In this document: in pieces, positions 1 to 64,000 of the stretch
Layout: each line of letters starts with the position of its first letter
Position numbering within the stretch: position 1 is the stretch's first letter
Source of the DNA: Candidatus Omnitrophota bacterium
GTDB lineage: Bacteria; Omnitrophota; Gorgyraeia; Aquiviventales; Aquiviventaceae
Assembly (NCBI GenBank): GCA_016198905.1
Contig: JACQHR010000004.1
Span: forward strand, 3,485 to 67,484
Reading direction: 5' to 3'
DNA: 64,000 nt
Translations under genes and position numbers: made by a program
Notes under the pieces: model-generated
Databases searched by the model: none
What the model was told of the DNA's origin: nothing
The model's input: the letters and a program-made list of their open reading frames with translations, nothing else

Positions 1-198
1 GACCGGGTGGTGTGGAGGGATCGGCGCAACGGAGTTTCGAATATTTACTTGCGCGATCTAAAACGGTTGACGGAGGAACATCTTGCTCCGAGTTGGTCAG
101 GGCAGTACGATCCTGCCATTGCGGGGAACAAGATCGTCTGGGTCGAGTACCGGTCCGACGGCGCCGCCATCTATCTCGACGAACTTCCAGGGAATTGA
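1..198 (+). CDS. C-terminal fragment of a repeat-containing (beta-propeller-like) surface protein; 5' end lies outside the window
   Basis: Frame 1 is open from the window edge to TGA 196-198. The peptide shows a repeated VW.DRR.G..NIY / IVWVEYRSDGAAIY motif resembling TolB/WD40-like propeller blades. Confidence 0.45.
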   Translation, partial: DRVVWRDRRNGVSNIYLRDLKRLTEEHLAPSWSGQYDPAIAGNKIVWVEYRSDGAAIYLDELPGN

Positions 199-202
199 AA
201 CC

Positions 203-1690
203 ATGCTATCTCTCTTTCTACTCCGCCGCGGTCCGCGCGCTCGCCCTCACGAGCGGGGGGCGGTCCTGCTCTTTACCGTCTACATGATCGCCCTCGCACT
301 TCTCCTTCTCAGTGGCGTCTTCCTTCAGCGAACGAACATCGAGATGCTCAGTGTTCGACAGATGCAGAATATGCAGCAAGCGTTCCATCTGGCGGAAGGC
401 GCACTCGATTGGGCGCTGGCGGACGTGGCGCAGAATCCCTCGCGCCCCGATGTCACCGACGAGCCGGTCAGCGGTTTTGCGCAAGACGCGGCCTCCTATA
501 CGCTCACCACCGATTCCGATCCGACACTCAGAACCGTTAAAGCCAACGGCACGTTTGGGACTCTCAAACAGCAGGTGACCGCAACGTTCAAGATCGGTGG
601 CGCGTCATATCCGCAAGAGGGGTTCTGGGCCAACCAGATCAGACTGGGACGGTATGATCAAAATACGTCAACCTTTTTAAATAACAGCCCTCTGCTCAAG
701 GTCGTGGGGACGATTCGAGCGGCGTATGGCATTCCGGGTGCCGTCTCGCTGTACCACATACTCGTGGATGGCACGGATAGCAAGGTGTCAGCCGGACCTT
801 CGCAGCCGCTCACGGTGGATGATTCCACGTATCCTGGATATACCAATCTCTTTCTTCCCGGGTTTCCTTATGATGAGCAGACGGGTATTCGCACCTGGCC
901 TGGAGTGGTGCCCCAGCTGACGCAAGATCCTCAAGCCTACCCCCTGACGCTTCCGCAGCGGATCGATCCGCGCAACGATCCGCTGGTCGATCCGAGCGTA
1001 CCCTCAAACCAGTGTCAGTCGAGCGGCGATCTTTTCTTGAAAAATTCCCAGCGCCACACGGTGAATAATGGAGACACGGGAGACACGCCTGATCTTGACC
1101 CAGCACCCGGACGCATTCTGGTGTGCTTTCACACCTTAGTCCTCGATGGGCGCAGCAAGCTGATCTTCACGGCCCCGGCGACGATCTATCTGACCGGCTA
1201 CGTTGATCCGTTGAACGATCCTCGCTATGACCACTTACTTGATCGTTTTGAATTTGCCGGATTCGGCACCGGCAATAGCGTGGCGTTTGCGCAGAATCAG
1301 AAAACGACACTCCAGGCCGTGGATGGCCCCGGCGCCAACGCCCCGGTGTATAACAACGGGGTCGAGATCGTGGTGCCGGAGTGGGCGGATCGCAACCCCT
1401 GGGGACGCACAGACCTCATGTTTGTCGGTGGAACGTTCCACGGCTCTGTTGCGGCTCCGGAGGCCGGTGTCGTGGCGTGGGGAGGGGAGAACTTCAACCC
1501 TATCCGGATTGTCGCCGATGATATCTATTACGCGGGCAGTGCGGTCGCTGAGCCTTCAATCACGCGCTCAAGCGATCTTGTGTTAACACAACACGAAGGA
1601 GACGGCACCCCGAATCCGCAGCTCTCGGGGGGCGGCAATCGCCCCACGATCCTCAGTTGGACAAACACCTCCTCATCATCCTCCCCGTAA
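203..1690 (+). CDS. PilX-N-like pilus/pseudopilin assembly protein (N-terminal hydrophobic helix, long uncharacterised C-terminal region)
   Basis: Track ORF 83..1690 trimmed to the first ATG after the upstream stop. The N-terminus ERGAVLLFTVYMIALALLLLSGVFLQR...QQAFHLAEGALDWA resembles the PilX N-terminal domain pattern. No other motif recognised. Confidence 0.5.
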   Translation: MLSLFLLRRGPRARPHERGAVLLFTVYMIALALLLLSGVFLQRTNIEMLSVRQMQNMQQAFHLAEGALDWALADVAQNPSRPDVTDEPVSGFAQDAASYTLTTDSDPTLRTVKANGTFGTLKQQVTATFKIGGASYPQEGFWANQIRLGRYDQNTSTFLNNSPLLKVVGTIRAAYGIPGAVSLYHILVDGTDSKVSAGPSQPLTVDDSTYPGYTNLFLPGFPYDEQTGIRTWPGVVPQLTQDPQAYPLTLPQRIDPRNDPLVDPSVPSNQCQSSGDLFLKNSQRHTVNNGDTGDTPDLDPAPGRILVCFHTLVLDGRSKLIFTAPATIYLTGYVDPLNDPRYDHLLDRFEFAGFGTGNSVAFAQNQKTTLQAVDGPGANAPVYNNGVEIVVPEWADRNPWGRTDLMFVGGTFHGSVAAPEAGVVAWGGENFNPIRIVADDIYYAGSAVAEPSITRSSDLVLTQHEGDGTPNPQLSGGGNRPTILSWTNTSSSSSP

Positions 1691-1840
1691 TTCCAGAGCT
1701 CCCATAGCTCGAAGAAGGCGCGCTGGACTTCACATCACGTGAGCGTCGAGTCTGACACAGGTCATAGAACCTCATCCTCTCCAGGAGTAGCCTAAGGCCG
1801 TGATCTCGTTACGTGGGGTGTGTGGACGCGGAGGTGAGTG

Positions 1841-2299
1841 ATGCAAATCCGTGAACTGATGACGGCGGATCCGGACGCGTGTGTGGCAACGGAGAGTTGT
1901 GCTGCGGCGGTGACGATCATGCGGCGGCGCAACTGCGGGTTTGTGCCCATCGTGGAGAGTCATGCAACCAAACGCGTGATCGGCGTCGTGACTGATCGGG
2001 ATATCGCGCTCCATTTTGAGCGGGCGGTGCGGCCAGCCAGCGAGGTGGCGGTGGGGGAGTGCATGACGAGAGATGTGAAGAGCATTGCCCCGAGCGCCGG
2101 TCTGAACGAAGCGGCAACGCTGATGGAGCGGTTTGCCATCCATCGACTGCCTGTCGTTGACCAGGGTCGATTGGTTGGGGTGTTATCGCTCAAGGATATT
2201 GCGGTCGCGGCTGATAAGCGATGGGCCTATCCCGGATCGAGCACGGCGGAGCAGAAGTTGGGAGAAATCGTCGAGGCGATCGCCTCGGCGCGCAGTTAG
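1841..2299 (+). CDS. CBS domain pair protein
   Basis: ATG directly after GTG 1838, with GGAGGTGAG RBS upstream. Two CBS-like units (IRELMT..VPIV....VIGVVTDRDI and ECMTRDV...HRLPVVDQGRLVGVLSLKDI). Confidence 0.8.
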   Translation: MQIRELMTADPDACVATESCAAAVTIMRRRNCGFVPIVESHATKRVIGVVTDRDIALHFERAVRPASEVAVGECMTRDVKSIAPSAGLNEAATLMERFAIHRLPVVDQGRLVGVLSLKDIAVAADKRWAYPGSSTAEQKLGEIVEAIASARS

Positions 2300-2334
2300 A
2301 AGGTCGGAGGCTGCAACCTAACCCGGAGGAGAGG

Positions 2335-2538
2335 ATGAGCGGGGTGGTGGGACTGTTGCGGACGCATCGCAGCAAGAGAACAGACGAGCAGCCGCTCGAT
2401 CATGGCGAAGTCGCGCGCGTGGCGTATCAGCTGTACGAGGAACGCGGGTGCGCCCCGGGACATGCGCTGGAGGATTGGCTCAAGGCGGAAGCGATTGTCC
2501 GTCGACGGAGAAGCGAGCGCAGTACGCGGATTATCTAA
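2335..2538 (+). CDS. DUF2934-like small protein
   Basis: ATG 2335 preceded by GGAGGAGAGG. Motif VARVAYQLYEERGCAPGHALEDWLKAEAIV matches the DUF2934 pattern. A paralogue lies at 56425..56616. Confidence 0.6.
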   Translation: MSGVVGLLRTHRSKRTDEQPLDHGEVARVAYQLYEERGCAPGHALEDWLKAEAIVRRRRSERSTRII

Positions 2539-2619
2539 CCGCGGATGAACGCAACACCCTAGCGGATTTCGGCTAGAGAGAGGGGTCCTACCGATCGTGC
2601 GTCATAGAGGATTACGGAC

Positions 2620-3390
2620 ATGATGCTTACGGCGGCATGGACAATTGGCACGCTGGTGCTTTTTGTGCTCGAAGCCTTCGTGGTTGGGGTCGCGCTCTAT
2701 CCGGCCGCGATGTCGTGGTATGCGGTGTGGATGCAGACGGCATCCTTCGATCCGGCGGTGAGGATGTTGTGGCTCTGCGTGGCGGCAGCGGCGGGGTTGT
2801 TCATCTACGGATTCACGCTGATGGGGATGATGGGGCTGCTGCGGATCCTGCTGCGCGTGCGGGTGTCAGAGGGGGAGTTTCCGCTCCTCTCGCTGGGAGC
2901 GGCGAAGTGGGGCCTGTCGATGGCGCTGAAATCGCCGGTGTCCCACACATTCATGAATATCATTGTCCTGACCCCGTTCATGGTGTTCTTCCTGCGTCTC
3001 ATGGGAGCCAGAGTGGGCAGAGGTGTTCACATCAATTCGAAGTCCTGCGCGGATCCTCTCCTGCTTGAAATCGGGGACGGTTCCGTGATTGGGGGACACG
3101 CCACGATCATCGGGCATACGTTTGAACGGGGCAAGCTCATCCTCAAGAAGGTCACGATCGGTCAGCATGTCGTTGTAGGACTCAACGCCGTGATTTTGCC
3201 GGGAGCGGTGATCGGAGATGGTGCCGTGATCGCCGCGGGCGCGATTGTGCCAAAAGACACGATCGTGGCACCCGGCGCCATCTATAAAGGCATTCCAGTT
3301 GCCTCCGACGATGTTCGAAGTTCGTTCACGAGACCTCGTACGCCGCTGATGATGCCTCTGCCTCGAAGGAGAAGCCTGTACGATTCGTAG
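2620..3390 (+). CDS. Membrane-anchored hexapeptide-repeat (left-handed beta-helix) acyltransferase-like protein
   Basis: The N-terminal ~130 aa are hydrophobic (several predicted TM helices). The C-terminal part has imperfect hexapeptide repeats (IGDGSVIGGHATIIGH...VTIGQHVVVGLNAVILPGAVIGDGAVIAAGAIV). Confidence 0.65.
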   Translation: MMLTAAWTIGTLVLFVLEAFVVGVALYPAAMSWYAVWMQTASFDPAVRMLWLCVAAAAGLFIYGFTLMGMMGLLRILLRVRVSEGEFPLLSLGAAKWGLSMALKSPVSHTFMNIIVLTPFMVFFLRLMGARVGRGVHINSKSCADPLLLEIGDGSVIGGHATIIGHTFERGKLILKKVTIGQHVVVGLNAVILPGAVIGDGAVIAAGAIVPKDTIVAPGAIYKGIPVASDDVRSSFTRPRTPLMMPLPRRRSLYDS

Positions 3391-3527
3391 TTGAAAGTCC
3401 CTCCCTGTCCGCCAGCCCAGCGCCATGATCGAATTCCCATCGGGAAGGTGGTACAATCACGACGTGAGTGTCCGTGATACGGCTTGCCGAGAGGCGGAAT
3501 CCCACGTAGGCACACAGACCCCTGGCG

Positions 3528-4499
3528 ATGAGAAAACTGGACGGCGCATACACGACAGTCGTTGGCCTCGCAGGAGTGGCCGTGCTATTCGTGGCAGCCC
3601 CCAGCCTGACGGTTGCGGAAGAGTCGCTCTGGCGGCAGGTGCGCATCAATCTCGTGATGCGCGAGCGTCCGACGCTCGATGTCGTCGAAAGCGCGAACGA
3701 TGCGGTACGCGCCGCCGAGCGCGAGCACGGCGCCGAACACCTGGCCGTGGCGACTCCACTTGAAACGCTTGGGCTGCTCTACCAGTCACAGGGCCGCTAC
3801 GCCGAAGCCCAACAGACCTTTGAACGCCAGCTTCGCATTTTGGAGGCCCGATTCGGTGCCGGCCATCCCAAGGTCGCGACGAGCCGTCATCGCTTAGGTC
3901 TGCTCGCGCATCTTCAAGGACGCGATGAGGAAGCCGAGCGGTTGCTGCGGCAGGCGCTGGCCATGCGGCAAGTCGAGCTCGGGCCATACGACGGCGACGT
4001 CGCCGAATCGCTGATCGATCTGGGCATCTTCTACGATCTGCAACAGCGGATGGAGGAGGCCGGAATGCTCCTCGAGCGCGGCGTGGCCGTCCGCGAGCGG
4101 CACAAGAGCACGGCACCGTTGGAGTATGCGAAGGCGCTCAACGCGCTGGCGTCTCACGCGTACCTCCAGCAGCGGTATGCCGACGCCGTTCCCTTGACCG
4201 AACAAGCCCTCGCGATTGATCAGCGAGAGTTGGGTGTTGACAGCTCGGAAGCGGCGGCGGATCTGACCAACCTTGGCGTGCTGCAGGAGCATGTCGGGCA
4301 TTATGAACAAGCCGAGCAGTTGTACCGACAGGCGATGGCGATTTGGGAGTCGGCGTTGGGAGAAGACCGTCCGGCGAGTGTTCCGCCACCAGGTCTGCAG
4401 TCACCGGTGATGCAGCGAGTGAGGCCCGCGGGACTTGTTGAGGACGCAGCAGCGTCGTCGATGCCTGCAAGTTCCGGGACATCTCAGCGGCGTCCGTGA
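3528..4499 (+). CDS. Secreted tetratricopeptide-repeat protein
   Basis: N-terminal signal-like segment (VVGLAGVAVLFVAAPSLTVA). Followed by repeated ~42-aa TPR_10/12-like units (LA..L..LG.LY..QGRY.EAE.L..RAL.I.E...G..HP.VA). Confidence 0.8.
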   Translation: MRKLDGAYTTVVGLAGVAVLFVAAPSLTVAEESLWRQVRINLVMRERPTLDVVESANDAVRAAEREHGAEHLAVATPLETLGLLYQSQGRYAEAQQTFERQLRILEARFGAGHPKVATSRHRLGLLAHLQGRDEEAERLLRQALAMRQVELGPYDGDVAESLIDLGIFYDLQQRMEEAGMLLERGVAVRERHKSTAPLEYAKALNALASHAYLQQRYADAVPLTEQALAIDQRELGVDSSEAAADLTNLGVLQEHVGHYEQAEQLYRQAMAIWESALGEDRPASVPPPGLQSPVMQRVRPAGLVEDAAASSMPASSGTSQRRP

Positions 4500-4558
4500 T
4501 CGCGGTGTGGGAACGAGAACGACATCATGGTTCTGATCGCCTGAAGGGTAGAGGATCC

Positions 4559-5179
4559 GTGCTGAAGGGCGGCATCGCATGCCTCGCTATGAGTTTGGCG
4601 GTCGCCCTGCCGACGCTGAGTGCCGCGAAGGAGGGCACGATAGACTTGTCCCTTCCGGTGGCGGTCCCTCACGGTCGGATGGAGCAAGCCGGTGTGTCCG
4701 TTGATATCGACGTGCTCGATGCGCAACACACCGTCGACATTTTTGACGTCGATCTCATCAAGAAAGGCGTGCAGCCGGTCATGATCAAGATTCACAATCA
4801 CAGCATGCAGACCTATCGATTTAAGAAATCCGACGTCGACGCGCACTACATTCCCGCCGCCGTGGCGGCAAAGAAGGCGTATGAGAATCCGGTTCGGATT
4901 GGGGGCCGCTTCGTCAGGCGGGCGGTGGGCACGATTCCGCGATGGCTGCTCAATGCACCGAGCGGGATTGCGCGTGAGCATGCGGCCGATCAGCCGCTGT
5001 TGAATCGCGAGATGCAAGCCAGTTTTGTGCGGGGAGAAATCGCGGATGCCGATATCGCGCCCAACGCGACACTCGAAGGATTCCTGTACCTGAAGCCGCT
5101 TCAACCTGGCGTGCATGTCCGTATTCCGCTCTTGAATACGAGCACGCAAGAGCTGCTGATGTTTGATCGCGCCCGATAG
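4559..5179 (+). CDS. Hypothetical exported protein (start uncertain: GTG 4496, GTG 4559 or ATG 4589)
   Basis: ORF 4496..5179. GTG 4559 follows AGAGGA and gives an N-terminal signal-like sequence LKGGIACLAMSLAVALPTLSAAKEG. No recognised domain. Confidence 0.45.
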   Translation: MLKGGIACLAMSLAVALPTLSAAKEGTIDLSLPVAVPHGRMEQAGVSVDIDVLDAQHTVDIFDVDLIKKGVQPVMIKIHNHSMQTYRFKKSDVDAHYIPAAVAAKKAYENPVRIGGRFVRRAVGTIPRWLLNAPSGIAREHAADQPLLNREMQASFVRGEIADADIAPNATLEGFLYLKPLQPGVHVRIPLLNTSTQELLMFDRAR

Positions 5180-5251
5180 CCGTTAATGGCTTTGTGAACC
5201 CGCCCCGCCACGTTCCGAACAACGACATCCACAAAAGGAGCATGACGTCTC

Positions 5252-5500
5252 ATGGTTAAAACGATTGGGCTGATTGCGGCGGTGGCGATGCCATTGTGGA
5301 ATATCCCGCTCATCCTTAAGCTTGAGCAGCGCAAGTCTTCGAAAGATATCAGCGTGGCGTGGGCGGTTGGCGTGTGGGTGTGTATCGTGTTGATGGTGCC
5401 AGCAGGGCTCACCTCGGCCGATGCGGTGTTTCGCGCGTTCACCGTTGTGAATACCATCTTGTTTACTGCGGTGGCGATTCAAGTGGTCCGGTATCGTTAG
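5252..5500 (+). CDS. Three-TM PQ-loop / SemiSWEET-like small membrane protein
   Basis: 82 aa with three hydrophobic helices. The TM1-loop sequence PLWNIPLILKLEQRKSSKDISV resembles the PQ-loop motif (P-Q..K.KS..G/D-IS), with Q replaced by L. Confidence 0.5.
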   Translation: MVKTIGLIAAVAMPLWNIPLILKLEQRKSSKDISVAWAVGVWVCIVLMVPAGLTSADAVFRAFTVVNTILFTAVAIQVVRYR

Positions 5501-5691
5501 CCCAACGGCAGACATTGGGCGACTTCATGGCGTCAGCTCCCATCTGGGGCGTGGCGCTTTTTCCATTGGTAGGGCCCTCCCCGAAGAACAAGACGGCCGT
5601 CAGGAATAATTCCAAGTGCGGCAGCGAGCAGAACACGGTAAAATAATCAATTTGACGGCCCTTCTCGCTCCCGATCAGGAAGAGGCTCGCG

Positions 5692-10194
<4,503 letters not shown>

Positions 10195-10302
10195 AAGAGC
10201 AAGCACGCAGCAGACAGCACACAGCAGTAAGATCGGACACACCTAAGACCGACCACCTGGTACATTCGTTGATCTTCATCGCTCGGGAGCCGTTCGTCTG
10301 CC

Positions 10303-11388
10303 ATGACTGTCACTGAAGCTCAAGTTCTTCAAGCGCTCAAGGTTGTGCAGGATCCTGATCTGAAGCGCGACCTCGTCTCGCTGGGGTTCATCAAGAACGT
10401 CAGCGTGCAGGGCGATCGCGTCAGCTTTGCGATTGAGCTGACGACGCCTGCGTGTCCGGTGCGCGACCTCATGAAGGAAGAGGCGCGTGCCGCGGTCGCA
10501 GCACTGCCCGGCGTCGCACAGGTCGACATCACGATGACCTCGCAGGTACGCACCTCGATCGCCGCGCAGAACGCCGATCGCCTGATTCCGACGATCAAAA
10601 ACGTGATTCCGATTGCCAGCGGGAAGGGCGGCGTGGGCAAATCGACGGTGAGTGCCAATCTCGCCTTAGCACTCGCGCGCACCAGCGCGCGGGTTGGCGT
10701 CATGGATGCGGACGTCTACGGCCCGAGCATCCCGACGATCCTTGGTATCACCGATCAGCCCGAGGTCGATGAGCAGAATCGCATCACGCCCGTCGAGCGC
10801 AGCGGCCTCAAGGTCATGTCGATGGGCTTCTTCATGAAGCCTGAGGAAGCGGTCGTCTGGCGCGGGCCGATGCTACATAAGACCGTTGAGCAATTCCTCG
10901 GCGGCGTGAAGTGGGGTGAGCTCGACTATCTCATCATCGATTTGCCGCCCGGGACCGGCGATGTGCAGCTCTCACTCTGTCAGATGATCCCGATTACGGG
11001 CGCGGTGATTGTCTCGACGCCGCAGGACGTGGCCCTCAACGTTGCGCAAAAAGCGATTGCGATGTTCAAGAAGCTCAACGCGCCGATCCTCGGCGTCATC
11101 GAGAACATGAGCTACTACCTGTGCCCGCACTGCGGCAAGCGTGACGACATCTTTGGGACGGGCGGAGCGAAGCAGATAGCACGGCGATTGGAGATTCCAT
11201 TCCTCGGAGAGATTCCTCTAGCGACACCGATCCGTATCGCCTCGGATGCGGGCAAACCGGTGGTGTTGACCGATCCAACATCGTCGTCGGCAAAGGCGTT
11301 CATTGAAGCCGCCGAGCGCCTCGCCGCGCAAGTCAGCATCCGCGGCATGCAAGGCGAGCTTGCCCCTCAAGTGAAAGTGACATTCTAG
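10303..11388 (+). CDS. apbC: Fe-S cluster carrier ATPase Mrp/ApbC/NBP35 family with N-terminal DUF59/MIP18 domain
   Basis: DUF59-like N-terminus (VLQALKVVQDPDLKRDLVSLGFI...TTPACP). Deviant Walker A IASGKGGVGKST. CPHC cluster-ligand motif. Confidence 0.9.
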   Translation: MTVTEAQVLQALKVVQDPDLKRDLVSLGFIKNVSVQGDRVSFAIELTTPACPVRDLMKEEARAAVAALPGVAQVDITMTSQVRTSIAAQNADRLIPTIKNVIPIASGKGGVGKSTVSANLALALARTSARVGVMDADVYGPSIPTILGITDQPEVDEQNRITPVERSGLKVMSMGFFMKPEEAVVWRGPMLHKTVEQFLGGVKWGELDYLIIDLPPGTGDVQLSLCQMIPITGAVIVSTPQDVALNVAQKAIAMFKKLNAPILGVIENMSYYLCPHCGKRDDIFGTGGAKQIARRLEIPFLGEIPLATPIRIASDAGKPVVLTDPTSSSAKAFIEAAERLAAQVSIRGMQGELAPQVKVTF

Positions 11389-11439
11389 ATGGGGCGGGGG
11401 GCGAGGGGCACGGGGCGAGGGAAACGTCGAGCGAACTCT

Positions 11440-11940
11440 ATGGATGCGTTTGACCCGACGGATATCTTTGCTGCGCTCAATGCGGCGCAGGTGAAATATC
11501 TGCTCATCGGGGGTCTTGCGGTGATTTTCCATGGCATTAGGCGGACGACAGGTGACGTGGACCTGTCGGTTCATCTGACGACCGACAACCTCGAACGCCT
11601 CGCGATGGCACTCAGGCACCTTGGCTTTGTCCCTCGGGTGCCGGCGCCAATTGCCGGACTTGCTGATCCCAAGACGCGGCGGATGTGGACGCAACAGCGG
11701 GGCATGAAGGTCTATTCGTTCATTGAGCCTTATGGGATTCCACCAAGGAACATCGATGTGATGGTGGAGCCGTTGAAAGATTTTGAAGCGGTGTATCGAA
11801 GACGCAAGGTGGCTGCCCTGCGGGGTATTCCTGTGCCGCTGATCCCTGTCAAGGAGCTTGCACAGATGAAGCGAAAGGCGGGGCGCCCACAAGATCTTCA
11901 AGATGTGCAGGACTTGCGGCTGGCTGGAAAAATTCCATGA
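11440..11940 (+). CDS. Small nucleotidyltransferase-fold protein (MNT/DUF6036-like)
   Basis: Track ORF 11389..11940 starts 1 nt after the apbC stop. ATG 11440 gives an NTase G-x-G...D-x-D pattern (LLIGGLAVIFHGIRRTTGDVDLSV) and a C-terminal KRKAGRPQDLQDVQDL motif typical of this family. Confidence 0.55.
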   Translation: MDAFDPTDIFAALNAAQVKYLLIGGLAVIFHGIRRTTGDVDLSVHLTTDNLERLAMALRHLGFVPRVPAPIAGLADPKTRRMWTQQRGMKVYSFIEPYGIPPRNIDVMVEPLKDFEAVYRRRKVAALRGIPVPLIPVKELAQMKRKAGRPQDLQDVQDLRLAGKIP

Positions 11941-12137
11941 AGCGCTATCCCCTCGGGTCCTATGAGGAGACACGGCAATTCATGTTCAGACAATTTAGTC
12001 GGCTCACGCCTGATCAGAAATTGGACTGGCTCTCTAGCATGTTGAAGTTTCTTGACACAGTGAATCCTGCCGCACGATGGCGGCGCCTTGGATTGGCGGT
12101 GCCTCGCCGGATCATCAAGCGTCGAAAGAGATCATGA
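11937..12137 (+). CDS. Hypothetical 66-aa protein, translationally coupled to flanking genes
   Basis: ATGA overlap with the upstream gene (11937-11940) and with the downstream DUF971 gene (12134-12137). Basic C-terminus. No recognised motif. Confidence 0.4.
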   Translation: MKRYPLGSYEETRQFMFRQFSRLTPDQKLDWLSSMLKFLDTVNPAARWRRLGLAVPRRIIKRRKRS

Positions 12138-12457
12138 ACCAGACGAGCGCGCCTGTACCGACTGAAATCGGACGGGCGAATCAGCACGATGTGAAGATCA
12201 TTTGGCAGGATGGGCACGAGAGCGTGTATCCGGCGCGCGAGCTGCGGTTGAAGTGTCCGTGCGCCGGCTGCGTCGATGAAATGACCGGAGCGATTCGTAT
12301 CATCGCCACGAGCATCCCGCCGGATGTGCATCCGCTGAAGATCGACCTCATCGGCCGCTATGCGATCACGATCCATTGGTCCGACGGCCACCGCACCGGC
12401 ATTTATGCATTTCAACTCTTGAGAGCGCTCTGTCCATGTTGCGCCGCCAAATCGTAA
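12134..12457 (+). CDS. DUF971 (gamma-butyrobetaine hydroxylase-like N-terminal domain) protein
   Basis: Motifs IIWQDGHESVYPARELRLKCPCAGC and YAITIHWSDGHRTGIY match the DUF971 pattern. ATG 12134 chosen inside track ORF 12077..12457. Confidence 0.7.
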   Translation: MNQTSAPVPTEIGRANQHDVKIIWQDGHESVYPARELRLKCPCAGCVDEMTGAIRIIATSIPPDVHPLKIDLIGRYAITIHWSDGHRTGIYAFQLLRALCPCCAAKS

Positions 12458-12936
12458 TTGGAGCGATTGCGTTGGTGCTCATGGTTGGCAGAATCGTGTC
12501 TGCGCAAGAACCGCCGGTGCGGCCGTGTCAGTCGGAGGACGTCGTTGGCACGTGGACCTTGGTGAGCTTGAAACCCAACATCCCGCCACGCAGCGATGAT
12601 CCAGATTTCTTCCCGCACCAGCTGTGGACCTTCACCGCATCGGGAACAATGCGGATCATGAAGCGGGCCACTCCGTTCAAGGCGGACGAGCTGGGAAAGT
12701 TTATCCATGTGTCGTCACATGAGCCGTCGATGACAACTTCATATCAAGTCTATGCTGAACGAGCTGCATTGGTGATGTCTCCGCAAGGGGCACCGTCTCC
12801 ATATTTGTTCTCCTGCTTGGTGGTCGCACAGGCGCATGAGGCAGCGGGGCTGAAGCCCGGTGACTTATTGCTCGACCTGCGCACGGCAGACGGGCGCGAA
12901 ATCGTTCTAGGTCACCATCTCAGAAAACTGCAGTAA
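12436..12936 (+). CDS. Hypothetical secreted protein
   Basis: ATG 12436 gives a signal peptide MLRRQIVIGAIALVLMVGRIVSAQE. No recognised domain. Confidence 0.5.
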   Translation: MLRRQIVIGAIALVLMVGRIVSAQEPPVRPCQSEDVVGTWTLVSLKPNIPPRSDDPDFFPHQLWTFTASGTMRIMKRATPFKADELGKFIHVSSHEPSMTTSYQVYAERAALVMSPQGAPSPYLFSCLVVAQAHEAAGLKPGDLLLDLRTADGREIVLGHHLRKLQ

Positions 12937-13171
12937 AGTGGTTCAGTGTCATTGAGCAGACGAACGGCTAGGCAGCGCCATTAAGAACATTAGCTCTCTT
13001 GCCATTAATCTTGAAGCTGCAAACTTGGAGCAAGTGGCCAGCACATAAGAGGCGGCCCGCGGCTTGCCTCCCCGGCTCGCCAGTCGTGATTGTCGGGGCG
13101 GGCGGCGCTAGATGACCGTCGGGCCGGGGAGGACGCCTCCGGATTCTCGAGTGACAAAGGAGATGAGAGTG

Positions 13172-13519
13172 ATGCGCATTCGTAAACGATATGTCATGTT
13201 GGTGCTGGGTCTGATGATGTTAGCTGCTCCAGCATTTGGAGCGGAGGGAGAGTCCTTTTATGATAAGCAAGGCGATCACCACTTTGTGCCAAAGGTGGGT
13301 TTCGTGCCAGACGAAGACACGGCAATCAAAATTGCCGAAGCGATCTGGGCTCCAATTTACGGGGAGAGCCTCAATGATGAGCGGCCATTCCATGCCAACC
13401 TGGTTGGGGATATTTGGCATGTCGAAGGATCTCTCCCAGAAGGTATGAGTGGAGGTGTGGCCGAAGCCGAAATTGCCAAGGCGGATGGAAGAATTCTTCG
13501 AGTCTCGCATGGGAAATAG
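13172..13519 (+). CDS. NTF2-fold (YbbC/YhhH-type immunity-protein-like) small exported protein
   Basis: AAGGAG lies 9 nt upstream of ATG 13172. Signal peptide present. Motifs DEDTAIKIAEAIWAPIYGE, GDIWHVEGSL, GGVAEAEIAKADGRILRVSHGK resemble the NTF2-fold immunity family. Confidence 0.5.
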   Translation: MRIRKRYVMLVLGLMMLAAPAFGAEGESFYDKQGDHHFVPKVGFVPDEDTAIKIAEAIWAPIYGESLNDERPFHANLVGDIWHVEGSLPEGMSGGVAEAEIAKADGRILRVSHGK

Positions 13520-13544
13520 TACTGGAAAAATCGGGGACGGTTCT

Positions 13545-13708
13545 GCTCCGTCGAAAACCTCTTCCGATCGCTATCGGGGCCACGGGGCCTGCCCCGGCGC
13601 CACCCTGCGCCGTCCTCGCCCAGCGACTATCGCGCTGGTTCTGCGGGCGACGCAGGGGACCCGTCGCCGGGTCACCCGTGGCCCACGAGCGAGCTTTTCG
13701 ACAGAGCA
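13545..13708. repeat. GC-rich palindromic element copy B, flanked by an 11-bp direct repeat
   Basis: Imperfect terminal inverted repeats GCTCCGTCGAAAA (13545-13557) and TTTTCGACAGAGC (13695-13707). Identical GGGACGGTTCT at 13534-13544 and 13709-13719. The interior shares blocks (GCGCCACCC, CGTCCTCGCC, ACTATCG, GGGCGA) with the copy at 33324-33443. Confidence 0.6.
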
Positions 13709-13776
13709 GGGACGGTTCTCAATTCTTGGGTCTTGAGTCTTGTGTCTTGAGTCCCACTCCTGAAGTCTGAGGTCTG

Positions 13777-15096
13777 ATGTCTGAGCGAATCAATTTTGAT
13801 TACGGAGCAAGCACGCCGATCGTGCCCGACGTGAAGCAGGCGATGATGGCGGCCCTCGATGCGGGGGGCAACCCGTCGTCGGTGCATCAGCGAGGGCAGC
13901 AGGCCAAACGCCTCCTTACGCAGGCACGCAAGCAGGTCGCGTCACTGATTAACGCGAAGCCTGAGGAACTCTATTTCACTTCGTGCGGCACTGAGTCGAA
14001 CAATTGGGCGCTGCGCGGGCTCTTCGCTGCGAACACCCCGCCTGCCCTTCGGCAACTGTCGGGGCAGGAGCGCAAGGGCAAGCATTTGATTGTTTCCGCC
14101 ATCGAGCATCCATCCATCTCCTTGATCGCTCGCCGGCTCGAGCTCGACGGCGCATATGTGACAATTCTTCCGGTTGATCGCGAAGGATGCGTGTCGCCCG
14201 GCGATCTCAAAGCTGCGATGAAACCCGATACCGTCCTCGTCTCGATCATGCTGGCCAACGGGGAAGTCGGCACGATCGAGCCGATTCACGAGCTCGCGGC
14301 CATCGCGCATGAGCAGGGAGCACTGTTTCATACCGATGCGATCGCGGCCGTCGGATCGATTCCCGTCGATGTGAAGGCGCTCAACGTCGATGCGCTCAGC
14401 CTTGCCGCGGATCAGTTCGGCGGGCCGCAAGGGGCTGCGGCGCTGTTTGTGCGCGAAGGTGTGCGCATCTTGCCGCTGCTCGAAGGCGGCGGGCAAGAAG
14501 TTGGCGCGCGCTCCGGCACCGAGTCACTGCCGGCCATTGTCGGCATGGGTATCGCAGCTGAGATCGCGCAACAAGGTCTTCCGGAGCGTATCGAGCAGCT
14601 GAGCCAACTGCGGGATCGACTGCAGGACGGACTTAATCAACGTATTGAGGGATTACGGATCAATGGTCCATCTGATATTCGGCGGGTGGCGCGGCGCGGG
14701 GCTCCCCAGCCGCCCGCAGCCGACGACGCCGATAGTGCGGCGCGGCGAGGACGGATGGGGTGCGCCGCGACAGGACCCGCCGAAGGCGATGATGAGATGC
14801 ACAGACGACTACCGCACAATCTCCATGTGTGCATTGACGGTGTGGCGAGCGAAGCACTGGTCCTCGGATTGGATCATGCCGGCATCGCCGTCGGTCTTGG
14901 CTCGGCCTGCAACTCGAAAGCGATGCGCCCATCCCATGTGCTGAAGGCGATGGGACTGACCGATGAGCAAGCCAAAGGCGCGCTCGTGTTGACCGTGGGC
15001 GAGCCGACGACCGAGGACGACATTGATCGCGCATTGGAAATCATCCCAGTCGTGGTACAGCGCTTGCGAAACGTTACTGCATTGACAGCTCGGTAG
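13777..15096 (+). CDS. Class V aminotransferase / cysteine desulfurase (NifS/IscS)-like protein with degenerate PLP site and an internal repeat insertion
   Basis: Colinear with IscS/NifS (TSCGTESNN, SAIEHPS, GGGQEVGARSGTE, GLGSACNS active-site Cys loop). The SxHK PLP-lysine motif reads LAADQ, and DATQS reads DAIAA. Confidence 0.8.
   Translation: MSERINFDYGASTPIVPDVKQAMMAALDAGGNPSSVHQRGQQAKRLLTQARKQVASLINAKPEELYFTSCGTESNNWALRGLFAANTPPALRQLSGQERKGKHLIVSAIEHPSISLIARRLELDGAYVTILPVDREGCVSPGDLKAAMKPDTVLVSIMLANGEVGTIEPIHELAAIAHEQGALFHTDAIAAVGSIPVDVKALNVDALSLAADQFGGPQGAAALFVREGVRILPLLEGGGQEVGARSGTESLPAIVGMGIAAEIAQQGLPERIEQLSQLRDRLQDGLNQRIEGLRINGPSDIRRVARRGAPQPPAADDADSAARRGRMGCAATGPAEGDDEMHRRLPHNLHVCIDGVASEALVLGLDHAGIAVGLGSACNSKAMRPSHVLKAMGLTDEQAKGALVLTVGEPTTEDDIDRALEIIPVVVQRLRNVTALTAR
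14679..14783. repeat. GC-rich palindromic element copy C, inserted in frame (105 bp) within the NifS-like CDS
   Basis: Termini TCGGCGGGT (14679-14687) and ACCCGCCGA (14775-14783) are reverse complements. A 36-nt core at 14718-14753 is the exact reverse complement of 33362-33397. Confidence 0.7.
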
Positions 15097-15104
15097 GGAG
15101 GGGT

Positions 15105-15248
15105 GGCAGGGCAATGGTGGAGCCGGACGTCTGGAGGGCCGAGCGGCCATGGTCCCCCGCCAGAGGCGGGGGGAGCGAGGCCCGGAAGCCGAGCGAAGGA
15201 CCGCCACGGTGGGGCGGGCCGAGCGTTCCGGCGGAACCATGCCCTGAC
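15105..15248. repeat. GC-rich imperfect palindrome in the NifS-like/apgM intergenic region
   Basis: Arms GGCAGGGCAATGGTGGAGCCGGACG and CGTTCCGGCGGAACCATGCCCTGAC are near reverse complements. There is an internal CCCCCGCC-AGAG-GCGGGGGG hairpin. Boundaries approximate. Confidence 0.45.
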
Positions 15249-15269
15249 AGGCCCCCGACCATCTGAATC

Positions 15270-16481
15270 ATGAAGTATATTATTGTTCTTCCTGATGGCG
15301 TGGCGGATGTGCCGATCAAAGAGCTCGGCGGTAAGACTCCGTTGGAAGTTGCCAAACATCTGAATCTCGATTGGATCGCGCGCGAGGGCACAACCGGCTG
15401 GGCGCACACGATTCCATCTGGGTTTGCGCCGGGCTCGGACGTCGGCTGCATGAGTGTGTTCGGCTACGATCCGCGCAAATATCACACGGGTCGAGCCCCG
15501 CTCGAAGCCGCCGCACAGGGTATTCTGTTGAAGCCCGGCCAAGTGGCCTTTCGCTGCAACACGCTGACCGTCGAGAACGGCAGGATGATCGATCACTCCG
15601 CGGATCACATCACGAGCGAAGAATCCGCGCAGCTCATCAAGACGATCAGCGACCGGCTTGGCAGCGACGAGGTCCGCTACATCGCCGGCGTGAGCTACCG
15701 GCATCTGACGATCATTGACGGCGCAGAGTTCGCCAAGACCGAATGTACGCCACCGCACGATATCCTCGATAAGCGCATTGACGAGTATCTGCCGAAGGGT
15801 CCAGGATCCAACGTCTTGCGCCGGCACATGGAGCAATCGACGGCCATCCTCAAGGACCATCCCGTGAACCGCGAGCGCATCAAGCAGGGCAAACGCCCGG
15901 CGACGATGACATGGTTCTGGGGTCAGGGCACCGCGGTGAGTTTTCCGCCGTTTCAGCAGGCGTACGGCAAGAAGGCCGCGTGCATCAGCGCCGTCGACAT
16001 CGTGCGCGGCATCGGCACACTCGCGAGCATGGAGATCCTCAAAGTGCCGGGCATCACAGGCTACTTCGATACGAACTACGAAGGCAAAGCCGACTATGCG
16101 CTCAACGCCTTGGATGAAGGCTGCGATCTCGTGGTCGTGCACGTCGAATCCACCGACGAAGCCGGTCACATGGGCGATGTGCGGAAGAAGATTCAGGCAA
16201 TTGAAGACGTCGATCGCCGGCTCGTGGGCCGGTTGCTCGAGGGGTTGAAGCAGCGCAACGAGCCGTACGCGATCATGGTCGTGCCGGATCATCCCACGAG
16301 TGTGGCGATTCGCACGCATATCGCCGAGCCGGTTCCCTTCGCCATCTACGCGACGAATGGCGCCAAAGACGCCGTGACCGCGTATAATGAAACGGCGATC
16401 AAGGCCTCAGCCACACGATTTGAAGAAGGTTTTCAGCTGATGTCCTTCTTCCTCGTACCGGGTACCAAGGGGACAGGTTGA
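15270..16481 (+). CDS. apgM: Cofactor-independent phosphoglycerate mutase, archaeal-type (ApgM family)
   Basis: 403 aa. N-terminus MKYIIVLPDGVAD...GKTPLE, metal-site motifs, and HVESTDEAGHMGD and VVPDHPT resemble ApgM / alkaline-phosphatase superfamily mutases. Confidence 0.8.
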   Translation: MKYIIVLPDGVADVPIKELGGKTPLEVAKHLNLDWIAREGTTGWAHTIPSGFAPGSDVGCMSVFGYDPRKYHTGRAPLEAAAQGILLKPGQVAFRCNTLTVENGRMIDHSADHITSEESAQLIKTISDRLGSDEVRYIAGVSYRHLTIIDGAEFAKTECTPPHDILDKRIDEYLPKGPGSNVLRRHMEQSTAILKDHPVNRERIKQGKRPATMTWFWGQGTAVSFPPFQQAYGKKAACISAVDIVRGIGTLASMEILKVPGITGYFDTNYEGKADYALNALDEGCDLVVVHVESTDEAGHMGDVRKKIQAIEDVDRRLVGRLLEGLKQRNEPYAIMVVPDHPTSVAIRTHIAEPVPFAIYATNGAKDAVTAYNETAIKASATRFEEGFQLMSFFLVPGTKGTG

Positions 16482-16611
16482 AGCGTGTGCCAGGGGGCGA
16501 TTTCCGCGAAACCGGCGCGGGTGGAGATGAGGTGGCTCGAGAGATGACCCGTGGGTGAGCCAATATTTCGGTCAAAAGCCCAACCACGCAAAGCGGTACG
16601 TGTCCCTTTGG

Positions 16612-16755
16612 AACCCGGTACCTTACAATGCAACCGGCGGCCCCAAAGATGCCGCGACATCGTATAATGAATCTGCCATCAAGGCTTCACGCCTCCGATT
16701 TGAACAAGGGTACGCCCTGATGGCGACGTTTCTCGCATCCAAGCCCAATAACTGA
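16612..16755 (+). pseudogene. Relic duplicate of the apgM 3' end (C-terminal ~45 codons only)
   Basis: The peptide NPVPYNATGGPKDAATSYNESAIKASRLRFEQGYALMATFLA aligns with the intact ApgM C-terminus EPVPFAIYATNGAKDAVTAYNETAIKASATRFEEGFQLMSFFLV. DNA similarity is visible. No upstream homologous coding sequence. Confidence 0.6.
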
Positions 16756-16769
16756 CGAGCAACACACAC

Positions 16770-17366
16770 ATGCGATTCCGATTGGGCTCTCTGGCACTTG
16801 GCGTATACTGGTTTCTTCCTGTCCTGGTGGCTGGGGAGGTGCTCGACAACCGTGCGTTATTGCGGGAAGATCCCGCCGCCATCGTGGGAGGCGTCATCAG
16901 TGAGATTCAAATAGTTCGTACTCGGATGAAATATGAAGGAATGAGCGAGACCATGGTAAGAATCCTCGAGTTCCCCGAGCATATCCTTGTCCTACAGACA
17001 GACGGTGAGGGGGTCGTCGAATCGACGCTGTCGCGCGAAGTCTATGAGCAACTGTGGGCGGATCTTGAACAGCGCGGATTGTGGCAACTGAGGGCATCCT
17101 CAGCGGATCTGTTTAGTCATTCGAGCAAATTCGTGGTCACTGCACGACGGGGCGAGCAGCGCGCCGAATTCACGGCACAATATCCACCGCTGCTGATTCC
17201 ATCCGAGCCACTTGCCGCATCGGATCAGCGGGCGGCAATGATTCGCACTATCGCCGTGGCGACAGGCTGGATTGACCGGGGAGATGGGCTTTATCCTTCT
17301 CCGGGAAGCTATACGGTCTTTGGAGGTGTGGATTCTGGCGAACAAGAGACTCGCGCAGCACCGTAA
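16770..17366 (+). CDS. Hypothetical secreted protein
   Basis: ATG start. Signal-like N-terminus MRFRLGSLALGVYWFLPVLVAGE. No recognised domain. Confidence 0.5.
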   Translation: MRFRLGSLALGVYWFLPVLVAGEVLDNRALLREDPAAIVGGVISEIQIVRTRMKYEGMSETMVRILEFPEHILVLQTDGEGVVESTLSREVYEQLWADLEQRGLWQLRASSADLFSHSSKFVVTARRGEQRAEFTAQYPPLLIPSEPLAASDQRAAMIRTIAVATGWIDRGDGLYPSPGSYTVFGGVDSGEQETRAAP

Positions 17367-17429
17367 GAGATGTCCCTCGGTACTCAAAGACGCAGGTACG
17401 CAGACACGTGTTCGTAAGAAGGAGGCTTG

Positions 17430-18950
17430 ATGCGGATTACGGTTCGGGCGGGGCAGGTAGGGCACATACGTCAGGGGCTTCAGGTCTATGGGGCGCTGGA
17501 GGGTGATCGGCATCCGGAGCGGTTGCTGCCGGCCTCATCGGCACGTGATCAACAGCTCAAACAGCTTGTGACCGGCTCGGGATTCCGCGGCGCTCCCAAC
17601 GAGATCGTGCTCTTGCCGAAGGGCACACAGTGGGTGCTGGTGGTCGGTCTTGGGAAAGCCAAAGAGCTTTCCATCGAAAAGATACGGCAGTGTGCCGGCA
17701 CGGCGGCCCGCACCGCGCGCGCTCAGGGCTTTACGGCGGTGACGCTGCCAGTGATCGTCGAGCGCGGTTTGGGGCCGGTCGAGGTGATGGCGCAAGCCAG
17801 CGCCGAAGGGGCGCTGCTGGGGCTGTACCGCTATGACAAGCTCAAGCAGCTCTCCAAACATGAGCAGAGCCGGCGCATCGAGGCGATCACGCTCGTCGTC
17901 GAACAATCGGGTGATCTCGGCGCGGCCAAGCACGGCGCGCACAAGGGGCAGGTGATCGCCGAGGCGGTGTCGCTCGCGCGCGACCTCATCAACGGCCCAT
18001 CGAATCTCGTGACCCCGACAGTCCTCGCAGACGAAGCGAGAAAGATCGCCAAACAGTTTCGGTTGAAGTGCACCGTCATTCCTTTCGCGCGCTTGAAGCA
18101 GTTGGGATTTGGCGGCATCGTCGGTGTCGCGCAGGGAGCGTCGCACCCGGCGCAGTTTATCGTTCTCGAATACAAGCCGGCGCCTCGGCCCGCCGGTCGT
18201 AATCGCCGGGGCGGGCGCGCGACCAAGACGTATGCGCTCTGCGGCAAAGGTATTACGTTTGACACCGGGGGGATCAACATCAAGCCCTCGGCGAAGATGG
18301 AGCTGATGAAGTACGACATGGCGGGTGCTGCGGCGGTGCTCGGCACCATAAAAGCGGCAGCGACGCTGAAATTGCCGGTGCGCATCATCGGGATCATTGC
18401 GGCGACGGACAACATGCCCTCGGGCAGCGCGCAGAAGCCGGGCGATGTCTTGACGACGCTCTCCGGCAAGACCGTCGAGGTGCTCAACACCGACGCCGAA
18501 GGGCGATTGGTACTCACCGATTGTTTGCATTACGCCAAGCGCTTCAAGCCGGACTACACGATCGATCTGGCGACGCTGACCGGCGCGTGCGTGATCGCAC
18601 TGGGCAGCGAAGCGGTCGGGTTGATGGGCAACGATGAGAAACTTGCCGAGCGCATCACGAAGGCCGGTGAGCAGACGCACGAGCGCGTCTGGCGCTTGCC
18701 GATGTGGGAGGAATATGGCGGCCAGCTCATCAAGTCGGACATCGCGGATCTGCGCAACGTGACGAACACCGGCGAGGCGGGAACCATCACGGCGGCAAAA
18801 TTCCTCGAAGCCTTCGTTGAGGGCATGCACTGGGCGCATCTTGATATCGCCGGCACCGCGTGGAGTGACAAGCCAAAGCCGTACATCCCGAAAGGGGCCG
18901 TCGGCATCGGCGTGCGGCTCCTCATCGAATTGATGGAGAAGGGAAAGTAA
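17430..18950 (+). CDS. pepA: Leucyl aminopeptidase (M17 family)
   Basis: AAGGAGG RBS. Motifs GKGITFDTGGINIKP, YDMAGAAAV, NTDAEGRLVLTD and DLATLTGA are the M17 active-site signatures. Confidence 0.9.
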   Translation: MRITVRAGQVGHIRQGLQVYGALEGDRHPERLLPASSARDQQLKQLVTGSGFRGAPNEIVLLPKGTQWVLVVGLGKAKELSIEKIRQCAGTAARTARAQGFTAVTLPVIVERGLGPVEVMAQASAEGALLGLYRYDKLKQLSKHEQSRRIEAITLVVEQSGDLGAAKHGAHKGQVIAEAVSLARDLINGPSNLVTPTVLADEARKIAKQFRLKCTVIPFARLKQLGFGGIVGVAQGASHPAQFIVLEYKPAPRPAGRNRRGGRATKTYALCGKGITFDTGGINIKPSAKMELMKYDMAGAAAVLGTIKAAATLKLPVRIIGIIAATDNMPSGSAQKPGDVLTTLSGKTVEVLNTDAEGRLVLTDCLHYAKRFKPDYTIDLATLTGACVIALGSEAVGLMGNDEKLAERITKAGEQTHERVWRLPMWEEYGGQLIKSDIADLRNVTNTGEAGTITAAKFLEAFVEGMHWAHLDIAGTAWSDKPKPYIPKGAVGIGVRLLIELMEKGK

Positions 18951-18964
18951 AAGAGATTTGGCGC

Positions 18965-19056
18965 GTGGGGCGGGAGACGCGGTGGACGAGCGAGTGGGAG
19001 GATCCACACCGGGCGGAGGGGCCCACGAGCTGGACACCGCGGCAGGCCCCGCCCCC
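18965..19056. repeat. GC-rich imperfect palindrome in the pepA/folE intergenic region
   Basis: GTGGGGCGGGAGACGCGGTG ... CACCGCGGCAGGCCCCGCCCC arms. Shares the GCCCACGAGC block with copy B. Boundaries approximate. Confidence 0.45.
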
Positions 19057-19093
19057 TTGTAGTCATCGTTGATAACTGTCATCGAGGTGGAGC

Positions 19094-19711
19094 ATGCCAA
19101 GTACCGACGATGAATTGAGGAAACTCAAGCAAGTCCTGGAGATTCCCGCGGGCAAGGAATGGGAATCGACGGTGCGGCTGCTCCTGCATCTCATGGGAGA
19201 GAATCCCTCGAGAGAAGGGTTGCGCCGCACGCCGCTGCGCGTCAAGCAAGCGCTGCAGTTCTTTACCTCCGGCTACCGGCAAGATCCCGCCAAGATCCTC
19301 AACCGTTCGTTTGACGTGAAGCAGGATGAGATGGTGGTGGTCAAGGACATTGACTTCTTTTCCTTGTGTGAACATCATCTCCTGCCGTTCTTCGGCAAAT
19401 GTCATGTCGCCTACATGCCCAATCAAAAGATCTTGGGCCTCAGCAAAATCCCGCGTTTGGTCGACGTATTCTCCCGTCGGTTGCAGGTTCAAGAACGCCT
19501 GACCGTGCAGATCGCCGAGGCGATCAATGTGCATCTGAAGCCTCTTGGGGTGGCCTGCGTCATGGAGGCCAGCCACCTGTGCATGATGATGCGCGGCGTC
19601 CAGAAGCAGAACGCGAAAGCCGTCACCAGCTCCATGCTGGGGGTCTTCCGCTCTAGCGAAAAAACCCGCGCGGAATTTCTGACGCTCATCCGCTCCAGCC
19701 TCGTCGGGTAG
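19094..19711 (+). CDS. folE: GTP cyclohydrolase I
   Basis: Motifs [11 protein letters not shown] and [22 protein letters not shown], with QERLT downstream, are typical of FolE. Confidence 0.9.
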
Positions 19712-21127
<1,416 letters not shown>

Positions 21128-21176
21128 TGGTGCACTGCGTGCTGTGTTCGAATGCCATCAACGGGGGTTGAACAGC

Positions 21177-21413
21177 ATGGAAATCGAGAAGAAGCTCGCC
21201 AAGCACTTGAAGAAACTGAACAAGGCCATCCAGAAGGTCGTCGCAAAATCTCCGGACTTCGGGGAGTTGCGCAAGCTGTTGCGCGAAGAGCAGGTCGAGC
21301 TGGCGATTTACGTCGTCCCGCTCATCGGGGGCAAGCCGGCGACCGAAGACTTGCGCTTTGAGTTGACTGAGTCGGACAAGTCGTTCCTCAAGAAGGCCGG
21401 CATTCGGTTTTAG
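21177..21413 (+). CDS. Hypothetical 78-aa protein
   Basis: ATG inside track ORF 20883..21413, downstream of the thiC stop. Lys/Glu-rich helical N-terminus. No recognised motif. Confidence 0.4.
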   Translation: MEIEKKLAKHLKKLNKAIQKVVAKSPDFGELRKLLREEQVELAIYVVPLIGGKPATEDLRFELTESDKSFLKKAGIRF

Positions 21414-21464
21414 TCTCCGGCCCAACCGATCACCGCAGCCCCCTCAACATAAAGGAGTGGACGC

Positions 21465-22397
21465 ATGTCAAAGCGACCGTTAACCCTTGAAGACCTCGAT
21501 CTCTCGATCGGGAAGCGAACCCGCTTGCACCGGCTCCTCTATAAGTACGGGCCGGGCAATGGCCGATTGATGATCTTGCCCATCGACCAGGGGCTCGAGC
21601 ATGGGCCGCGGGATTTCTTCGTGAATCCCGAGAGCCTCAATCCCGAGTTTCAATTGCGGCTTGCCCTTGAAGGCGGCTTCTCCGGCATCGCGTTTCAAAT
21701 TGGACTCGCGGAGAAGTATCTGAGAACCTTCGCCGGAAAAGTTCCGCTCATCCTCAAGATCAACGGCAAGACCGAAGTGCCCCCGGACGACGACGCCTTC
21801 TCGCCGTGCAACGCCTCGGTCGAGGATGCCGTTCGACTTGGCGCCGATGCCGTCGGCTACACGTGTTACGTCGGCTCGCCGCGCCAGGACGATGACTTCA
21901 TCCAATTCGGCAAGGTGCGCCGTGACGCGGAGCGCGCCGGCCTTCCGGTGATCATGTGGGCCTACCCGCGCGGCAAATTCATGGACGCGCGCGGCGGCAA
22001 AGAGAGCCTCTACGCCGTCGATTACGCCGCCCGCGTCGCTCAGGAATTAGGCGCTGACGTTGTGAAGGTGAATTACCCGAAGGTTGATGAAGAGAAGCGC
22101 GCGCAGTATCCCAAGGAGTACCGGGAGCTGAAGCTGTCGAAGCGCGAGATGTTGGAGAAAGTCGTCGCCTCGGCCGGCAAGACGCTGACGCTGATGTCCG
22201 GCGGCTCGAAGCGGACGGACGCAGAGTTGTACGATGACGTGAGGGCCGCCCTCGAAGCGGGGGTGACCGGTTTTATTTTCGGGCGCAACATGTGGCAGCG
22301 GCGGTTCGGCGAAGCGCTCGAGGTGGCCGGCAAGATCACCAAGATGACGCACGAGGTGAGCCGTCCGGTCGCCAGCGGCAAGGCCGCGTTGGTGTAA
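21465..22397 (+). CDS. Class I fructose-bisphosphate aldolase (DhnA/FbaB, archaeal-type family)
   Basis: Motifs LMILPIDQGLEHGP, ADAVGYTCYVGS and VVKVNYP (Schiff-base Lys region) are typical of DhnA-type class I aldolases. Confidence 0.8.
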   Translation: MSKRPLTLEDLDLSIGKRTRLHRLLYKYGPGNGRLMILPIDQGLEHGPRDFFVNPESLNPEFQLRLALEGGFSGIAFQIGLAEKYLRTFAGKVPLILKINGKTEVPPDDDAFSPCNASVEDAVRLGADAVGYTCYVGSPRQDDDFIQFGKVRRDAERAGLPVIMWAYPRGKFMDARGGKESLYAVDYAARVAQELGADVVKVNYPKVDEEKRAQYPKEYRELKLSKREMLEKVVASAGKTLTLMSGGSKRTDAELYDDVRAALEAGVTGFIFGRNMWQRRFGEALEVAGKITKMTHEVSRPVASGKAALV

Positions 22398-22407
22398 CGA
22401 AGCGACG

Positions 22408-24249
22408 ATGGGACAGACCCAAACAGACCTCACGGTATGGATCGGGGGGGCGGCCGGTGACGGCATCGCCTCGGCCGGAGAATCATTCGCGAAGGCCTGT
22501 TCGCGTTCAGGTTACCACGTGTTTGCGCACAACAGCTACCAGTCGGTGATTCGTGGCGGCCATGTCTGCATGCACATCCGCATCGGCCAGCAAAAAGTCT
22601 ACACGCAAGGCGATGTGTGCAACTATCTCGTCGCCCTCAACCAAGACACGTTCCAGCGCTACGCCAAGCGGGTGACCAAGGGCGGCGCGGTGTTCTATAA
22701 CACGGATAAGTTCAAAGCCGCGCAGGATCAGGTGGCTGCCGGCGTGCAGCTCATCGGGATTCCCGTCATGGAACTAGCCGGCAATCAGCTGATGCAGAAC
22801 ACGGCGCTGATGGGTGCCCTCATGCAGGTCATCGGCGTCGATGCTGCGGCCATCCGCGAGATGATCAAGGAGCGCTTCACCAAGAAGGGCGAAGCGGTCA
22901 TCACGACCAACCTCGATGCCTTCGACAAAGGCGGCGCGTTTGCGCACGAGAAGTTCAAGCCGGGCGAAATCAGGGTCGGCAAGGGTGATGGCAAGCGACG
23001 GCCGCTCGCGGGCGGCAATCCCCTAATCGCGTTTGGATCGGTGGCCGCGGGGTGCCGCTTCTATTCGGCGTATCCGATGACGCCCGCCTCGTCGATCTTG
23101 CACTGGATGGTCAAGTACGCGGCCAAGGCCGGTGTGCTCGTGAAGCAGTGCGAGGATGAAATCGCCGCGATGAACATGGCGATCGGCGCCGGCCATGTGG
23201 GCGTGCGCGCGATGACCGGAACCGCCGGCGGCGGATTCGCCCTCATGACCGAAGCCATCGGTGAGGCCGGGATGACCGAAACGCCCGTCGTCATCGTCGA
23301 AGTCCAGCGCGGCGGGCCCTCGACAGGGCTTCCCACCAAGACCGAGCAGGCGGATCTGTTCCAGCTGCTTGGCGCTTCGCAAGGCGAATTTCCCCGCGTC
23401 ATCTTCGCTCCTCGCACCCTGCAAGAATGCTACTCCATGGCCATTGACGCGCACAATCTCGCCGAGAAATATCAGTGTCCGATCCTCATCACGAGCGATC
23501 TGTATCTGTCCGAGCGGCTCGAGACCTTCGATGGCGTGGATATCAATCATGTGAAAATCGATCGCGGCCCGCTCGTGACCCAATCCGACGGCGCCTATCG
23601 GCGCTTTCTCTTAACGCCGACCGGCGTCTCACCCCGCGCGCTGCCCGGCACGCCCGGCACGATCTACACGGCGGCGACCGATGAGCACGACGAAGACGGC
23701 ATCGTGATCAGCGACGTCTTCACGAATCCGGCGATGCGCGTGAAGATGATGGACAAGCGCATGCGCAAGATCGAGCACCTGCTCAAGGAGCTGCCTGCGC
23801 CGACGATCGATGGGCCAAACGATGCGGACTTGACCCTCGTGGGTTGGGGCTCGACGTACCAAGTCATGCTCGAGGCGATGGAAGCGCTCAACAAGGAAGG
23901 CCTGAAGGTCAACGTGTTCTGTCTGCGCATCATCGCGCCGTTTCAAGTGAATGAGGTGCGCGCGCTTCTCGAGACATGCAAGGTGACGATGTCGGTGGAG
24001 GCGAATTACACCGGCCAGATCGTCAAGCTCATCCGCATGGAGACGGGCCTCTCGATCCAGCACCACCTGCGCAAGTACGACGGCGAGCCCTTCGAGCCGA
24101 AACAGGTGATCGATCAGGCGCGCACGATCCTCAAGACCAAGCCGAAGCAATCGGTCCTCGCAAGCGTTCAGAGCGACGAAGGCTTGCCGCCGGATTTCTC
24201 GCCCATTGAACATCCGGCGATCGGTGCCGAGGCGGCACGACAGCACTAA
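22408..24249 (+). CDS. 2-oxoacid:ferredoxin oxidoreductase alpha subunit (KorA-type, fused gamma/alpha domains), cluster 1
   Basis: 613 aa. N-terminal GGAAGDGIASAG motif. Central YPMTPAS and EDEIAAMNMAIGA motifs. Followed by a beta subunit. Confidence 0.85.
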   Translation: MGQTQTDLTVWIGGAAGDGIASAGESFAKACSRSGYHVFAHNSYQSVIRGGHVCMHIRIGQQKVYTQGDVCNYLVALNQDTFQRYAKRVTKGGAVFYNTDKFKAAQDQVAAGVQLIGIPVMELAGNQLMQNTALMGALMQVIGVDAAAIREMIKERFTKKGEAVITTNLDAFDKGGAFAHEKFKPGEIRVGKGDGKRRPLAGGNPLIAFGSVAAGCRFYSAYPMTPASSILHWMVKYAAKAGVLVKQCEDEIAAMNMAIGAGHVGVRAMTGTAGGGFALMTEAIGEAGMTETPVVIVEVQRGGPSTGLPTKTEQADLFQLLGASQGEFPRVIFAPRTLQECYSMAIDAHNLAEKYQCPILITSDLYLSERLETFDGVDINHVKIDRGPLVTQSDGAYRRFLLTPTGVSPRALPGTPGTIYTAATDEHDEDGIVISDVFTNPAMRVKMMDKRMRKIEHLLKELPAPTIDGPNDADLTLVGWGSTYQVMLEAMEALNKEGLKVNVFCLRIIAPFQVNEVRALLETCKVTMSVEANYTGQIVKLIRMETGLSIQHHLRKYDGEPFEPKQVIDQARTILKTKPKQSVLASVQSDEGLPPDFSPIEHPAIGAEAARQH

Positions 24250-24264
24250 TGTAGGAGGAAATGA

Positions 24265-25125
24265 ATGGCGCAGGTGAAAGAGTACATCGGGAAGGTCAAG
24301 CCGGACTGGTGCCCGGGGTGCGGTGACTTCGGCGTCCTGAACGCGCTGCAGCGAGCCCTCGCCGATCTTGACATTGCGCCGCACAACGTCCAGGTCGTCT
24401 CCGGCATCGGCTGTTCCTCCAACTTGCCCGGATTTCTCAACGCCTACGGCTTTCACGGACTGCACGGCCGGTCATTGCCGGTGGCGACGGGTGCTAAGCT
24501 TGGCAACCACAGCCTGACGGTGATCGCGACCGGCGGGGATGGTGACGGCTACGGCATCGGCGTCGGCCACTTCGTCCACACGTGCCGCCGCAACATCGAC
24601 ATGACGTACATCGTCATGGATAATCAGATTTACGGCCTCACGACCGGCCAGGCCTCGCCGACGACGGAGAAGGACGTCCGCACGAAGTCCACGCCTGAAG
24701 GCACCATCGAGATTGCGCTCAGCCCTATCGCCCTGGCATTATCGTGTGGCGCCACGTACGTTGCGCGAGGATTCTCCGGTGAGAACCTCCACCTCGCTCA
24801 ACTCATGAAGGGAGCGATTGAGCACAAGGGTTTCGCGCTTGTTGACGTCTTCTCACCCTGTGTCACCTACAACAAGCACAACACGTATCCCTGGTTTCGT
24901 GAGCGGGTCTACAAGTTGGAAGACGAGCGGCACGACCCTTCAGATTTTCGGCTCGCGATGGAGAAAGCGTTCGAATGGGGCGCTCGCATTCCGATCGGCC
25001 TCTTCTATAAGGTCAACCGGCCGACCTATGAAGATGAAGAGCCGGCATTGCGCAGCGGCATTCCCTTGGCGAAGCTTCCGCTGCAGCGCAACGATCTAGC
25101 CTCGTTCATGGAGGATTTCATTTAA
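24265..25125 (+). CDS. 2-oxoacid:ferredoxin oxidoreductase beta subunit (KorB-type, TPP-binding), cluster 1
   Basis: AGGAGG 6 nt upstream. WCPGCGDFG Fe-S motif and GGDGDGYGIG TPP motif. Confidence 0.85.
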   Translation: MAQVKEYIGKVKPDWCPGCGDFGVLNALQRALADLDIAPHNVQVVSGIGCSSNLPGFLNAYGFHGLHGRSLPVATGAKLGNHSLTVIATGGDGDGYGIGVGHFVHTCRRNIDMTYIVMDNQIYGLTTGQASPTTEKDVRTKSTPEGTIEIALSPIALALSCGATYVARGFSGENLHLAQLMKGAIEHKGFALVDVFSPCVTYNKHNTYPWFRERVYKLEDERHDPSDFRLAMEKAFEWGARIPIGLFYKVNRPTYEDEEPALRSGIPLAKLPLQRNDLASFMEDFI

Positions 25126-25193
25126 TTCAGCACACAGCACCCAGCAGACAGCACACAGCCGTGCACTAGCTGTTGAAAGCGAGCGAGAACACC

Positions 25194-25502
25194 ATGCCGA
25201 CATTGACGAAGGTTGCGCAGAAATCTGACATCCCGCCAGGCACGGGCAAGGTCGTTGACGTTGGCGGCAAAGCCATCGCCGTGTTCAACTGCGAGGGCAC
25301 GTTCTACGCGACGGACAATGCGTGCAAGCATCGCGGCGGGCCGCTCGGTGAAGGCACGCTCACAGGCACCACGGTCATGTGCCCCTGGCATGGTTGGGAA
25401 TACGATGTGACGAACGGTGCGTGCTCGATGGATCCGGCCATTAAGGTGGCGACATTTGAAGTGAAGGTGCAAGGAGACGACGTGCTCGTGGCCGTCAGTT
25501 AA
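25194..25502 (+). CDS. Rieske [2Fe-2S] ferredoxin (NirD-like small subunit type)
   Basis: CKHRGGPL ... CPWHGWEY Rieske ligand motifs. ATG 25194 chosen over TTG 25173. Confidence 0.8.
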   Translation: MPTLTKVAQKSDIPPGTGKVVDVGGKAIAVFNCEGTFYATDNACKHRGGPLGEGTLTGTTVMCPWHGWEYDVTNGACSMDPAIKVATFEVKVQGDDVLVAVS

Positions 25503-25520
25503 CCGGGACAACGATCTTTG

Positions 25521-26507
25521 ATGGAACGCGCATGTGTCGCCCTGATCTCCGGAGGGCTTGATAGCGCCCTGGCCGCGAAGCTGATGCTCGAACAACGCCT
25601 CGAGGTTCAGGGCTTGTTTCTTTCCATGAGCTGGGGCTGCTGCGAGAAGGCAAAAGCCCAGGCCTGCGCGCAGCAGCTGGGCATTCCCCTCATGGTGCTG
25701 AGCGTCGGCGACGCGTACCTCGACGTGCTCCGCGCGCCGAAGTACGGCTACGGCAGCGGCATGAACCCGTGCGTCGACTGCCGCATCTACATGTTCCGCA
25801 TCGCGAAGCGGTACATGGAGGAAGTCGGCGCCGGATTTGTGGTGACCGGCGAGGTCCTTGGGCAACGGCCCATGTCGCAGATGCGCCGGCCGCTAGATCT
25901 CATTGAAGCCGAAAGCGGCCTCGAAGGACTGTTGTTGCGCCCGCTCTCCGCGCAGCTCCTTGAGCCCACGCTGCCGGAGCTCTTAGGGATTGTGGACCGC
26001 GAGCGGTTATTGAACCTGGCTGGCCGCTCCCGGCAGGAGCAATTTGCGTTAGCGAAAGCCGGCGGAATCACCGAGCACTCGACACCGGCGGGCGGGTGCC
26101 TCCTGACCGACGAGCATTTTGCGAAGAAAGCCAAAGACCTGTTTGCGAATGAAGAGCACCCGACGACCAAGGACATGGAGTTGTTGACGATCGGCCGCCA
26201 CTTTCGGGTCGCCGCGCATACGAAGATCATCATCGGCCGCAACGAGCTGGAAAACCTCATGCTCGAAGGCCACGCGCAAGAGGGCTATACGTGTCTGCGG
26301 CCGAAGTTTGCCGGACCCGCAGCGCTCGTGGCCGGCGCCTGCGCGGAAGAAGCGAAATCGCTGGCGGTGTCGCTGATCCTCCGGCATACGAAGGAAGAAA
26401 AGCGTCCCGGCGGGGCATTATCATTTTGGGTGAACGGGAGTCCCTGGACAACGGAGCGTCAACGTCGTGATGTCAGCCAACCAGCAAGCGATGCCATCAA
26501 ACTCTAG
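25521..26507 (+). CDS. PP-loop ATP pyrophosphatase, ThiI-domain-like sulfurtransferase family
   Basis: SGGLDS PP-loop. NPCVDCRIYMF and VTGEVLGQRPMSQ resemble the ThiI/MnmA-type catalytic domain. No THUMP or rhodanese domain seen. Confidence 0.65.
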   Translation: MERACVALISGGLDSALAAKLMLEQRLEVQGLFLSMSWGCCEKAKAQACAQQLGIPLMVLSVGDAYLDVLRAPKYGYGSGMNPCVDCRIYMFRIAKRYMEEVGAGFVVTGEVLGQRPMSQMRRPLDLIEAESGLEGLLLRPLSAQLLEPTLPELLGIVDRERLLNLAGRSRQEQFALAKAGGITEHSTPAGGCLLTDEHFAKKAKDLFANEEHPTTKDMELLTIGRHFRVAAHTKIIIGRNELENLMLEGHAQEGYTCLRPKFAGPAALVAGACAEEAKSLAVSLILRHTKEEKRPGGALSFWVNGSPWTTERQRRDVSQPASDAIKL

Positions 26508-28272
26508 CCAAGCCAACATCGATTACGTCTTCCGCGTCGGCGGCGAAGGCGGCGAAGGAGTCATCAGCACCGGCGAGATGCTCACCGTTGCGTTGGCCCG
26601 CGCGGGATTTGAGATCTACACGTTCCGCACCTATCCTGCCGAGATCAAGGGCGGCCACGCCAATTATCAAGTGCGCGCCGCGGGCAAGCTGCTGCTCTCG
26701 TACGGAGCCGCCGTGGATGTGCTGCTGGCCTTCAACGAAGAGGCCTACCAGAAACATATCAAGGACGTCCATCCTGGCGGCGTGGTCATCTATGATGCCG
26801 ACAGTTTTACGCCTCCGGCCGATAACGCGCGCATCTATTACGGCGTGCCGTTGACGTCGCTGGCCACCGAGAAGATCGGGGTGAAGCTCACCAAGAACAT
26901 CGTCGCCCTTGGGGTGTGCTCGCAGCTCTTCGAAATCCCCCAAGAGACCTTCCAGGAGCTGCTGCGCGAAAAGTTCACTCGCAAGGGTGAGACGGTGGTG
27001 CAGAAGAATCTGCAGGCGCTGCAGGTGGGTATCGAGTACGTCAAGGGCATCGACAAGCGCGACCCCGTGCGCTTAGGGCCCGGCCCTCGCAAGACCCGCG
27101 AGCTCGTGCTGTCGGGCAACGAGTCGCTCTCGCTTGGCGCGATTGCGGTGGGCTGCCGTTTTTATGCCGGCTATCCGATTACGCCCGCGTCGGACATTAT
27201 GGAGTTTCTTGCGAAGGAGCTGCCGAAGCTCGGCGGCTTCGTGGTGCAGACCGAAGATGAAATCGCCGCTCTCGGCACGGTGCTCGGTGCGTCGTTTGCC
27301 GGCAAGAAAGCGATGACGGCGACTTCGGGTCCTGGTTTTTCGTTGATGACCGAGATGATTGGACTTGCCGTCGTGGCCGAGCTGCCTGCGGTCATCATCA
27401 ACGTGCAGCGTGTCGGCCCCTCGACCGGCATGCCTACCAAGACCGAGCAAGGCGATCTGTATCTGGCCTGCTACGGCGGGCACGGCAACTGTCCGCGCAT
27501 CGTGATGGCGCTCACCAGCGTCGAGGATTGTTTCTACGGGATCATGCGGGCCTTCAATATCGCGGAGCAGTTCCAGATGCCGGTCGTGGTGCTCTCGGAC
27601 GCGTCGCTGGGCCATCGCAAGGCGACGGTGCCGGTACCGGATCTTTCCCGCGTGCCTGTCCTGGAGCGGCGCACACCAGCCGGCCAGGAACTGGTGAACT
27701 ATGGGCGGTACCGTTTTACTCCGGATCATGTCTCTCCGATGTCGATTCCCGGAATGGACGGCGGCGGGTATGTGGCCGAAGGTCTTGAGCACGACGAGCA
27801 TGGCTACCCGGCGGCGTCGAATCATGAGAACCACTTGCGCTCGACGAAGAAGCGCTACGGCAAGTTCCAGGCCGTCGAGGCGATCGCCAATGATTTGACG
27901 CGGACGTACGGCGAGCCGCATCCGGCGATCGGCGTCATCGGCTGGGGTTCGACGGAAGGCGTCATCCGCGAAGCGGTGCAGATGGCGATCGAGAAGGGGT
28001 ATTCCGTTGGCGCGCTCCATCCCAAGATCCTCTACCCGCAGCCGCTCGCCAAACTGACCGAGTTCATGAAGGGGACCAAGGCGATCATCATGCCGGAGGT
28101 CAATTACTCCGGCCAATTCGCGACCCTGCTGCGCAAGCGGTTCGCCTATGATTTCGTTCAGCTCAATAAGTGCGTGGGGCTGCCGTTTACCCCGAAAGAG
28201 ATTTTCGACAAGATTGAGGAGGTGGCAAACAATGTCCGTGCCGGTCGCGGAGTTCACGCCACAAGCGTATAA
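26470..28272 (+). CDS. 2-oxoacid:ferredoxin oxidoreductase alpha subunit (KorA-type), cluster 2
   Basis: Paralogous to 22408..24249 (GGEGGEGVISTG, YPITPAS, EDEIAALGTVLGA). Start uncertain (GTG 26467 or ATG 26470). Confidence 0.85.
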   Translation: MSANQQAMPSNSSQANIDYVFRVGGEGGEGVISTGEMLTVALARAGFEIYTFRTYPAEIKGGHANYQVRAAGKLLLSYGAAVDVLLAFNEEAYQKHIKDVHPGGVVIYDADSFTPPADNARIYYGVPLTSLATEKIGVKLTKNIVALGVCSQLFEIPQETFQELLREKFTRKGETVVQKNLQALQVGIEYVKGIDKRDPVRLGPGPRKTRELVLSGNESLSLGAIAVGCRFYAGYPITPASDIMEFLAKELPKLGGFVVQTEDEIAALGTVLGASFAGKKAMTATSGPGFSLMTEMIGLAVVAELPAVIINVQRVGPSTGMPTKTEQGDLYLACYGGHGNCPRIVMALTSVEDCFYGIMRAFNIAEQFQMPVVVLSDASLGHRKATVPVPDLSRVPVLERRTPAGQELVNYGRYRFTPDHVSPMSIPGMDGGGYVAEGLEHDEHGYPAASNHENHLRSTKKRYGKFQAVEAIANDLTRTYGEPHPAIGVIGWGSTEGVIREAVQMAIEKGYSVGALHPKILYPQPLAKLTEFMKGTKAIIMPEVNYSGQFATLLRKRFAYDFVQLNKCVGLPFTPKEIFDKIEEVANNVRAGRGVHATSV

Positions 28273-29086
28273 AACCGGAGAGCACCCGATTTGGTGCCCC
28301 GGCTGCGGGGACTTCGGGGTGCTCGACTCGCTCTACAAGTCGCTCGCCGGGTTGAAGGTCGATCCGAAGGATCTGGTCGTGGTCTCTGGGATCGGCTGTT
28401 CCGGGCGCACGCCGGGATTCATCCGATCCTACGGATTTCACAGTCTTCATGGGCGCGTCTTGCCGGTGGCGCTCGGCGTCAAGCTGGCGAACCCTGCACT
28501 CTGCGTCATCGGCGTCGGTGGCGACGGCGACGGGTTTGCCATCGGGGGCGGCCACATTCCGCACGCCGCGCGCCGCAACATCGACATGGCCTACCTCATC
28601 ATGGATAATTCGACGTACGGGCTGACGAAAGGGCAATACTCCCCGACCTCGCCGACCGGCTACGTGGCAAGTTCCACGCCCTATGGCAGTATCGAGCAGC
28701 CGCTCAATCCGCTGGCGATGCTCATCGCGTATGGCGCCACGTTTGTGGGGCAAGGCTATTCCGGCAAGCCGCGCGAGCTTGCAGACTTAATCACCAAAGC
28801 GATCGAGCATAAGGGCTTTGCGTTCGTGAACGTGATCAGCCCGTGCATCACGTTCAACAACACGTACAAGGTCATTCCGGCCAAACTTGCGGAAATTCCC
28901 AAGGACCACGACGTGACTGATCGGGTGAAAGCGTTTGCCTTGGCTCTCGAGACTGAGCACGTCCAGCTGGGCGTCTTCTACCAGACGCAACTGCCCACCT
29001 TCGAAGAGGGCGTGGTCCAGGTGATCAAGAAGGCGCAAGCCGCCAGCCCCCCTCGTTTGGAAGCGATCTTCGCTGAGTTCGCATGA
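28232..29086 (+). CDS. 2-oxoacid:ferredoxin oxidoreductase beta subunit (KorB-type), cluster 2
   Basis: GAGGAGG RBS at 28215-28221. WCPGCGDFG and GGDGDGFAIG motifs. Overlaps the alpha subunit 3' end. Confidence 0.85.
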   Translation: MSVPVAEFTPQAYKTGEHPIWCPGCGDFGVLDSLYKSLAGLKVDPKDLVVVSGIGCSGRTPGFIRSYGFHSLHGRVLPVALGVKLANPALCVIGVGGDGDGFAIGGGHIPHAARRNIDMAYLIMDNSTYGLTKGQYSPTSPTGYVASSTPYGSIEQPLNPLAMLIAYGATFVGQGYSGKPRELADLITKAIEHKGFAFVNVISPCITFNNTYKVIPAKLAEIPKDHDVTDRVKAFALALETEHVQLGVFYQTQLPTFEEGVVQVIKKAQAASPPRLEAIFAEFA

Positions 29087-30468
29087 AGACTCGCCTCGAA
29101 CGCGATTCGCTCGGCACCAAGCGCGTCCCGGCCTCTGCCTACTACGGCATCCAAACCTTCCGCGCCGTCGAGAACTTCCCCATCAGCGGTTTAGCACTGC
29201 CCTTCGAGATGATCCGGGCGTTTGCGCTCATCAAGAAAGCATCCGCGCGCGCCAACGGCACGCTCGGCGATCTCTCGCGCCGCCACGCCGCCGTCATCAG
29301 TCGCGCCTGCGATGAGATGCTCAGCGGCAGGTTCGATGACCAGTTCGTCGTCGACGTGTATCAAGCCGGCGCCGGCACCTCGTTCAACATGAACGCCAAT
29401 GAGGTGCTCGCCAACCGCGCCAATGAGCTGCTCCAAGCCCCCAAGGGCAGCTACAAATATCTGCGTCCCAACGATCACATCAACATGGCGCAGTCGACGA
29501 ACGACGTGTTCCCGACGGCCATTCGGCTGGCAGCCCTCATGGCGCTGCCGCCGCTCATTGAGGCCATGCACGGCGTTGAATCGGCGCTGCGAAAGAAAGC
29601 GCGCGAGTTCGGCGGGATCGTGAAAGCCGGGCGCACCCACTTGCAGGATGCGGTGCCGGTGCGGCTCGGCAGGGAATTCGGCGCTTACGCGCTGGCCGTG
29701 GCGAATGCGCGCGAGCACATCGAGCGGACCGCGCGTCTCTTGTATGAGTTGAACCTTGGCGGCACCGCCGTCGGCACCGGCATGAATACGCGCCCGCGCT
29801 ATCGCGTCATCGCCATCCGCGCGCTCGCGCAGTGGATGCGCCTGCCGCTGCGCCCGGCGCGCGACATGATGGAGCGCACGCAAAGCCTCGGGGACTTCGC
29901 GCGGCTCTCCGGCAGCCTGCGCGTCTATGCCCTCGAGCTCATTCGCATTGCGAATGATTTGCGCCTGCTGAGCTCCGGCCCGAACACCGGCTTTGGCGAG
30001 ATCGATTTACCGGTCCTGCAGCCCGGCTCCTCCATCATGCCAGGCAAAGTCAATCCGGTGGTGCCCGAGATGGTCGACATGGTGGGGTTCCAGGTGCTTG
30101 GTCATGACGCGACCGTGGCGTTTGCCACGCAAGCCGGCCAGCTGGAGCTCAACGTGATGATGCCGGTGGTCGCCTACAATCTGCTGCAGGCGATGCATCT
30201 GCTGACGAACGCCAGCCACGTCCTGGCGACTAAATGCGTGAGAGGCATCACGGCGCATCGCGAGCGGTGCGAAGCGCTCGCGCACCGCAGCCTGGCCCTC
30301 ATTACGGCGCTAGCACCTCAGATCGGCTATCTCAACGCGGCGATGGTCGCAAAAGAGTCCTTGAAAACGGGCACAGCCATCCTGGAGTTGGTGGTCGAGC
30401 ACCGCCTGTTGGATGCGAAGGCCGCCGCGCGCGTGCTCGATCCCCGTCGTCTCAGCCGCGGTGCGTGA
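29083..30468 (+). CDS. aspA: Aspartate ammonia-lyase / class II fumarase family lyase (aspartase-like signature)
   Basis: GSSIMPGKVNPVVPEMV signature and VYQAGAGTSFNMNANEVLANRA are closer to the aspartase pattern than the fumarase pattern. ATGA overlap with the upstream beta subunit. Confidence 0.8.
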   Translation: MKTRLERDSLGTKRVPASAYYGIQTFRAVENFPISGLALPFEMIRAFALIKKASARANGTLGDLSRRHAAVISRACDEMLSGRFDDQFVVDVYQAGAGTSFNMNANEVLANRANELLQAPKGSYKYLRPNDHINMAQSTNDVFPTAIRLAALMALPPLIEAMHGVESALRKKAREFGGIVKAGRTHLQDAVPVRLGREFGAYALAVANAREHIERTARLLYELNLGGTAVGTGMNTRPRYRVIAIRALAQWMRLPLRPARDMMERTQSLGDFARLSGSLRVYALELIRIANDLRLLSSGPNTGFGEIDLPVLQPGSSIMPGKVNPVVPEMVDMVGFQVLGHDATVAFATQAGQLELNVMMPVVAYNLLQAMHLLTNASHVLATKCVRGITAHRERCEALAHRSLALITALAPQIGYLNAAMVAKESLKTGTAILELVVEHRLLDAKAAARVLDPRRLSRGA

Positions 30469-30482
30469 CGGCTCCCCACTGC

Positions 30483-30511
30483 TTGCCGCCGTTAGGGTTC
30501 CATGTTACAAT
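30483..30511 (+). promoter_or_regulatory. Candidate sigma70-type promoter upstream of the tRNA cluster
   Basis: TTGCCG (30483-30488), a 17-nt spacer, then TACAAT (30506-30511), about 105 nt upstream of tRNA-Arg. Sequence match only. Confidence 0.35.
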
Positions 30512-30616
30512 TTTTCGTTTAGCATCACTCACGAGCAGGAGTATCACCGCGTTTCCGCATACATCTCGCTTCGTGGACGTTAGCTCACTCTCAACGGGAT
30601 TTGCATCGATCCGACC

Positions 30617-30690
30617 GCGCCCGTAGCTCAATCGGATAGAGCGCTTGGCTTCGAACCAAGAGGCAGCAGGTTCGAATCCTGCCGGGCGCG
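30617..30690 (+). tRNA. tRNA-Arg (anticodon UCG)
   Basis: Manual cloverleaf. Acceptor GCGCCCG/CGGGCGC, D arm GCTC/GAGC, anticodon stem CTTGG/CCAAG with loop CTTCGAA, T arm GCAGG-TTCGAAT-CCTGC. 74 nt, no encoded CCA. Confidence 0.85.
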
Positions 30691-30705
30691 CGCTTAATCA
30701 TTAGT

Positions 30706-30834
30706 GGCAGGATTCGAAGGGAGCCGCGACGTTAGCTCCACGTCGGTGCGACGGACAGGAGCACCGACCTTCCTTGGGAGCGGCGGGTGCCTACCCGGCA
30801 CGAGCGTAGCGAGTGAAGGAAGGCGAATCCTGCC
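30706..30834. repeat. Structured insert bounded by 11-bp inverted repeats that mimic the tRNA-Arg T arm
   Basis: GGCAGGATTCG (30706-30716) and CGAATCCTGCC (30824-30834) are perfect reverse complements. The interior has several short GC hairpins. It lies between two copies of the tRNA-Arg 3' segment. Confidence 0.5.
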
Positions 30835-30925
30835 GGGCGCGCTCTTAACAATAGTTTCGAGTTCCGAGTTTCGTGTTCCGAGTTCACATGGAACGTGAAA
30901 CGTTGAACGTGAAACTTGTTATGAC

Positions 30926-30998
30926 GGGCCGCTAGCTCAATTGGTAGAGCAGGGGACTCTTAATCCCAAGGTTGATGGTTCGAAGCCATCGCGGCCCA
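30926..30998 (+). tRNA. tRNA-Lys (anticodon CUU)
   Basis: Manual cloverleaf. Acceptor GGGCCGC/GCGGCCC, anticodon loop CTCTTAA, T arm GATGG-TTCGAAG-CCATC. 73 nt. Confidence 0.8.
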
Positions 30999-31033
30999 TC
31001 GTTTGACTCAAGAGACGTGTGATGCCCCATTTC

Positions 31034-31115
31034 GGGCGGATGGCGGAACTGGCAGACGCGACGGCCTTAGGAGCCGTTGGGGCAACCCTTGGAGGTTCAA
31101 ATCCTCTTCCGCCCA
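31034..31115 (+). tRNA. tRNA-Leu (anticodon UAG), long variable arm
   Basis: Acceptor GGGCGGA/TCCGCCC, anticodon stem ACGGC/GCCGT with loop CTTAGGA, long variable arm, T arm GGAGG-TTCAAAT-CCTCT. 82 nt. Confidence 0.8.
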
Positions 31116-31312
31116 TCTTTGTTTACAGGGAAGAGGATTTGCAAGGAGCGTCCTATTGAAATTAATAACAGACTGGCCCGTACGCTGTTGATCATCTTGC
31201 GTACAGGAAAGGGAGACAAGGAGTGTCATAATTACGTGGACGCGACGATAGGAGGGAAAACCTGGGTTTTCCCTCCTATGGAGCGAGCGATTAGATTTCG
31301 TGAGCGAGCGAC

Positions 31313-31387
31313 GCGGGTGTAGCTCAGCGGTAGAGCATCACGTTGCCAACGTGAGGGTCGTGGGTTCAAGTCCCATCACCCGCTCCA
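31313..31387 (+). tRNA. tRNA-Gly (anticodon GCC), CCA encoded
   Basis: Acceptor GCGGGTG/CACCCGC, anticodon stem TCACG/CGTGA with loop TTGCCAA, T arm GTGGG-TTCAAGT-CCCAT, followed by TCCA. Confidence 0.85.
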
Positions 31388-31515
31388 TTTTTGACAATAG
31401 CTCGTGGGGACTTGAAGGGAGGCCCGTCAGATAGCACATGCGAGGGGCGCGTCTCCTTTCACATCAGGTTCATGCACGCATGACGTCATGACGGCGCAGC
31501 GATGAGGGCAGAGAC

Positions 31516-31986
31516 ATGAGTATTATGGAGTTCTTGGATGACCGGGCGGTCAGTATCGATGTCAAAACGCAGCAGAAGGAAGACGTCATTCGCGAGCTGG
31601 TCGGCTTGCTCGTGAAGGCCGGCTCGATTAAGGACAAGGATGTCCATAAACTCGTGCAGATTCTGCTCAACCGCGAAGCGCTCGGGTCGACAGGCATTGG
31701 GCAAGGGGTGGCGATTCCCCATGGCAAGTCCGACTGCGTCGACCGCCTCATTGCGGCTTTCGCCGTCTCAAAAAATGGCGTCAGCTTCGATTCCCTCGAC
31801 GGGGAGCCGGTGCATCTGTTCTTCCTCCTGGTGGCTCCGGAGGATTCCGCCGGGCCGCACCTCAAAGCGCTGGCGCGGATTTCCCGCCTGCTGAAAGACA
31901 AACATTTCCGCGATAGCCTGCAGGCGGCCAAGGACGAAAAAACCCTCCTCAAGATCATCCGGGACGAAGACGAGCGTCGCCATTGA
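31516..31986 (+). CDS. ptsN: PTS EIIA-Ntr (nitrogen regulatory IIA, fructose/mannitol-type IIA fold)
   Basis: Motif REALGSTGIGQGVAIPHGK contains the phosphorylatable His. 156 aa, typical PtsN size. Confidence 0.85.
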   Translation: MSIMEFLDDRAVSIDVKTQQKEDVIRELVGLLVKAGSIKDKDVHKLVQILLNREALGSTGIGQGVAIPHGKSDCVDRLIAAFAVSKNGVSFDSLDGEPVHLFFLLVAPEDSAGPHLKALARISRLLKDKHFRDSLQAAKDEKTLLKIIRDEDERRH

Positions 31987-32033
31987 GGAGGAGCAAGCGG
32001 GGTGACGTCGTCACGCCGCATGCGCCCACATCG

Positions 32034-33302
32034 ATGCGATTCTTGAAGTGGTTCTACCCAGGTATGCGGGTCAAGCGATGGCTCTCCCTCGCCATCGTGG
32101 GGGTCTTCCTCTTTGGGATCGGCTCCGCCCTCCTGCCAGTCGAAGGCGGCATTCTCCTGCGCCTGACGAGTCTGGTCATGCTCCTCTCCGGATTGCTCGC
32201 CATCGTGTTCGGCATCGGGTTGATGGGCCGCTCGCTCCTCGAAGTCGTGACTCCCGCGCATACGCAGGATCTCGTGGAGCTCGTCTTTCAGCGGCGCCAC
32301 CTCGAGAAGGGGCCCAAAGTGGTCGTCATCGGCGGCGGCACCGGACTCTCGACGCTGCTACACGGCCTGAAACACTACACGACCAATCTCACCGCGATCG
32401 TGACGGTGGCGGATGACGGCGGCAGCTCGGGCCGCCTGCGCCAGGAGTTCGACATGCTCCCGCCCGGCGATATCCGCAACTGTCTCGTGGCCCTGGCCGA
32501 TACCGAGCCGCTCATGCAGCGCTTGTTCCAATACCGCTTTGCGGAGGACTCCGCCCTTAAAGGCCATAACTTCGGCAACCTCTTCATTACGGCGATGACG
32601 AAAATCACCGGAGATTTCGAGCGGGCGGTCCAGGCCTCCAGCAAGGTGCTGGCGATTCGCGGGCGCGTAGTACCCTCGACCAACACGAAGGTGCGGCTGG
32701 CGGCGGAGCACGACGACGGCAGCATCACGCTGGGCGAAACGAACATTTCGCAGGCGGAAGCGCCCATTCGCCGGATTTACCTCGACCCGCAGGGCTGCCA
32801 GCCGACGGTGAGCGCGCTCGAAGCGATCGCGGAGGCCAACGCCATCATCTTCGGTCCGGGCTCGCTCTACACGAGCATCATCCCGAATCTGCTGGTGGAC
32901 CGCATGGTCGATGCGATCGTCCAATCGAAGGCGATGAAAATCTATGTCTGCAATGTCATGACGCAATCGCGCGAGACGCGTGGGTATAAAGCAAGCGACC
33001 ACGTGCAGGCGCTGGTGACGCATACGAATCCCGGCATCGTGCAGGTCTGCATTGTGAACACCGAACCCGTGCCGCCGGCGCTGTTGGAGCGCTATCGCCA
33101 AGAGGAGGCGTTTCCGGTGGAGCCGGACATCGACGGCATTCGCAAGCTCGGCTACCAGGTGGTGGCGGAGAACATCATCAGTCTCGAGAACTACGTCCGT
33201 CACGATCCCGACAAAATCTCGAAGCTTGTCATTCAACTCATCGTCGGTGCGCGCCGCCCGTTGGCGCCCACCGTTTCGGCTGACGCACAGCCCGCAACAT
33301 GA
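32034..33302 (+). CDS. yvcK: YvcK / CofD-like gluconeogenesis factor family protein with N-terminal membrane segment
   Basis: VVVIGGGTGLSTLLHGLK, VTVADDGGSSGRLR and GPGSLYTSIIPNLLV motifs. ATG 32034 chosen over TTG 31983. Two hydrophobic helices precede the domain. Confidence 0.8.
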   Translation: MRFLKWFYPGMRVKRWLSLAIVGVFLFGIGSALLPVEGGILLRLTSLVMLLSGLLAIVFGIGLMGRSLLEVVTPAHTQDLVELVFQRRHLEKGPKVVVIGGGTGLSTLLHGLKHYTTNLTAIVTVADDGGSSGRLRQEFDMLPPGDIRNCLVALADTEPLMQRLFQYRFAEDSALKGHNFGNLFITAMTKITGDFERAVQASSKVLAIRGRVVPSTNTKVRLAAEHDDGSITLGETNISQAEAPIRRIYLDPQGCQPTVSALEAIAEANAIIFGPGSLYTSIIPNLLVDRMVDAIVQSKAMKIYVCNVMTQSRETRGYKASDHVQALVTHTNPGIVQVCIVNTEPVPPALLERYRQEEAFPVEPDIDGIRKLGYQVVAENIISLENYVRHDPDKISKLVIQLIVGARRPLAPTVSADAQPAT

Positions 33303-33323
33303 ACAATCGCATCGTGTACTATG

Positions 33324-33443
33324 GTGACGTTCACGGGTCCTGCCGCTGCGCCACCCCACCTCGTCCTCGCCGCGCCGCACTATCGGCGTCGTCGGCTCCG
33401 GGCGAGGTAGGGGCCTCGGCTCCGCGTCACCCGCGAACGTCAC
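33324..33443. repeat. GC-rich palindromic element copy G (yvcK/GH57 intergenic)
   Basis: Terminal inverted repeats GTGACGTTCACGGGT (33324-33338) and ACCCGCGAACGTCAC (33429-33443). The core 33362-33397 is the reverse complement of 14718-14753. Confidence 0.7.
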
Positions 33444-33465
33444 TAAGACATGTGACGACGTCGAC

Positions 33466-35610
33466 ATGAATCCGTCCGTGACGTTCTTGATGGCGTTTCA
33501 TTGTCATCAGCCGGTCGGCAATTTTGGATTTGTGTTCGAGGAGGCCTACGCGAAGGCGTACGACCCGTTCCTCGGCGTGCTCGAGCGGCATCCGGACGTG
33601 CGGCTGGCGCTGCATTACAGCGGCTGCCTCCTCGACTGGCTGCTTGAGCATCGGCCGGCGTTCGTTCAGCGCCTGCGCGCCCTCGTCACGCGCGGTCAGA
33701 TCGAGCTGCTCGCCTCCGGCTACTACGAGCCGATCCTCCCGCTCATTCCGGAAGCGGATCGGCAGGGACAAATCGCGCAGATGCGGCACGCGCTGCGCGC
33801 GCACTGCCGCGCCGAGGCTACGGGATTATGGCTGACCGAGCGCGTCTGGGAGCCGGACCTGCCGTCGACACTAGCCCAGGCCGGGATCCGCTATACGATG
33901 GTCGATACGAATCAGTTTGCGGGCGCGCGGCCGTGGCTGCCGGCTCGCGTGCAGGTGCACGATGACGCGTTTTGGGATTTGCTGGGCAGCTACGAGACGG
34001 AATATGCCGGCGCCTCGGTGCGGTTGTTTCCGGCGTCGAAACGGCTGCGCTATTCGATGCCGTTTCAGCCGGTGCCGCAGACGATCGACTTTCTGAAGCG
34101 GCTCAAGCGAGACGAGCCCTTCGACTCGCGTTGCTCGCTCAGGGCGAATGGTGAGCCCGTCGAACCAGAGCCGGTCGCCATCACGTTTGCCGACGATGGA
34201 GAGAAATTCGGGCTGTGGCCGAAGACCTACGCATGGGTGTACGAAGAAGGCTGGCTCGACCAGTTCTTCACGGCCCTTGAGCGGGAGCGTGCGTGGCTGC
34301 GTACCACGACGTTTGCCGACTACGCGCACACGACGGCGCCTGACGGGACCGTCTATTTGCCGTGCGGCAGCTACGAGGAAATGCTCGAGTGGTCGGGCGG
34401 CTATTTCAGGAACTTCTTTACAAAATATCCCGAAGCGAACGCGATGCTCCAAAAAATGCTGCATGTGAGTCAAGCGATTGCGCAGAGCAAGCAAGCAGGG
34501 CTTCAGGCCACAGGCTCCAAGCGTCAGGCAAAAAACAAAAGGCCTGCGGCTGGTGGCCTGCAGCTGGAAGCAAAACGGCGCGAAGCATTACTTCGCGACG
34601 CGGAGCAAGCGCTCTACACCGGCCAGTGCAATTGCGCCTACTGGCACGGGGTGTTTGGCGGGCTCTACCTGTCGCATCTGCGGCGGGCTGTCTATGCGCA
34701 TCTGATCAGCGCCGAGCAGCTCTTGAACCAGGTTGAAGCGATCGGGCCGTCCATCACAATCTTCGATGCCGATGGCGACGGCCGTGACGACGTGAGCCTG
34801 AAGACGGCGACGACCGGGCTCGTGATCGATCCTGCCGACGGCGGCACGATCACGGAGTGGAGCCTCTATGGCGCCAACGTGAACCTCCTCGATACGCTCG
34901 CGCGCCGGCCCGAGCCGTACCATGACAAGCTCCGCAGCAAGCAGCCTGAGCGTGCGGCGACCTCGAGCGGCCAGCAAACCCCAGCCAGCATCCATGACTT
35001 GGTGGCGGTGAAGGAGGAGAATCTCGCCTCGCACCTCATCTATGATGACCATCGGCGCAGCGCCTTTCTTGACTATGCCTTGGAGGGGATGCCGACCCTC
35101 GAGCGGGTGGTGCGCTCGACGTGGGGTGAGCGTCGGCTGTGGTCGGGAGGGTCGTTTGCGCTTGAGAAGCCTCCGACACGCGGCGCGCGGAAGGCGACCA
35201 TGCTTGATGTCTCGATGGTGCGGTTGCTTGAAACAGGATCGATTCGAAAATCCATTCGTCTGCATGCGAAGACGTCCGTCGTCGAGTGCGGCTATCGCCT
35301 CGAAGGCTTGGATGTACCGGTCATCGCGTTGGAGTGGAACGTGTCGCTGCGCGACGAGCGCTATCTGGCGACACCACGGGAGTATGCCGAAGCGACGCAA
35401 TTCGGCCTCGAGGACCCTCACGCGGGTGTCGCACTGACGCTGTCGATGGATCGCCCGGCGCGGCTGCTTCATTTTCCCATTGAAACGGTGTCCGAGTCCG
35501 AGCACGGGCTTGAGCGGACCTATCAAGGATTGTGCATCGTCTGCCTCTGGACCCTGGAAGGGGCCCGGTCGTGGGAGACGCGACTGCAGTGGAGTGCGAC
35601 GACACGCTGA
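33466..35610 (+). CDS. Glycoside hydrolase family 57 alpha-glucan-active enzyme (amylase / glucanotransferase type)
   Basis: N-terminus FHCHQPVGNF, LALHYSGCLLDWL and ELLASGYYEPILPLIP are GH57 signature regions. 714 aa with C-terminal DUF1925/1926-like extension. Confidence 0.8.
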   Translation: MNPSVTFLMAFHCHQPVGNFGFVFEEAYAKAYDPFLGVLERHPDVRLALHYSGCLLDWLLEHRPAFVQRLRALVTRGQIELLASGYYEPILPLIPEADRQGQIAQMRHALRAHCRAEATGLWLTERVWEPDLPSTLAQAGIRYTMVDTNQFAGARPWLPARVQVHDDAFWDLLGSYETEYAGASVRLFPASKRLRYSMPFQPVPQTIDFLKRLKRDEPFDSRCSLRANGEPVEPEPVAITFADDGEKFGLWPKTYAWVYEEGWLDQFFTALERERAWLRTTTFADYAHTTAPDGTVYLPCGSYEEMLEWSGGYFRNFFTKYPEANAMLQKMLHVSQAIAQSKQAGLQATGSKRQAKNKRPAAGGLQLEAKRREALLRDAEQALYTGQCNCAYWHGVFGGLYLSHLRRAVYAHLISAEQLLNQVEAIGPSITIFDADGDGRDDVSLKTATTGLVIDPADGGTITEWSLYGANVNLLDTLARRPEPYHDKLRSKQPERAATSSGQQTPASIHDLVAVKEENLASHLIYDDHRRSAFLDYALEGMPTLERVVRSTWGERRLWSGGSFALEKPPTRGARKATMLDVSMVRLLETGSIRKSIRLHAKTSVVECGYRLEGLDVPVIALEWNVSLRDERYLATPREYAEATQFGLEDPHAGVALTLSMDRPARLLHFPIETVSESEHGLERTYQGLCIVCLWTLEGARSWETRLQWSATTR

Positions 35611-35903
35611 TGCCTGTGGCGCAGAAGACCGTGACCATTATCCACCGACAAGGGCTGCACGCCCGTCCAGCCGCCCTCTTTGTCCAACTGGCGAAACGCT
35701 TCGCGAGCAAAGTCACCATCAAGAAGGGCCGCAAGATCGTCGACGGCAAATCGATCATGGGCTTGTTGACCTTGGCGGCCGGTCCCGGCGCGCGTATCGC
35801 CATTATTGCGGACGGCCCCGATGCGGATGAGGCGCTGAATGGCCTCATCGGCTTAGTGACCCAGCCGCTGCCGGAGCCTCCAGCTTCGCAGACGTATTCA
35901 TGA
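35610..35903 (+). CDS. ptsH: Phosphocarrier protein HPr/NPr
   Basis: ATG overlaps the GH57 stop (TGATG). GLHARPA (His15) and GKSIMGLLTL (Ser46 region) motifs. 97 aa. Confidence 0.8.
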   Translation: MPVAQKTVTIIHRQGLHARPAALFVQLAKRFASKVTIKKGRKIVDGKSIMGLLTLAAGPGARIAIIADGPDADEALNGLIGLVTQPLPEPPASQTYS

Positions 35904-37642
35904 ACACCCTCAAAGGCATTCCCGCCGCACCAGGCGTGGCCATGGGCCGCGTGATGTTCTTCGACAGCGAAGACATCGTCGTGCCGAAACGCGCGATTAC
36001 CGAGGACCAAGTCCCCTATGAAGTCCTGCGTCTTGAAGAGGCGCTGATCAAGACGCGCCACCAGATCATCAGCATTCAGAAGAAACTCTCAGTGGAGTTG
36101 GGGCAGGAGCACGCCGAGATCCTCAACGCGCACCTGCTCGTCCTGGAAGATCAGTCGCTGCGCGAAGAGATCATCCATGGGCTGAGGCGCCAATTGCTCA
36201 ACGTCGAGACGATCTTCAATGAGGTGATCCGCCGGCACCTCAAGGCCTTCTCCCGAACCGAAGACGAGTACCTGCGCGAGCGGACCGCCGACATCGAGGA
36301 TGTGCGCAAGCGCATTCTGCGCAACCTTCTCGGCAAGCAGTCCGCGACGCTGGCCCAGTTGGACCAGCAGGTGGTCGTGGTCGCGCACGATCTCTCGCCA
36401 TCGGAAACCGCGCAGATGCACAAGCAGCACGTGCTGGCCTTCGTCACGGACATCGGAGGCCGGACCAGCCACACGGCGATCATGGCCAAGTCGCTCGAAA
36501 TTCCCGCGGTCGTCGGGGTGGCGGTGGCGACCAAGAAGATTCAGAAGGGCGAGTTCGTCATCGTCGACGGCACGCGCGGCGAGGTGATTCTCGATCCGGA
36601 TCAGGACACGATCAAGCGCTATGAAGTCGAGCAGCGGCGCCATCAGGAGCTCAACCGGCAGCTCCTCCACTTGAAGGATTTGCCGGCGGAAACGCTCGAT
36701 CACCACACCGTGGTCCTCTCCGCCAATATTGAGTTGCCGGATGAGCTGCCCTCGGTGATCGCCCACGGAGCCGACGGCATCGGACTCTTCCGGACGGAGT
36801 TTTTGTATTTGAACCGCAGCGATTTTCCGACGGAAGAGGAGCAGTACGAGGCGTACCGGACGGTCGCGGAACAGCTCTCGCCGCACCCGGTCATCATCCG
36901 CACGATGGATCTGGGGGGTGATAAGTTCTTCTCGCCTATGCAAGTGCCGACGGAGATGAACCCCTTCATGGGGTGGCGCGCGGTGCGCTTCAGCCTCGCG
37001 CGGCCCGATATCTTTCGCTTGCAGTTGCGCGCCGTGATGCGGGCCAGCATGCACGGCAATTTGAAGCTCATGTATCCGATGATTTCCGGCGTCGAAGAGC
37101 TGCGGCGGGCGAATGAGATCCTGCACGAGGTCAAGCAGGAGCTCACCCGCGAGGGCGTGCCGTTTTCCGCCACCATGGAGGTGGGGGCCATGATCGAAGT
37201 CCCCTCCGCGGCGCTGACGTGCGATCTGCTCGCGAAGGAGGTCAAGTTCTTTTCCATCGGCACGAACGACCTCATTCAGTATTCGCTCGCCGTCGATCGC
37301 GTGAATGAAAAAATCGCGTACCTCTACGAGCCGACGCACCCGGCGATTCTGCGTCTCATCAAGCAGATCATCGACGTCGGCCACGCCAATAAGCTGTGGG
37401 TAGGGATGTGCGGGGAGATGGCGGGCGAGCCTCCGCTGAGCCTGCTGTTGCTGGGCATGGGGCTCGATGAGTTCTCGACGTCGCCGGCGCAGCTGCCCAT
37501 CGTCAAGCAAGTGATCCGGTCCGTGGAGTACTCGTTTGCCAAATCCGTCGTCGAAGAGGCCTTGACTCTGCGGACAGGGAAGGAAGTTGAGGCGTTCCTC
37601 TCGGCGAGCCTCAAGCACGTGGCCCCCGCGCTGGTCGAATAG
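35900..37642 (+). CDS. ptsI: Phosphoenolpyruvate-protein phosphotransferase (PTS Enzyme I)
   Basis: ATGA overlap with HPr. GGRTSHTAIMAKSLEIPAVVG (active His), GIGLFRTEFLY and FFSIGTNDLIQY motifs. 580 aa, no GAF domain. Confidence 0.92.
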   Translation: MNTLKGIPAAPGVAMGRVMFFDSEDIVVPKRAITEDQVPYEVLRLEEALIKTRHQIISIQKKLSVELGQEHAEILNAHLLVLEDQSLREEIIHGLRRQLLNVETIFNEVIRRHLKAFSRTEDEYLRERTADIEDVRKRILRNLLGKQSATLAQLDQQVVVVAHDLSPSETAQMHKQHVLAFVTDIGGRTSHTAIMAKSLEIPAVVGVAVATKKIQKGEFVIVDGTRGEVILDPDQDTIKRYEVEQRRHQELNRQLLHLKDLPAETLDHHTVVLSANIELPDELPSVIAHGADGIGLFRTEFLYLNRSDFPTEEEQYEAYRTVAEQLSPHPVIIRTMDLGGDKFFSPMQVPTEMNPFMGWRAVRFSLARPDIFRLQLRAVMRASMHGNLKLMYPMISGVEELRRANEILHEVKQELTREGVPFSATMEVGAMIEVPSAALTCDLLAKEVKFFSIGTNDLIQYSLAVDRVNEKIAYLYEPTHPAILRLIKQIIDVGHANKLWVGMCGEMAGEPPLSLLLLGMGLDEFSTSPAQLPIVKQVIRSVEYSFAKSVVEEALTLRTGKEVEAFLSASLKHVAPALVE

Positions 37643-37661
37643 GGTGGGCTGACGGGGATCG

Positions 37662-38447
37662 ATGGCGCTGACGGTGGTGCTGCTGGCGGCCGGCTATGCG
37701 ACGCGGTTGTATCCTCTGACCAAAGATCGCCCCAAGGCGCTGCTGCCGTTTGGACGAGCGACACAAGGCCGGGCGCCGGCGGGTCAGATCCCGCCGCGGG
37801 TCATCCTCGATGACGTGTGCCGGTCGCTCAAGGATCTCGCAGACGTCCGGACGTGCGTGCTGGTGACCAATCACCGATTTGCCGAGCAGTTTCGCCGGTG
37901 GCAGCAGGCCAGACGCTTCCCGGTCCGCGTGCTGGATGACGGCACGGAAACGGCCGAGACTCGGTTGGGAGCCATCCGCGATCTGGACCTGGCGCGAAAG
38001 CTCGGCCAGCCGCAGAACGATATTCTCGTCATTGGCACGGACAATCTCTTTACCTGGTCAGTCGCGGACTTTGTCGATCAGGCCCGTCGCCACGCCCCCC
38101 ACCCGAGCATTGCGTTATGGGAGGCGTCATCGACGGATGCGGCGACCCAATTCGGCGTCGTGCAGCGCGACGCGACATCCCGGATTATCACGTTCGTGGA
38201 GAAATCCGCGCAGCCTCCCTCCAAGGAGGTCGCCCTATGCGTCTACTATTTTCCGGCGGCGATGTGCGGCGAGATCCAACGATTCCTCGACGAGGGGGGC
38301 CATGCCGATGCCCCGGGCTATTTCATCCAGTGGCTCGTCCGCCAGGGCATCGTGTACGGAATCATGATGCCGGGCGCGTGGTATGATATCGGGACCGTTG
38401 AGACCTACGAAACCGTCAGGGGCGAGTGGTTACACCGCACCGAATAG
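37662..38447 (+). CDS. Sugar-phosphate nucleotidyltransferase family protein
   Basis: N-terminal [23 protein letters not shown] (GXGTRL-type motif) and GVV......FVEK pattern. Specificity not assignable. Confidence 0.65.
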
Positions 38448-38461
38448 GAAGAGGAGGCTTC

Positions 38462-39610
38462 ATGCGACGTCATCTGTTTACCTCGGAGTCCGTGACCGAG
38501 GGGCACCCGGATAAGATCGCCGATCAAATCTCCGACGCGGTGCTCGATGCGATCTATGAGAAGGACCCGAATGGGCGGGTCGCGTGCGAGGCGCTCGTGA
38601 CGACCGGCCTGGCGTTCGTCGCCGGGGAAATCACCACGTCCTGCTACATCGAAATTCCGCAGGTGGTCCGCGAGACCATTCACCGCATCGGGTACGTGGA
38701 GCCGGAGCACGGCTTTGCCTACAGGACGTGCGGAGTCGCCACGGCGATCCAGTCCCAATCACCGGATATTGCGCTGGGAGTGGATAAGGGTGGGGCCGGC
38801 GATCAAGGCATGATGTTCGGCTACGCCACGAACGAAACTCCGGAGTACATGCCGCTGCCGATCATGCTGGCCCATCGCTTGGCGCGCCGGCTCGCCGAAG
38901 TGCGCAAGCAGCGGTTGGTCGACTATCTGCGACCAGACGGCAAAACGCAGGTGACGATTGAATATCACGACGGCCATGTAGGACGCGTGGAAGCCGTCGT
39001 GGTCAGCGCCCATCACAAAGCGGGTGTCACGCTCTCCACGATTCGAGCGGACATCAAACGGCTCGTCATCGAGCCGATCGTCCCCAAGCAGTGGCTGGAT
39101 AAGCAAACGAAGATTTTCGTGAATCCGACGGGCCGCTTCGAAGTCGGCGGGCCGATGGGCGACACGGGGCTCACGGGCCGCAAGATCATCATGGACACGT
39201 ACGGCGGAGTGATCGGCCACGGAGGTGGGGCGTTCTCCGGTAAGGATCCGACCAAAGTCGACCGTTCGGCGGCGTACATGGCGCGCTATGTGGCGAAAAA
39301 TCTCGTCGCTGCCGGCGTAGCCGATAAATGCGAGATTCAGCTAGCTTATGCGATTGGTGTGGCAGAGCCAGTGTCAGTCATGGTGGATACGCACGGCACG
39401 GGCAAGCTGTCGGAGCAGAGCATCATCAAGATCATCCGGGACATCTTTGATCTGACCCCGCTGGGGATCATCCGCACATTGAAATTGCGGCGGCCGATTT
39501 ACCTGAAGACCGCGGCGTACGGGCACTTTGGCCGCGATGACGACGGGCTCACCTGGGAGGAGCTCGACCGCGTCAATGAGATCAAGAAAGCTGCGAGGCA
39601 CCATACATGA
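38462..39610 (+). CDS. metK: S-adenosylmethionine synthetase
   Basis: [42 protein letters not shown] and [19 protein letters not shown] signatures. Confidence 0.95.
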
Positions 39611-40869
39611 AGCCCCGCTTCCATATCAAGGACGCCGCGCTCGCCAAGAGCGGCGCGTCCAAGATCGAGTACGCGGCCAGCCAGATGCCGGTGCTGCTGC
39701 AGATTCGCGAGGACTTCGCTCGGACTCAACCGCTCAAGGGCGTGCGCCTGGCGTGTTGTCTGCATGTCACCACGGAAACGGCGCACCTCATGTTGACGCT
39801 GAAGGCCGGCGGAGCTCGGATCGCGCTGTGCGCGTCCAATCCGCTTTCCACGCAAGATGACATTGCCGCAAGCCTCGTCAAAGATTTTGGGATCTCGGTC
39901 TACGCCATTCGCGGCGAGGATCGCGACACGTACTACGACCATATCAAGACGGTGCTGTCCACGTCGCCCCACATCACGATGGATGACGGGGCGGACCTGG
40001 TTTCGACGATCCACAAGGAGCCGAAGCGATATGGCAAGGATATCATTGGCGGCACCGAAGAGACGACGACCGGAGTCATCCGGCTCAAGAGCCTGGATGC
40101 GCAGGGCAAGCTGCGCTATCCGGTGATTGCCGTCAACGACGCCGACACCAAGCACCTGTTTGACAACCGCTACGGCACCGGCCAATCCACCATCGATGGG
40201 ATCATCCGGGCCACGAACCGGCTCATCTCGGGCTCGACGTTCGTCGTCGCCGGCTATGGCTGGTGCGGCAAGGGCCTGGCCCAGCGCGCGAAGGGAATGG
40301 GTGCTCAGGTGCTGGTGACGGAGATCGATCCCATCAAAGGGCTCGAAGCGGTGATGGACGGTTTTCAAGTGATGAGCATGAAAGAGGCCGCCCGACGCGG
40401 GGATATCTTCGTGACGGTGACCGGCTGCTGCGAGGTCATCACCGGCGAGCACTTCTCGCTCATGAAGGACGGCGCGATCGTGGCCAACTCCGGCCACTTC
40501 GATGTGGAGATCGACCTTGAGGCGCTGAAAAAACTCGCGAAGAGCCATCAGGTGCTGCGCAGCGGCATCGACCAGTACACGCTCAAGAGCGGCCGGCGCA
40601 TCAACCTCTTAGGAGAAGGCCGGCTGGTCAACCTGGCCTGCGCCGAGGGGCATCCGCCCGGCGTGATGGACATGTCCTTCGCGAATCAAGCCCTCGCGAG
40701 CGAATATCTGATGCAGCAAGGATCGAAGCTGAAGCCGCACGTGTATGCGGTGCCGAAAGCCATCGATCAGAAGATCGCGCAGCTCAAGCTGAAGGCGCTT
40801 GGCGTGGCCATTGATCGGCTCACCCCGGCTCAGCGGAAGTATCTCTCGAGTTGGGAGGTCGGGACGTAA
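39607..40869 (+). CDS. ahcY: Adenosylhomocysteinase
   Basis: ATGA overlap with metK. SCNPLSTQD-like ([11 protein letters not shown]), [11 protein letters not shown] motif and GHFDVEID motifs. Confidence 0.95.
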
Positions 40870-40885
40870 CTTCAGCTTGCCGTAG

Positions 40886-41974
40886 TTAGGGCGTACGTCC
40901 CAGCAGGCGCAGCGACCACCAGACGGCGAGGAAGTGCGGCGCCCAGACCGCGACGAACGTCGGCAACAGAAACATCCCCTTCTTGCCGACGCCTTCCCCG
41001 AATCCCACGAGGAAATAGTAGAGCAAACCCCACCCGAGGCTCAGGCCAAGCCCCCTGAGATTGCCCCGCAGTTGCGGTTGTGTCGAGCCGGCGAAGGCAA
41101 TCAAACAGACGATCAAGTTCATCAGCGGCAACGTGAGCTTCGCCATGAGCTCCACGGAGTAGCGCCGCACGTTCTTCATCCCGATCTGCTTCAGGCGCGT
41201 GATGAGCAAGCGCAATTGGCTGAACCGCATCGTCTCGATATGCGAGTCCGGTTGCGCAAACTGCTCCGGAGTCACCGGGTAGGAGATCAGGCGCTCGACG
41301 AACGGCTCAGGATCGCCCTGGAGCACTCCGCGCGGCCCCACACGATACATGGTGCCGTGCAAGAGCAGCCACCCGAACTTCGTCCACACGGCTCGGCTGG
41401 CGTAGAGGCCTTTTGTCGGCCGATTGTTCCAATCGTGCTCGAGGATCGTCAGGTCGTAGAGTCCTTTCGTTTTGGGGTCCATCACACGCGCGTGATAGAG
41501 CCGGTTGAAGGCATCCATGACCGCCACGTTATCCAGCGACTCCGGCTTCTCATCCGGGCTGCGAAACACCTGGCGCCTGATCTGGTCATAGATGAGGCTG
41601 CTGCGGGGGACGACGCGGTCATTGACGAAAAAGACGCCGAGGGCCGCCAGCCACCCGATAAACAGGAAGGGCACGCTGGCGCGCAGCAGGCTCGTGCCGC
41701 TGGCGTTCATCGCGAGCAGCTCTTGGTGGCGCGAGAGCCGTGTCGCGACGAACGCGGCGCTGAGCAAGAGGGCCAGCGGAGAGGCCCGCACGAAGACGAT
41801 GGGCAGGAAATTGAGATAGTACTGCACCATCGTGCCGACCGGAATGTGGTAGCGCAGGATTTCGTCGAGGTGCTCGAAGAGATCGATCAGGCAGCTGAGG
41901 AACATGAAGACGAGCAGGCACCACACCCAGACGGGGAAGAGTTGTCGCGCGGCGTATCGGTCAAGGATTCGCAT
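40886..41974 (-). CDS. lptG: LPS export ABC permease LptG (YjgP/YjgQ family)
   Basis: N-terminus MRILDRYAARQLF is typical of LptF/G. Six predicted TM segments with a large periplasmic loop. ATG 41974 chosen over GTG 42001. Confidence 0.75.
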   Translation of the reverse strand: MRILDRYAARQLFPVWVWCLLVFMFLSCLIDLFEHLDEILRYHIPVGTMVQYYLNFLPIVFVRASPLALLLSAAFVATRLSRHQELLAMNASGTSLLRASVPFLFIGWLAALGVFFVNDRVVPRSSLIYDQIRRQVFRSPDEKPESLDNVAVMDAFNRLYHARVMDPKTKGLYDLTILEHDWNNRPTKGLYASRAVWTKFGWLLLHGTMYRVGPRGVLQGDPEPFVERLISYPVTPEQFAQPDSHIETMRFSQLRLLITRLKQIGMKNVRRYSVELMAKLTLPLMNLIVCLIAFAGSTQPQLRGNLRGLGLSLGWGLLYYFLVGFGEGVGKKGMFLLPTFVAVWAPHFLAVWWSLRLLGRTP

Positions 41975-42081
41975 GATATCCAGACAGGAGACAAGAGACA
42001 CGAGACAGGAGACACGGCGGGAGTTCCAGTCTCCAGTCTCCAGTCTCCGGTCTCCGGTCTCTCACGTTGTGTTTCATTAAG
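41975..42081. repeat. GAGAC/GTCTC short-tandem-repeat imperfect hairpin between lptF and lptG
   Basis: The left arm is GAGACA/GGAGAC repeats. The right arm is CAGTCTC x3 then CGGTCTC x2. The arms are largely reverse complementary around ~42028. Confidence 0.6.
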
Positions 42082-43173
42082 TTACCGGCGGACGGCTCGG
42101 ATGACCATGATGCCGCTGATGGCCAGCCCGAGGAGGTTGGGGATCCACATCGCCGCAGCCGCCGGCAGCCATCCCTTCAACGCGATGGCATTCATCCCGA
42201 TCGTGCCGAGGTAGTAGATCATGAAAATCCCCAGGACCCAGACATACGTCACGAGCCGCTCATGATGCTGCAAGCGCAGGCCGAGGGCCAGGCCGAAGAG
42301 GATGAAGATGAGGGCCGCAAATGAGGAGGCGATCTTGCGGTGGAGTTCGAGGCTGACGGGCAGCGTCTCGATGCCTTGGGCGCTCAGGCGCCGGCGCGTG
42401 GCGCGCAGATCCTTGAACGTCATCTCCTTGAGCTTCTTGCCGATCCGTTCGGGGTTGTTCTGGTCCGATCGCAGCGTCATGCCGTACGTGGTGAACGTGG
42501 CCTTATAGAACGAGCCCGGATGGAGCGGGTCCCACTCATCGACGGTGCCGTCGTGGAGTTTCAGTTGGACGCCTCGCTTATCCGCCAGCCGCTCAAATGC
42601 GCCGCGCTCCGCGATGATGGTGCGGGTGGGTCCGTTGGGCTGCGGCTCGTAGATGCGGACATTGTAGAGGCGCCGGCCCTCGACCTGGTAGACGAAGATG
42701 ACGTAGGGGGGGAACTCCTTGATGAACGTGCCGGCTTCGAGGTAGGCCGTCGGTTGCTGCACGCCGATGGCTTTGAGCTGTTGGCGAAACGCCTGGTGCG
42801 ACGTGGGCACGATCCGGTCGTTGACGACGATGAGACAGACGCTGATGACGAGGCCGACCAGCAGCATCGGTGAGACCAGGCGGATGGGGGCGACCCCGGA
42901 GGCGCGCATCGCGATGAGCTCGTAATCGGTGCTCAGGCGGCCAAAGGCCAAGATCATGGCGATGAGGCACGCCATGGGCACCGTGAAGCTGAGCATGTAC
43001 GGGATGAGGTAGATGATCAGGCGCAAGACATCAAAGACGTTGACCCCTTTGGCGATCACGAGTTCGGCGAACTTGATGATGTTGCCGACCAGCAGCACGG
43101 CGGTGAGCCCGCCCATCGTGACGAAGAAGGGGGCGACATGTTCCCGCAAGACGTAGATCCGGAGCGTTCTCAT
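42082..43173 (-). CDS. lptF: LPS export ABC permease LptF (YjgP/YjgQ family)
   Basis: N-terminus MRTLRIYVLREHVAPFF, TM pattern and central periplasmic domain are typical of LptF/G. Lies upstream of lptG on the same strand. Confidence 0.75.
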   Translation of the reverse strand: MRTLRIYVLREHVAPFFVTMGGLTAVLLVGNIIKFAELVIAKGVNVFDVLRLIIYLIPYMLSFTVPMACLIAMILAFGRLSTDYELIAMRASGVAPIRLVSPMLLVGLVISVCLIVVNDRIVPTSHQAFRQQLKAIGVQQPTAYLEAGTFIKEFPPYVIFVYQVEGRRLYNVRIYEPQPNGPTRTIIAERGAFERLADKRGVQLKLHDGTVDEWDPLHPGSFYKATFTTYGMTLRSDQNNPERIGKKLKEMTFKDLRATRRRLSAQGIETLPVSLELHRKIASSFAALIFILFGLALGLRLQHHERLVTYVWVLGIFMIYYLGTIGMNAIALKGWLPAAAAMWIPNLLGLAISGIMVIRAVRR

Positions 43174-43282
43174 GTAAAGGGGGCGTGGGGCGTGGGGCGT
43201 GGGACATCGAATAAAGACTGTCTCTGTAGTGCCCCTGCCCCCTGTCTCCCGCCCCTTTCCTCTTTTTGCTGACTGTTCATGA

Positions 43283-44026
43283 TTAGATTGGAGTCCGAGC
43301 CGCGGTGAGCACGAAGACGCGGTCAGCGCCCGCGGATTTCAACGCCTGCGCGCAGGCGCTTGCCGTCGCACCGCTCGTGAGCACATCATCGATCAGCACG
43401 ACCGTCTGCCGCGCGACCGCGGGCTGTGCCGCGAACGCCCCCCGGACATTCTGAAACCGGGATGCGCCGTGCAGTCGGGTTTGCGTGGGAGTCCACCGAG
43501 TGCGTCGCACGAGTGTCAGCGCGTACGGTTTCTTCAACGCGCGGGCCACGGCGCGTCCGAGTTCCTGCGAGGGATCGAACCCCTTCAGTCGCCGTTTCAA
43601 CCAGAACGAGGGGACGGACAAGACCAGCGAGATCTCATCAAGCGGAAAGGCGTCTTGCGCCGTGCGCGTCATCTGCGAGGCGAGCCAGCGGCCCAATCGC
43701 CAGCGTCGATAATACTTGAACTGGTGCACCGTCTCCCGGATCGGTCCCACATACCGCCACGGCGCCCTGGCCATGTCAAAGGCGAATGACGCGCGCCGGC
43801 AGGCTCGACAAACCATGGCCGCATCGAAGGCTCCTGGCAGCCCCACGCCACAGTGTGAACACACGGGCGGAAGGTTCGGAATCGCCGCCTGCACACACTC
43901 CCGACACAACACCGACGCCTCGCCTGCGTCCTCTGCAGAGACAAGACATGAGGCATCGAGCCGTGCATGGCAGAGCAGGCACGCAGGAGGATAGAGCAGA
44001 TTGGCGAGTCGTCCGCCACGTCGCAT
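43283..44026 (-). CDS. comF: ComF family phosphoribosyltransferase-domain protein
   Basis: C-terminal PRTase motif VVLIDDVLTSGAT. N-terminal Cys pairs (CLLCH, CRECV, CSHCG, CRAC). ATG 44026 chosen because the longer track ORF extends into an AT-richer non-coding-looking region. Confidence 0.75.
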   Translation of the reverse strand: MRRGGRLANLLYPPACLLCHARLDASCLVSAEDAGEASVLCRECVQAAIPNLPPVCSHCGVGLPGAFDAAMVCRACRRASFAFDMARAPWRYVGPIRETVHQFKYYRRWRLGRWLASQMTRTAQDAFPLDEISLVLSVPSFWLKRRLKGFDPSQELGRAVARALKKPYALTLVRRTRWTPTQTRLHGASRFQNVRGAFAAQPAVARQTVVLIDDVLTSGATASACAQALKSAGADRVFVLTAARTPI

Positions 44027-44426
44027 CGAAGAACCAGCAGCGTAACATGGTGTCTGCAGAGTGTCAACGAAGGGCCACCCCTTATGATGGTCACGTGTGG
44101 TGGGTCCTGCGCCCGCCCACCCCAGCGATAATGATCGGCGGTCCAGGGAAGCCGTGAGGCGACGACCCGCGGCGTCACCCACCCAAACTTCACCACTACC
44201 CCATATCATACTCTGTTGCTCTGAGTACGCCGCTGGAGCCACACGTCGTAGCCTATCGGAAGCGTTTTGAGTGATTTCACCGCCGCTCAGATGTAGAATA
44301 TGGAACAATATGGAATCGAAAGGAATGTGCGGGTACGAGTCCTTGCTACAAGACGGATATGAATGACCATCATTGAGACTGCATTCAAGATTTTGCCATC
44401 ACATAGCAATCGACCACCCATACTAG

Positions 44427-45431
44427 ATGAAACCACGGTCTCCTGACGAACTCTCGGCATTGGTCGAGGAGTTTTTTGTGCTCCAACCGTGGCAACAGGC
44501 GGAGGATCACATTATTGGATTGCGAGGAAACTGCGGCCTGCGCTTTGCCAGCATCATGGGAAGCAGTGGGATGGAATTCGGAGTACTCCTCCTCAAGGGG
44601 TGGGAGGGTTACCGCATCTTGCGCGGAATTGTCGAGGGTGAAAGCGATGCCGACGCCATGCAGAACGTCGAGATGCTCTCCCTATCGATCGAGCGTCCCG
44701 AAGACTACCCGCCGCGTTTTACCGCGTACGCCAGACGGCGAGGTTTGCACCCAGTCAAGGGAATGGGCCAGCCATTGGTCATGGTCAAGACGTCAAGGAT
44801 GATCGCCAAGACGCCGACGGCGGCTGATGAAGCGCTGTTGTGCGAGTCGCTCGGTGCGCTCGTAGAGCTGGCTCGCGACAACAACCTCCGGCTCGTCAGG
44901 CGACCATTACGAGCCCGCGAGGCGCGCGTGTTTGAGCGTGGGGAAACCGGGGCATGGAAGCCCGCGTGGCTTGCGATTCCTCCCGAGCCCGTGATGCCTC
45001 CAGTTGAACAGTTGACTGAAGCAGATCGCGCCGCCTGTCAATCGCTCCCGCGGCTTCAGACGCGTTATCTCGCCGCGTTCCATGCCGGCGGGCTCTCCAT
45101 CCAGGGAGAGATTCCTCGCTTGCTCGTCATGCTTGATGAAACGACAGACAAGGTCCTCGATACTCGTGTTCTGAAAGAACGCCCGAAAATGTCGCGGGAT
45201 CTCCTCGCCGCGCTGTTGCGAGTCTTTCACGGCCAAAACGCCATGCAGCAACCGGGATTGCCTCGCGAGCTTCTGACAAATTCCAAGCTGCTCTATGACC
45301 TTCTCAAACGCGACGTCTCGCAGCTTGGCGTCCGTGTGGTGTACAAGCGAGAGGTGCCGCATCTGGAGTTCGTGCTGCAGGATTTCTTCCGGTTCCTCAA
45401 TCGCTGTCCTTCAGGGGGAGCCAATGGTTGA
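44427..45431 (+). CDS. Hypothetical 334-aa protein, first gene of the accessory cassette
   Basis: ATG start after a ~400-bp lower-GC spacer. No catalytic motif recognised. The segment ASIMGSSGMEFGVLLLKGWEGY is reminiscent of uncharacterised DUF families, which is a weak recollection only. Confidence 0.5.
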   Translation: MKPRSPDELSALVEEFFVLQPWQQAEDHIIGLRGNCGLRFASIMGSSGMEFGVLLLKGWEGYRILRGIVEGESDADAMQNVEMLSLSIERPEDYPPRFTAYARRRGLHPVKGMGQPLVMVKTSRMIAKTPTAADEALLCESLGALVELARDNNLRLVRRPLRAREARVFERGETGAWKPAWLAIPPEPVMPPVEQLTEADRAACQSLPRLQTRYLAAFHAGGLSIQGEIPRLLVMLDETTDKVLDTRVLKERPKMSRDLLAALLRVFHGQNAMQQPGLPRELLTNSKLLYDLLKRDVSQLGVRVVYKREVPHLEFVLQDFFRFLNRCPSGGANG

Positions 45432-45600
45432 CGTCAGCAAACTCCTAACCGTCCGTGAAGCTGCCAAGCGTCTCGATTTGACCGAGGAGCGGGTGCGTGA
45501 GCTCATCGGATTGAAGCAGATTCGCGCGACCAAGATCAAGCGGTGGCGCATTGCGCCGGATGATCTGGAAGAGTTTGTGGTGAGTAGAAGGAACAAGTAG
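45424..45600 (+). CDS. Excisionase/MerR-type helix-turn-helix DNA-binding protein (HTH_17-like)
   Basis: 58 aa. LLTVREAAKRLDLTEERVRELIGLKQIRATKIKRWRIAPDDLEEFV fits the excisionase-family HTH pattern. Overlaps the upstream gene by 8 nt. Confidence 0.6.
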   Translation: MVDVSKLLTVREAAKRLDLTEERVRELIGLKQIRATKIKRWRIAPDDLEEFVVSRRNK

Positions 45601-45608
45601 CAGGGACA

Positions 45609-47234
45609 ATGCCAACGCTCGATTGGATCGGCAAGAAGGCAGTCCTCAACCATCATCGAGAGGTTCCGTACCATTTGCTTCGATGCGACCGAAGCCTGTC
45701 TGCTGGCGAACCGGAGAGCGAGAATTTGCTGGTGCAAGGCGATAACCTCATCGCGCTGAAAGCGCTGCTACCCTATTATGCCGGCAAGGTCAAATGCATC
45801 TATATTGACCCGCCCTACAACACTGGCAACGAGAACTGGGTCTACAACGATGCAGTGAACAGCCCCGAAATTCGCAGTTGGCTGGGCAAAGTCGTGGGAG
45901 CGGAAGCGGAAGACCTGTCCCGGCACGATAAATGGCTCTGCATGATGTATCCCCGGCTCGCCTTGCTACGGGATTTCCTCACGGAGGATGGAGCAATCTT
46001 CATTAGCATCGATGACAATGAGGCTCATTCGTTGCGGATGCTTATGGATGAAGTGTTCGGACAGCAGAACTTCATTGCATCTGTCATTTGGCAAAAGGTC
46101 TATGCTCCGAAGAATTCTGCAAGACATTTTTCGGAGGATCACGACTACGTGATCGTCTATGCAAAACGCGCTGAGCAGTGGAAGCCGCAATTAATCTCTC
46201 GAAGTGGTAAACAAGATAAGGCCTACAAAAATCCAGACAATGATCCGCGAGGTCTTTGGCGTGCGGATGGAATGTCGGCAAGAAACCCGTACAGCAGGGG
46301 ACTTTACCAGGTGCGATGTCCGTCTGGCAGATTGATCTCTGGGCCACCCAAGGGCAGGTATTGGGGTTTTTCAGAGGAGAAGTTTAAGGAAATGGATGCG
46401 GATGGCCGTATCTGGTGGGGCAAGGACGGAAATAATAACCCCTCTGTTAAACGGTTCCTTTCAGAGGTCAAGCAAGGAGTTGTGCCTCAGACATTGTGGA
46501 CTTACGGAGAGGTTGGTCACACGCAGGAGGCTAAGAAGGAGCTGGTCGCAATTTGTGATTTTGAGGACTCGGCGTCGGTCTTCATTACACCCAAGCCCGT
46601 GCGTCTAGTCCGGCGCATCCTGGAAATCGCCACAGACAAAGACTCGCTTGTGCTCGATTCATTTGCCGGCAGCGGCACAACCGGCCATGCAGTGCTTGAC
46701 CTCAACAAGGCTGACGGAGGCAACCGGCGCTTCATCCTGGTGGAGATGGATGAGAATATCTGCCGGAACGTTGCCGCACAGCGTCTCAGCCGTGTCGCTA
46801 AGGGCTATACGAATCGCAAAGTTGAAGGCAAGCCAGTCGAAATTCAAGGTCTCGGTGGAGGTTTTCGCTTCTGCATGCTCAGTGAGCCCTTGTTCGATGA
46901 GAACGGAAGCATTCGTGAGGCGGTGGCTTTTTCGGATCTGGCATCACATGTCTTCTTTGTTGAAACAGGCGCGCCCATTCCAAAGCGCGCGACGACCAAG
47001 AGCCCACTTCTTGGGACTCACGACGGAGCGGCCGTGTATCTCCTCTACAACGGCATCCTGGGTGACAAAGCGCCGCGTGGCGGGAACGTCCTCACCAGAG
47101 GAGTTCTTGCCGGGCTTCCTCCTCATGATGGGCCGAAGGTGGTGTATGGGACGGGGTGTCTGCTCAGCCGACAGCGCTTGAAACGTGAAGGCATCACCTT
47201 TCGACAGGTTCCCTATGAGGTCAAGGTGAGCTGA
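45609..47234 (+). CDS. mod: Type III restriction-modification DNA methyltransferase (Mod; N6-adenine, beta class)
   Basis: MPTLDWIGK N-terminus. The DPPYNTG catalytic motif precedes the FAGSGTTGHAV AdoMet motif. Immediately followed by Res. Confidence 0.9.
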   Translation: MPTLDWIGKKAVLNHHREVPYHLLRCDRSLSAGEPESENLLVQGDNLIALKALLPYYAGKVKCIYIDPPYNTGNENWVYNDAVNSPEIRSWLGKVVGAEAEDLSRHDKWLCMMYPRLALLRDFLTEDGAIFISIDDNEAHSLRMLMDEVFGQQNFIASVIWQKVYAPKNSARHFSEDHDYVIVYAKRAEQWKPQLISRSGKQDKAYKNPDNDPRGLWRADGMSARNPYSRGLYQVRCPSGRLISGPPKGRYWGFSEEKFKEMDADGRIWWGKDGNNNPSVKRFLSEVKQGVVPQTLWTYGEVGHTQEAKKELVAICDFEDSASVFITPKPVRLVRRILEIATDKDSLVLDSFAGSGTTGHAVLDLNKADGGNRRFILVEMDENICRNVAAQRLSRVAKGYTNRKVEGKPVEIQGLGGGFRFCMLSEPLFDENGSIREAVAFSDLASHVFFVETGAPIPKRATTKSPLLGTHDGAAVYLLYNGILGDKAPRGGNVLTRGVLAGLPPHDGPKVVYGTGCLLSRQRLKREGITFRQVPYEVKVS

Positions 47235-49876
47235 TGCTGGCGCTCAAAGAATACCAGCAGCGGACACTGGATGCGCTCAGCGCCTACTTCAAGATCTGCG
47301 TCAGTCTTGGAAACGCCGATACGGCATTTTATGAGACGACGCGCGCGAGTTGGGGAACCGGCATTCCGTATCGGTCTGTCGCCGAGCTCCCCGGACTGCC
47401 GTACATCTGTCTTCGCATCCCAACGGGAGGCGGCAAGACGTTTGTCGCCTGCCATGCGGTCAACGTTGCCACGAAAGAATTGCTCAAGAGCGACCGCTGC
47501 GTTGTCCTCTGGCTTGTGCCATCCAATGCTATCCGCGAGCAGACGCTGAAGGCGCTCAGAGATCGGGCGCACCCTTACCGTCAGGCGCTGGACGCTGCGA
47601 TGGGTTCCGTGACGATTCTCGATGTCACTGAAGCGTTGTACGTCAAACGCGGCGTACTCGATGCCACGACCACAATCATCGTCTCGACGATGCAGGCATT
47701 CCGCGTTGAGGACACTGAAGGACGGAAAGTGTACGAGTCCTCGGGAGCACTCATGGAGCACTTCGCAGAGCTCCAAGATGGTCAGCGGTGCAGTCTTGAG
47801 CAGCGAGAGGACGGTTCGATTGAGTACTCGTTGGCGAACGTGCTTCGCATCCGTCGGCCGGTCATCATCGTCGATGAAGCCCACAATGCCCGGACCCCGC
47901 TCTCCTTCGGCACGTTGGCGCGCTTCAAGCCGTCCTGCATTATCGAGTTCACGGCCACGCCGGATACTGACGAGAGCCCCAGTAACGTGCTCCACAGCGT
48001 GTCGGCTGCCGAGCTCAAGGCAGAAGCCATGATCAAGCTACCAATTCGGCTTGAGACGCGGCCTTCGTGGAAAGAGCTATTGGCTGACGCGGTCGCGATT
48101 CGGAGTCGGCTTGAAACGGTTGCAAATGCCGAGCGTCAGGAAACCGGGGAATACATCAGGCCGATCATGCTGATTCAGGCGCAGCCGAGACGCCAACACC
48201 AAGACACGCTCACTGTTGACGTGATCAAGCAATGCTTGAAAGAGGATCACCATATCCGGGATGGGGAGATTGCAGTGGCGACCGCAGAGGACAAGGAATT
48301 GGATGGAGTGGATTTGTTGCGGCCCGATTGCGAGGTCCGGTTCGTGATCACGATTCAGGCGCTGCGGGAAGGTTGGGATTGTCCGTTTGCGTATGTTTTG
48401 TGCTCGGTGGCGGAGCTGAGATCCTCCACGGCGGTTGAGCAGATCCTTGGCCGGCTGATGCGGCTGCCGAAGGCGGACTGGAAGCGCCGCGCAGAGCTCA
48501 ACATGGCGTATGCGTTCTCCGCTTCCCAGAGTTTTGTTGAGGCGGCAAACGTTTTGACGGATGCCTTGGTACAAAACGGCTTCAATAAGCAAGAGGCGAA
48601 AGAACTCATTACGCCAATGCCGGCCATCCAACCTGAATTGCCATTGGGCGATGAAGACGTCTTCATGGGCATGGTGACGGCTGAGGTGTCCGAAGCTCCC
48701 CGAACGGAAGGCTTGGTTCGGGATATCTCTGAGAAAGTGAAGTACGACGCTGGAACCGGCACGCTCACTTTCCAAGGGGTAATGGACGACCGAGAGCGTG
48801 ACCAATTGAAAGGCTGTTTCACGACCGATGAAGGGAAGGCGGCGGTTGAGCGCGTATATCGCAGGTCCCGTGGACTGCCATCGGAGGATGCCGGGACGCC
48901 CTCTGAGCGGGGCGAGCGACTGGCCGTTCCGCTATTGGCGATCAAGCAACGCGACTTATTCGAGCCCGTTGACGAAACGCACTTCCTAGAGACCCCCTGG
49001 CGGTTGTCTGAATGTGACAGTCTCCTGTCAGAGCAGGAATTTCCATCGAATCGCTCCGAGGGCCAGCAAGGGGAAATCACCGTTACCGATCAAGGCCGCA
49101 TCGAGTCGCGCTTTTTGGGCGACCTGCATCAACAGGTCACGTTCCTCGACTTTGATGAGCGCTGGACTGTCCCAACGTTGGCGCACTGGTTAGACCGAAC
49201 GATTTCACATCGCGATATCACGCCCGAAGAATCCGGCGTGTTCCTGATGCGACTTGTGCGACAGGTCATTGAGCAGCGGGGCATCAACCTTGAGCGGTTG
49301 GTTCACGACAAGTACCGGCTTCGGGAGGCAGTTGCCGCCAAGATCGACAGCCATCGGCGGAACGCACATGTCTCTGCGTACCAGGCGCTCCTATTTTCCG
49401 ATGGGGCAAGCTCTGTCACGGTCAGCCCTGAAATCTGCTTTTCCTTCGACCTGTTGCTATACCCCTATGGAACCCTCTACCAAGGGGCCTACAAATTCAA
49501 GAAGCACTACTATCCGCAGGTAGACCTGAAGGCTGAAGGCGAAGAATTCGAGTGCGCCCAATTTCTGGATACGCTGCCTGAAGTTAAATTCTGGGTGCGA
49601 AACATCGAGCGCCGACCATCACACTCATTCTGGCTGCCCACTTCAAGCGATAAGTTCTACCCGGATTTCGTCTGCCTCCTGAACGATGGCCGCTTCCTCG
49701 TTGTCGAGTACAAGGGCGAAGATCGCTGGAGCAACGACGACTCCAAAGAGAAGCGCGACATCGGCGGCCTCTGGGAAGCCCGCAGCTCCGGCAAGTGCCT
49801 CTTCGTCATGCCTAAAGGCAAAGATTTTGAAGCAATTAAGGCTAAGGTTGAGAAAAATGCCAGCGTTGCTCTATGA
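47234..49876 (+). CDS. res: Type III restriction endonuclease Res subunit (SF2 helicase + C-terminal PD-(D/E)xK nuclease)
   Basis: The start overlaps the mod stop. Walker A PTGGGKT, DEAH box IIVDEAHN and TATP motif. C-terminal YPDF...VVEYKG nuclease-like motif. Confidence 0.9.
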   Translation: MLALKEYQQRTLDALSAYFKICVSLGNADTAFYETTRASWGTGIPYRSVAELPGLPYICLRIPTGGGKTFVACHAVNVATKELLKSDRCVVLWLVPSNAIREQTLKALRDRAHPYRQALDAAMGSVTILDVTEALYVKRGVLDATTTIIVSTMQAFRVEDTEGRKVYESSGALMEHFAELQDGQRCSLEQREDGSIEYSLANVLRIRRPVIIVDEAHNARTPLSFGTLARFKPSCIIEFTATPDTDESPSNVLHSVSAAELKAEAMIKLPIRLETRPSWKELLADAVAIRSRLETVANAERQETGEYIRPIMLIQAQPRRQHQDTLTVDVIKQCLKEDHHIRDGEIAVATAEDKELDGVDLLRPDCEVRFVITIQALREGWDCPFAYVLCSVAELRSSTAVEQILGRLMRLPKADWKRRAELNMAYAFSASQSFVEAANVLTDALVQNGFNKQEAKELITPMPAIQPELPLGDEDVFMGMVTAEVSEAPRTEGLVRDISEKVKYDAGTGTLTFQGVMDDRERDQLKGCFTTDEGKAAVERVYRRSRGLPSEDAGTPSERGERLAVPLLAIKQRDLFEPVDETHFLETPWRLSECDSLLSEQEFPSNRSEGQQGEITVTDQGRIESRFLGDLHQQVTFLDFDERWTVPTLAHWLDRTISHRDITPEESGVFLMRLVRQVIEQRGINLERLVHDKYRLREAVAAKIDSHRRNAHVSAYQALLFSDGASSVTVSPEICFSFDLLLYPYGTLYQGAYKFKKHYYPQVDLKAEGEEFECAQFLDTLPEVKFWVRNIERRPSHSFWLPTSSDKFYPDFVCLLNDGRFLVVEYKGEDRWSNDDSKEKRDIGGLWEARSSGKCLFVMPKGKDFEAIKAKVEKNASVAL

Positions 49877-50520
49877 GGACAGAACGGGTCAAGAAGCGGA
49901 AAAGGCGAGTGGAGGACCCAGTAAGCAGGATTCAGTCAATCCTTGCCATCGCTATTTCCTTCATAAGCTTGCTCGTGGCAGTCCGGGGATGTTACTGGCA
50001 GGAGCGGAGCCTGAAGACCCATCTCGATCCCACGATCACATGCATCTTAGATCACCATCCAACAAAACCCGGTTTTCTTTTATTCTCCCTTCGAAATGAC
50101 GGTCCGATGACCGCTAGCACCGTCTCAGTTGACCACTATCAACTCCGATATGAAAAATCGAAGCACCAGATACGTATGAGCGGTGCAGGTGGATATGCAT
50201 ATAGCGACCCAGGTGTGCGCTGGATTTATCTCTCTCAGCTCGCGCCAAATCAGATAGCGTCAAAATTAACGGGGGACATGCTTCTTCGTAACGAGCCCGA
50301 TCTAATCGGGGTGCTACTGTTTGATCTAAGTTTCTACCGAGATACTGATGGGAAGGGCTACACTAAACGATGTAGCTTCTATGTGGAGGGAGATCGTATA
50401 TTTACCAAGCAGACATTTGCGGACAATCAGCACTTCCAAGAGTTGGATAAGGAAATAGCGAGACATTTGGGGAAGGCCAGGGTAATGTTCAAAAGCGCGG
50501 GTCCTTATCAGAAGGAATAA
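49873..50520 (+). CDS. Hypothetical 215-aa protein with one N-terminal TM helix
   Basis: ATGA overlap with the res stop. Basic N-terminus then ILAIAISFISLLVAV helix. Visibly lower G+C than neighbours. No recognised domain. Confidence 0.5.
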   Translation: MRTERVKKRKRRVEDPVSRIQSILAIAISFISLLVAVRGCYWQERSLKTHLDPTITCILDHHPTKPGFLLFSLRNDGPMTASTVSVDHYQLRYEKSKHQIRMSGAGGYAYSDPGVRWIYLSQLAPNQIASKLTGDMLLRNEPDLIGVLLFDLSFYRDTDGKGYTKRCSFYVEGDRIFTKQTFADNQHFQELDKEIARHLGKARVMFKSAGPYQKE

Positions 50521-50540
50521 CCTGGAATTGAGATAGGTCC

Positions 50541-51695
50541 ATGATGCGCATTGAAGTAAAGCCGGAGCTGATACGCTGGGCGCGAGAGCGGGCTGGGATC
50601 GATCCAGATGTGCTCACCAGAAGATTTCCTCAGTTCAGATCCTGGGAGCGCGGTGCCGCTCAGCCGACGTTCAGACAACTCGAAGATTTTGCCAAGGCGA
50701 CGTTGGTTCCCATCGGCTATTTGTTTCTCCCTGAACCGCCGGAGGAACCACTTCCGATTCCTGATTTTCGCACCGCGCCGGGTGCAGGGAGGGTGCGTCC
50801 GAGCCCAAATCTGCTGGATACGATCTACACGATGCAGCGACGCCAGGCGTGGCTGCGCGAGGAGCGTGTCGAATGCGAGTCGGAACCGCTGCAGTTTGTG
50901 GGAAGCGCACGGCTGACCGATGACCCGGATGCCGTCGGGCGCGAGATGCGGCGCATTATCGGCTTCGAGGAGGGATGGGCCGCCAAAGTCCGCACATGGA
51001 CGCAAGCCGTGGGAGAATTGCGTCGCGCCATCGAGCAACTGGGTGTCATGACGGTGATCAACGGCGTGGTCGGGAACAACACGCACAGAACGCTGGATAC
51101 CGAAGAATTTCTAGGCTTTGCATTGTGCGACAAGTACGCACCGCTATTATTCGTAAACGGCGCAGATTATGAGTCTCGAAAGATGTTCACTCTGGCCCAC
51201 GAACTGGCGCACATCTGGTTGGGCTCCGTAGGCGAAGGGCTATCGGGATTTGAGTCCATATTCCCCGGAGGGACGCAAGTCGAGGACTTCTGCGACAGGG
51301 CGGCGGCCGAATTTCTTGTGCCGGCAAAGGAATTGAATGCCCGTTGGGGCAGTGTGAAAGATGAGCCACAGCCGTTCGAGACGCTTGCCCAGAAGTTTAA
51401 GGTCAGCCCCATCGTTGTCGGCCGCCGAGCCATGGATCTGCGTCTAGTGGACCGTGAAACATTTTTTGACTTCTACCGGGCGTACGTTAAGCGGGAACGC
51501 ACTCGAAAAAAGAGCACGGGTGGAGGCGATTTCTATAATAACCAGAACACGCGCGTTGGCGCGCTGTTCGCCACCCAGGTAGTCCGGGCGGCGAAAGAAG
51601 GTCGGATAGGCTTTAAAGAGGCTTATGATCTGACCGGGTTGCACGGTGGCGCTTTTCAGGAATACGCGAACCGCCTGGGGATCGTTCTGCCATGA
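50541..51695 (+). CDS. HTH (XRE-like) + ImmA/IrrE family zinc metallopeptidase (COG2856-like)
   Basis: HEXXH motif in FTLAHELAHIW, with downstream E in AAEFLVP. N-terminal region resembles an XRE-type HTH. Confidence 0.8.
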   Translation: MMRIEVKPELIRWARERAGIDPDVLTRRFPQFRSWERGAAQPTFRQLEDFAKATLVPIGYLFLPEPPEEPLPIPDFRTAPGAGRVRPSPNLLDTIYTMQRRQAWLREERVECESEPLQFVGSARLTDDPDAVGREMRRIIGFEEGWAAKVRTWTQAVGELRRAIEQLGVMTVINGVVGNNTHRTLDTEEFLGFALCDKYAPLLFVNGADYESRKMFTLAHELAHIWLGSVGEGLSGFESIFPGGTQVEDFCDRAAAEFLVPAKELNARWGSVKDEPQPFETLAQKFKVSPIVVGRRAMDLRLVDRETFFDFYRAYVKRERTRKKSTGGGDFYNNQNTRVGALFATQVVRAAKEGRIGFKEAYDLTGLHGGAFQEYANRLGIVLP

Positions 51696-52216
51696 GCGCC
51701 ACGAGCTCCTACGTATTGGACTCGGACGTGTTTATAGCGGCGAAAAATAGCTACTATGCCTTCGCGATATGCCCAGGTTTTTGGGGCAGTCTGATTCACC
51801 ACCATGGCGAAGGCAATGTTTACAGCATCGACAGGGTTAAGGGCGAACTGCTTGCCGGGCGAAAAACCGAAGACCTTGTTCAGTGGGTCAAGAACAAATT
51901 GCCGGGTGGTTTCTTCCTTAATACGGAGGAAGAAGCTGTAACTTCCGCCTATGCGGAAATCATGCTTTGGGTGCAGCGCAACCCGCAATACTTCGACTAT
52001 GCTAAGGCGAAATTTGCAACTGAAGCGGACGGCTGGCTGGTAGCGTTTGCGCTGGTACATGGTTCTATTGTTGTGACCAACGAGCAGCCGCGCCCTGAAT
52101 CGAGAAATCGTATCCTCCTTCCCGACGTCTGCGATCAGTTCAAAGTAACCCACAAGGATACGTTTCTTATGCTCAAAGAGTTGTCCATTCGGTTTGAGTG
52201 GGCGGGATCTAGCTGA
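51692..52216 (+). CDS. DUF4411 (PIN-like nuclease fold) protein
   Basis: ATGA overlap with the ImmA gene. N-terminal YVLDSDVFIAAKNSYYAFAICPGFW, ADGWLVAFA, VVTNE and C-terminal LPDVCDQF...FLMLKEL fit the DUF4411 pattern. Confidence 0.75.
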   Translation: MSATSSYVLDSDVFIAAKNSYYAFAICPGFWGSLIHHHGEGNVYSIDRVKGELLAGRKTEDLVQWVKNKLPGGFFLNTEEEAVTSAYAEIMLWVQRNPQYFDYAKAKFATEADGWLVAFALVHGSIVVTNEQPRPESRNRILLPDVCDQFKVTHKDTFLMLKELSIRFEWAGSS

Positions 52217-52285
52217 TGCCTTGGCGTCACACTGAAGCTGCGTACGAGTCAGTCATCTAGGAGCACCTCGTCTCTTCACGTGGGC

Positions 52286-52429
52286 ATGCGTAAAGTGATC
52301 GGAACATCGTCGACCACGAAGAAGACGAAGATTCCTGACGCCTGCATCGGCCTCGGCATCAAGTGTATGACGCCGTTCGAGATGCTTCGACGCGAGCGCG
52401 CTCGGTTCATCCTGGGGCCGCAGGGATGA
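52286..52429 (+). pseudogene. Truncated second DUF4411 copy (C-terminal ~45 codons only)
   Basis: The small ORF MRKVIGTSSTTKKTKIPDACIGLGIKCMTPFEMLRRERARFILGPQG is below the track cutoff. It matches the C-terminal KIPDvC..lgv.c...FeMLr motif of DUF4411 and the paralogue at 51692..52216. Confidence 0.55.
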
Positions 52430-52738
52430 CGAAGACTGGCTGAAGTGGGCCGGATCGCGTCAGGCGCGGCCCTGGACAACCTCTTCAATCTCCCGTAGGA
52501 TCGCCGCCTCATCCGGGTTCTCCCTCACCAGCTGCCGGAGCCGCTTTTCGGTGAAGTAGACCTGCGGGAAAAGACTGGCCACTGATCAGCTTCCGCTGTC
52601 GCACCTCGGCCCCCGGTCATCCGTGGCGGCGCTTTTCTCTTTCTCAGAAGCGGACAGTTCTAATGAGCAGACTATTGGGCGTTGACATTCGTGCGATCGG
52701 GGCTTGACGCTCCAGAGGACGTCCGCTACCCTGTTACA

Positions 52739-53428
52739 ATGCGTGCGATCGTTCGGAAGTGGCTGAAGTTCGGCCTGTGGCTGCTCGGTCTTGGCAGCAT
52801 CATTGCGGTCCTCAATCTCTGCGGGATTCATCTCTCGGACTTCACGCCTGAGCGCATCCGCACGTATGTGCTGTCGTTCGGCTGGTGGGCGCCGGTCGTC
52901 TACCTCGTCATCTACGGCCAACCGGTGGTGCCGCTGCCGGCCAGCGTGATGCTCATGGCGGCGGGCTTGGCGTTCGGGATGCTGGGCGGCTTGGCGCTGG
53001 CGCTGGCGACCTTGACCATCCGAGGGTGCGGCCAATTCCTCATGGCGCGGTTCTGCGGCCGCGAGGCCATTGAGACGCTCCTGCGCGGTCGGCTCGCTCG
53101 ATGGGATCAACGCGTGGGGCACGTGACGTTTGGCACCTTGCTGTGGATCAGAATGTTAGCTCCCGTCCCGTACGATATCCAGAATTTCAGCCTCGGGCTT
53201 TCCGCGGTGTCATTTGGGACGTTCGTGGCGGCGACGGTTGTCGGCGCCATTCCGGGCGGTGCGGTATGGGTGTACTTGGGACAAGCGGTCACCAGCGCGG
53301 CGCAACTCTGGAAGGTTGGAGTGGCGATGGCGGTGATCGTGGGCCTCTGGCTGATCCAGCGCGCCGTTCGTCGTCGACGAGCGCAAGCGTCGTCCCAGCG
53401 ATCGCCCGTTGCAGCGCTCTCACGTTGA
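52739..53428 (+). CDS. TVP38/TMEM64 (SNARE-associated, DedA-related) membrane protein
   Basis: Multiple TM helices. Motifs [18 protein letters not shown] and [18 protein letters not shown] are typical of the family. ATG 52739 chosen over TTG 52682. Confidence 0.7.
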
Positions 53429-53433
53429 TCATC

Positions 53434-55638
53434 ATGGCAAGCCACGCGCTTGGCTGCGCCGGCTCTTCTCACGACGCGCGCGCCGCGATCACTCCTCGGA
53501 TGCCGACAGCAACGCAGACTATGGATTCAACGACGGCCGTTTCACAGCACACGAACCGACTCATCACGGAGAAGAGCCCCTACCTCTTGCAGCATGCGCA
53601 CAATCCCGTCGACTGGTACCCGTGGGGCGAGGAAGCGCTGGCGAGGGCGAAGCGGGAAGACAAACCGATTTTCCTCTCTATCGGCTACTCGACGTGCCAC
53701 TGGTGTCACGTCATGGAGCGGGAGTCGTTTGAAAATCCGGACATCGCCCAATTGCTCAATCGCTCCTTCGTGTGCATCAAGGTCGATCGCGAGGAGCATC
53801 CGGATCTCGATCAAGTCTACATGCACGCCGTGACGATGATGACCGGCCAGGGCGGCTGGCCGCTGACGGTGTTCCTCACCCCGGACCTCAAGCCCTTCTT
53901 CGGCGGCACGTATTTTCCTCCGGAGCGGAAAGGGGAACGGGCCGGCATGAAAGAGGTGGTCCCCGCCGTGGCGGAAGCGTGGACGCATCGGCGCGCCGAG
54001 CTGCTCGCGTCGGCGGAGCATCTGACGCAATCGCTGAGCGAACAACTCGCCGCGACCGCACCCCCAACCGCGGTCACGCCCGAGTTGCTGCACACCGCGT
54101 TCAGCCAAGCGGTGAACATGTTTGACGCGACGACCGGCGGCTTTGGCGAGGCGCCGAAGTTTCCTCGCAGCCACGAACTATCCTTTCTCCTCACCTATTG
54201 GTATCGCACACGTACGGGCCAAGCGCTTGAGATGGTGACCACAACACTGGATCACATGGCCCGCGGCGGAATCTACGATCACCTCGGCGGCGGGTTCCAC
54301 CGGTACTCGACCGATGGCCAATGGCTCATCCCGCATTTCGAGAAAATGTTGTACGATCAGGCGTTGTTGGCCAAGACGTACCTGGAAGCCTACCGGGTGA
54401 CGAAACGCCCGGACTACGCCGAGGTGGCGCGCGGCATCTGCGACTACGTCTTGCGCGACCTGACGAGTTCTGAGGGGGCCTTCTATTCGGCGGAGGACGC
54501 GGATAGCGAGGGCGAGGAAGGCACGTTCTACGCGTGGACGCCGCAGCAGGTTGCACAGGCGCTTGGGGCCGACGCGGAACTGTTCAACCGCTTCTACGGC
54601 GTGACCGCAGAGGGAAACTTCTCCGCCGAAGGCGGATCCGCCTCTGGCGGAGAGCACCACACCAACGTGCTTCATATCGAGCAACCGCTCGACATGTTTG
54701 CAAAGGTGAAGGGACTTGATGCGCAGCGCGTGGTCGCTCAACTCCAATCAGATCGCGCCACGCTGCTGGCGGCCCGCGATGCGCGCGTGCGTCCGCATCG
54801 CGACGACAAAGTGCTCACGTCGTGGAATGGGCTGATGATCGCATCGCTGGCCTATGGCGCGTCGACGCTCTCGGAGCCGCGCTACCTCGAAGCGGCGACT
54901 CGCGCGGCGGAATGTATCCTCACGCACCTGCGGCGCGATCGCCAATTGTTGCGCCGGTATCGAGACGGGGATGCGCGATACGCGGGGACGCTCGAGGACT
55001 ACGCGTTTTTCTGCGAAGGGCTGCTGCAGTTGTATGAAGCCAGCGGCGAGGCCAGATGGCTGAAGGAGGCGAAGTCGTTCGCGGCCACCATGGTCGAGCG
55101 CTTCTGGGATGGCAGCGGCAGCGGATTCTTTTTGCGGGACAAGGATGAGGCGCCGCTGATTGTGCGCTCAAAGGACCTCTACGATGGCGCGACTCCATCA
55201 GGCAATTCGATGGCCGCACTGGTGTTGCTCAAGATCGGCCGCATGACGGGCGATCGGCATTTGGAAGAGCTGGCGCGTCGTGCGCTGGAAGGGGTGGCGC
55301 ACACCGTCGAGCGCACACCGTTTGGATATCCGCAGCTGCTCATCGCGGTGGACATGGCTCTGGGCCCGATCAAAGAAATTGTGGTGGCCGGCGATCCGGC
55401 GGCTCCACAGACGGTGCAGATGCGCCGTGCGATCCATGAGCGATTTCTCCCGCGAGCGGTGACGCTCCTGCACCCGGCGGGCGAGGCCGGGAAAACCATT
55501 GAGGCGCTCGCGCCGTTTGTCGCGTCCCAACAGCCGCTCCAGGGACGGCCGACGGCGTACGTCTGCGAGAATTTCGTCTGCGCGCGTCCGGCGACGGACG
55601 TGAACGCGTTGATCGAGCGGCTGGAGCCTACGAACTAA
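53434..55638 (+). CDS. Thioredoxin-domain protein YyaL/DUF255 family (N-terminal thioredoxin-like + six-hairpin domain)
   Basis: [21 protein letters not shown] and [14 protein letters not shown] signatures. Track ORF 53101 trimmed to ATG 53434 because upstream codons overlap the TVP38 gene. Confidence 0.85.
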
Positions 55639-55645
55639 CCGTGCC

Positions 55646-56179
55646 ATGTCGATGACACAGGAAGAAACTCGTCTGCGCGCGCTATACCTGTTCCTGGCGT
55701 GTTCGCAGGCGGTCGATCAGTTCAAAGCCCGGCTGATCGCCACGTTTCCCTCGGCGCCCTTGACGGTTCGGCCGCTGTTGGAGCGATCGCTGAAGCGCGA
55801 GCTCGGGCTGCTGTTCCGGTACTGGATTACGCGGCAGGTCTGGCAACAGCTGGATGCGCGGGAAGAGGATGCGAAGAGCTTGAACCTGGCGGTCCTGCGG
55901 CTCTTCACGGAAGGCTTCAAGCTGGCGCGCGACGGCAGCGGCCTGCGCTACGCCGAACTCTCGACGCTCGCGGAGGACGTCAACGAACTCAGCCATCGCA
56001 TTACCAATGCGCTGGGGATGGAGCATCAACCGTTGTTGGCCGAGCTGCACGGCGCGATCCTGCCCTGGCACGATGCCGTCATGAAGTACACAATGGAGGC
56101 GCTCGAGCTGCCCCTCGAGCAGCTGTCATCCCGCGTCAAGGAATGGGCCGGGCGAGAGCCGGAACCTCCTCCTCATTAA
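55646..56179 (+). CDS. Hypothetical helical protein (177 aa)
   Basis: ATG start 8 nt after the upstream stop. No recognised motif. Confidence 0.5.
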   Translation: MSMTQEETRLRALYLFLACSQAVDQFKARLIATFPSAPLTVRPLLERSLKRELGLLFRYWITRQVWQQLDAREEDAKSLNLAVLRLFTEGFKLARDGSGLRYAELSTLAEDVNELSHRITNALGMEHQPLLAELHGAILPWHDAVMKYTMEALELPLEQLSSRVKEWAGREPEPPPH

Positions 56180-56180
56180 C

Positions 56181-56396
56181 ATGCTCTTGCCGTCGTGGTT
56201 GTGGATCGGCACTCCGGTCAAGGTTGTGCTCTGGCTGGCCAATCGGCTTGCCACATGGACCGGATCCTGGTATTTCTGGAAGCGATTCAAAGGTCGGCGC
56301 CGTCTCTGGTTGTGGTTGCTCGCGCTCAATGCGCTGTCATTTACGGCACTCGGTGGCGTGTTCTACTGGATTCACGTGAGGAGAATGCATCGCTAG
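56181..56396 (+). CDS. Hypothetical small Trp/Arg-rich membrane protein (71 aa)
   Basis: ATG 2 nt after the upstream stop. Two hydrophobic segments. Confidence 0.4.
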   Translation: MLLPSWLWIGTPVKVVLWLANRLATWTGSWYFWKRFKGRRRLWLWLLALNALSFTALGGVFYWIHVRRMHR

Positions 56397-56424
56397 GAGC
56401 GATGCGAATGGAGAGGAGGCGTAC

Positions 56425-56616
56425 ATGCCTAGTGTCATGCAGACGCGCAGCAAACGCGTCGGGAACGTGTCGGGCGGGTCGATCGATCAGGAGGCAATTG
56501 CGCGCGTCGCCTACGAGCTGTTCCTGAAGCGGGGCAGCGGCCACGGCAGCGATCAGCAGGACTGGTTCGAGGCAGAGCAGATCGTGCGGCAGCGGCAACG
56601 CAGTCGACGCGCGTAA
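56425..56616 (+). CDS. DUF2934-like small protein
   Basis: GAGAGGAGG RBS. IARVAYELFLKRGSGHGSDQQDWFEAEQIV motif. Paralogue of 2335..2538. Confidence 0.6.
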   Translation: MPSVMQTRSKRVGNVSGGSIDQEAIARVAYELFLKRGSGHGSDQQDWFEAEQIVRQRQRSRRA

Positions 56617-56653
56617 CGACCATCTTCGTCTTCTATGAAGCGGGGAGTCTCCT

Positions 56654-57604
56654 GTGAAGGTCCTCATCACCGGAGGAACCGGATTTCTCGGTAGCCGCCT
56701 CTGCGAGCGTCTTGTCCGAGCCGGTCATGACCTGTGCGTGTTGACGCGCAATCCATTGGCGCGGATCGGCCAAGCAGGCGTGCAATTTCTCTCCTGGGAT
56801 GGCCAGGAGTGGGAGCACGCCCTGGCAGAGGCGCAGGCGGTGATCAACCTCGCCGGCGAGCCGATTGCCGAGGGACGATGGACCGCAGCGCAGAAGGCGC
56901 GTATTCGAGAGAGCCGCGTGCACGCCACCCGGCAGCTCGTCGGTCGCATGGCCTCGCGTCTGGAGAAGCCCGCGGTGCTCATCAATGCGTCGGCGATCGG
57001 CTACTATGGGCCGTGCGGCGAGGAGGAAGTGACCGAGGCTGATCCTCCAGGACACGGGTTCCTCGCCGAGACGTGCCGGGCTTGGGAGGCGGAGGCCCAG
57101 CGGGCTGAAGATCTCGGCGTGCGCGTGGTCCGCTTGCGCCTCGGCGTCGTCCTCGGCCCATCCGGAGGCGCGCTAGCGAAGATGGTCCCGCCGTTTGTCT
57201 TGTTCCTCGGCGGCCCGATTGGGAGCGGCCGACAGTGGGTATCGTGGATTCATCGTGAGGACGTCGTGGGGATGATCGAATGGGCGCTCTCGCATCCCCA
57301 GGTGAGCGGGGCGGTCAACGTGACCGCGCCCCATCCGGTGACCATGCGCGAGTTCTGCGAGACGCTCGGGCGCGTGCTCGGCCGTCCCTCATGGCTGCCG
57401 GTTCCTGCGTGGGCCCTGCGTCTGTGGCTTGGAGAGATGGCGCAGGTGCTCGTGACCGGGCAGCGGGTGATCCCGCATGCGGCCACGCGCGGGCAATACG
57501 CCTTCATCTATCCTGACCTGCAAGCGGCACTCGAAGCGGCACTCGCATCCTATTCCGCGCGCGTGTTGCCCGATGATTCACAAGCGACCCAATCTCGCGG
57601 GTGA
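56654..57604 (+). CDS. NAD-dependent epimerase family protein, TIGR01777/YfcH type (C-terminal DUF1731)
   Basis: GTG start after GGGGAG. VLITGGTGFLGS Rossmann motif. The C-terminal region (RVIPHAATRGQYAFIYPDL) resembles DUF1731. Confidence 0.8.
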   Translation: MKVLITGGTGFLGSRLCERLVRAGHDLCVLTRNPLARIGQAGVQFLSWDGQEWEHALAEAQAVINLAGEPIAEGRWTAAQKARIRESRVHATRQLVGRMASRLEKPAVLINASAIGYYGPCGEEEVTEADPPGHGFLAETCRAWEAEAQRAEDLGVRVVRLRLGVVLGPSGGALAKMVPPFVLFLGGPIGSGRQWVSWIHREDVVGMIEWALSHPQVSGAVNVTAPHPVTMREFCETLGRVLGRPSWLPVPAWALRLWLGEMAQVLVTGQRVIPHAATRGQYAFIYPDLQAALEAALASYSARVLPDDSQATQSRG

Positions 57605-57701
57605 TGGGCTGGGCTCTCGACTGTTTCTCTGCTAGACCGATGTCTCGGATTGTGTGACAATACCTCTTCGTTGTGCGGCGACGTCCAGCCACCCCCTCGA
57701 C

Positions 57702-57932
57702 ATGGATCACGGATGGATCAGCGTGAAAGTGCACCCTAATGCCGGCAAGGACGTGCTCGTTGGCGTTGGGCCCGGCCGGTTTGAGGCGTGGGTCAAAGCC
57801 AAGCCGATGGAAGGGCGCGCCAACGAAGCCCTCATCGGGCTGCTGGCGAAGACGCTGAAGATTCCGTTTCAGGCGCTGCGGCTCGTGAAAGGACGCAACG
57901 GCCGCCACAAGGTCTTCAGAATCGTGGAGTAG
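57702..57932 (+). CDS. DUF167 (YggU-like) protein
   Basis: ISVKVHPNAGKD...AKPMEGRANEALIGLLAKTLKIP....LVKGRNGRHKVFRI fits the DUF167 pattern. Start uncertain (GTG 57654 or ATG 57702). Confidence 0.65.
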   Translation: MDHGWISVKVHPNAGKDVLVGVGPGRFEAWVKAKPMEGRANEALIGLLAKTLKIPFQALRLVKGRNGRHKVFRIVE

Positions 57933-57993
57933 CCCGATCGAGACGATCCGCGAGCTATTTGCGCAGCTCTATCATTTTGACGAGCTCATCCGC

Positions 57994-58590
57994 TTGGGCG
58001 GGTATGCCGCGCTGGTGGGCATCGTGTTTGCGGAAACCGGACTGCTCGCCGGATTCTTCCTCCCCGGAGATTCCTTGCTGGTGACGGCAGGGCTGCTGGC
58101 GAGCAGCGAAGGCGCGCTGAATGTGTGGATGCTCGTCGTGTTGCTGAGTGCGGCCGCCATTGCGGGCGATAGCACCGGCTACGCGATCGGCTATCATCTG
58201 GGCCCGCGTCTGTTCAATCGGGAGGACTCACGAGTATTTCACAAGGATCACCTCGCGCGTACGCAGCGGTTCTATCAGAAATACGGAGCGAAAACCATCG
58301 TGCTGGCGCGCTTCGTGCCGATCGTCAGGACGTTTGCGCCGACCGTCGCCGGAGCGGGAAAGATGCACTACCGGACGTTCCTCCTCTTCAATATCATCGG
58401 AGGGATCGGTTGGGCCACAGGCATGACGCTGGCCGGCTACTTCTTGGGCCGCTCCATTCCGAACATCGAGCGGCACTTGCACTGGGTGATCGGCGTCGTG
58501 ATCCTCTTATCGATCTTGCCTATCGTGTACGAGTGGCGGCTCTCGAAACGATCCCGTCCGGCGACACAGCACCCGACCGCATCACGATGA
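57994..58590 (+). CDS. DedA family membrane protein
   Basis: FAETGLLAGFFLPGDSLLVTAG and ARFVPIVRTFAPTVAGAGKM motifs. TTG 57994 is the first canonical start, although DedA-like residues continue upstream in frame. Confidence 0.8.
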   Translation: MGGYAALVGIVFAETGLLAGFFLPGDSLLVTAGLLASSEGALNVWMLVVLLSAAAIAGDSTGYAIGYHLGPRLFNREDSRVFHKDHLARTQRFYQKYGAKTIVLARFVPIVRTFAPTVAGAGKMHYRTFLLFNIIGGIGWATGMTLAGYFLGRSIPNIERHLHWVIGVVILLSILPIVYEWRLSKRSRPATQHPTASR

Positions 58591-58606
58591 CAGCGATGGA
58601 GTCTAT

Positions 58607-59943
<1,337 letters not shown>

Positions 59944-59944
<1 letters not shown>

Positions 59945-60303
59945 TGGCTGATGCCGTGCTGCCGGCACTCATTGGAGCGCTCACACGGCAGGTGACGTTC
60001 CTCGAGGTTCGCACGCCGGCGCAGCGCGGCGACTATTTCGAAGCCGTGCTCTCGCGCGGGGATCTGCCGACGTGCGAGAACGTGCTCGTCGCGTCGCTGG
60101 GCCAGCCGGTCAAAGCGTTTGGCCGTCCGGCCACACTGGCACCCGCCCACCAGCACAGCGTGAATAAGCTCGGCGGTGTCCGGGGCAATCAGTGCCTGTT
60201 TCTCAAGGCGATGGACGCGTCGGTGGTGGCGTATGCGCTCCTCTGGCCGTGGGAGTCCGACCCGATGCGGGTGACCATCAAGGTGGGGCACTTTACGGCG
60301 TAA
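59944..60303 (+). CDS. Hypothetical 119-aa protein coupled to the helicase gene
   Basis: The ATG overlaps the helicase TAA (TAATG). No recognised motif. Confidence 0.4.
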
Positions 60304-60324
60304 CGGGGACGGGAGCGAGCTGCC

Positions 60325-60822
60325 ATGGCTGACGAGCATAGCTTTGACATTGTCTCGAAGGTGAATTTCCAGGAACTGCGCAACGCGATCCAGCAGGCTC
60401 AGAAAGAGCTCAGCACTCGGTTTGATTTCCGCGGGAGTCGCGCCTCGATCGTCTACGAAGAATCCCCCCCGGCGCTGAAGGTCAGCGCCGACCATCAGGT
60501 GCAGCTCAAGAGCGTGATCGACGTGGTGGAAACCAAGCTTGCCAAGCGCGGGGTGTCGTTGAAGGCGTTCACCTGGACTCCTCCTGAGCAGCTGCCCGGC
60601 GGCGGCATGAAGCAGTCCGCGAACCTTCAGCAGGGGCTGAACTCAGACCAGGCACGAGCGGTCGTGAAGACGATCAAGGACCTTGGCCTGAAAGTCCAGC
60701 CCCGGATCGATGGGGATGCGGTGCGCGTCGGCGGCAAGCAGCTCGACGATCTGCAGGTCGTGATCCAGACGCTCAAAGGGAAAGACTTCGGCATCCCGCT
60801 GCAGTTCGAGAATTATCGCTAA
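60325..60822 (+). CDS. yajQ: YajQ family nucleotide-binding protein (UPF0234)
   Basis: N-terminus SFDIVSKVNFQELRNAIQQAQKELSTRFDF and the size (165 aa) are typical of YajQ. Confidence 0.85.
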   Translation: MADEHSFDIVSKVNFQELRNAIQQAQKELSTRFDFRGSRASIVYEESPPALKVSADHQVQLKSVIDVVETKLAKRGVSLKAFTWTPPEQLPGGGMKQSANLQQGLNSDQARAVVKTIKDLGLKVQPRIDGDAVRVGGKQLDDLQVVIQTLKGKDFGIPLQFENYR

Positions 60823-60855
60823 TCCCCCAGACCTCCTCCTTGGAGGCTTGCAACG

Positions 60856-61989
60856 ATGGCACGAGTGCTCGCCCAGTACCTGCACGCCATCCGACACCCC
60901 GCCACGGGGTTGCTCGAAAGTTTCGCGGATAGCGCAGATCCCGAATTGCACGGTGTAACCTTCACCTATGATCTGGCCCTGACCGCTCTCGTCTTTACGC
61001 ACGGCGAGTCGTTCGACGCGGCGCGACGCATCCTGGATTTCTACCGGGCAATGCCTCCCCCGGATCTTTCCACGCCCACATACAATGTGGCGTACGGCAC
61101 CGCCGGTGGCGCCCCGGCGCTCGAATCGGCGTTTCAGCTTGGCCCCCTGTCGTGGATGGCGATTGCGCTCATGCGTTTTGCGCATGCCAGCGGCGAAGCC
61201 ATCTACTTTCACAAGGCGGTGACCTTGCTGGATTGGGTCCGTCAGTCCATGCCGCATCGAGATGGCGGAGTGGCGATGGGGATTCGCGAGCCGTGGTCGT
61301 TGCGGATGTCGGTGGAAAACGATTGGGCGTATTACGCCGCGCTGCGCATGGCGCTTGTGTGGGTGCCGGATGGGGTGTTGCGCGAGTTCGTTCGCGAGGA
61401 GACAACCGGCGTGCGGCGGTGGCTGGCGCGCCATGAGCGCGACCGCGGCGCCGATGATGGCGTCAAAGCGCTCGATGTGTACACGAATGCGCTGCTCATC
61501 GGTCCACACGCGCACCTCGAGGATCAGGTGATGGGCGATGAAGCGGCACTGGCCCGCTGGGCGCGAACCTGGATCGAGGAGCTTGAGGATCTCTTCCGCG
61601 TCCCTGAGATCCCAGGGTATGACTACACGGATGCCGACGAAGCTGAGGCAGCGGGGCGCGAGCGATGCAGTTGGCTGGAAGGCACCGAACAGGTGATCGT
61701 AGCGTATCAAACGTGGGCGCCATTTTTTGAATCGCAGGGCGATCGGCTCTTTGCGCAGCGGCTGCGTCGCTTAGCCGGCTTCGCCCACGCCCACGTCATC
61801 CGGTGCAGCCTGCTGTCGCGCGGCGCCGTGGCGATTCCGAATACCGACGCGCCCGAGCCGGTCCGCACCTTTGCCGATGGCTGGGTCGCGCGTCCATCCA
61901 TGGAACCCGCCCTCAATGGGACCACGTGGACGTACTTTGCTGAAGTCGGACTGAATCCGTGGGTCATTCCATCTCGTCCGCTTCGCTGA
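60856..61989 (+). CDS. Hypothetical protein, possibly (alpha/alpha)6-barrel-like
   Basis: GGAGG RBS. Repeated aromatic and helical segments (YDLALTALVF, WMAIALMRFA, DWAYYAALRMAL) suggest a six-hairpin fold. Not assignable. Confidence 0.45.
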   Translation: MARVLAQYLHAIRHPATGLLESFADSADPELHGVTFTYDLALTALVFTHGESFDAARRILDFYRAMPPPDLSTPTYNVAYGTAGGAPALESAFQLGPLSWMAIALMRFAHASGEAIYFHKAVTLLDWVRQSMPHRDGGVAMGIREPWSLRMSVENDWAYYAALRMALVWVPDGVLREFVREETTGVRRWLARHERDRGADDGVKALDVYTNALLIGPHAHLEDQVMGDEAALARWARTWIEELEDLFRVPEIPGYDYTDADEAEAAGRERCSWLEGTEQVIVAYQTWAPFFESQGDRLFAQRLRRLAGFAHAHVIRCSLLSRGAVAIPNTDAPEPVRTFADGWVARPSMEPALNGTTWTYFAEVGLNPWVIPSRPLR

Positions 61990-62133
61990 CAGTTCCCCCC
62001 GTCTCTGTCTGTGCACGAGAAAATGGTGGTACTCTCTCCTCGCCCACGCGATAATAGGGCGATGCGTGCAAGCGTCGTCACAGGCGACGTCTGACGGTGC
62101 CTGGGGACCGTGGAAGCAAACAGGGGGGTGGGC

Positions 62134-62376
62134 ATGAGCGGTGGCAAGAGCTGTTGTGGGATCTGCAAGGTCGTTGGGCTCTTGGTCGGCATCGGCGCAC
62201 TGAACTGGGGATTGGTCGGGATTTTCCAGATGGACCTGGTGGCGACGCTCTTGGGCGACATGACGATGCCGGCGCGTATCGTCTATGGCCTCATTGGGGT
62301 GGCCGGTGCGCTCAAGCTGATTTCGTTGGTCAAGTGTTGTCCGTGCAACGCAGGATCCTGCGACACAAAGAAGTAG
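62134..62376 (+). CDS. DUF378 small membrane protein with Cys-rich termini
   Basis: The core VGLLVGIGALNWGLVGIFQMDLVATLLG...RIVYGLIGVAGAL fits DUF378. ATG 62134 follows AGGGGGG. Confidence 0.6.
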   Translation: MSGGKSCCGICKVVGLLVGIGALNWGLVGIFQMDLVATLLGDMTMPARIVYGLIGVAGALKLISLVKCCPCNAGSCDTKK

Positions 62377-62428
62377 GTAATCCGCCCTGAAACACATTCT
62401 TCAACCGGACGAGGGCGAGCTCCTCACG

Positions 62429-63319
62429 TTGAAGCCGCCCTGGTCCGGCGAACTTCGTCTCAAAATCGTTCCCCAACCGTCGGGGAGTTCATTCGTTGTC
62501 GGGACGCACGCCATCCCGCCAGGCGGCAGCATTCCGCTCCACCGGCATCACGATCACGACGAAGTCCTCTTCATTCACAAGGGGCAGGGGCGAGCGACCG
62601 TGGACCAGCAGGCGGTGACGGTGCTGCCCGGCATGCTGGTGCACGTCCCGCGCGAGTGCTGGTATGGGCTGCGCAATACCGGTACGGGCGTTCTCCAGAT
62701 CACCTGGACCGCGACTCCTGCAGGGATTGAAGGATTTTTCCGTGAACTCTCACGTCTGAGCCAGCCCATGGAGGCCGCAGCCTTCCAGGTCATGGCCGCG
62801 GCCTACCATCTTGAGCTGCGCTCGGAATCAGAGGGCGCGAAGGCTCAGCCGGCGAGCCAGGGCGGTCGACCTCGCGGCCGGCGTCGGAGTCGCCCGCGGC
62901 GCTATCCGCGGTCCTCGCCGCCGGCATCAGCCACCCAAGCACCGGTTTCTGCTCCTGCGCCAACAACGCCCAGCGCGATCGCAACGCCTCAACAACCTCC
63001 TCCTGCCATCGTTGCGCCGACTGGGGAACAGCCGACGCCACCGCTGCCGCCCGCTGTGCGACCGACATCCGACCGCGCAAAATTTCCCAGAGGAGCTCGA
63101 AGGGACCGTGGCCCTGGTCGTCCGCCCATTCAGAAACCGGCGAGCCAAGCCCAACCGCCACGGCCAGCCAAGCCTGATCGACGTCCTCACGGCCACCACC
63201 GTAGCCGGGTGAAAGAGGTCTACATGGGCGGGCGATGGATTCGTGTCGCCGGAGAAGGGCCGGTGATCTCTCCTGGTCGCGACGCGCCCCCTCAGCGTCC
63301 CAATCAGGACGACGCCTAA
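62429..63319 (+). CDS. Cupin domain protein with long Pro/Arg-rich disordered C-terminal tail
   Basis: Cupin motifs PLHRHHDHDEVLFIHKGQG and GMLVHVPRECWYGLRN. TTG is the first canonical start, although cupin-like residues (ILQPDEGELLT) continue upstream in frame. Confidence 0.6.
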   Translation: MKPPWSGELRLKIVPQPSGSSFVVGTHAIPPGGSIPLHRHHDHDEVLFIHKGQGRATVDQQAVTVLPGMLVHVPRECWYGLRNTGTGVLQITWTATPAGIEGFFRELSRLSQPMEAAAFQVMAAAYHLELRSESEGAKAQPASQGGRPRGRRRSRPRRYPRSSPPASATQAPVSAPAPTTPSAIATPQQPPPAIVAPTGEQPTPPLPPAVRPTSDRAKFPRGARRDRGPGRPPIQKPASQAQPPRPAKPDRRPHGHHRSRVKEVYMGGRWIRVAGEGPVISPGRDAPPQRPNQDDA

Positions 63320-63326
63320 CCCGTTC

Positions 63327-64000
63327 ATGCAGTGGGTCGGCCGGATCCTCAGTCTCGTCCTGTCGTTGGCCCTCGCCCTCGTGGCGATGGAATTCGGCTG
63401 GCGCGTGCTCAAATTCCATCGCCTGACGATCGAAGCCGGCATCGGCGATCCGCACTACCATCATCGACTCAAGCCGAATACCACGTACCACTTTACCTCC
63501 TCCGAGTTCGATGTGACGGTTCGCACCAATCGATTCAGCCTTCGAGGTCCTGATCCTGTGATCCCGAAGCCACCGGGTGTGTTTCGCATCTTGGTCCTGG
63601 GCGACTCCTACACGTTCGGATTTCCCGTGCGCGATGACGAGACGTTCGCGTCGCTCATTGAACGGCAGCTCAACGCTCAAGGGATTCCTGTGGAGGTGGT
63701 CAACGGCGGGGTCTCCGGGTATTCGCCGACGCTTGAGTACCTCTCGCTGCGCGATCAGTTCCTCACGTTCGAGCCGGACCTCGTCATCCTGTGGTACGAC
63801 TTGGGCGATCTGCAGGAAGACCAATGGTTCCAGAAAAATTTGGTGTACGACGCCTCCGGCCGCATCCTCCGATGCGACCCCGGCTACACCAACGGCCGTT
63901 TTGATCGGTGGGAGTGGCTGAAAAATCACAGCATCATCGCCGGCTACCTCGATCGCAAACTCGTGCGGACCACGAAGTACATCCACCACCTCGGATTCTG
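63327..64000 (+). CDS. SGNH/GDSL-like hydrolase with N-terminal TM anchor; 3' end lies outside the window
   Basis: Not in the track (no stop). My translation gives MQWVGRILSLVLSLALALVAMEF..., block I RILVLGDSYTFG, block II VVNGGVSGYSP, and DLVILWYDLGD. Confidence 0.55.
   Translation, partial: MQWVGRILSLVLSLALALVAMEFGWRVLKFHRLTIEAGIGDPHYHHRLKPNTTYHFTSSEFDVTVRTNRFSLRGPDPVIPKPPGVFRILVLGDSYTFGFPVRDDETFASLIERQLNAQGIPVEVVNGGVSGYSPTLEYLSLRDQFLTFEPDLVILWYDLGDLQEDQWFQKNLVYDASGRILRCDPGYTNGRFDRWEWLKNHSIIAGYLDRKLVRTTKYIHHLGF

Follow-up and report, generated by a model that had tools for sequence, protein, structure and literature searches.

A gene for an IscS/NifS-like protein in a Candidatus Omnitrophota assembly (GCA_016198905.1, contig JACQHR010000004.1) carries a GC-rich palindromic segment within its coding sequence, raising the question of where such a segment came from and how it has persisted inside an open reading frame. 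The window analyzed here is a stretch of 64,000 nt of this contig, in which the gene and the segment lie as follows.

13777..15096, forward strand: host gene, encoding a 439-aa IscS/NifS-like class-V aminotransferase (ORF list, Pfam, PDB and synteny)
14671..14792, forward strand: intragenic repeat copy (model R1) of 122 nt, apparently read through in frame (cmsearch 116 bits, E 3.5e-25)
14668..14808, forward strand: full stretch differing from empty-site orthologues (anchor-to-anchor comparison, protein alignment and AlphaFold2)

The insert and its host gene

The host ORF matches Pfam PF00266 (7.9e-55), and its product is 100% identical to a database protein (P0001) that NCBI annotates as 'MAG: cysteine desulfurase [Candidatus Omnitrophica bacterium]'. 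Orthologous loci show conserved synteny with FeS_assembly_P, GBBH-like and PhosphMutase genes. The best PDB match, 9wep (3.4e-89), aligns in two pieces that flank the insert. Solved IscS structures align to residues 6-297 and 343-435 of the query and skip the insert, where the PDB homologues have a 3-residue turn. The protein lacks the canonical PLP lysine.

The original prediction bounded the element by TCGGCGGGT (14679-14687) and ACCCGCCGA (14775-14783), and these are indeed reverse complements. The perfect terminal inverted repeat is 10 bp long, TTCGGCGGGT (14678-14687) and ACCCGCCGAA (14775-14784), and spans 107 nt. The proposed run of 35 in-frame codons (RRVARRG...GPAE) is real, but it lies at 14680-14784, one base further right than described, and translates to RRVARRGAPQPPAADDADSAARRGRMGCAATGPAE. 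Since the perfect repeat spans 107 nt, an argument from 105 as a multiple of three depends on where the boundary is drawn. The bounds themselves are real, but 105 nt proved too narrow for the element as a whole, since the family model matches 122 nt (14671-14792), with the conserved family core running from CGGGTG (14683) to GGACCCG (14779). The segment has a G+C content of 81%, against 61% for the window, and folds into a hairpin with a minimum free energy of -70.7 kcal/mol (z -3.1). A tryptic peptide predicted from the translated insert is GAPQPPAADDADSAAR.

Comparison with orthologues showed that the segment is foreign to the usual IscS/NifS protein, as had been proposed. Most Omnitrophota orthologues are 385-390 aa long and read NGSW(T/S)-(S/A)RLPHN at this site, and they lack the segment, as do all solved IscS structures. 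Between the conserved NG and LPHN anchors there are 47 codons here and 5 (SWSSR) in the orthologue L010, a net insertion of 42 codons. The segment is carried by some orthologues and is not universal, which speaks against an ancestral origin. In L008 and L009 the left arm alone remains (GAC.TTCGACGGGTG), and in a host-only tree the filled and remnant states group in one clade. The six copies at this site (site F) agree in position, orientation, outer-stem type (GAC.TTCG(R)) and flanking codons (P-x-D-phi-R-R-V), pointing to a single ancestral insertion.

The question of whether the insert is a surface loop was addressed with AlphaFold2. Residues 300-346 have pLDDT below 50 and are predicted to be unstructured, between strands 293-296 and 348-353, in a model of moderate quality (mean pLDDT 70.8, 36-sequence alignment). 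The insert thus appears, in this model, to occupy a structurally permissive surface position.

A family of GC-rich hairpin repeats

As originally reported, the 36-nt core of the insert (14718-14753) matches 33362-33397 exactly on the opposite strand. None of 100 dinucleotide shuffles reproduced this match, even allowing 3 mismatches, and 0 are expected by chance. The flanks align further, as predicted: with a repeat finder the match grows to 43 nt (98%), and gapped alignment of the 14671 and 33321 copies runs from 14678 to 14779, about 100-105 nt, at 0.86 identity. The claimed similarity to 33324-33443 holds up when the copies are properly aligned and when they are scored with a covariance model (111 and 116 bits). 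We also aligned the gene copy as DNA with the copies from five orthologous genes and with the intergenic copy. The model revealed a further copy, so that the window holds two besides the one in the gene.

33321..33445, reverse strand: intergenic copy (cmsearch 111.4 bits; exact 36-mer match)
13571..13690, reverse strand: third, more diverged copy (cmsearch 49.9 bits, E 3.4e-9, full model length)

The 33321 copy contains a 120-nt palindrome (33324-33443) with the outer stem GTGACGTTCG / TGAACGTCAC and folds at -74.5 / -78 kcal/mol (z -4.9). A CofD-family gene (31983-33302, forward) and a GH57 / 4-alpha-glucanotransferase gene (33466-35610, forward) enclose it in a 163-nt spacer, nearly all of which it occupies. 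The third copy, a long single hairpin in a window-wide fold scan, lies immediately 5' of the IscS-like gene, in the spacer that separates its start codon (13777) from an Imm-NTF2-2 gene (13112-13519). Its termini are CGGGTGAC... and ...GGCCCCG, and its palindromic outer stem is GTGGGCCA / TGGCCC. Weak model matches at 44088-44194 and 18555-18632 were non-significant (E 0.35-0.42) and were dropped.

Beyond the window, a 23-base pattern retrieved at least 120 stretches from metagenomes and 35 from species-representative genomes, most of which are Omnitrophota MAGs. The covariance model confirmed nearly all of the Omnitrophota-MAG and metagenome matches at 70-137 bits, giving more than 100 copies, which are 100-130 nt long (modal length 123 nt). 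Model matches of 25-52 bits also occur in Nitrospira and Vicinamibacterales MAGs, while viral contigs gave no match to the 23-base pattern. With Rfam, the whole window, at gathering thresholds, yielded nothing but four tRNAs, with no family for the repeat, and a permissive search with the intergenic copy yielded chance-level matches only. A literature search on Omnitrophica and palindromic sequences returned CRISPR-related mentions only.

All copies take the form of long imperfect hairpins with the conserved core CGGGTGRCGCGG ... GCCGACGACGCCG-loop-GCGGCGCGGCGAGGAC ... CAGGACCCG and with CGGGT/ACCCG ends that are conserved in all copies. The outermost stem varies by locus yet is always self-complementary, over 1-23 bp. 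Pair cells are paired in 96.9% of cases; shuffles give 83.9% and slid controls 35-45%. Compensatory changes are found at 21 of 38 pairs overall and, in the 7 seed copies alone, at 13 of 38. Across 69 copies from many genomes, the hairpin hardly varies in its apical third. Mismatches are nearly strand-symmetric (2347 Watson-Crick pairs, 39 GT, 18 AC).

About 85-90% of the classified copies lie outside genes, and roughly 1 in 8-10 is intragenic; this mainly intergenic nature had been missed in the first reading of the sequence. Copies are frequently found at contig ends. Relative to transcription, 13 have the same orientation and 16 the opposite, showing no bias. Across the family the G+C content is about 75-80%, and a copy typically leaves a single frame open along the model strand and about two along the opposite one. 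Because these GC-rich sequences have open frames, a copy that lands in phase at a tolerant site of a protein can be read through.

In-frame copies were found in several other genes. At site E of the IscS-like gene in L012 there is a copy in reverse orientation, and MiaB-like genes hold three in-frame versions, in forward orientation in L041, in reverse in L044, and in reverse in another frame in L151. The copies at the MiaB-like site differ in orientation, outer stem and frame, while the flanking MiaB DNA is mostly identical over the aligned stretch (about 85%, as judged by eye). A PMT_2 glycosyltransferase gene in L084 has an in-frame copy, and in a sirohaem-synthase-like gene in L029 the copy forms a C-terminal tail. 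With in-frame copies of the family present in these further genes as well, in-frame insertion is a general phenomenon of this lineage. These data support the proposal that palindromic repeats insert in frame here in the manner of Rickettsia palindromic elements (RPEs), in another lineage and with another repeat family.

The copies form a new REPIN/MITE-like palindromic family that behaves like RPEs. They have terminal inverted repeats and small size and contain no transposase ORF. Across 63 copies, no direct repeats were found beside the palindrome ends, where the flanks continue the palindrome with locus-specific sequence; insertion sites showed no common target motif, and no clean filled/empty pair was found at high identity. 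A phmmer search with an approximate IS200 TnpA sequence against 4,914 ORFs of at least 90 aa, from about 950 kb of element-bearing DNA, gave no transposase, although this is a weak test. All-versus-all clustering of neighboring ORFs, likewise a weak test, returned host synteny groups, MiaB and permeases only, with no recurrent transposase-like gene. The family would be mobile and served by a mobilizing enzyme; we infer mobility from distribution alone, because neither a target-site duplication nor a clean filled/empty pair was seen.

Taken together, the segment most probably belongs to a GC-rich, non-autonomous family of palindromic repeats in Omnitrophota that behaves as a selfish element of the REPIN/MITE type. 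The family carries no gene and lies mostly between genes, with no preferred orientation. In the ancestor of one IscS-like clade, a copy would have entered a tight turn that joins two beta-strands and shortly precedes the catalytic-cysteine loop. Passed on since then, it would be translated into a disordered loop of 41-50 residues rich in Arg, Gly, Ala and Pro. Selection on the host protein would preserve only the overall frame, leaving the peptide free to vary and to switch frame internally.

Reading frame and conservation of the intragenic copies

In six orthologous genes a single ORF is kept through the element despite indels of 1, 2 and 9 nt between copies. These indels shift the internal frame (PPAADDA versus PQPTTP; RRGRMG versus RRGEDGW) and are compensated inside the element. 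Judging from these sequences, the segment appears to be translated as a floppy loop. The peptide itself is not conserved in one frame: orthologous copies switch frame internally, and other host genes run through the element in different frames and along its opposite strand.

At the DNA level, the six orthologous in-gene copies are 0.85 identical, whereas their host genes are 0.52 identical at third codon positions and 0.74 over the whole length. A neutral, passive insert should decay like silent sites, so the selfish-repeat explanation alone leaves the identity of 0.85 unexplained. Recent co-transfer of the element with its flanks, as in homing by recombination, was ruled out, because third positions in the 20 codons on either side of the element are 0.44 and 0.53 identical, no higher than in the rest of the gene.

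The strongest competing explanation, though one that we hold to be distinctly less probable, is that the hairpin is under purifying selection of its own for a DNA or RNA function, with the encoded loop merely tolerated and the peptide free to change. Candidate functions include a protein-binding DNA cruciform or single-stranded DNA hairpin, an RNase III or mRNA-stability site, and a translation pause between the enzyme domains. Such selection would explain why identity is 85% rather than about 50%, with immediate flanks that are not raised, as well as the compensatory pairing and the invariance of the apex across genomes and possibly, given the 25-52-bit matches in Nitrospira and Vicinamibacterales, across phyla. 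The pairing is maintained even among copies of the same site, orientation and stem, with an A:T to G:C exchange at pair 12/122 and a C:G to T:A exchange in the outer stem. However, several orthologues (L007, L008, L009, P0005 and P0009) retain the gene although their element is gone or scrambled, so the element is dispensable, and copies occur within genes in both orientations, which argues against a strand-specific RNA role. The pairing could also be kept without selection by arm-to-arm template switching or gene conversion; palindrome-driven template switching that repairs and extends the arms might make the hairpin a self-maintaining DNA structure.

Several specific functions were considered and set aside. 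A strand-specific RNA function is unsupported, given the 13 versus 16 orientations and the nearly symmetric GT and AC mismatches. The intergenic copy has no T-run after the hairpin, unlike a canonical intrinsic terminator. Integron attC sites show the opposite pattern to the conserved center and variable ends seen here, and the copies in the window are dispersed at 13.6, 14.7 and 33.3 kb with no array.

High identity would also be expected if the IscS copies were young, having repeatedly re-invaded or overwritten the site through site-specific re-insertion or short-tract gene conversion. Recurrent occupation does have parallels: the MiaB-like site is occupied in opposite orientations, with different stems and frames, and the IscS turn in other orthologues holds unrelated hairpin elements (an GGTGTCAGACAC hairpin in L166, and others in P0021, P0046 and P0005). 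Furthermore, the intergenic copy of the window is closer to the gene copy of L005 (0.94) than to the window's own gene copy (0.86). Yet the six site-F copies agree in position, orientation, stem type and flanking codons as one event predicts, the window gives no sign of within-genome homogenization, and the insertion sites have no common target motif. We regard re-invasion as unlikely, and far less probable than the inherited selfish copy.

Removal of the segment before the protein is made or used, as an intron, an intein or a translational bypass (T4 gene 60, mitochondrial 'byp'), is very unlikely. A stable in-gene hairpin is a feature of bypass elements, and the insert sits between conserved blocks as inteins and introns do. 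But every filled orthologue keeps its frame and avoids stops through compensating indels, which would be needless if the segment were skipped; the 35-47 low-complexity Arg/Gly/Ala/Pro residues are too short and lack intein blocks; no Rfam intron family matches; and the family is mostly intergenic. Removal at the RNA level in particular is unlikely on sequence grounds, because six independent orthologues keep an open frame via compensating 1-nt indels.

Finally, GC-rich genomes often have Arg/Ala/Gly/Pro-rich loops and MAG assemblies can mis-join at repeats, but we give almost no credence to an artefact of assembly, or to a commonplace low-complexity loop specific to the lineage, with an incidental likeness to intergenic sequence, given an exact 36-mer with 86% identity over about 100 nt (0 expected by chance), DNA-level homology across reading frames, and the recurrence of this DNA at one and the same codon in ENA, JGI and NCBI assemblies that are independent of each other.

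Relation to known palindromic elements

The Omnitrophota family resembles RPEs in being a hairpin repeat family of about 100-150 bp that occurs both between genes and in frame within unrelated housekeeping genes, which are not destroyed, with the inserted peptide placed where the fold tolerates it. RPEs are AT-rich, whereas the Omnitrophota element has 75-80% G+C, and its hosts are Omnitrophota rather than Alphaproteobacteria. As summarized in PMC10969869, RPEs (Ogata et al. 2000, 2002) are palindromic and lie in frame inside genes, and ten families are known, restricted to Rickettsia. Nearly half of the copies are intragenic in some RPE families (PMC10969869), compared with roughly 1 in 8-10 here. 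RPEs are also described as encoding one conserved peptide (PMC10969869), while the copies studied here, in varied frames and both orientations, encode none. Given the host phylum and the G+C content, sequence homology to Rickettsia RPEs is unlikely.

REP and REPIN sequences are mobilized by RAYT transposases (Bertels & Rainey 2011, PMC3116915; PMC3337134). The present family shares with them an imperfectly palindromic, GC-rich sequence of roughly 70-110+ nt, able to fold into hairpins as single-stranded DNA or RNA, a high copy number, a mainly extragenic location, the lack of target-site duplications, and a family sequence that persists over long evolutionary times. In contrast to REPINs, which are described as extragenic and are characterized mainly in Pseudomonas and enterobacteria, it also occurs in frame within genes, and whereas a REPIN has two conserved REPs separated by a variable spacer, each copy here is a single continuous hairpin whose apex is conserved. 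The sampled DNA (about 950 kb; a weak test) yielded no RAYT gene, which would be a cognate single-copy gene for a Y1 HUH transposase, usually with the repeats on either side.

Intragenic MITEs of bacteria include ERIC, Coxiella QMITE1 and the Anabaena MITEs (PMC10969869, PMC5896051, PMC3184786). Like these, the Omnitrophota elements are small, non-coding, multi-copy and bounded by inverted repeats, with occasional in-frame fusions to host ORFs. They differ in having no target-site duplication and in having a locus-specific, self-complementary outer stem, which is unexpected for classical cut-and-paste MITEs. No parent IS with the same ends came to light in the DNA at hand, which comprised the 64-kb window and 8-kb snippets.

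Yeast mitochondrial genes harbor mobile GC-rich palindromic clusters and 'byp' elements, the latter breaking the frame and being skipped by ribosome hopping. The likeness lies in GC-rich hairpin elements that invade protein-coding genes; the difference is that the frame is kept here, so that read-through is the simplest reading.

High-frequency colonization of essential genes by in-frame hairpin repeats has so far been reported mainly in Rickettsia. The present data extend it to the GC-rich genomes of a free-living or episymbiotic candidate phylum, where it is also common, and indicate a possible route to new surface loops. For MAG annotation, otherwise unexplained low-complexity loops of 10-50 residues may represent repeat insertions, and such repeats break assemblies. 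The occurrence of the same DNA in different frames and orientations at one site also offers a clean natural experiment in which selection for DNA or RNA structure can be told apart from selection on the protein.

The IscS-like gene of the window carries one more small insert.

14035..14067, forward strand: small in-frame insert of 11 codons encoding TPPALRQLSGQ, the second in this gene (alignment columns 167-177; sequence)

This insert contains the inverted repeat CCTGCCC (14041-14047) / GGGCAGG (14062-14068) and is a different, shorter hairpin element than the 122-nt family. It is common to the orthologues P0002 and P0005 and missing in the rest, and residues 88-94 within it have pLDDT below 50 in the AlphaFold2 model. 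Across relatives, hairpin inserts are found at no fewer than six loops (at least 6) of the IscS-like gene, and the orthologue P0074 has inserts at sites A and D.

An in-frame palindromic element in an IscS-like gene

The element belongs to a repeat family described by the covariance model R1, which was seeded with seven copies. The relevant features of the window are:

13777-15096 (+), host ORF of 439 aa, IscS/NifS-type class-V aminotransferase (Pfam PF00266, 7.9e-55)
14671-14792 (+), in-gene copy (R1 model, 116 bits)
33321-33445 (-), intergenic copy (R1 model, 111 bits)
13571-13690 (-), third, diverged copy just upstream of the IscS-like gene (R1 model, 49.9 bits, E 3e-9)

The IscS-like gene thus carries a copy within it as well as another in its leader or promoter region. 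The original prediction correctly gave TCGGCGGGT and ACCCGCCGA as the bounds of 14679-14783, and the 36-mer at 14718-14753 is indeed the exact reverse complement of 33362-33397, a match that appeared in 0 of 100 dinucleotide shuffles even allowing three mismatches. The similarity claimed beyond this core is also real, with 43 nt aligning ungapped at 98% and the whole segment aligning with gaps (core 0.86 identical). Other details required adjustment. The count of 35 codons stands, with the quoted codons located at 14680-14784; the terminal inverted repeat is present, with perfect arms of 10 bp (14678-14687 and 14775-14784) delimiting 107 nt; and the proposed limits of the palindrome were too narrow, as the family member spans 14671-14792 in the R1 model. 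The in-gene copy (-70.7 kcal/mol) and the intergenic copy (about -75 kcal/mol) each fold as one long hairpin (z -3 to -5).

Comparison with relatives indicates that the window segment is an insertion into the host gene, as had been proposed. The 120 best database relatives are all of Omnitrophota type, with identities of 58-75%, and most have 385-390 aa. Solved IscS structures, of which 9wep is the best relative (3.4e-89), align in two blocks (query 6-297 and 343-435) that are bridged in the structure by three residues. In a 36-sequence alignment, the majority of orthologues lack the segment and read ...NGSW(T/S)-(S/A)RLPHNLHV at the insert point. We compared the DNA of nine orthologous genes, which have FeS_assembly_P, GBBH-like, and PhosphMutase genes as common neighbors. 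The NG and LPHN anchors are separated by 47 codons in the window gene versus 5 in the empty L010 gene, and by 41-50 codons in five further genes (L001, L002, L004, L005, and L006), whose DNA aligns base for base with the window element. L008 and L009 retain the left arm only, GAC.TTCGACGGGTG(GCGCGG), and these leftovers are frame-preserving deletion remnants. In a poorly resolved neighbor-joining tree of host columns only, the filled, remnant, and overwritten states group within a single clade; the second clade consists almost wholly of empty genes.

AlphaFold2 modeling with the 36-sequence alignment (mean pLDDT 70.8) predicted residues 300-346 to lack secondary structure (pLDDT below 50) between strands 293-296 and 348-353.

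A protein identical to the host has been deposited as 'MAG: cysteine desulfurase [Candidatus Omnitrophica bacterium]', from a 106-kb contig. In place of the canonical class-V S-x-H-K motif with the PLP-binding lysine ('sahkmygpkg' in 9wep), the window protein has A-D-Q (window 14410-14415, residues 212-213), and almost all of the 36 orthologues have N-Q. The catalytic-cysteine loop does not vary from GSAC. Given the replaced lysine motif, proteins of this IscS-like clade may not be cysteine desulfurases of the conventional PLP-dependent kind.

Structure, distribution, and affinities of the R1 family

A 23-base pattern from the conserved right half of the element was used to scan databases. It matched 35 stretches in species-representative genomes, most of them Omnitrophota MAGs, and at least 120 in JGI metagenomes; none were found in viral contigs. 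Omnitrophota-type matches include bins labeled 'Planctomycetales' that carry the orthologous gene. Nearly all matches in Omnitrophota MAGs and metagenome contigs were confirmed by R1 (70-137 bits), and no Rfam family matches the element.

A few pattern matches fall in Vicinamibacterales, Nitrospira, and actinobacteria. Weaker full-length R1 matches occur in a Nitrospira MAG (L033 6685-6803, 52 bits) and in Vicinamibacterales MAGs (L035 2223-2372, 47 bits; L027 2887-3017, 33 bits), with weak partial matches in L018 and L038 (Vicinamibacterales; 28.6 and 25 bits). At the Streptomyces locus L011, the sole match lies in another part of the locus and is not significant (15.6 bits, E 0.65), and the remaining non-Omnitrophota pattern loci have no R1 match. 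The matches in other phyla could mean that the family is wider, that it has spread horizontally, or that contigs were mis-binned.

The modal length of the family is 123 nt. Across 67 distinct copies, standard pairs fill 96.9% of pair cells, compared with 83.9% after shuffling and 35-45% with slid partners, and 21 of 38 pairs show both-sided changes; the alignment was fitted to the R1 model and so favors its structure. An independent RNAalifold run already found 13 compensated pairs in the seven seed copies. Pairs are overwhelmingly Watson-Crick (2347, versus 39 G-T, 18 A-C, and 58 other mismatches), making the palindrome nearly symmetric between strands. Conservation extends from CGGGTG to GGACCCG, and the apex hardly varies. 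Beyond this conserved part lies an outer stem of 1-23 bp, locus-specific in sequence and always self-complementary.

Contig ends truncate many of the metagenome copies (L082, L101, L103, L083, L050, L087, L066, L153, L140, L149, L157, L138, and L142), so short-read assembly of these organisms seems to break at the repeat.

The majority of copies have no ORF through them and often fill short spacers beside start codons; the 33321-33445 copy fills the greater part of the 163 nt that separate a CofD-family gene from a GH57 gene. A composition-based gene heuristic placed 29 of 96 copies between co-directional genes (13 along transcription, 16 against), 13 in divergent and 7 in convergent spacers, and 11 inside genes; the other 36 received no class. 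On manual inspection, two of the 11 'inside' copies seem to lie upstream of the true start instead, and four in-frame copies missed by the heuristic were recovered (the window gene copy, L029, L044, and L123). The verified in-frame hosts are:

IscS-like gene, turn under study, six genomes
IscS-like gene, different loop, reverse orientation (L012)
MiaB-like methylthiotransferase, just before RIRFTTSHP (L041 926-1048, +)
MiaB-like, same codon position (L044 130-252, -)
MiaB-like, same codon position, another frame (L151 5194-5316, -)
PMT_2 glycosyltransferase (L084)
Sirohaem-synthase-like protein, last ~44 residues (L029)

On average a copy has 1.2 stop-free frames on the model strand and 1.9 on the opposite one, which makes read-through easy. 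In L017, a copy at 4780-4903 shares its open frame with the prepilin N-terminal methylation motif (RGLTLVELVIAIALAG) immediately downstream; this pilin-like gene may owe its leader peptide or start region to the element.

Rickettsia palindromic elements are a repeat family that also lies in frame in housekeeping genes, at permissive positions (PMC10969869). R1 matches them functionally in this respect, which supports the earlier interpretation of a comparable in-frame insertion in a different lineage and repeat family. However, R1 occupies a different phylum, has no conserved encoded peptide, and shows a lower intragenic fraction. Its base composition also differs from that of the Rickettsia elements as generally known. 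In anatomy and genomic behavior R1 is closest to REP/REPIN elements (PMC3116915, PMC3337134), with which it shares a GC-rich hairpin, a mostly extragenic location, a family sequence that has persisted for long, and the lack of a visible target-site duplication. No RAYT gene was found in the limited element-bearing DNA searched. The definition of a classical MITE fails for want of a target-site duplication. We found no published description of such palindromic elements in Omnitrophota, and we file R1 as an additional family of RPE/REPIN-like palindromic repeats, placed in that phylum.

Reading frame and DNA conservation of the in-gene copies

The six orthologous in-gene copies are separated by 1-, 2-, and 9-nt indels. 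Their arms are in the same phase in all six, and the central part is read in different phases, giving AADDADSAARRGRMG in the window, AADDARRLRRGEDGW in L001, and PQPTTPIVRRGEDSV in L006. Every internal frame shift is compensated ahead of the right arm, as expected of selection on the overall frame without selection on the peptide, with the caveat that frameshifted genes are less likely to surface in a protein search.

Identity across the six filled orthologues
Host protein: 0.77
Host DNA: 0.74
Third codon positions: 0.52
Element core: 0.85 (range 0.76-0.93)

Between the window intergenic copy and the gene copy of L005, from another genome, identity is 0.94. Because the six gene copies agree in site, orientation, and type of outer stem, they are most simply explained by one old insertion at the IscS turn, in which case the element has changed several-fold more slowly than silent sites. 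Selection on the hairpin itself may account for this strong DNA-level conservation. Alternatively, in-gene copies may be corrected, either through gene conversion with other copies as donors or through template switching between the arms; such correction would also explain why wobble intermediates are almost absent and why the palindromic extensions are locus-specific. It is also possible that the site has been overwritten repeatedly. The L041 and L044 MiaB copies have opposite orientations and different outer stems despite similar flanks, whose aligned part is for the most part identical (about 85% as judged by eye), and the presence of both orientations, stems, and frames at one MiaB codon position indicates that re-insertion, inversion, or overwriting does happen there. 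Recent carriage of the element together with its flanks is ruled out by third-position identities of 0.44 and 0.53 over the 20 codons on each side.

Other inserts and hairpins

The 36-sequence alignment reveals at least six insert positions across the IscS-like orthologues. Those at sites A and D are borne by the database protein P0074. Every insert examined at the DNA level forms a hairpin. Besides the R1 copies, these include:

Window 14035-14067 (+), mini-insert of 11 codons, TPPALRQLSGQ, a 33-nt CCTGCCC/GGGCAGG hairpin (7-bp inverted repeat)
L007 gene 7506-8771, GCCTGCCTGCGCC... hairpin at a second site, in frame
L006 gene 183-1541, R1-like element with a different interior at a third site, in frame
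L166 gene 3001-4218, unrelated perfect hairpin GGTGTCAGACACTTT...AAAGTGTCTGACACC at the studied turn, in frame

The window gene shares the mini-insert with only two orthologues, and its residues 88-94 are likewise predicted by AlphaFold2 to lack secondary structure (pLDDT below 50).

Elsewhere in the window, unusually stable hairpin regions occur at 9831-9960 and 10371-10500 (z about -4 after G+C correction). Short direct repeats include a 27-mer, AGCACGCAGCAGACAGCACACAGCAGT, at 10202-10228 and 25136-25162 (93% identity), and a 25-mer at 30673-30697 and 30824-30848 (96%) inside a four-tRNA-gene cluster (30617-31384). The R1 model matches none of these other window hairpins or direct repeats.

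Beside the orthologous locus in L007, GTP cyclohydrolase I (11713-13368) is 551 aa long with internal PT-HINT/LAGLIDADG matches, compared with only 204-206 aa in L002, L009, and L010, which suggests that the L007 enzyme holds an intein absent from the other three.
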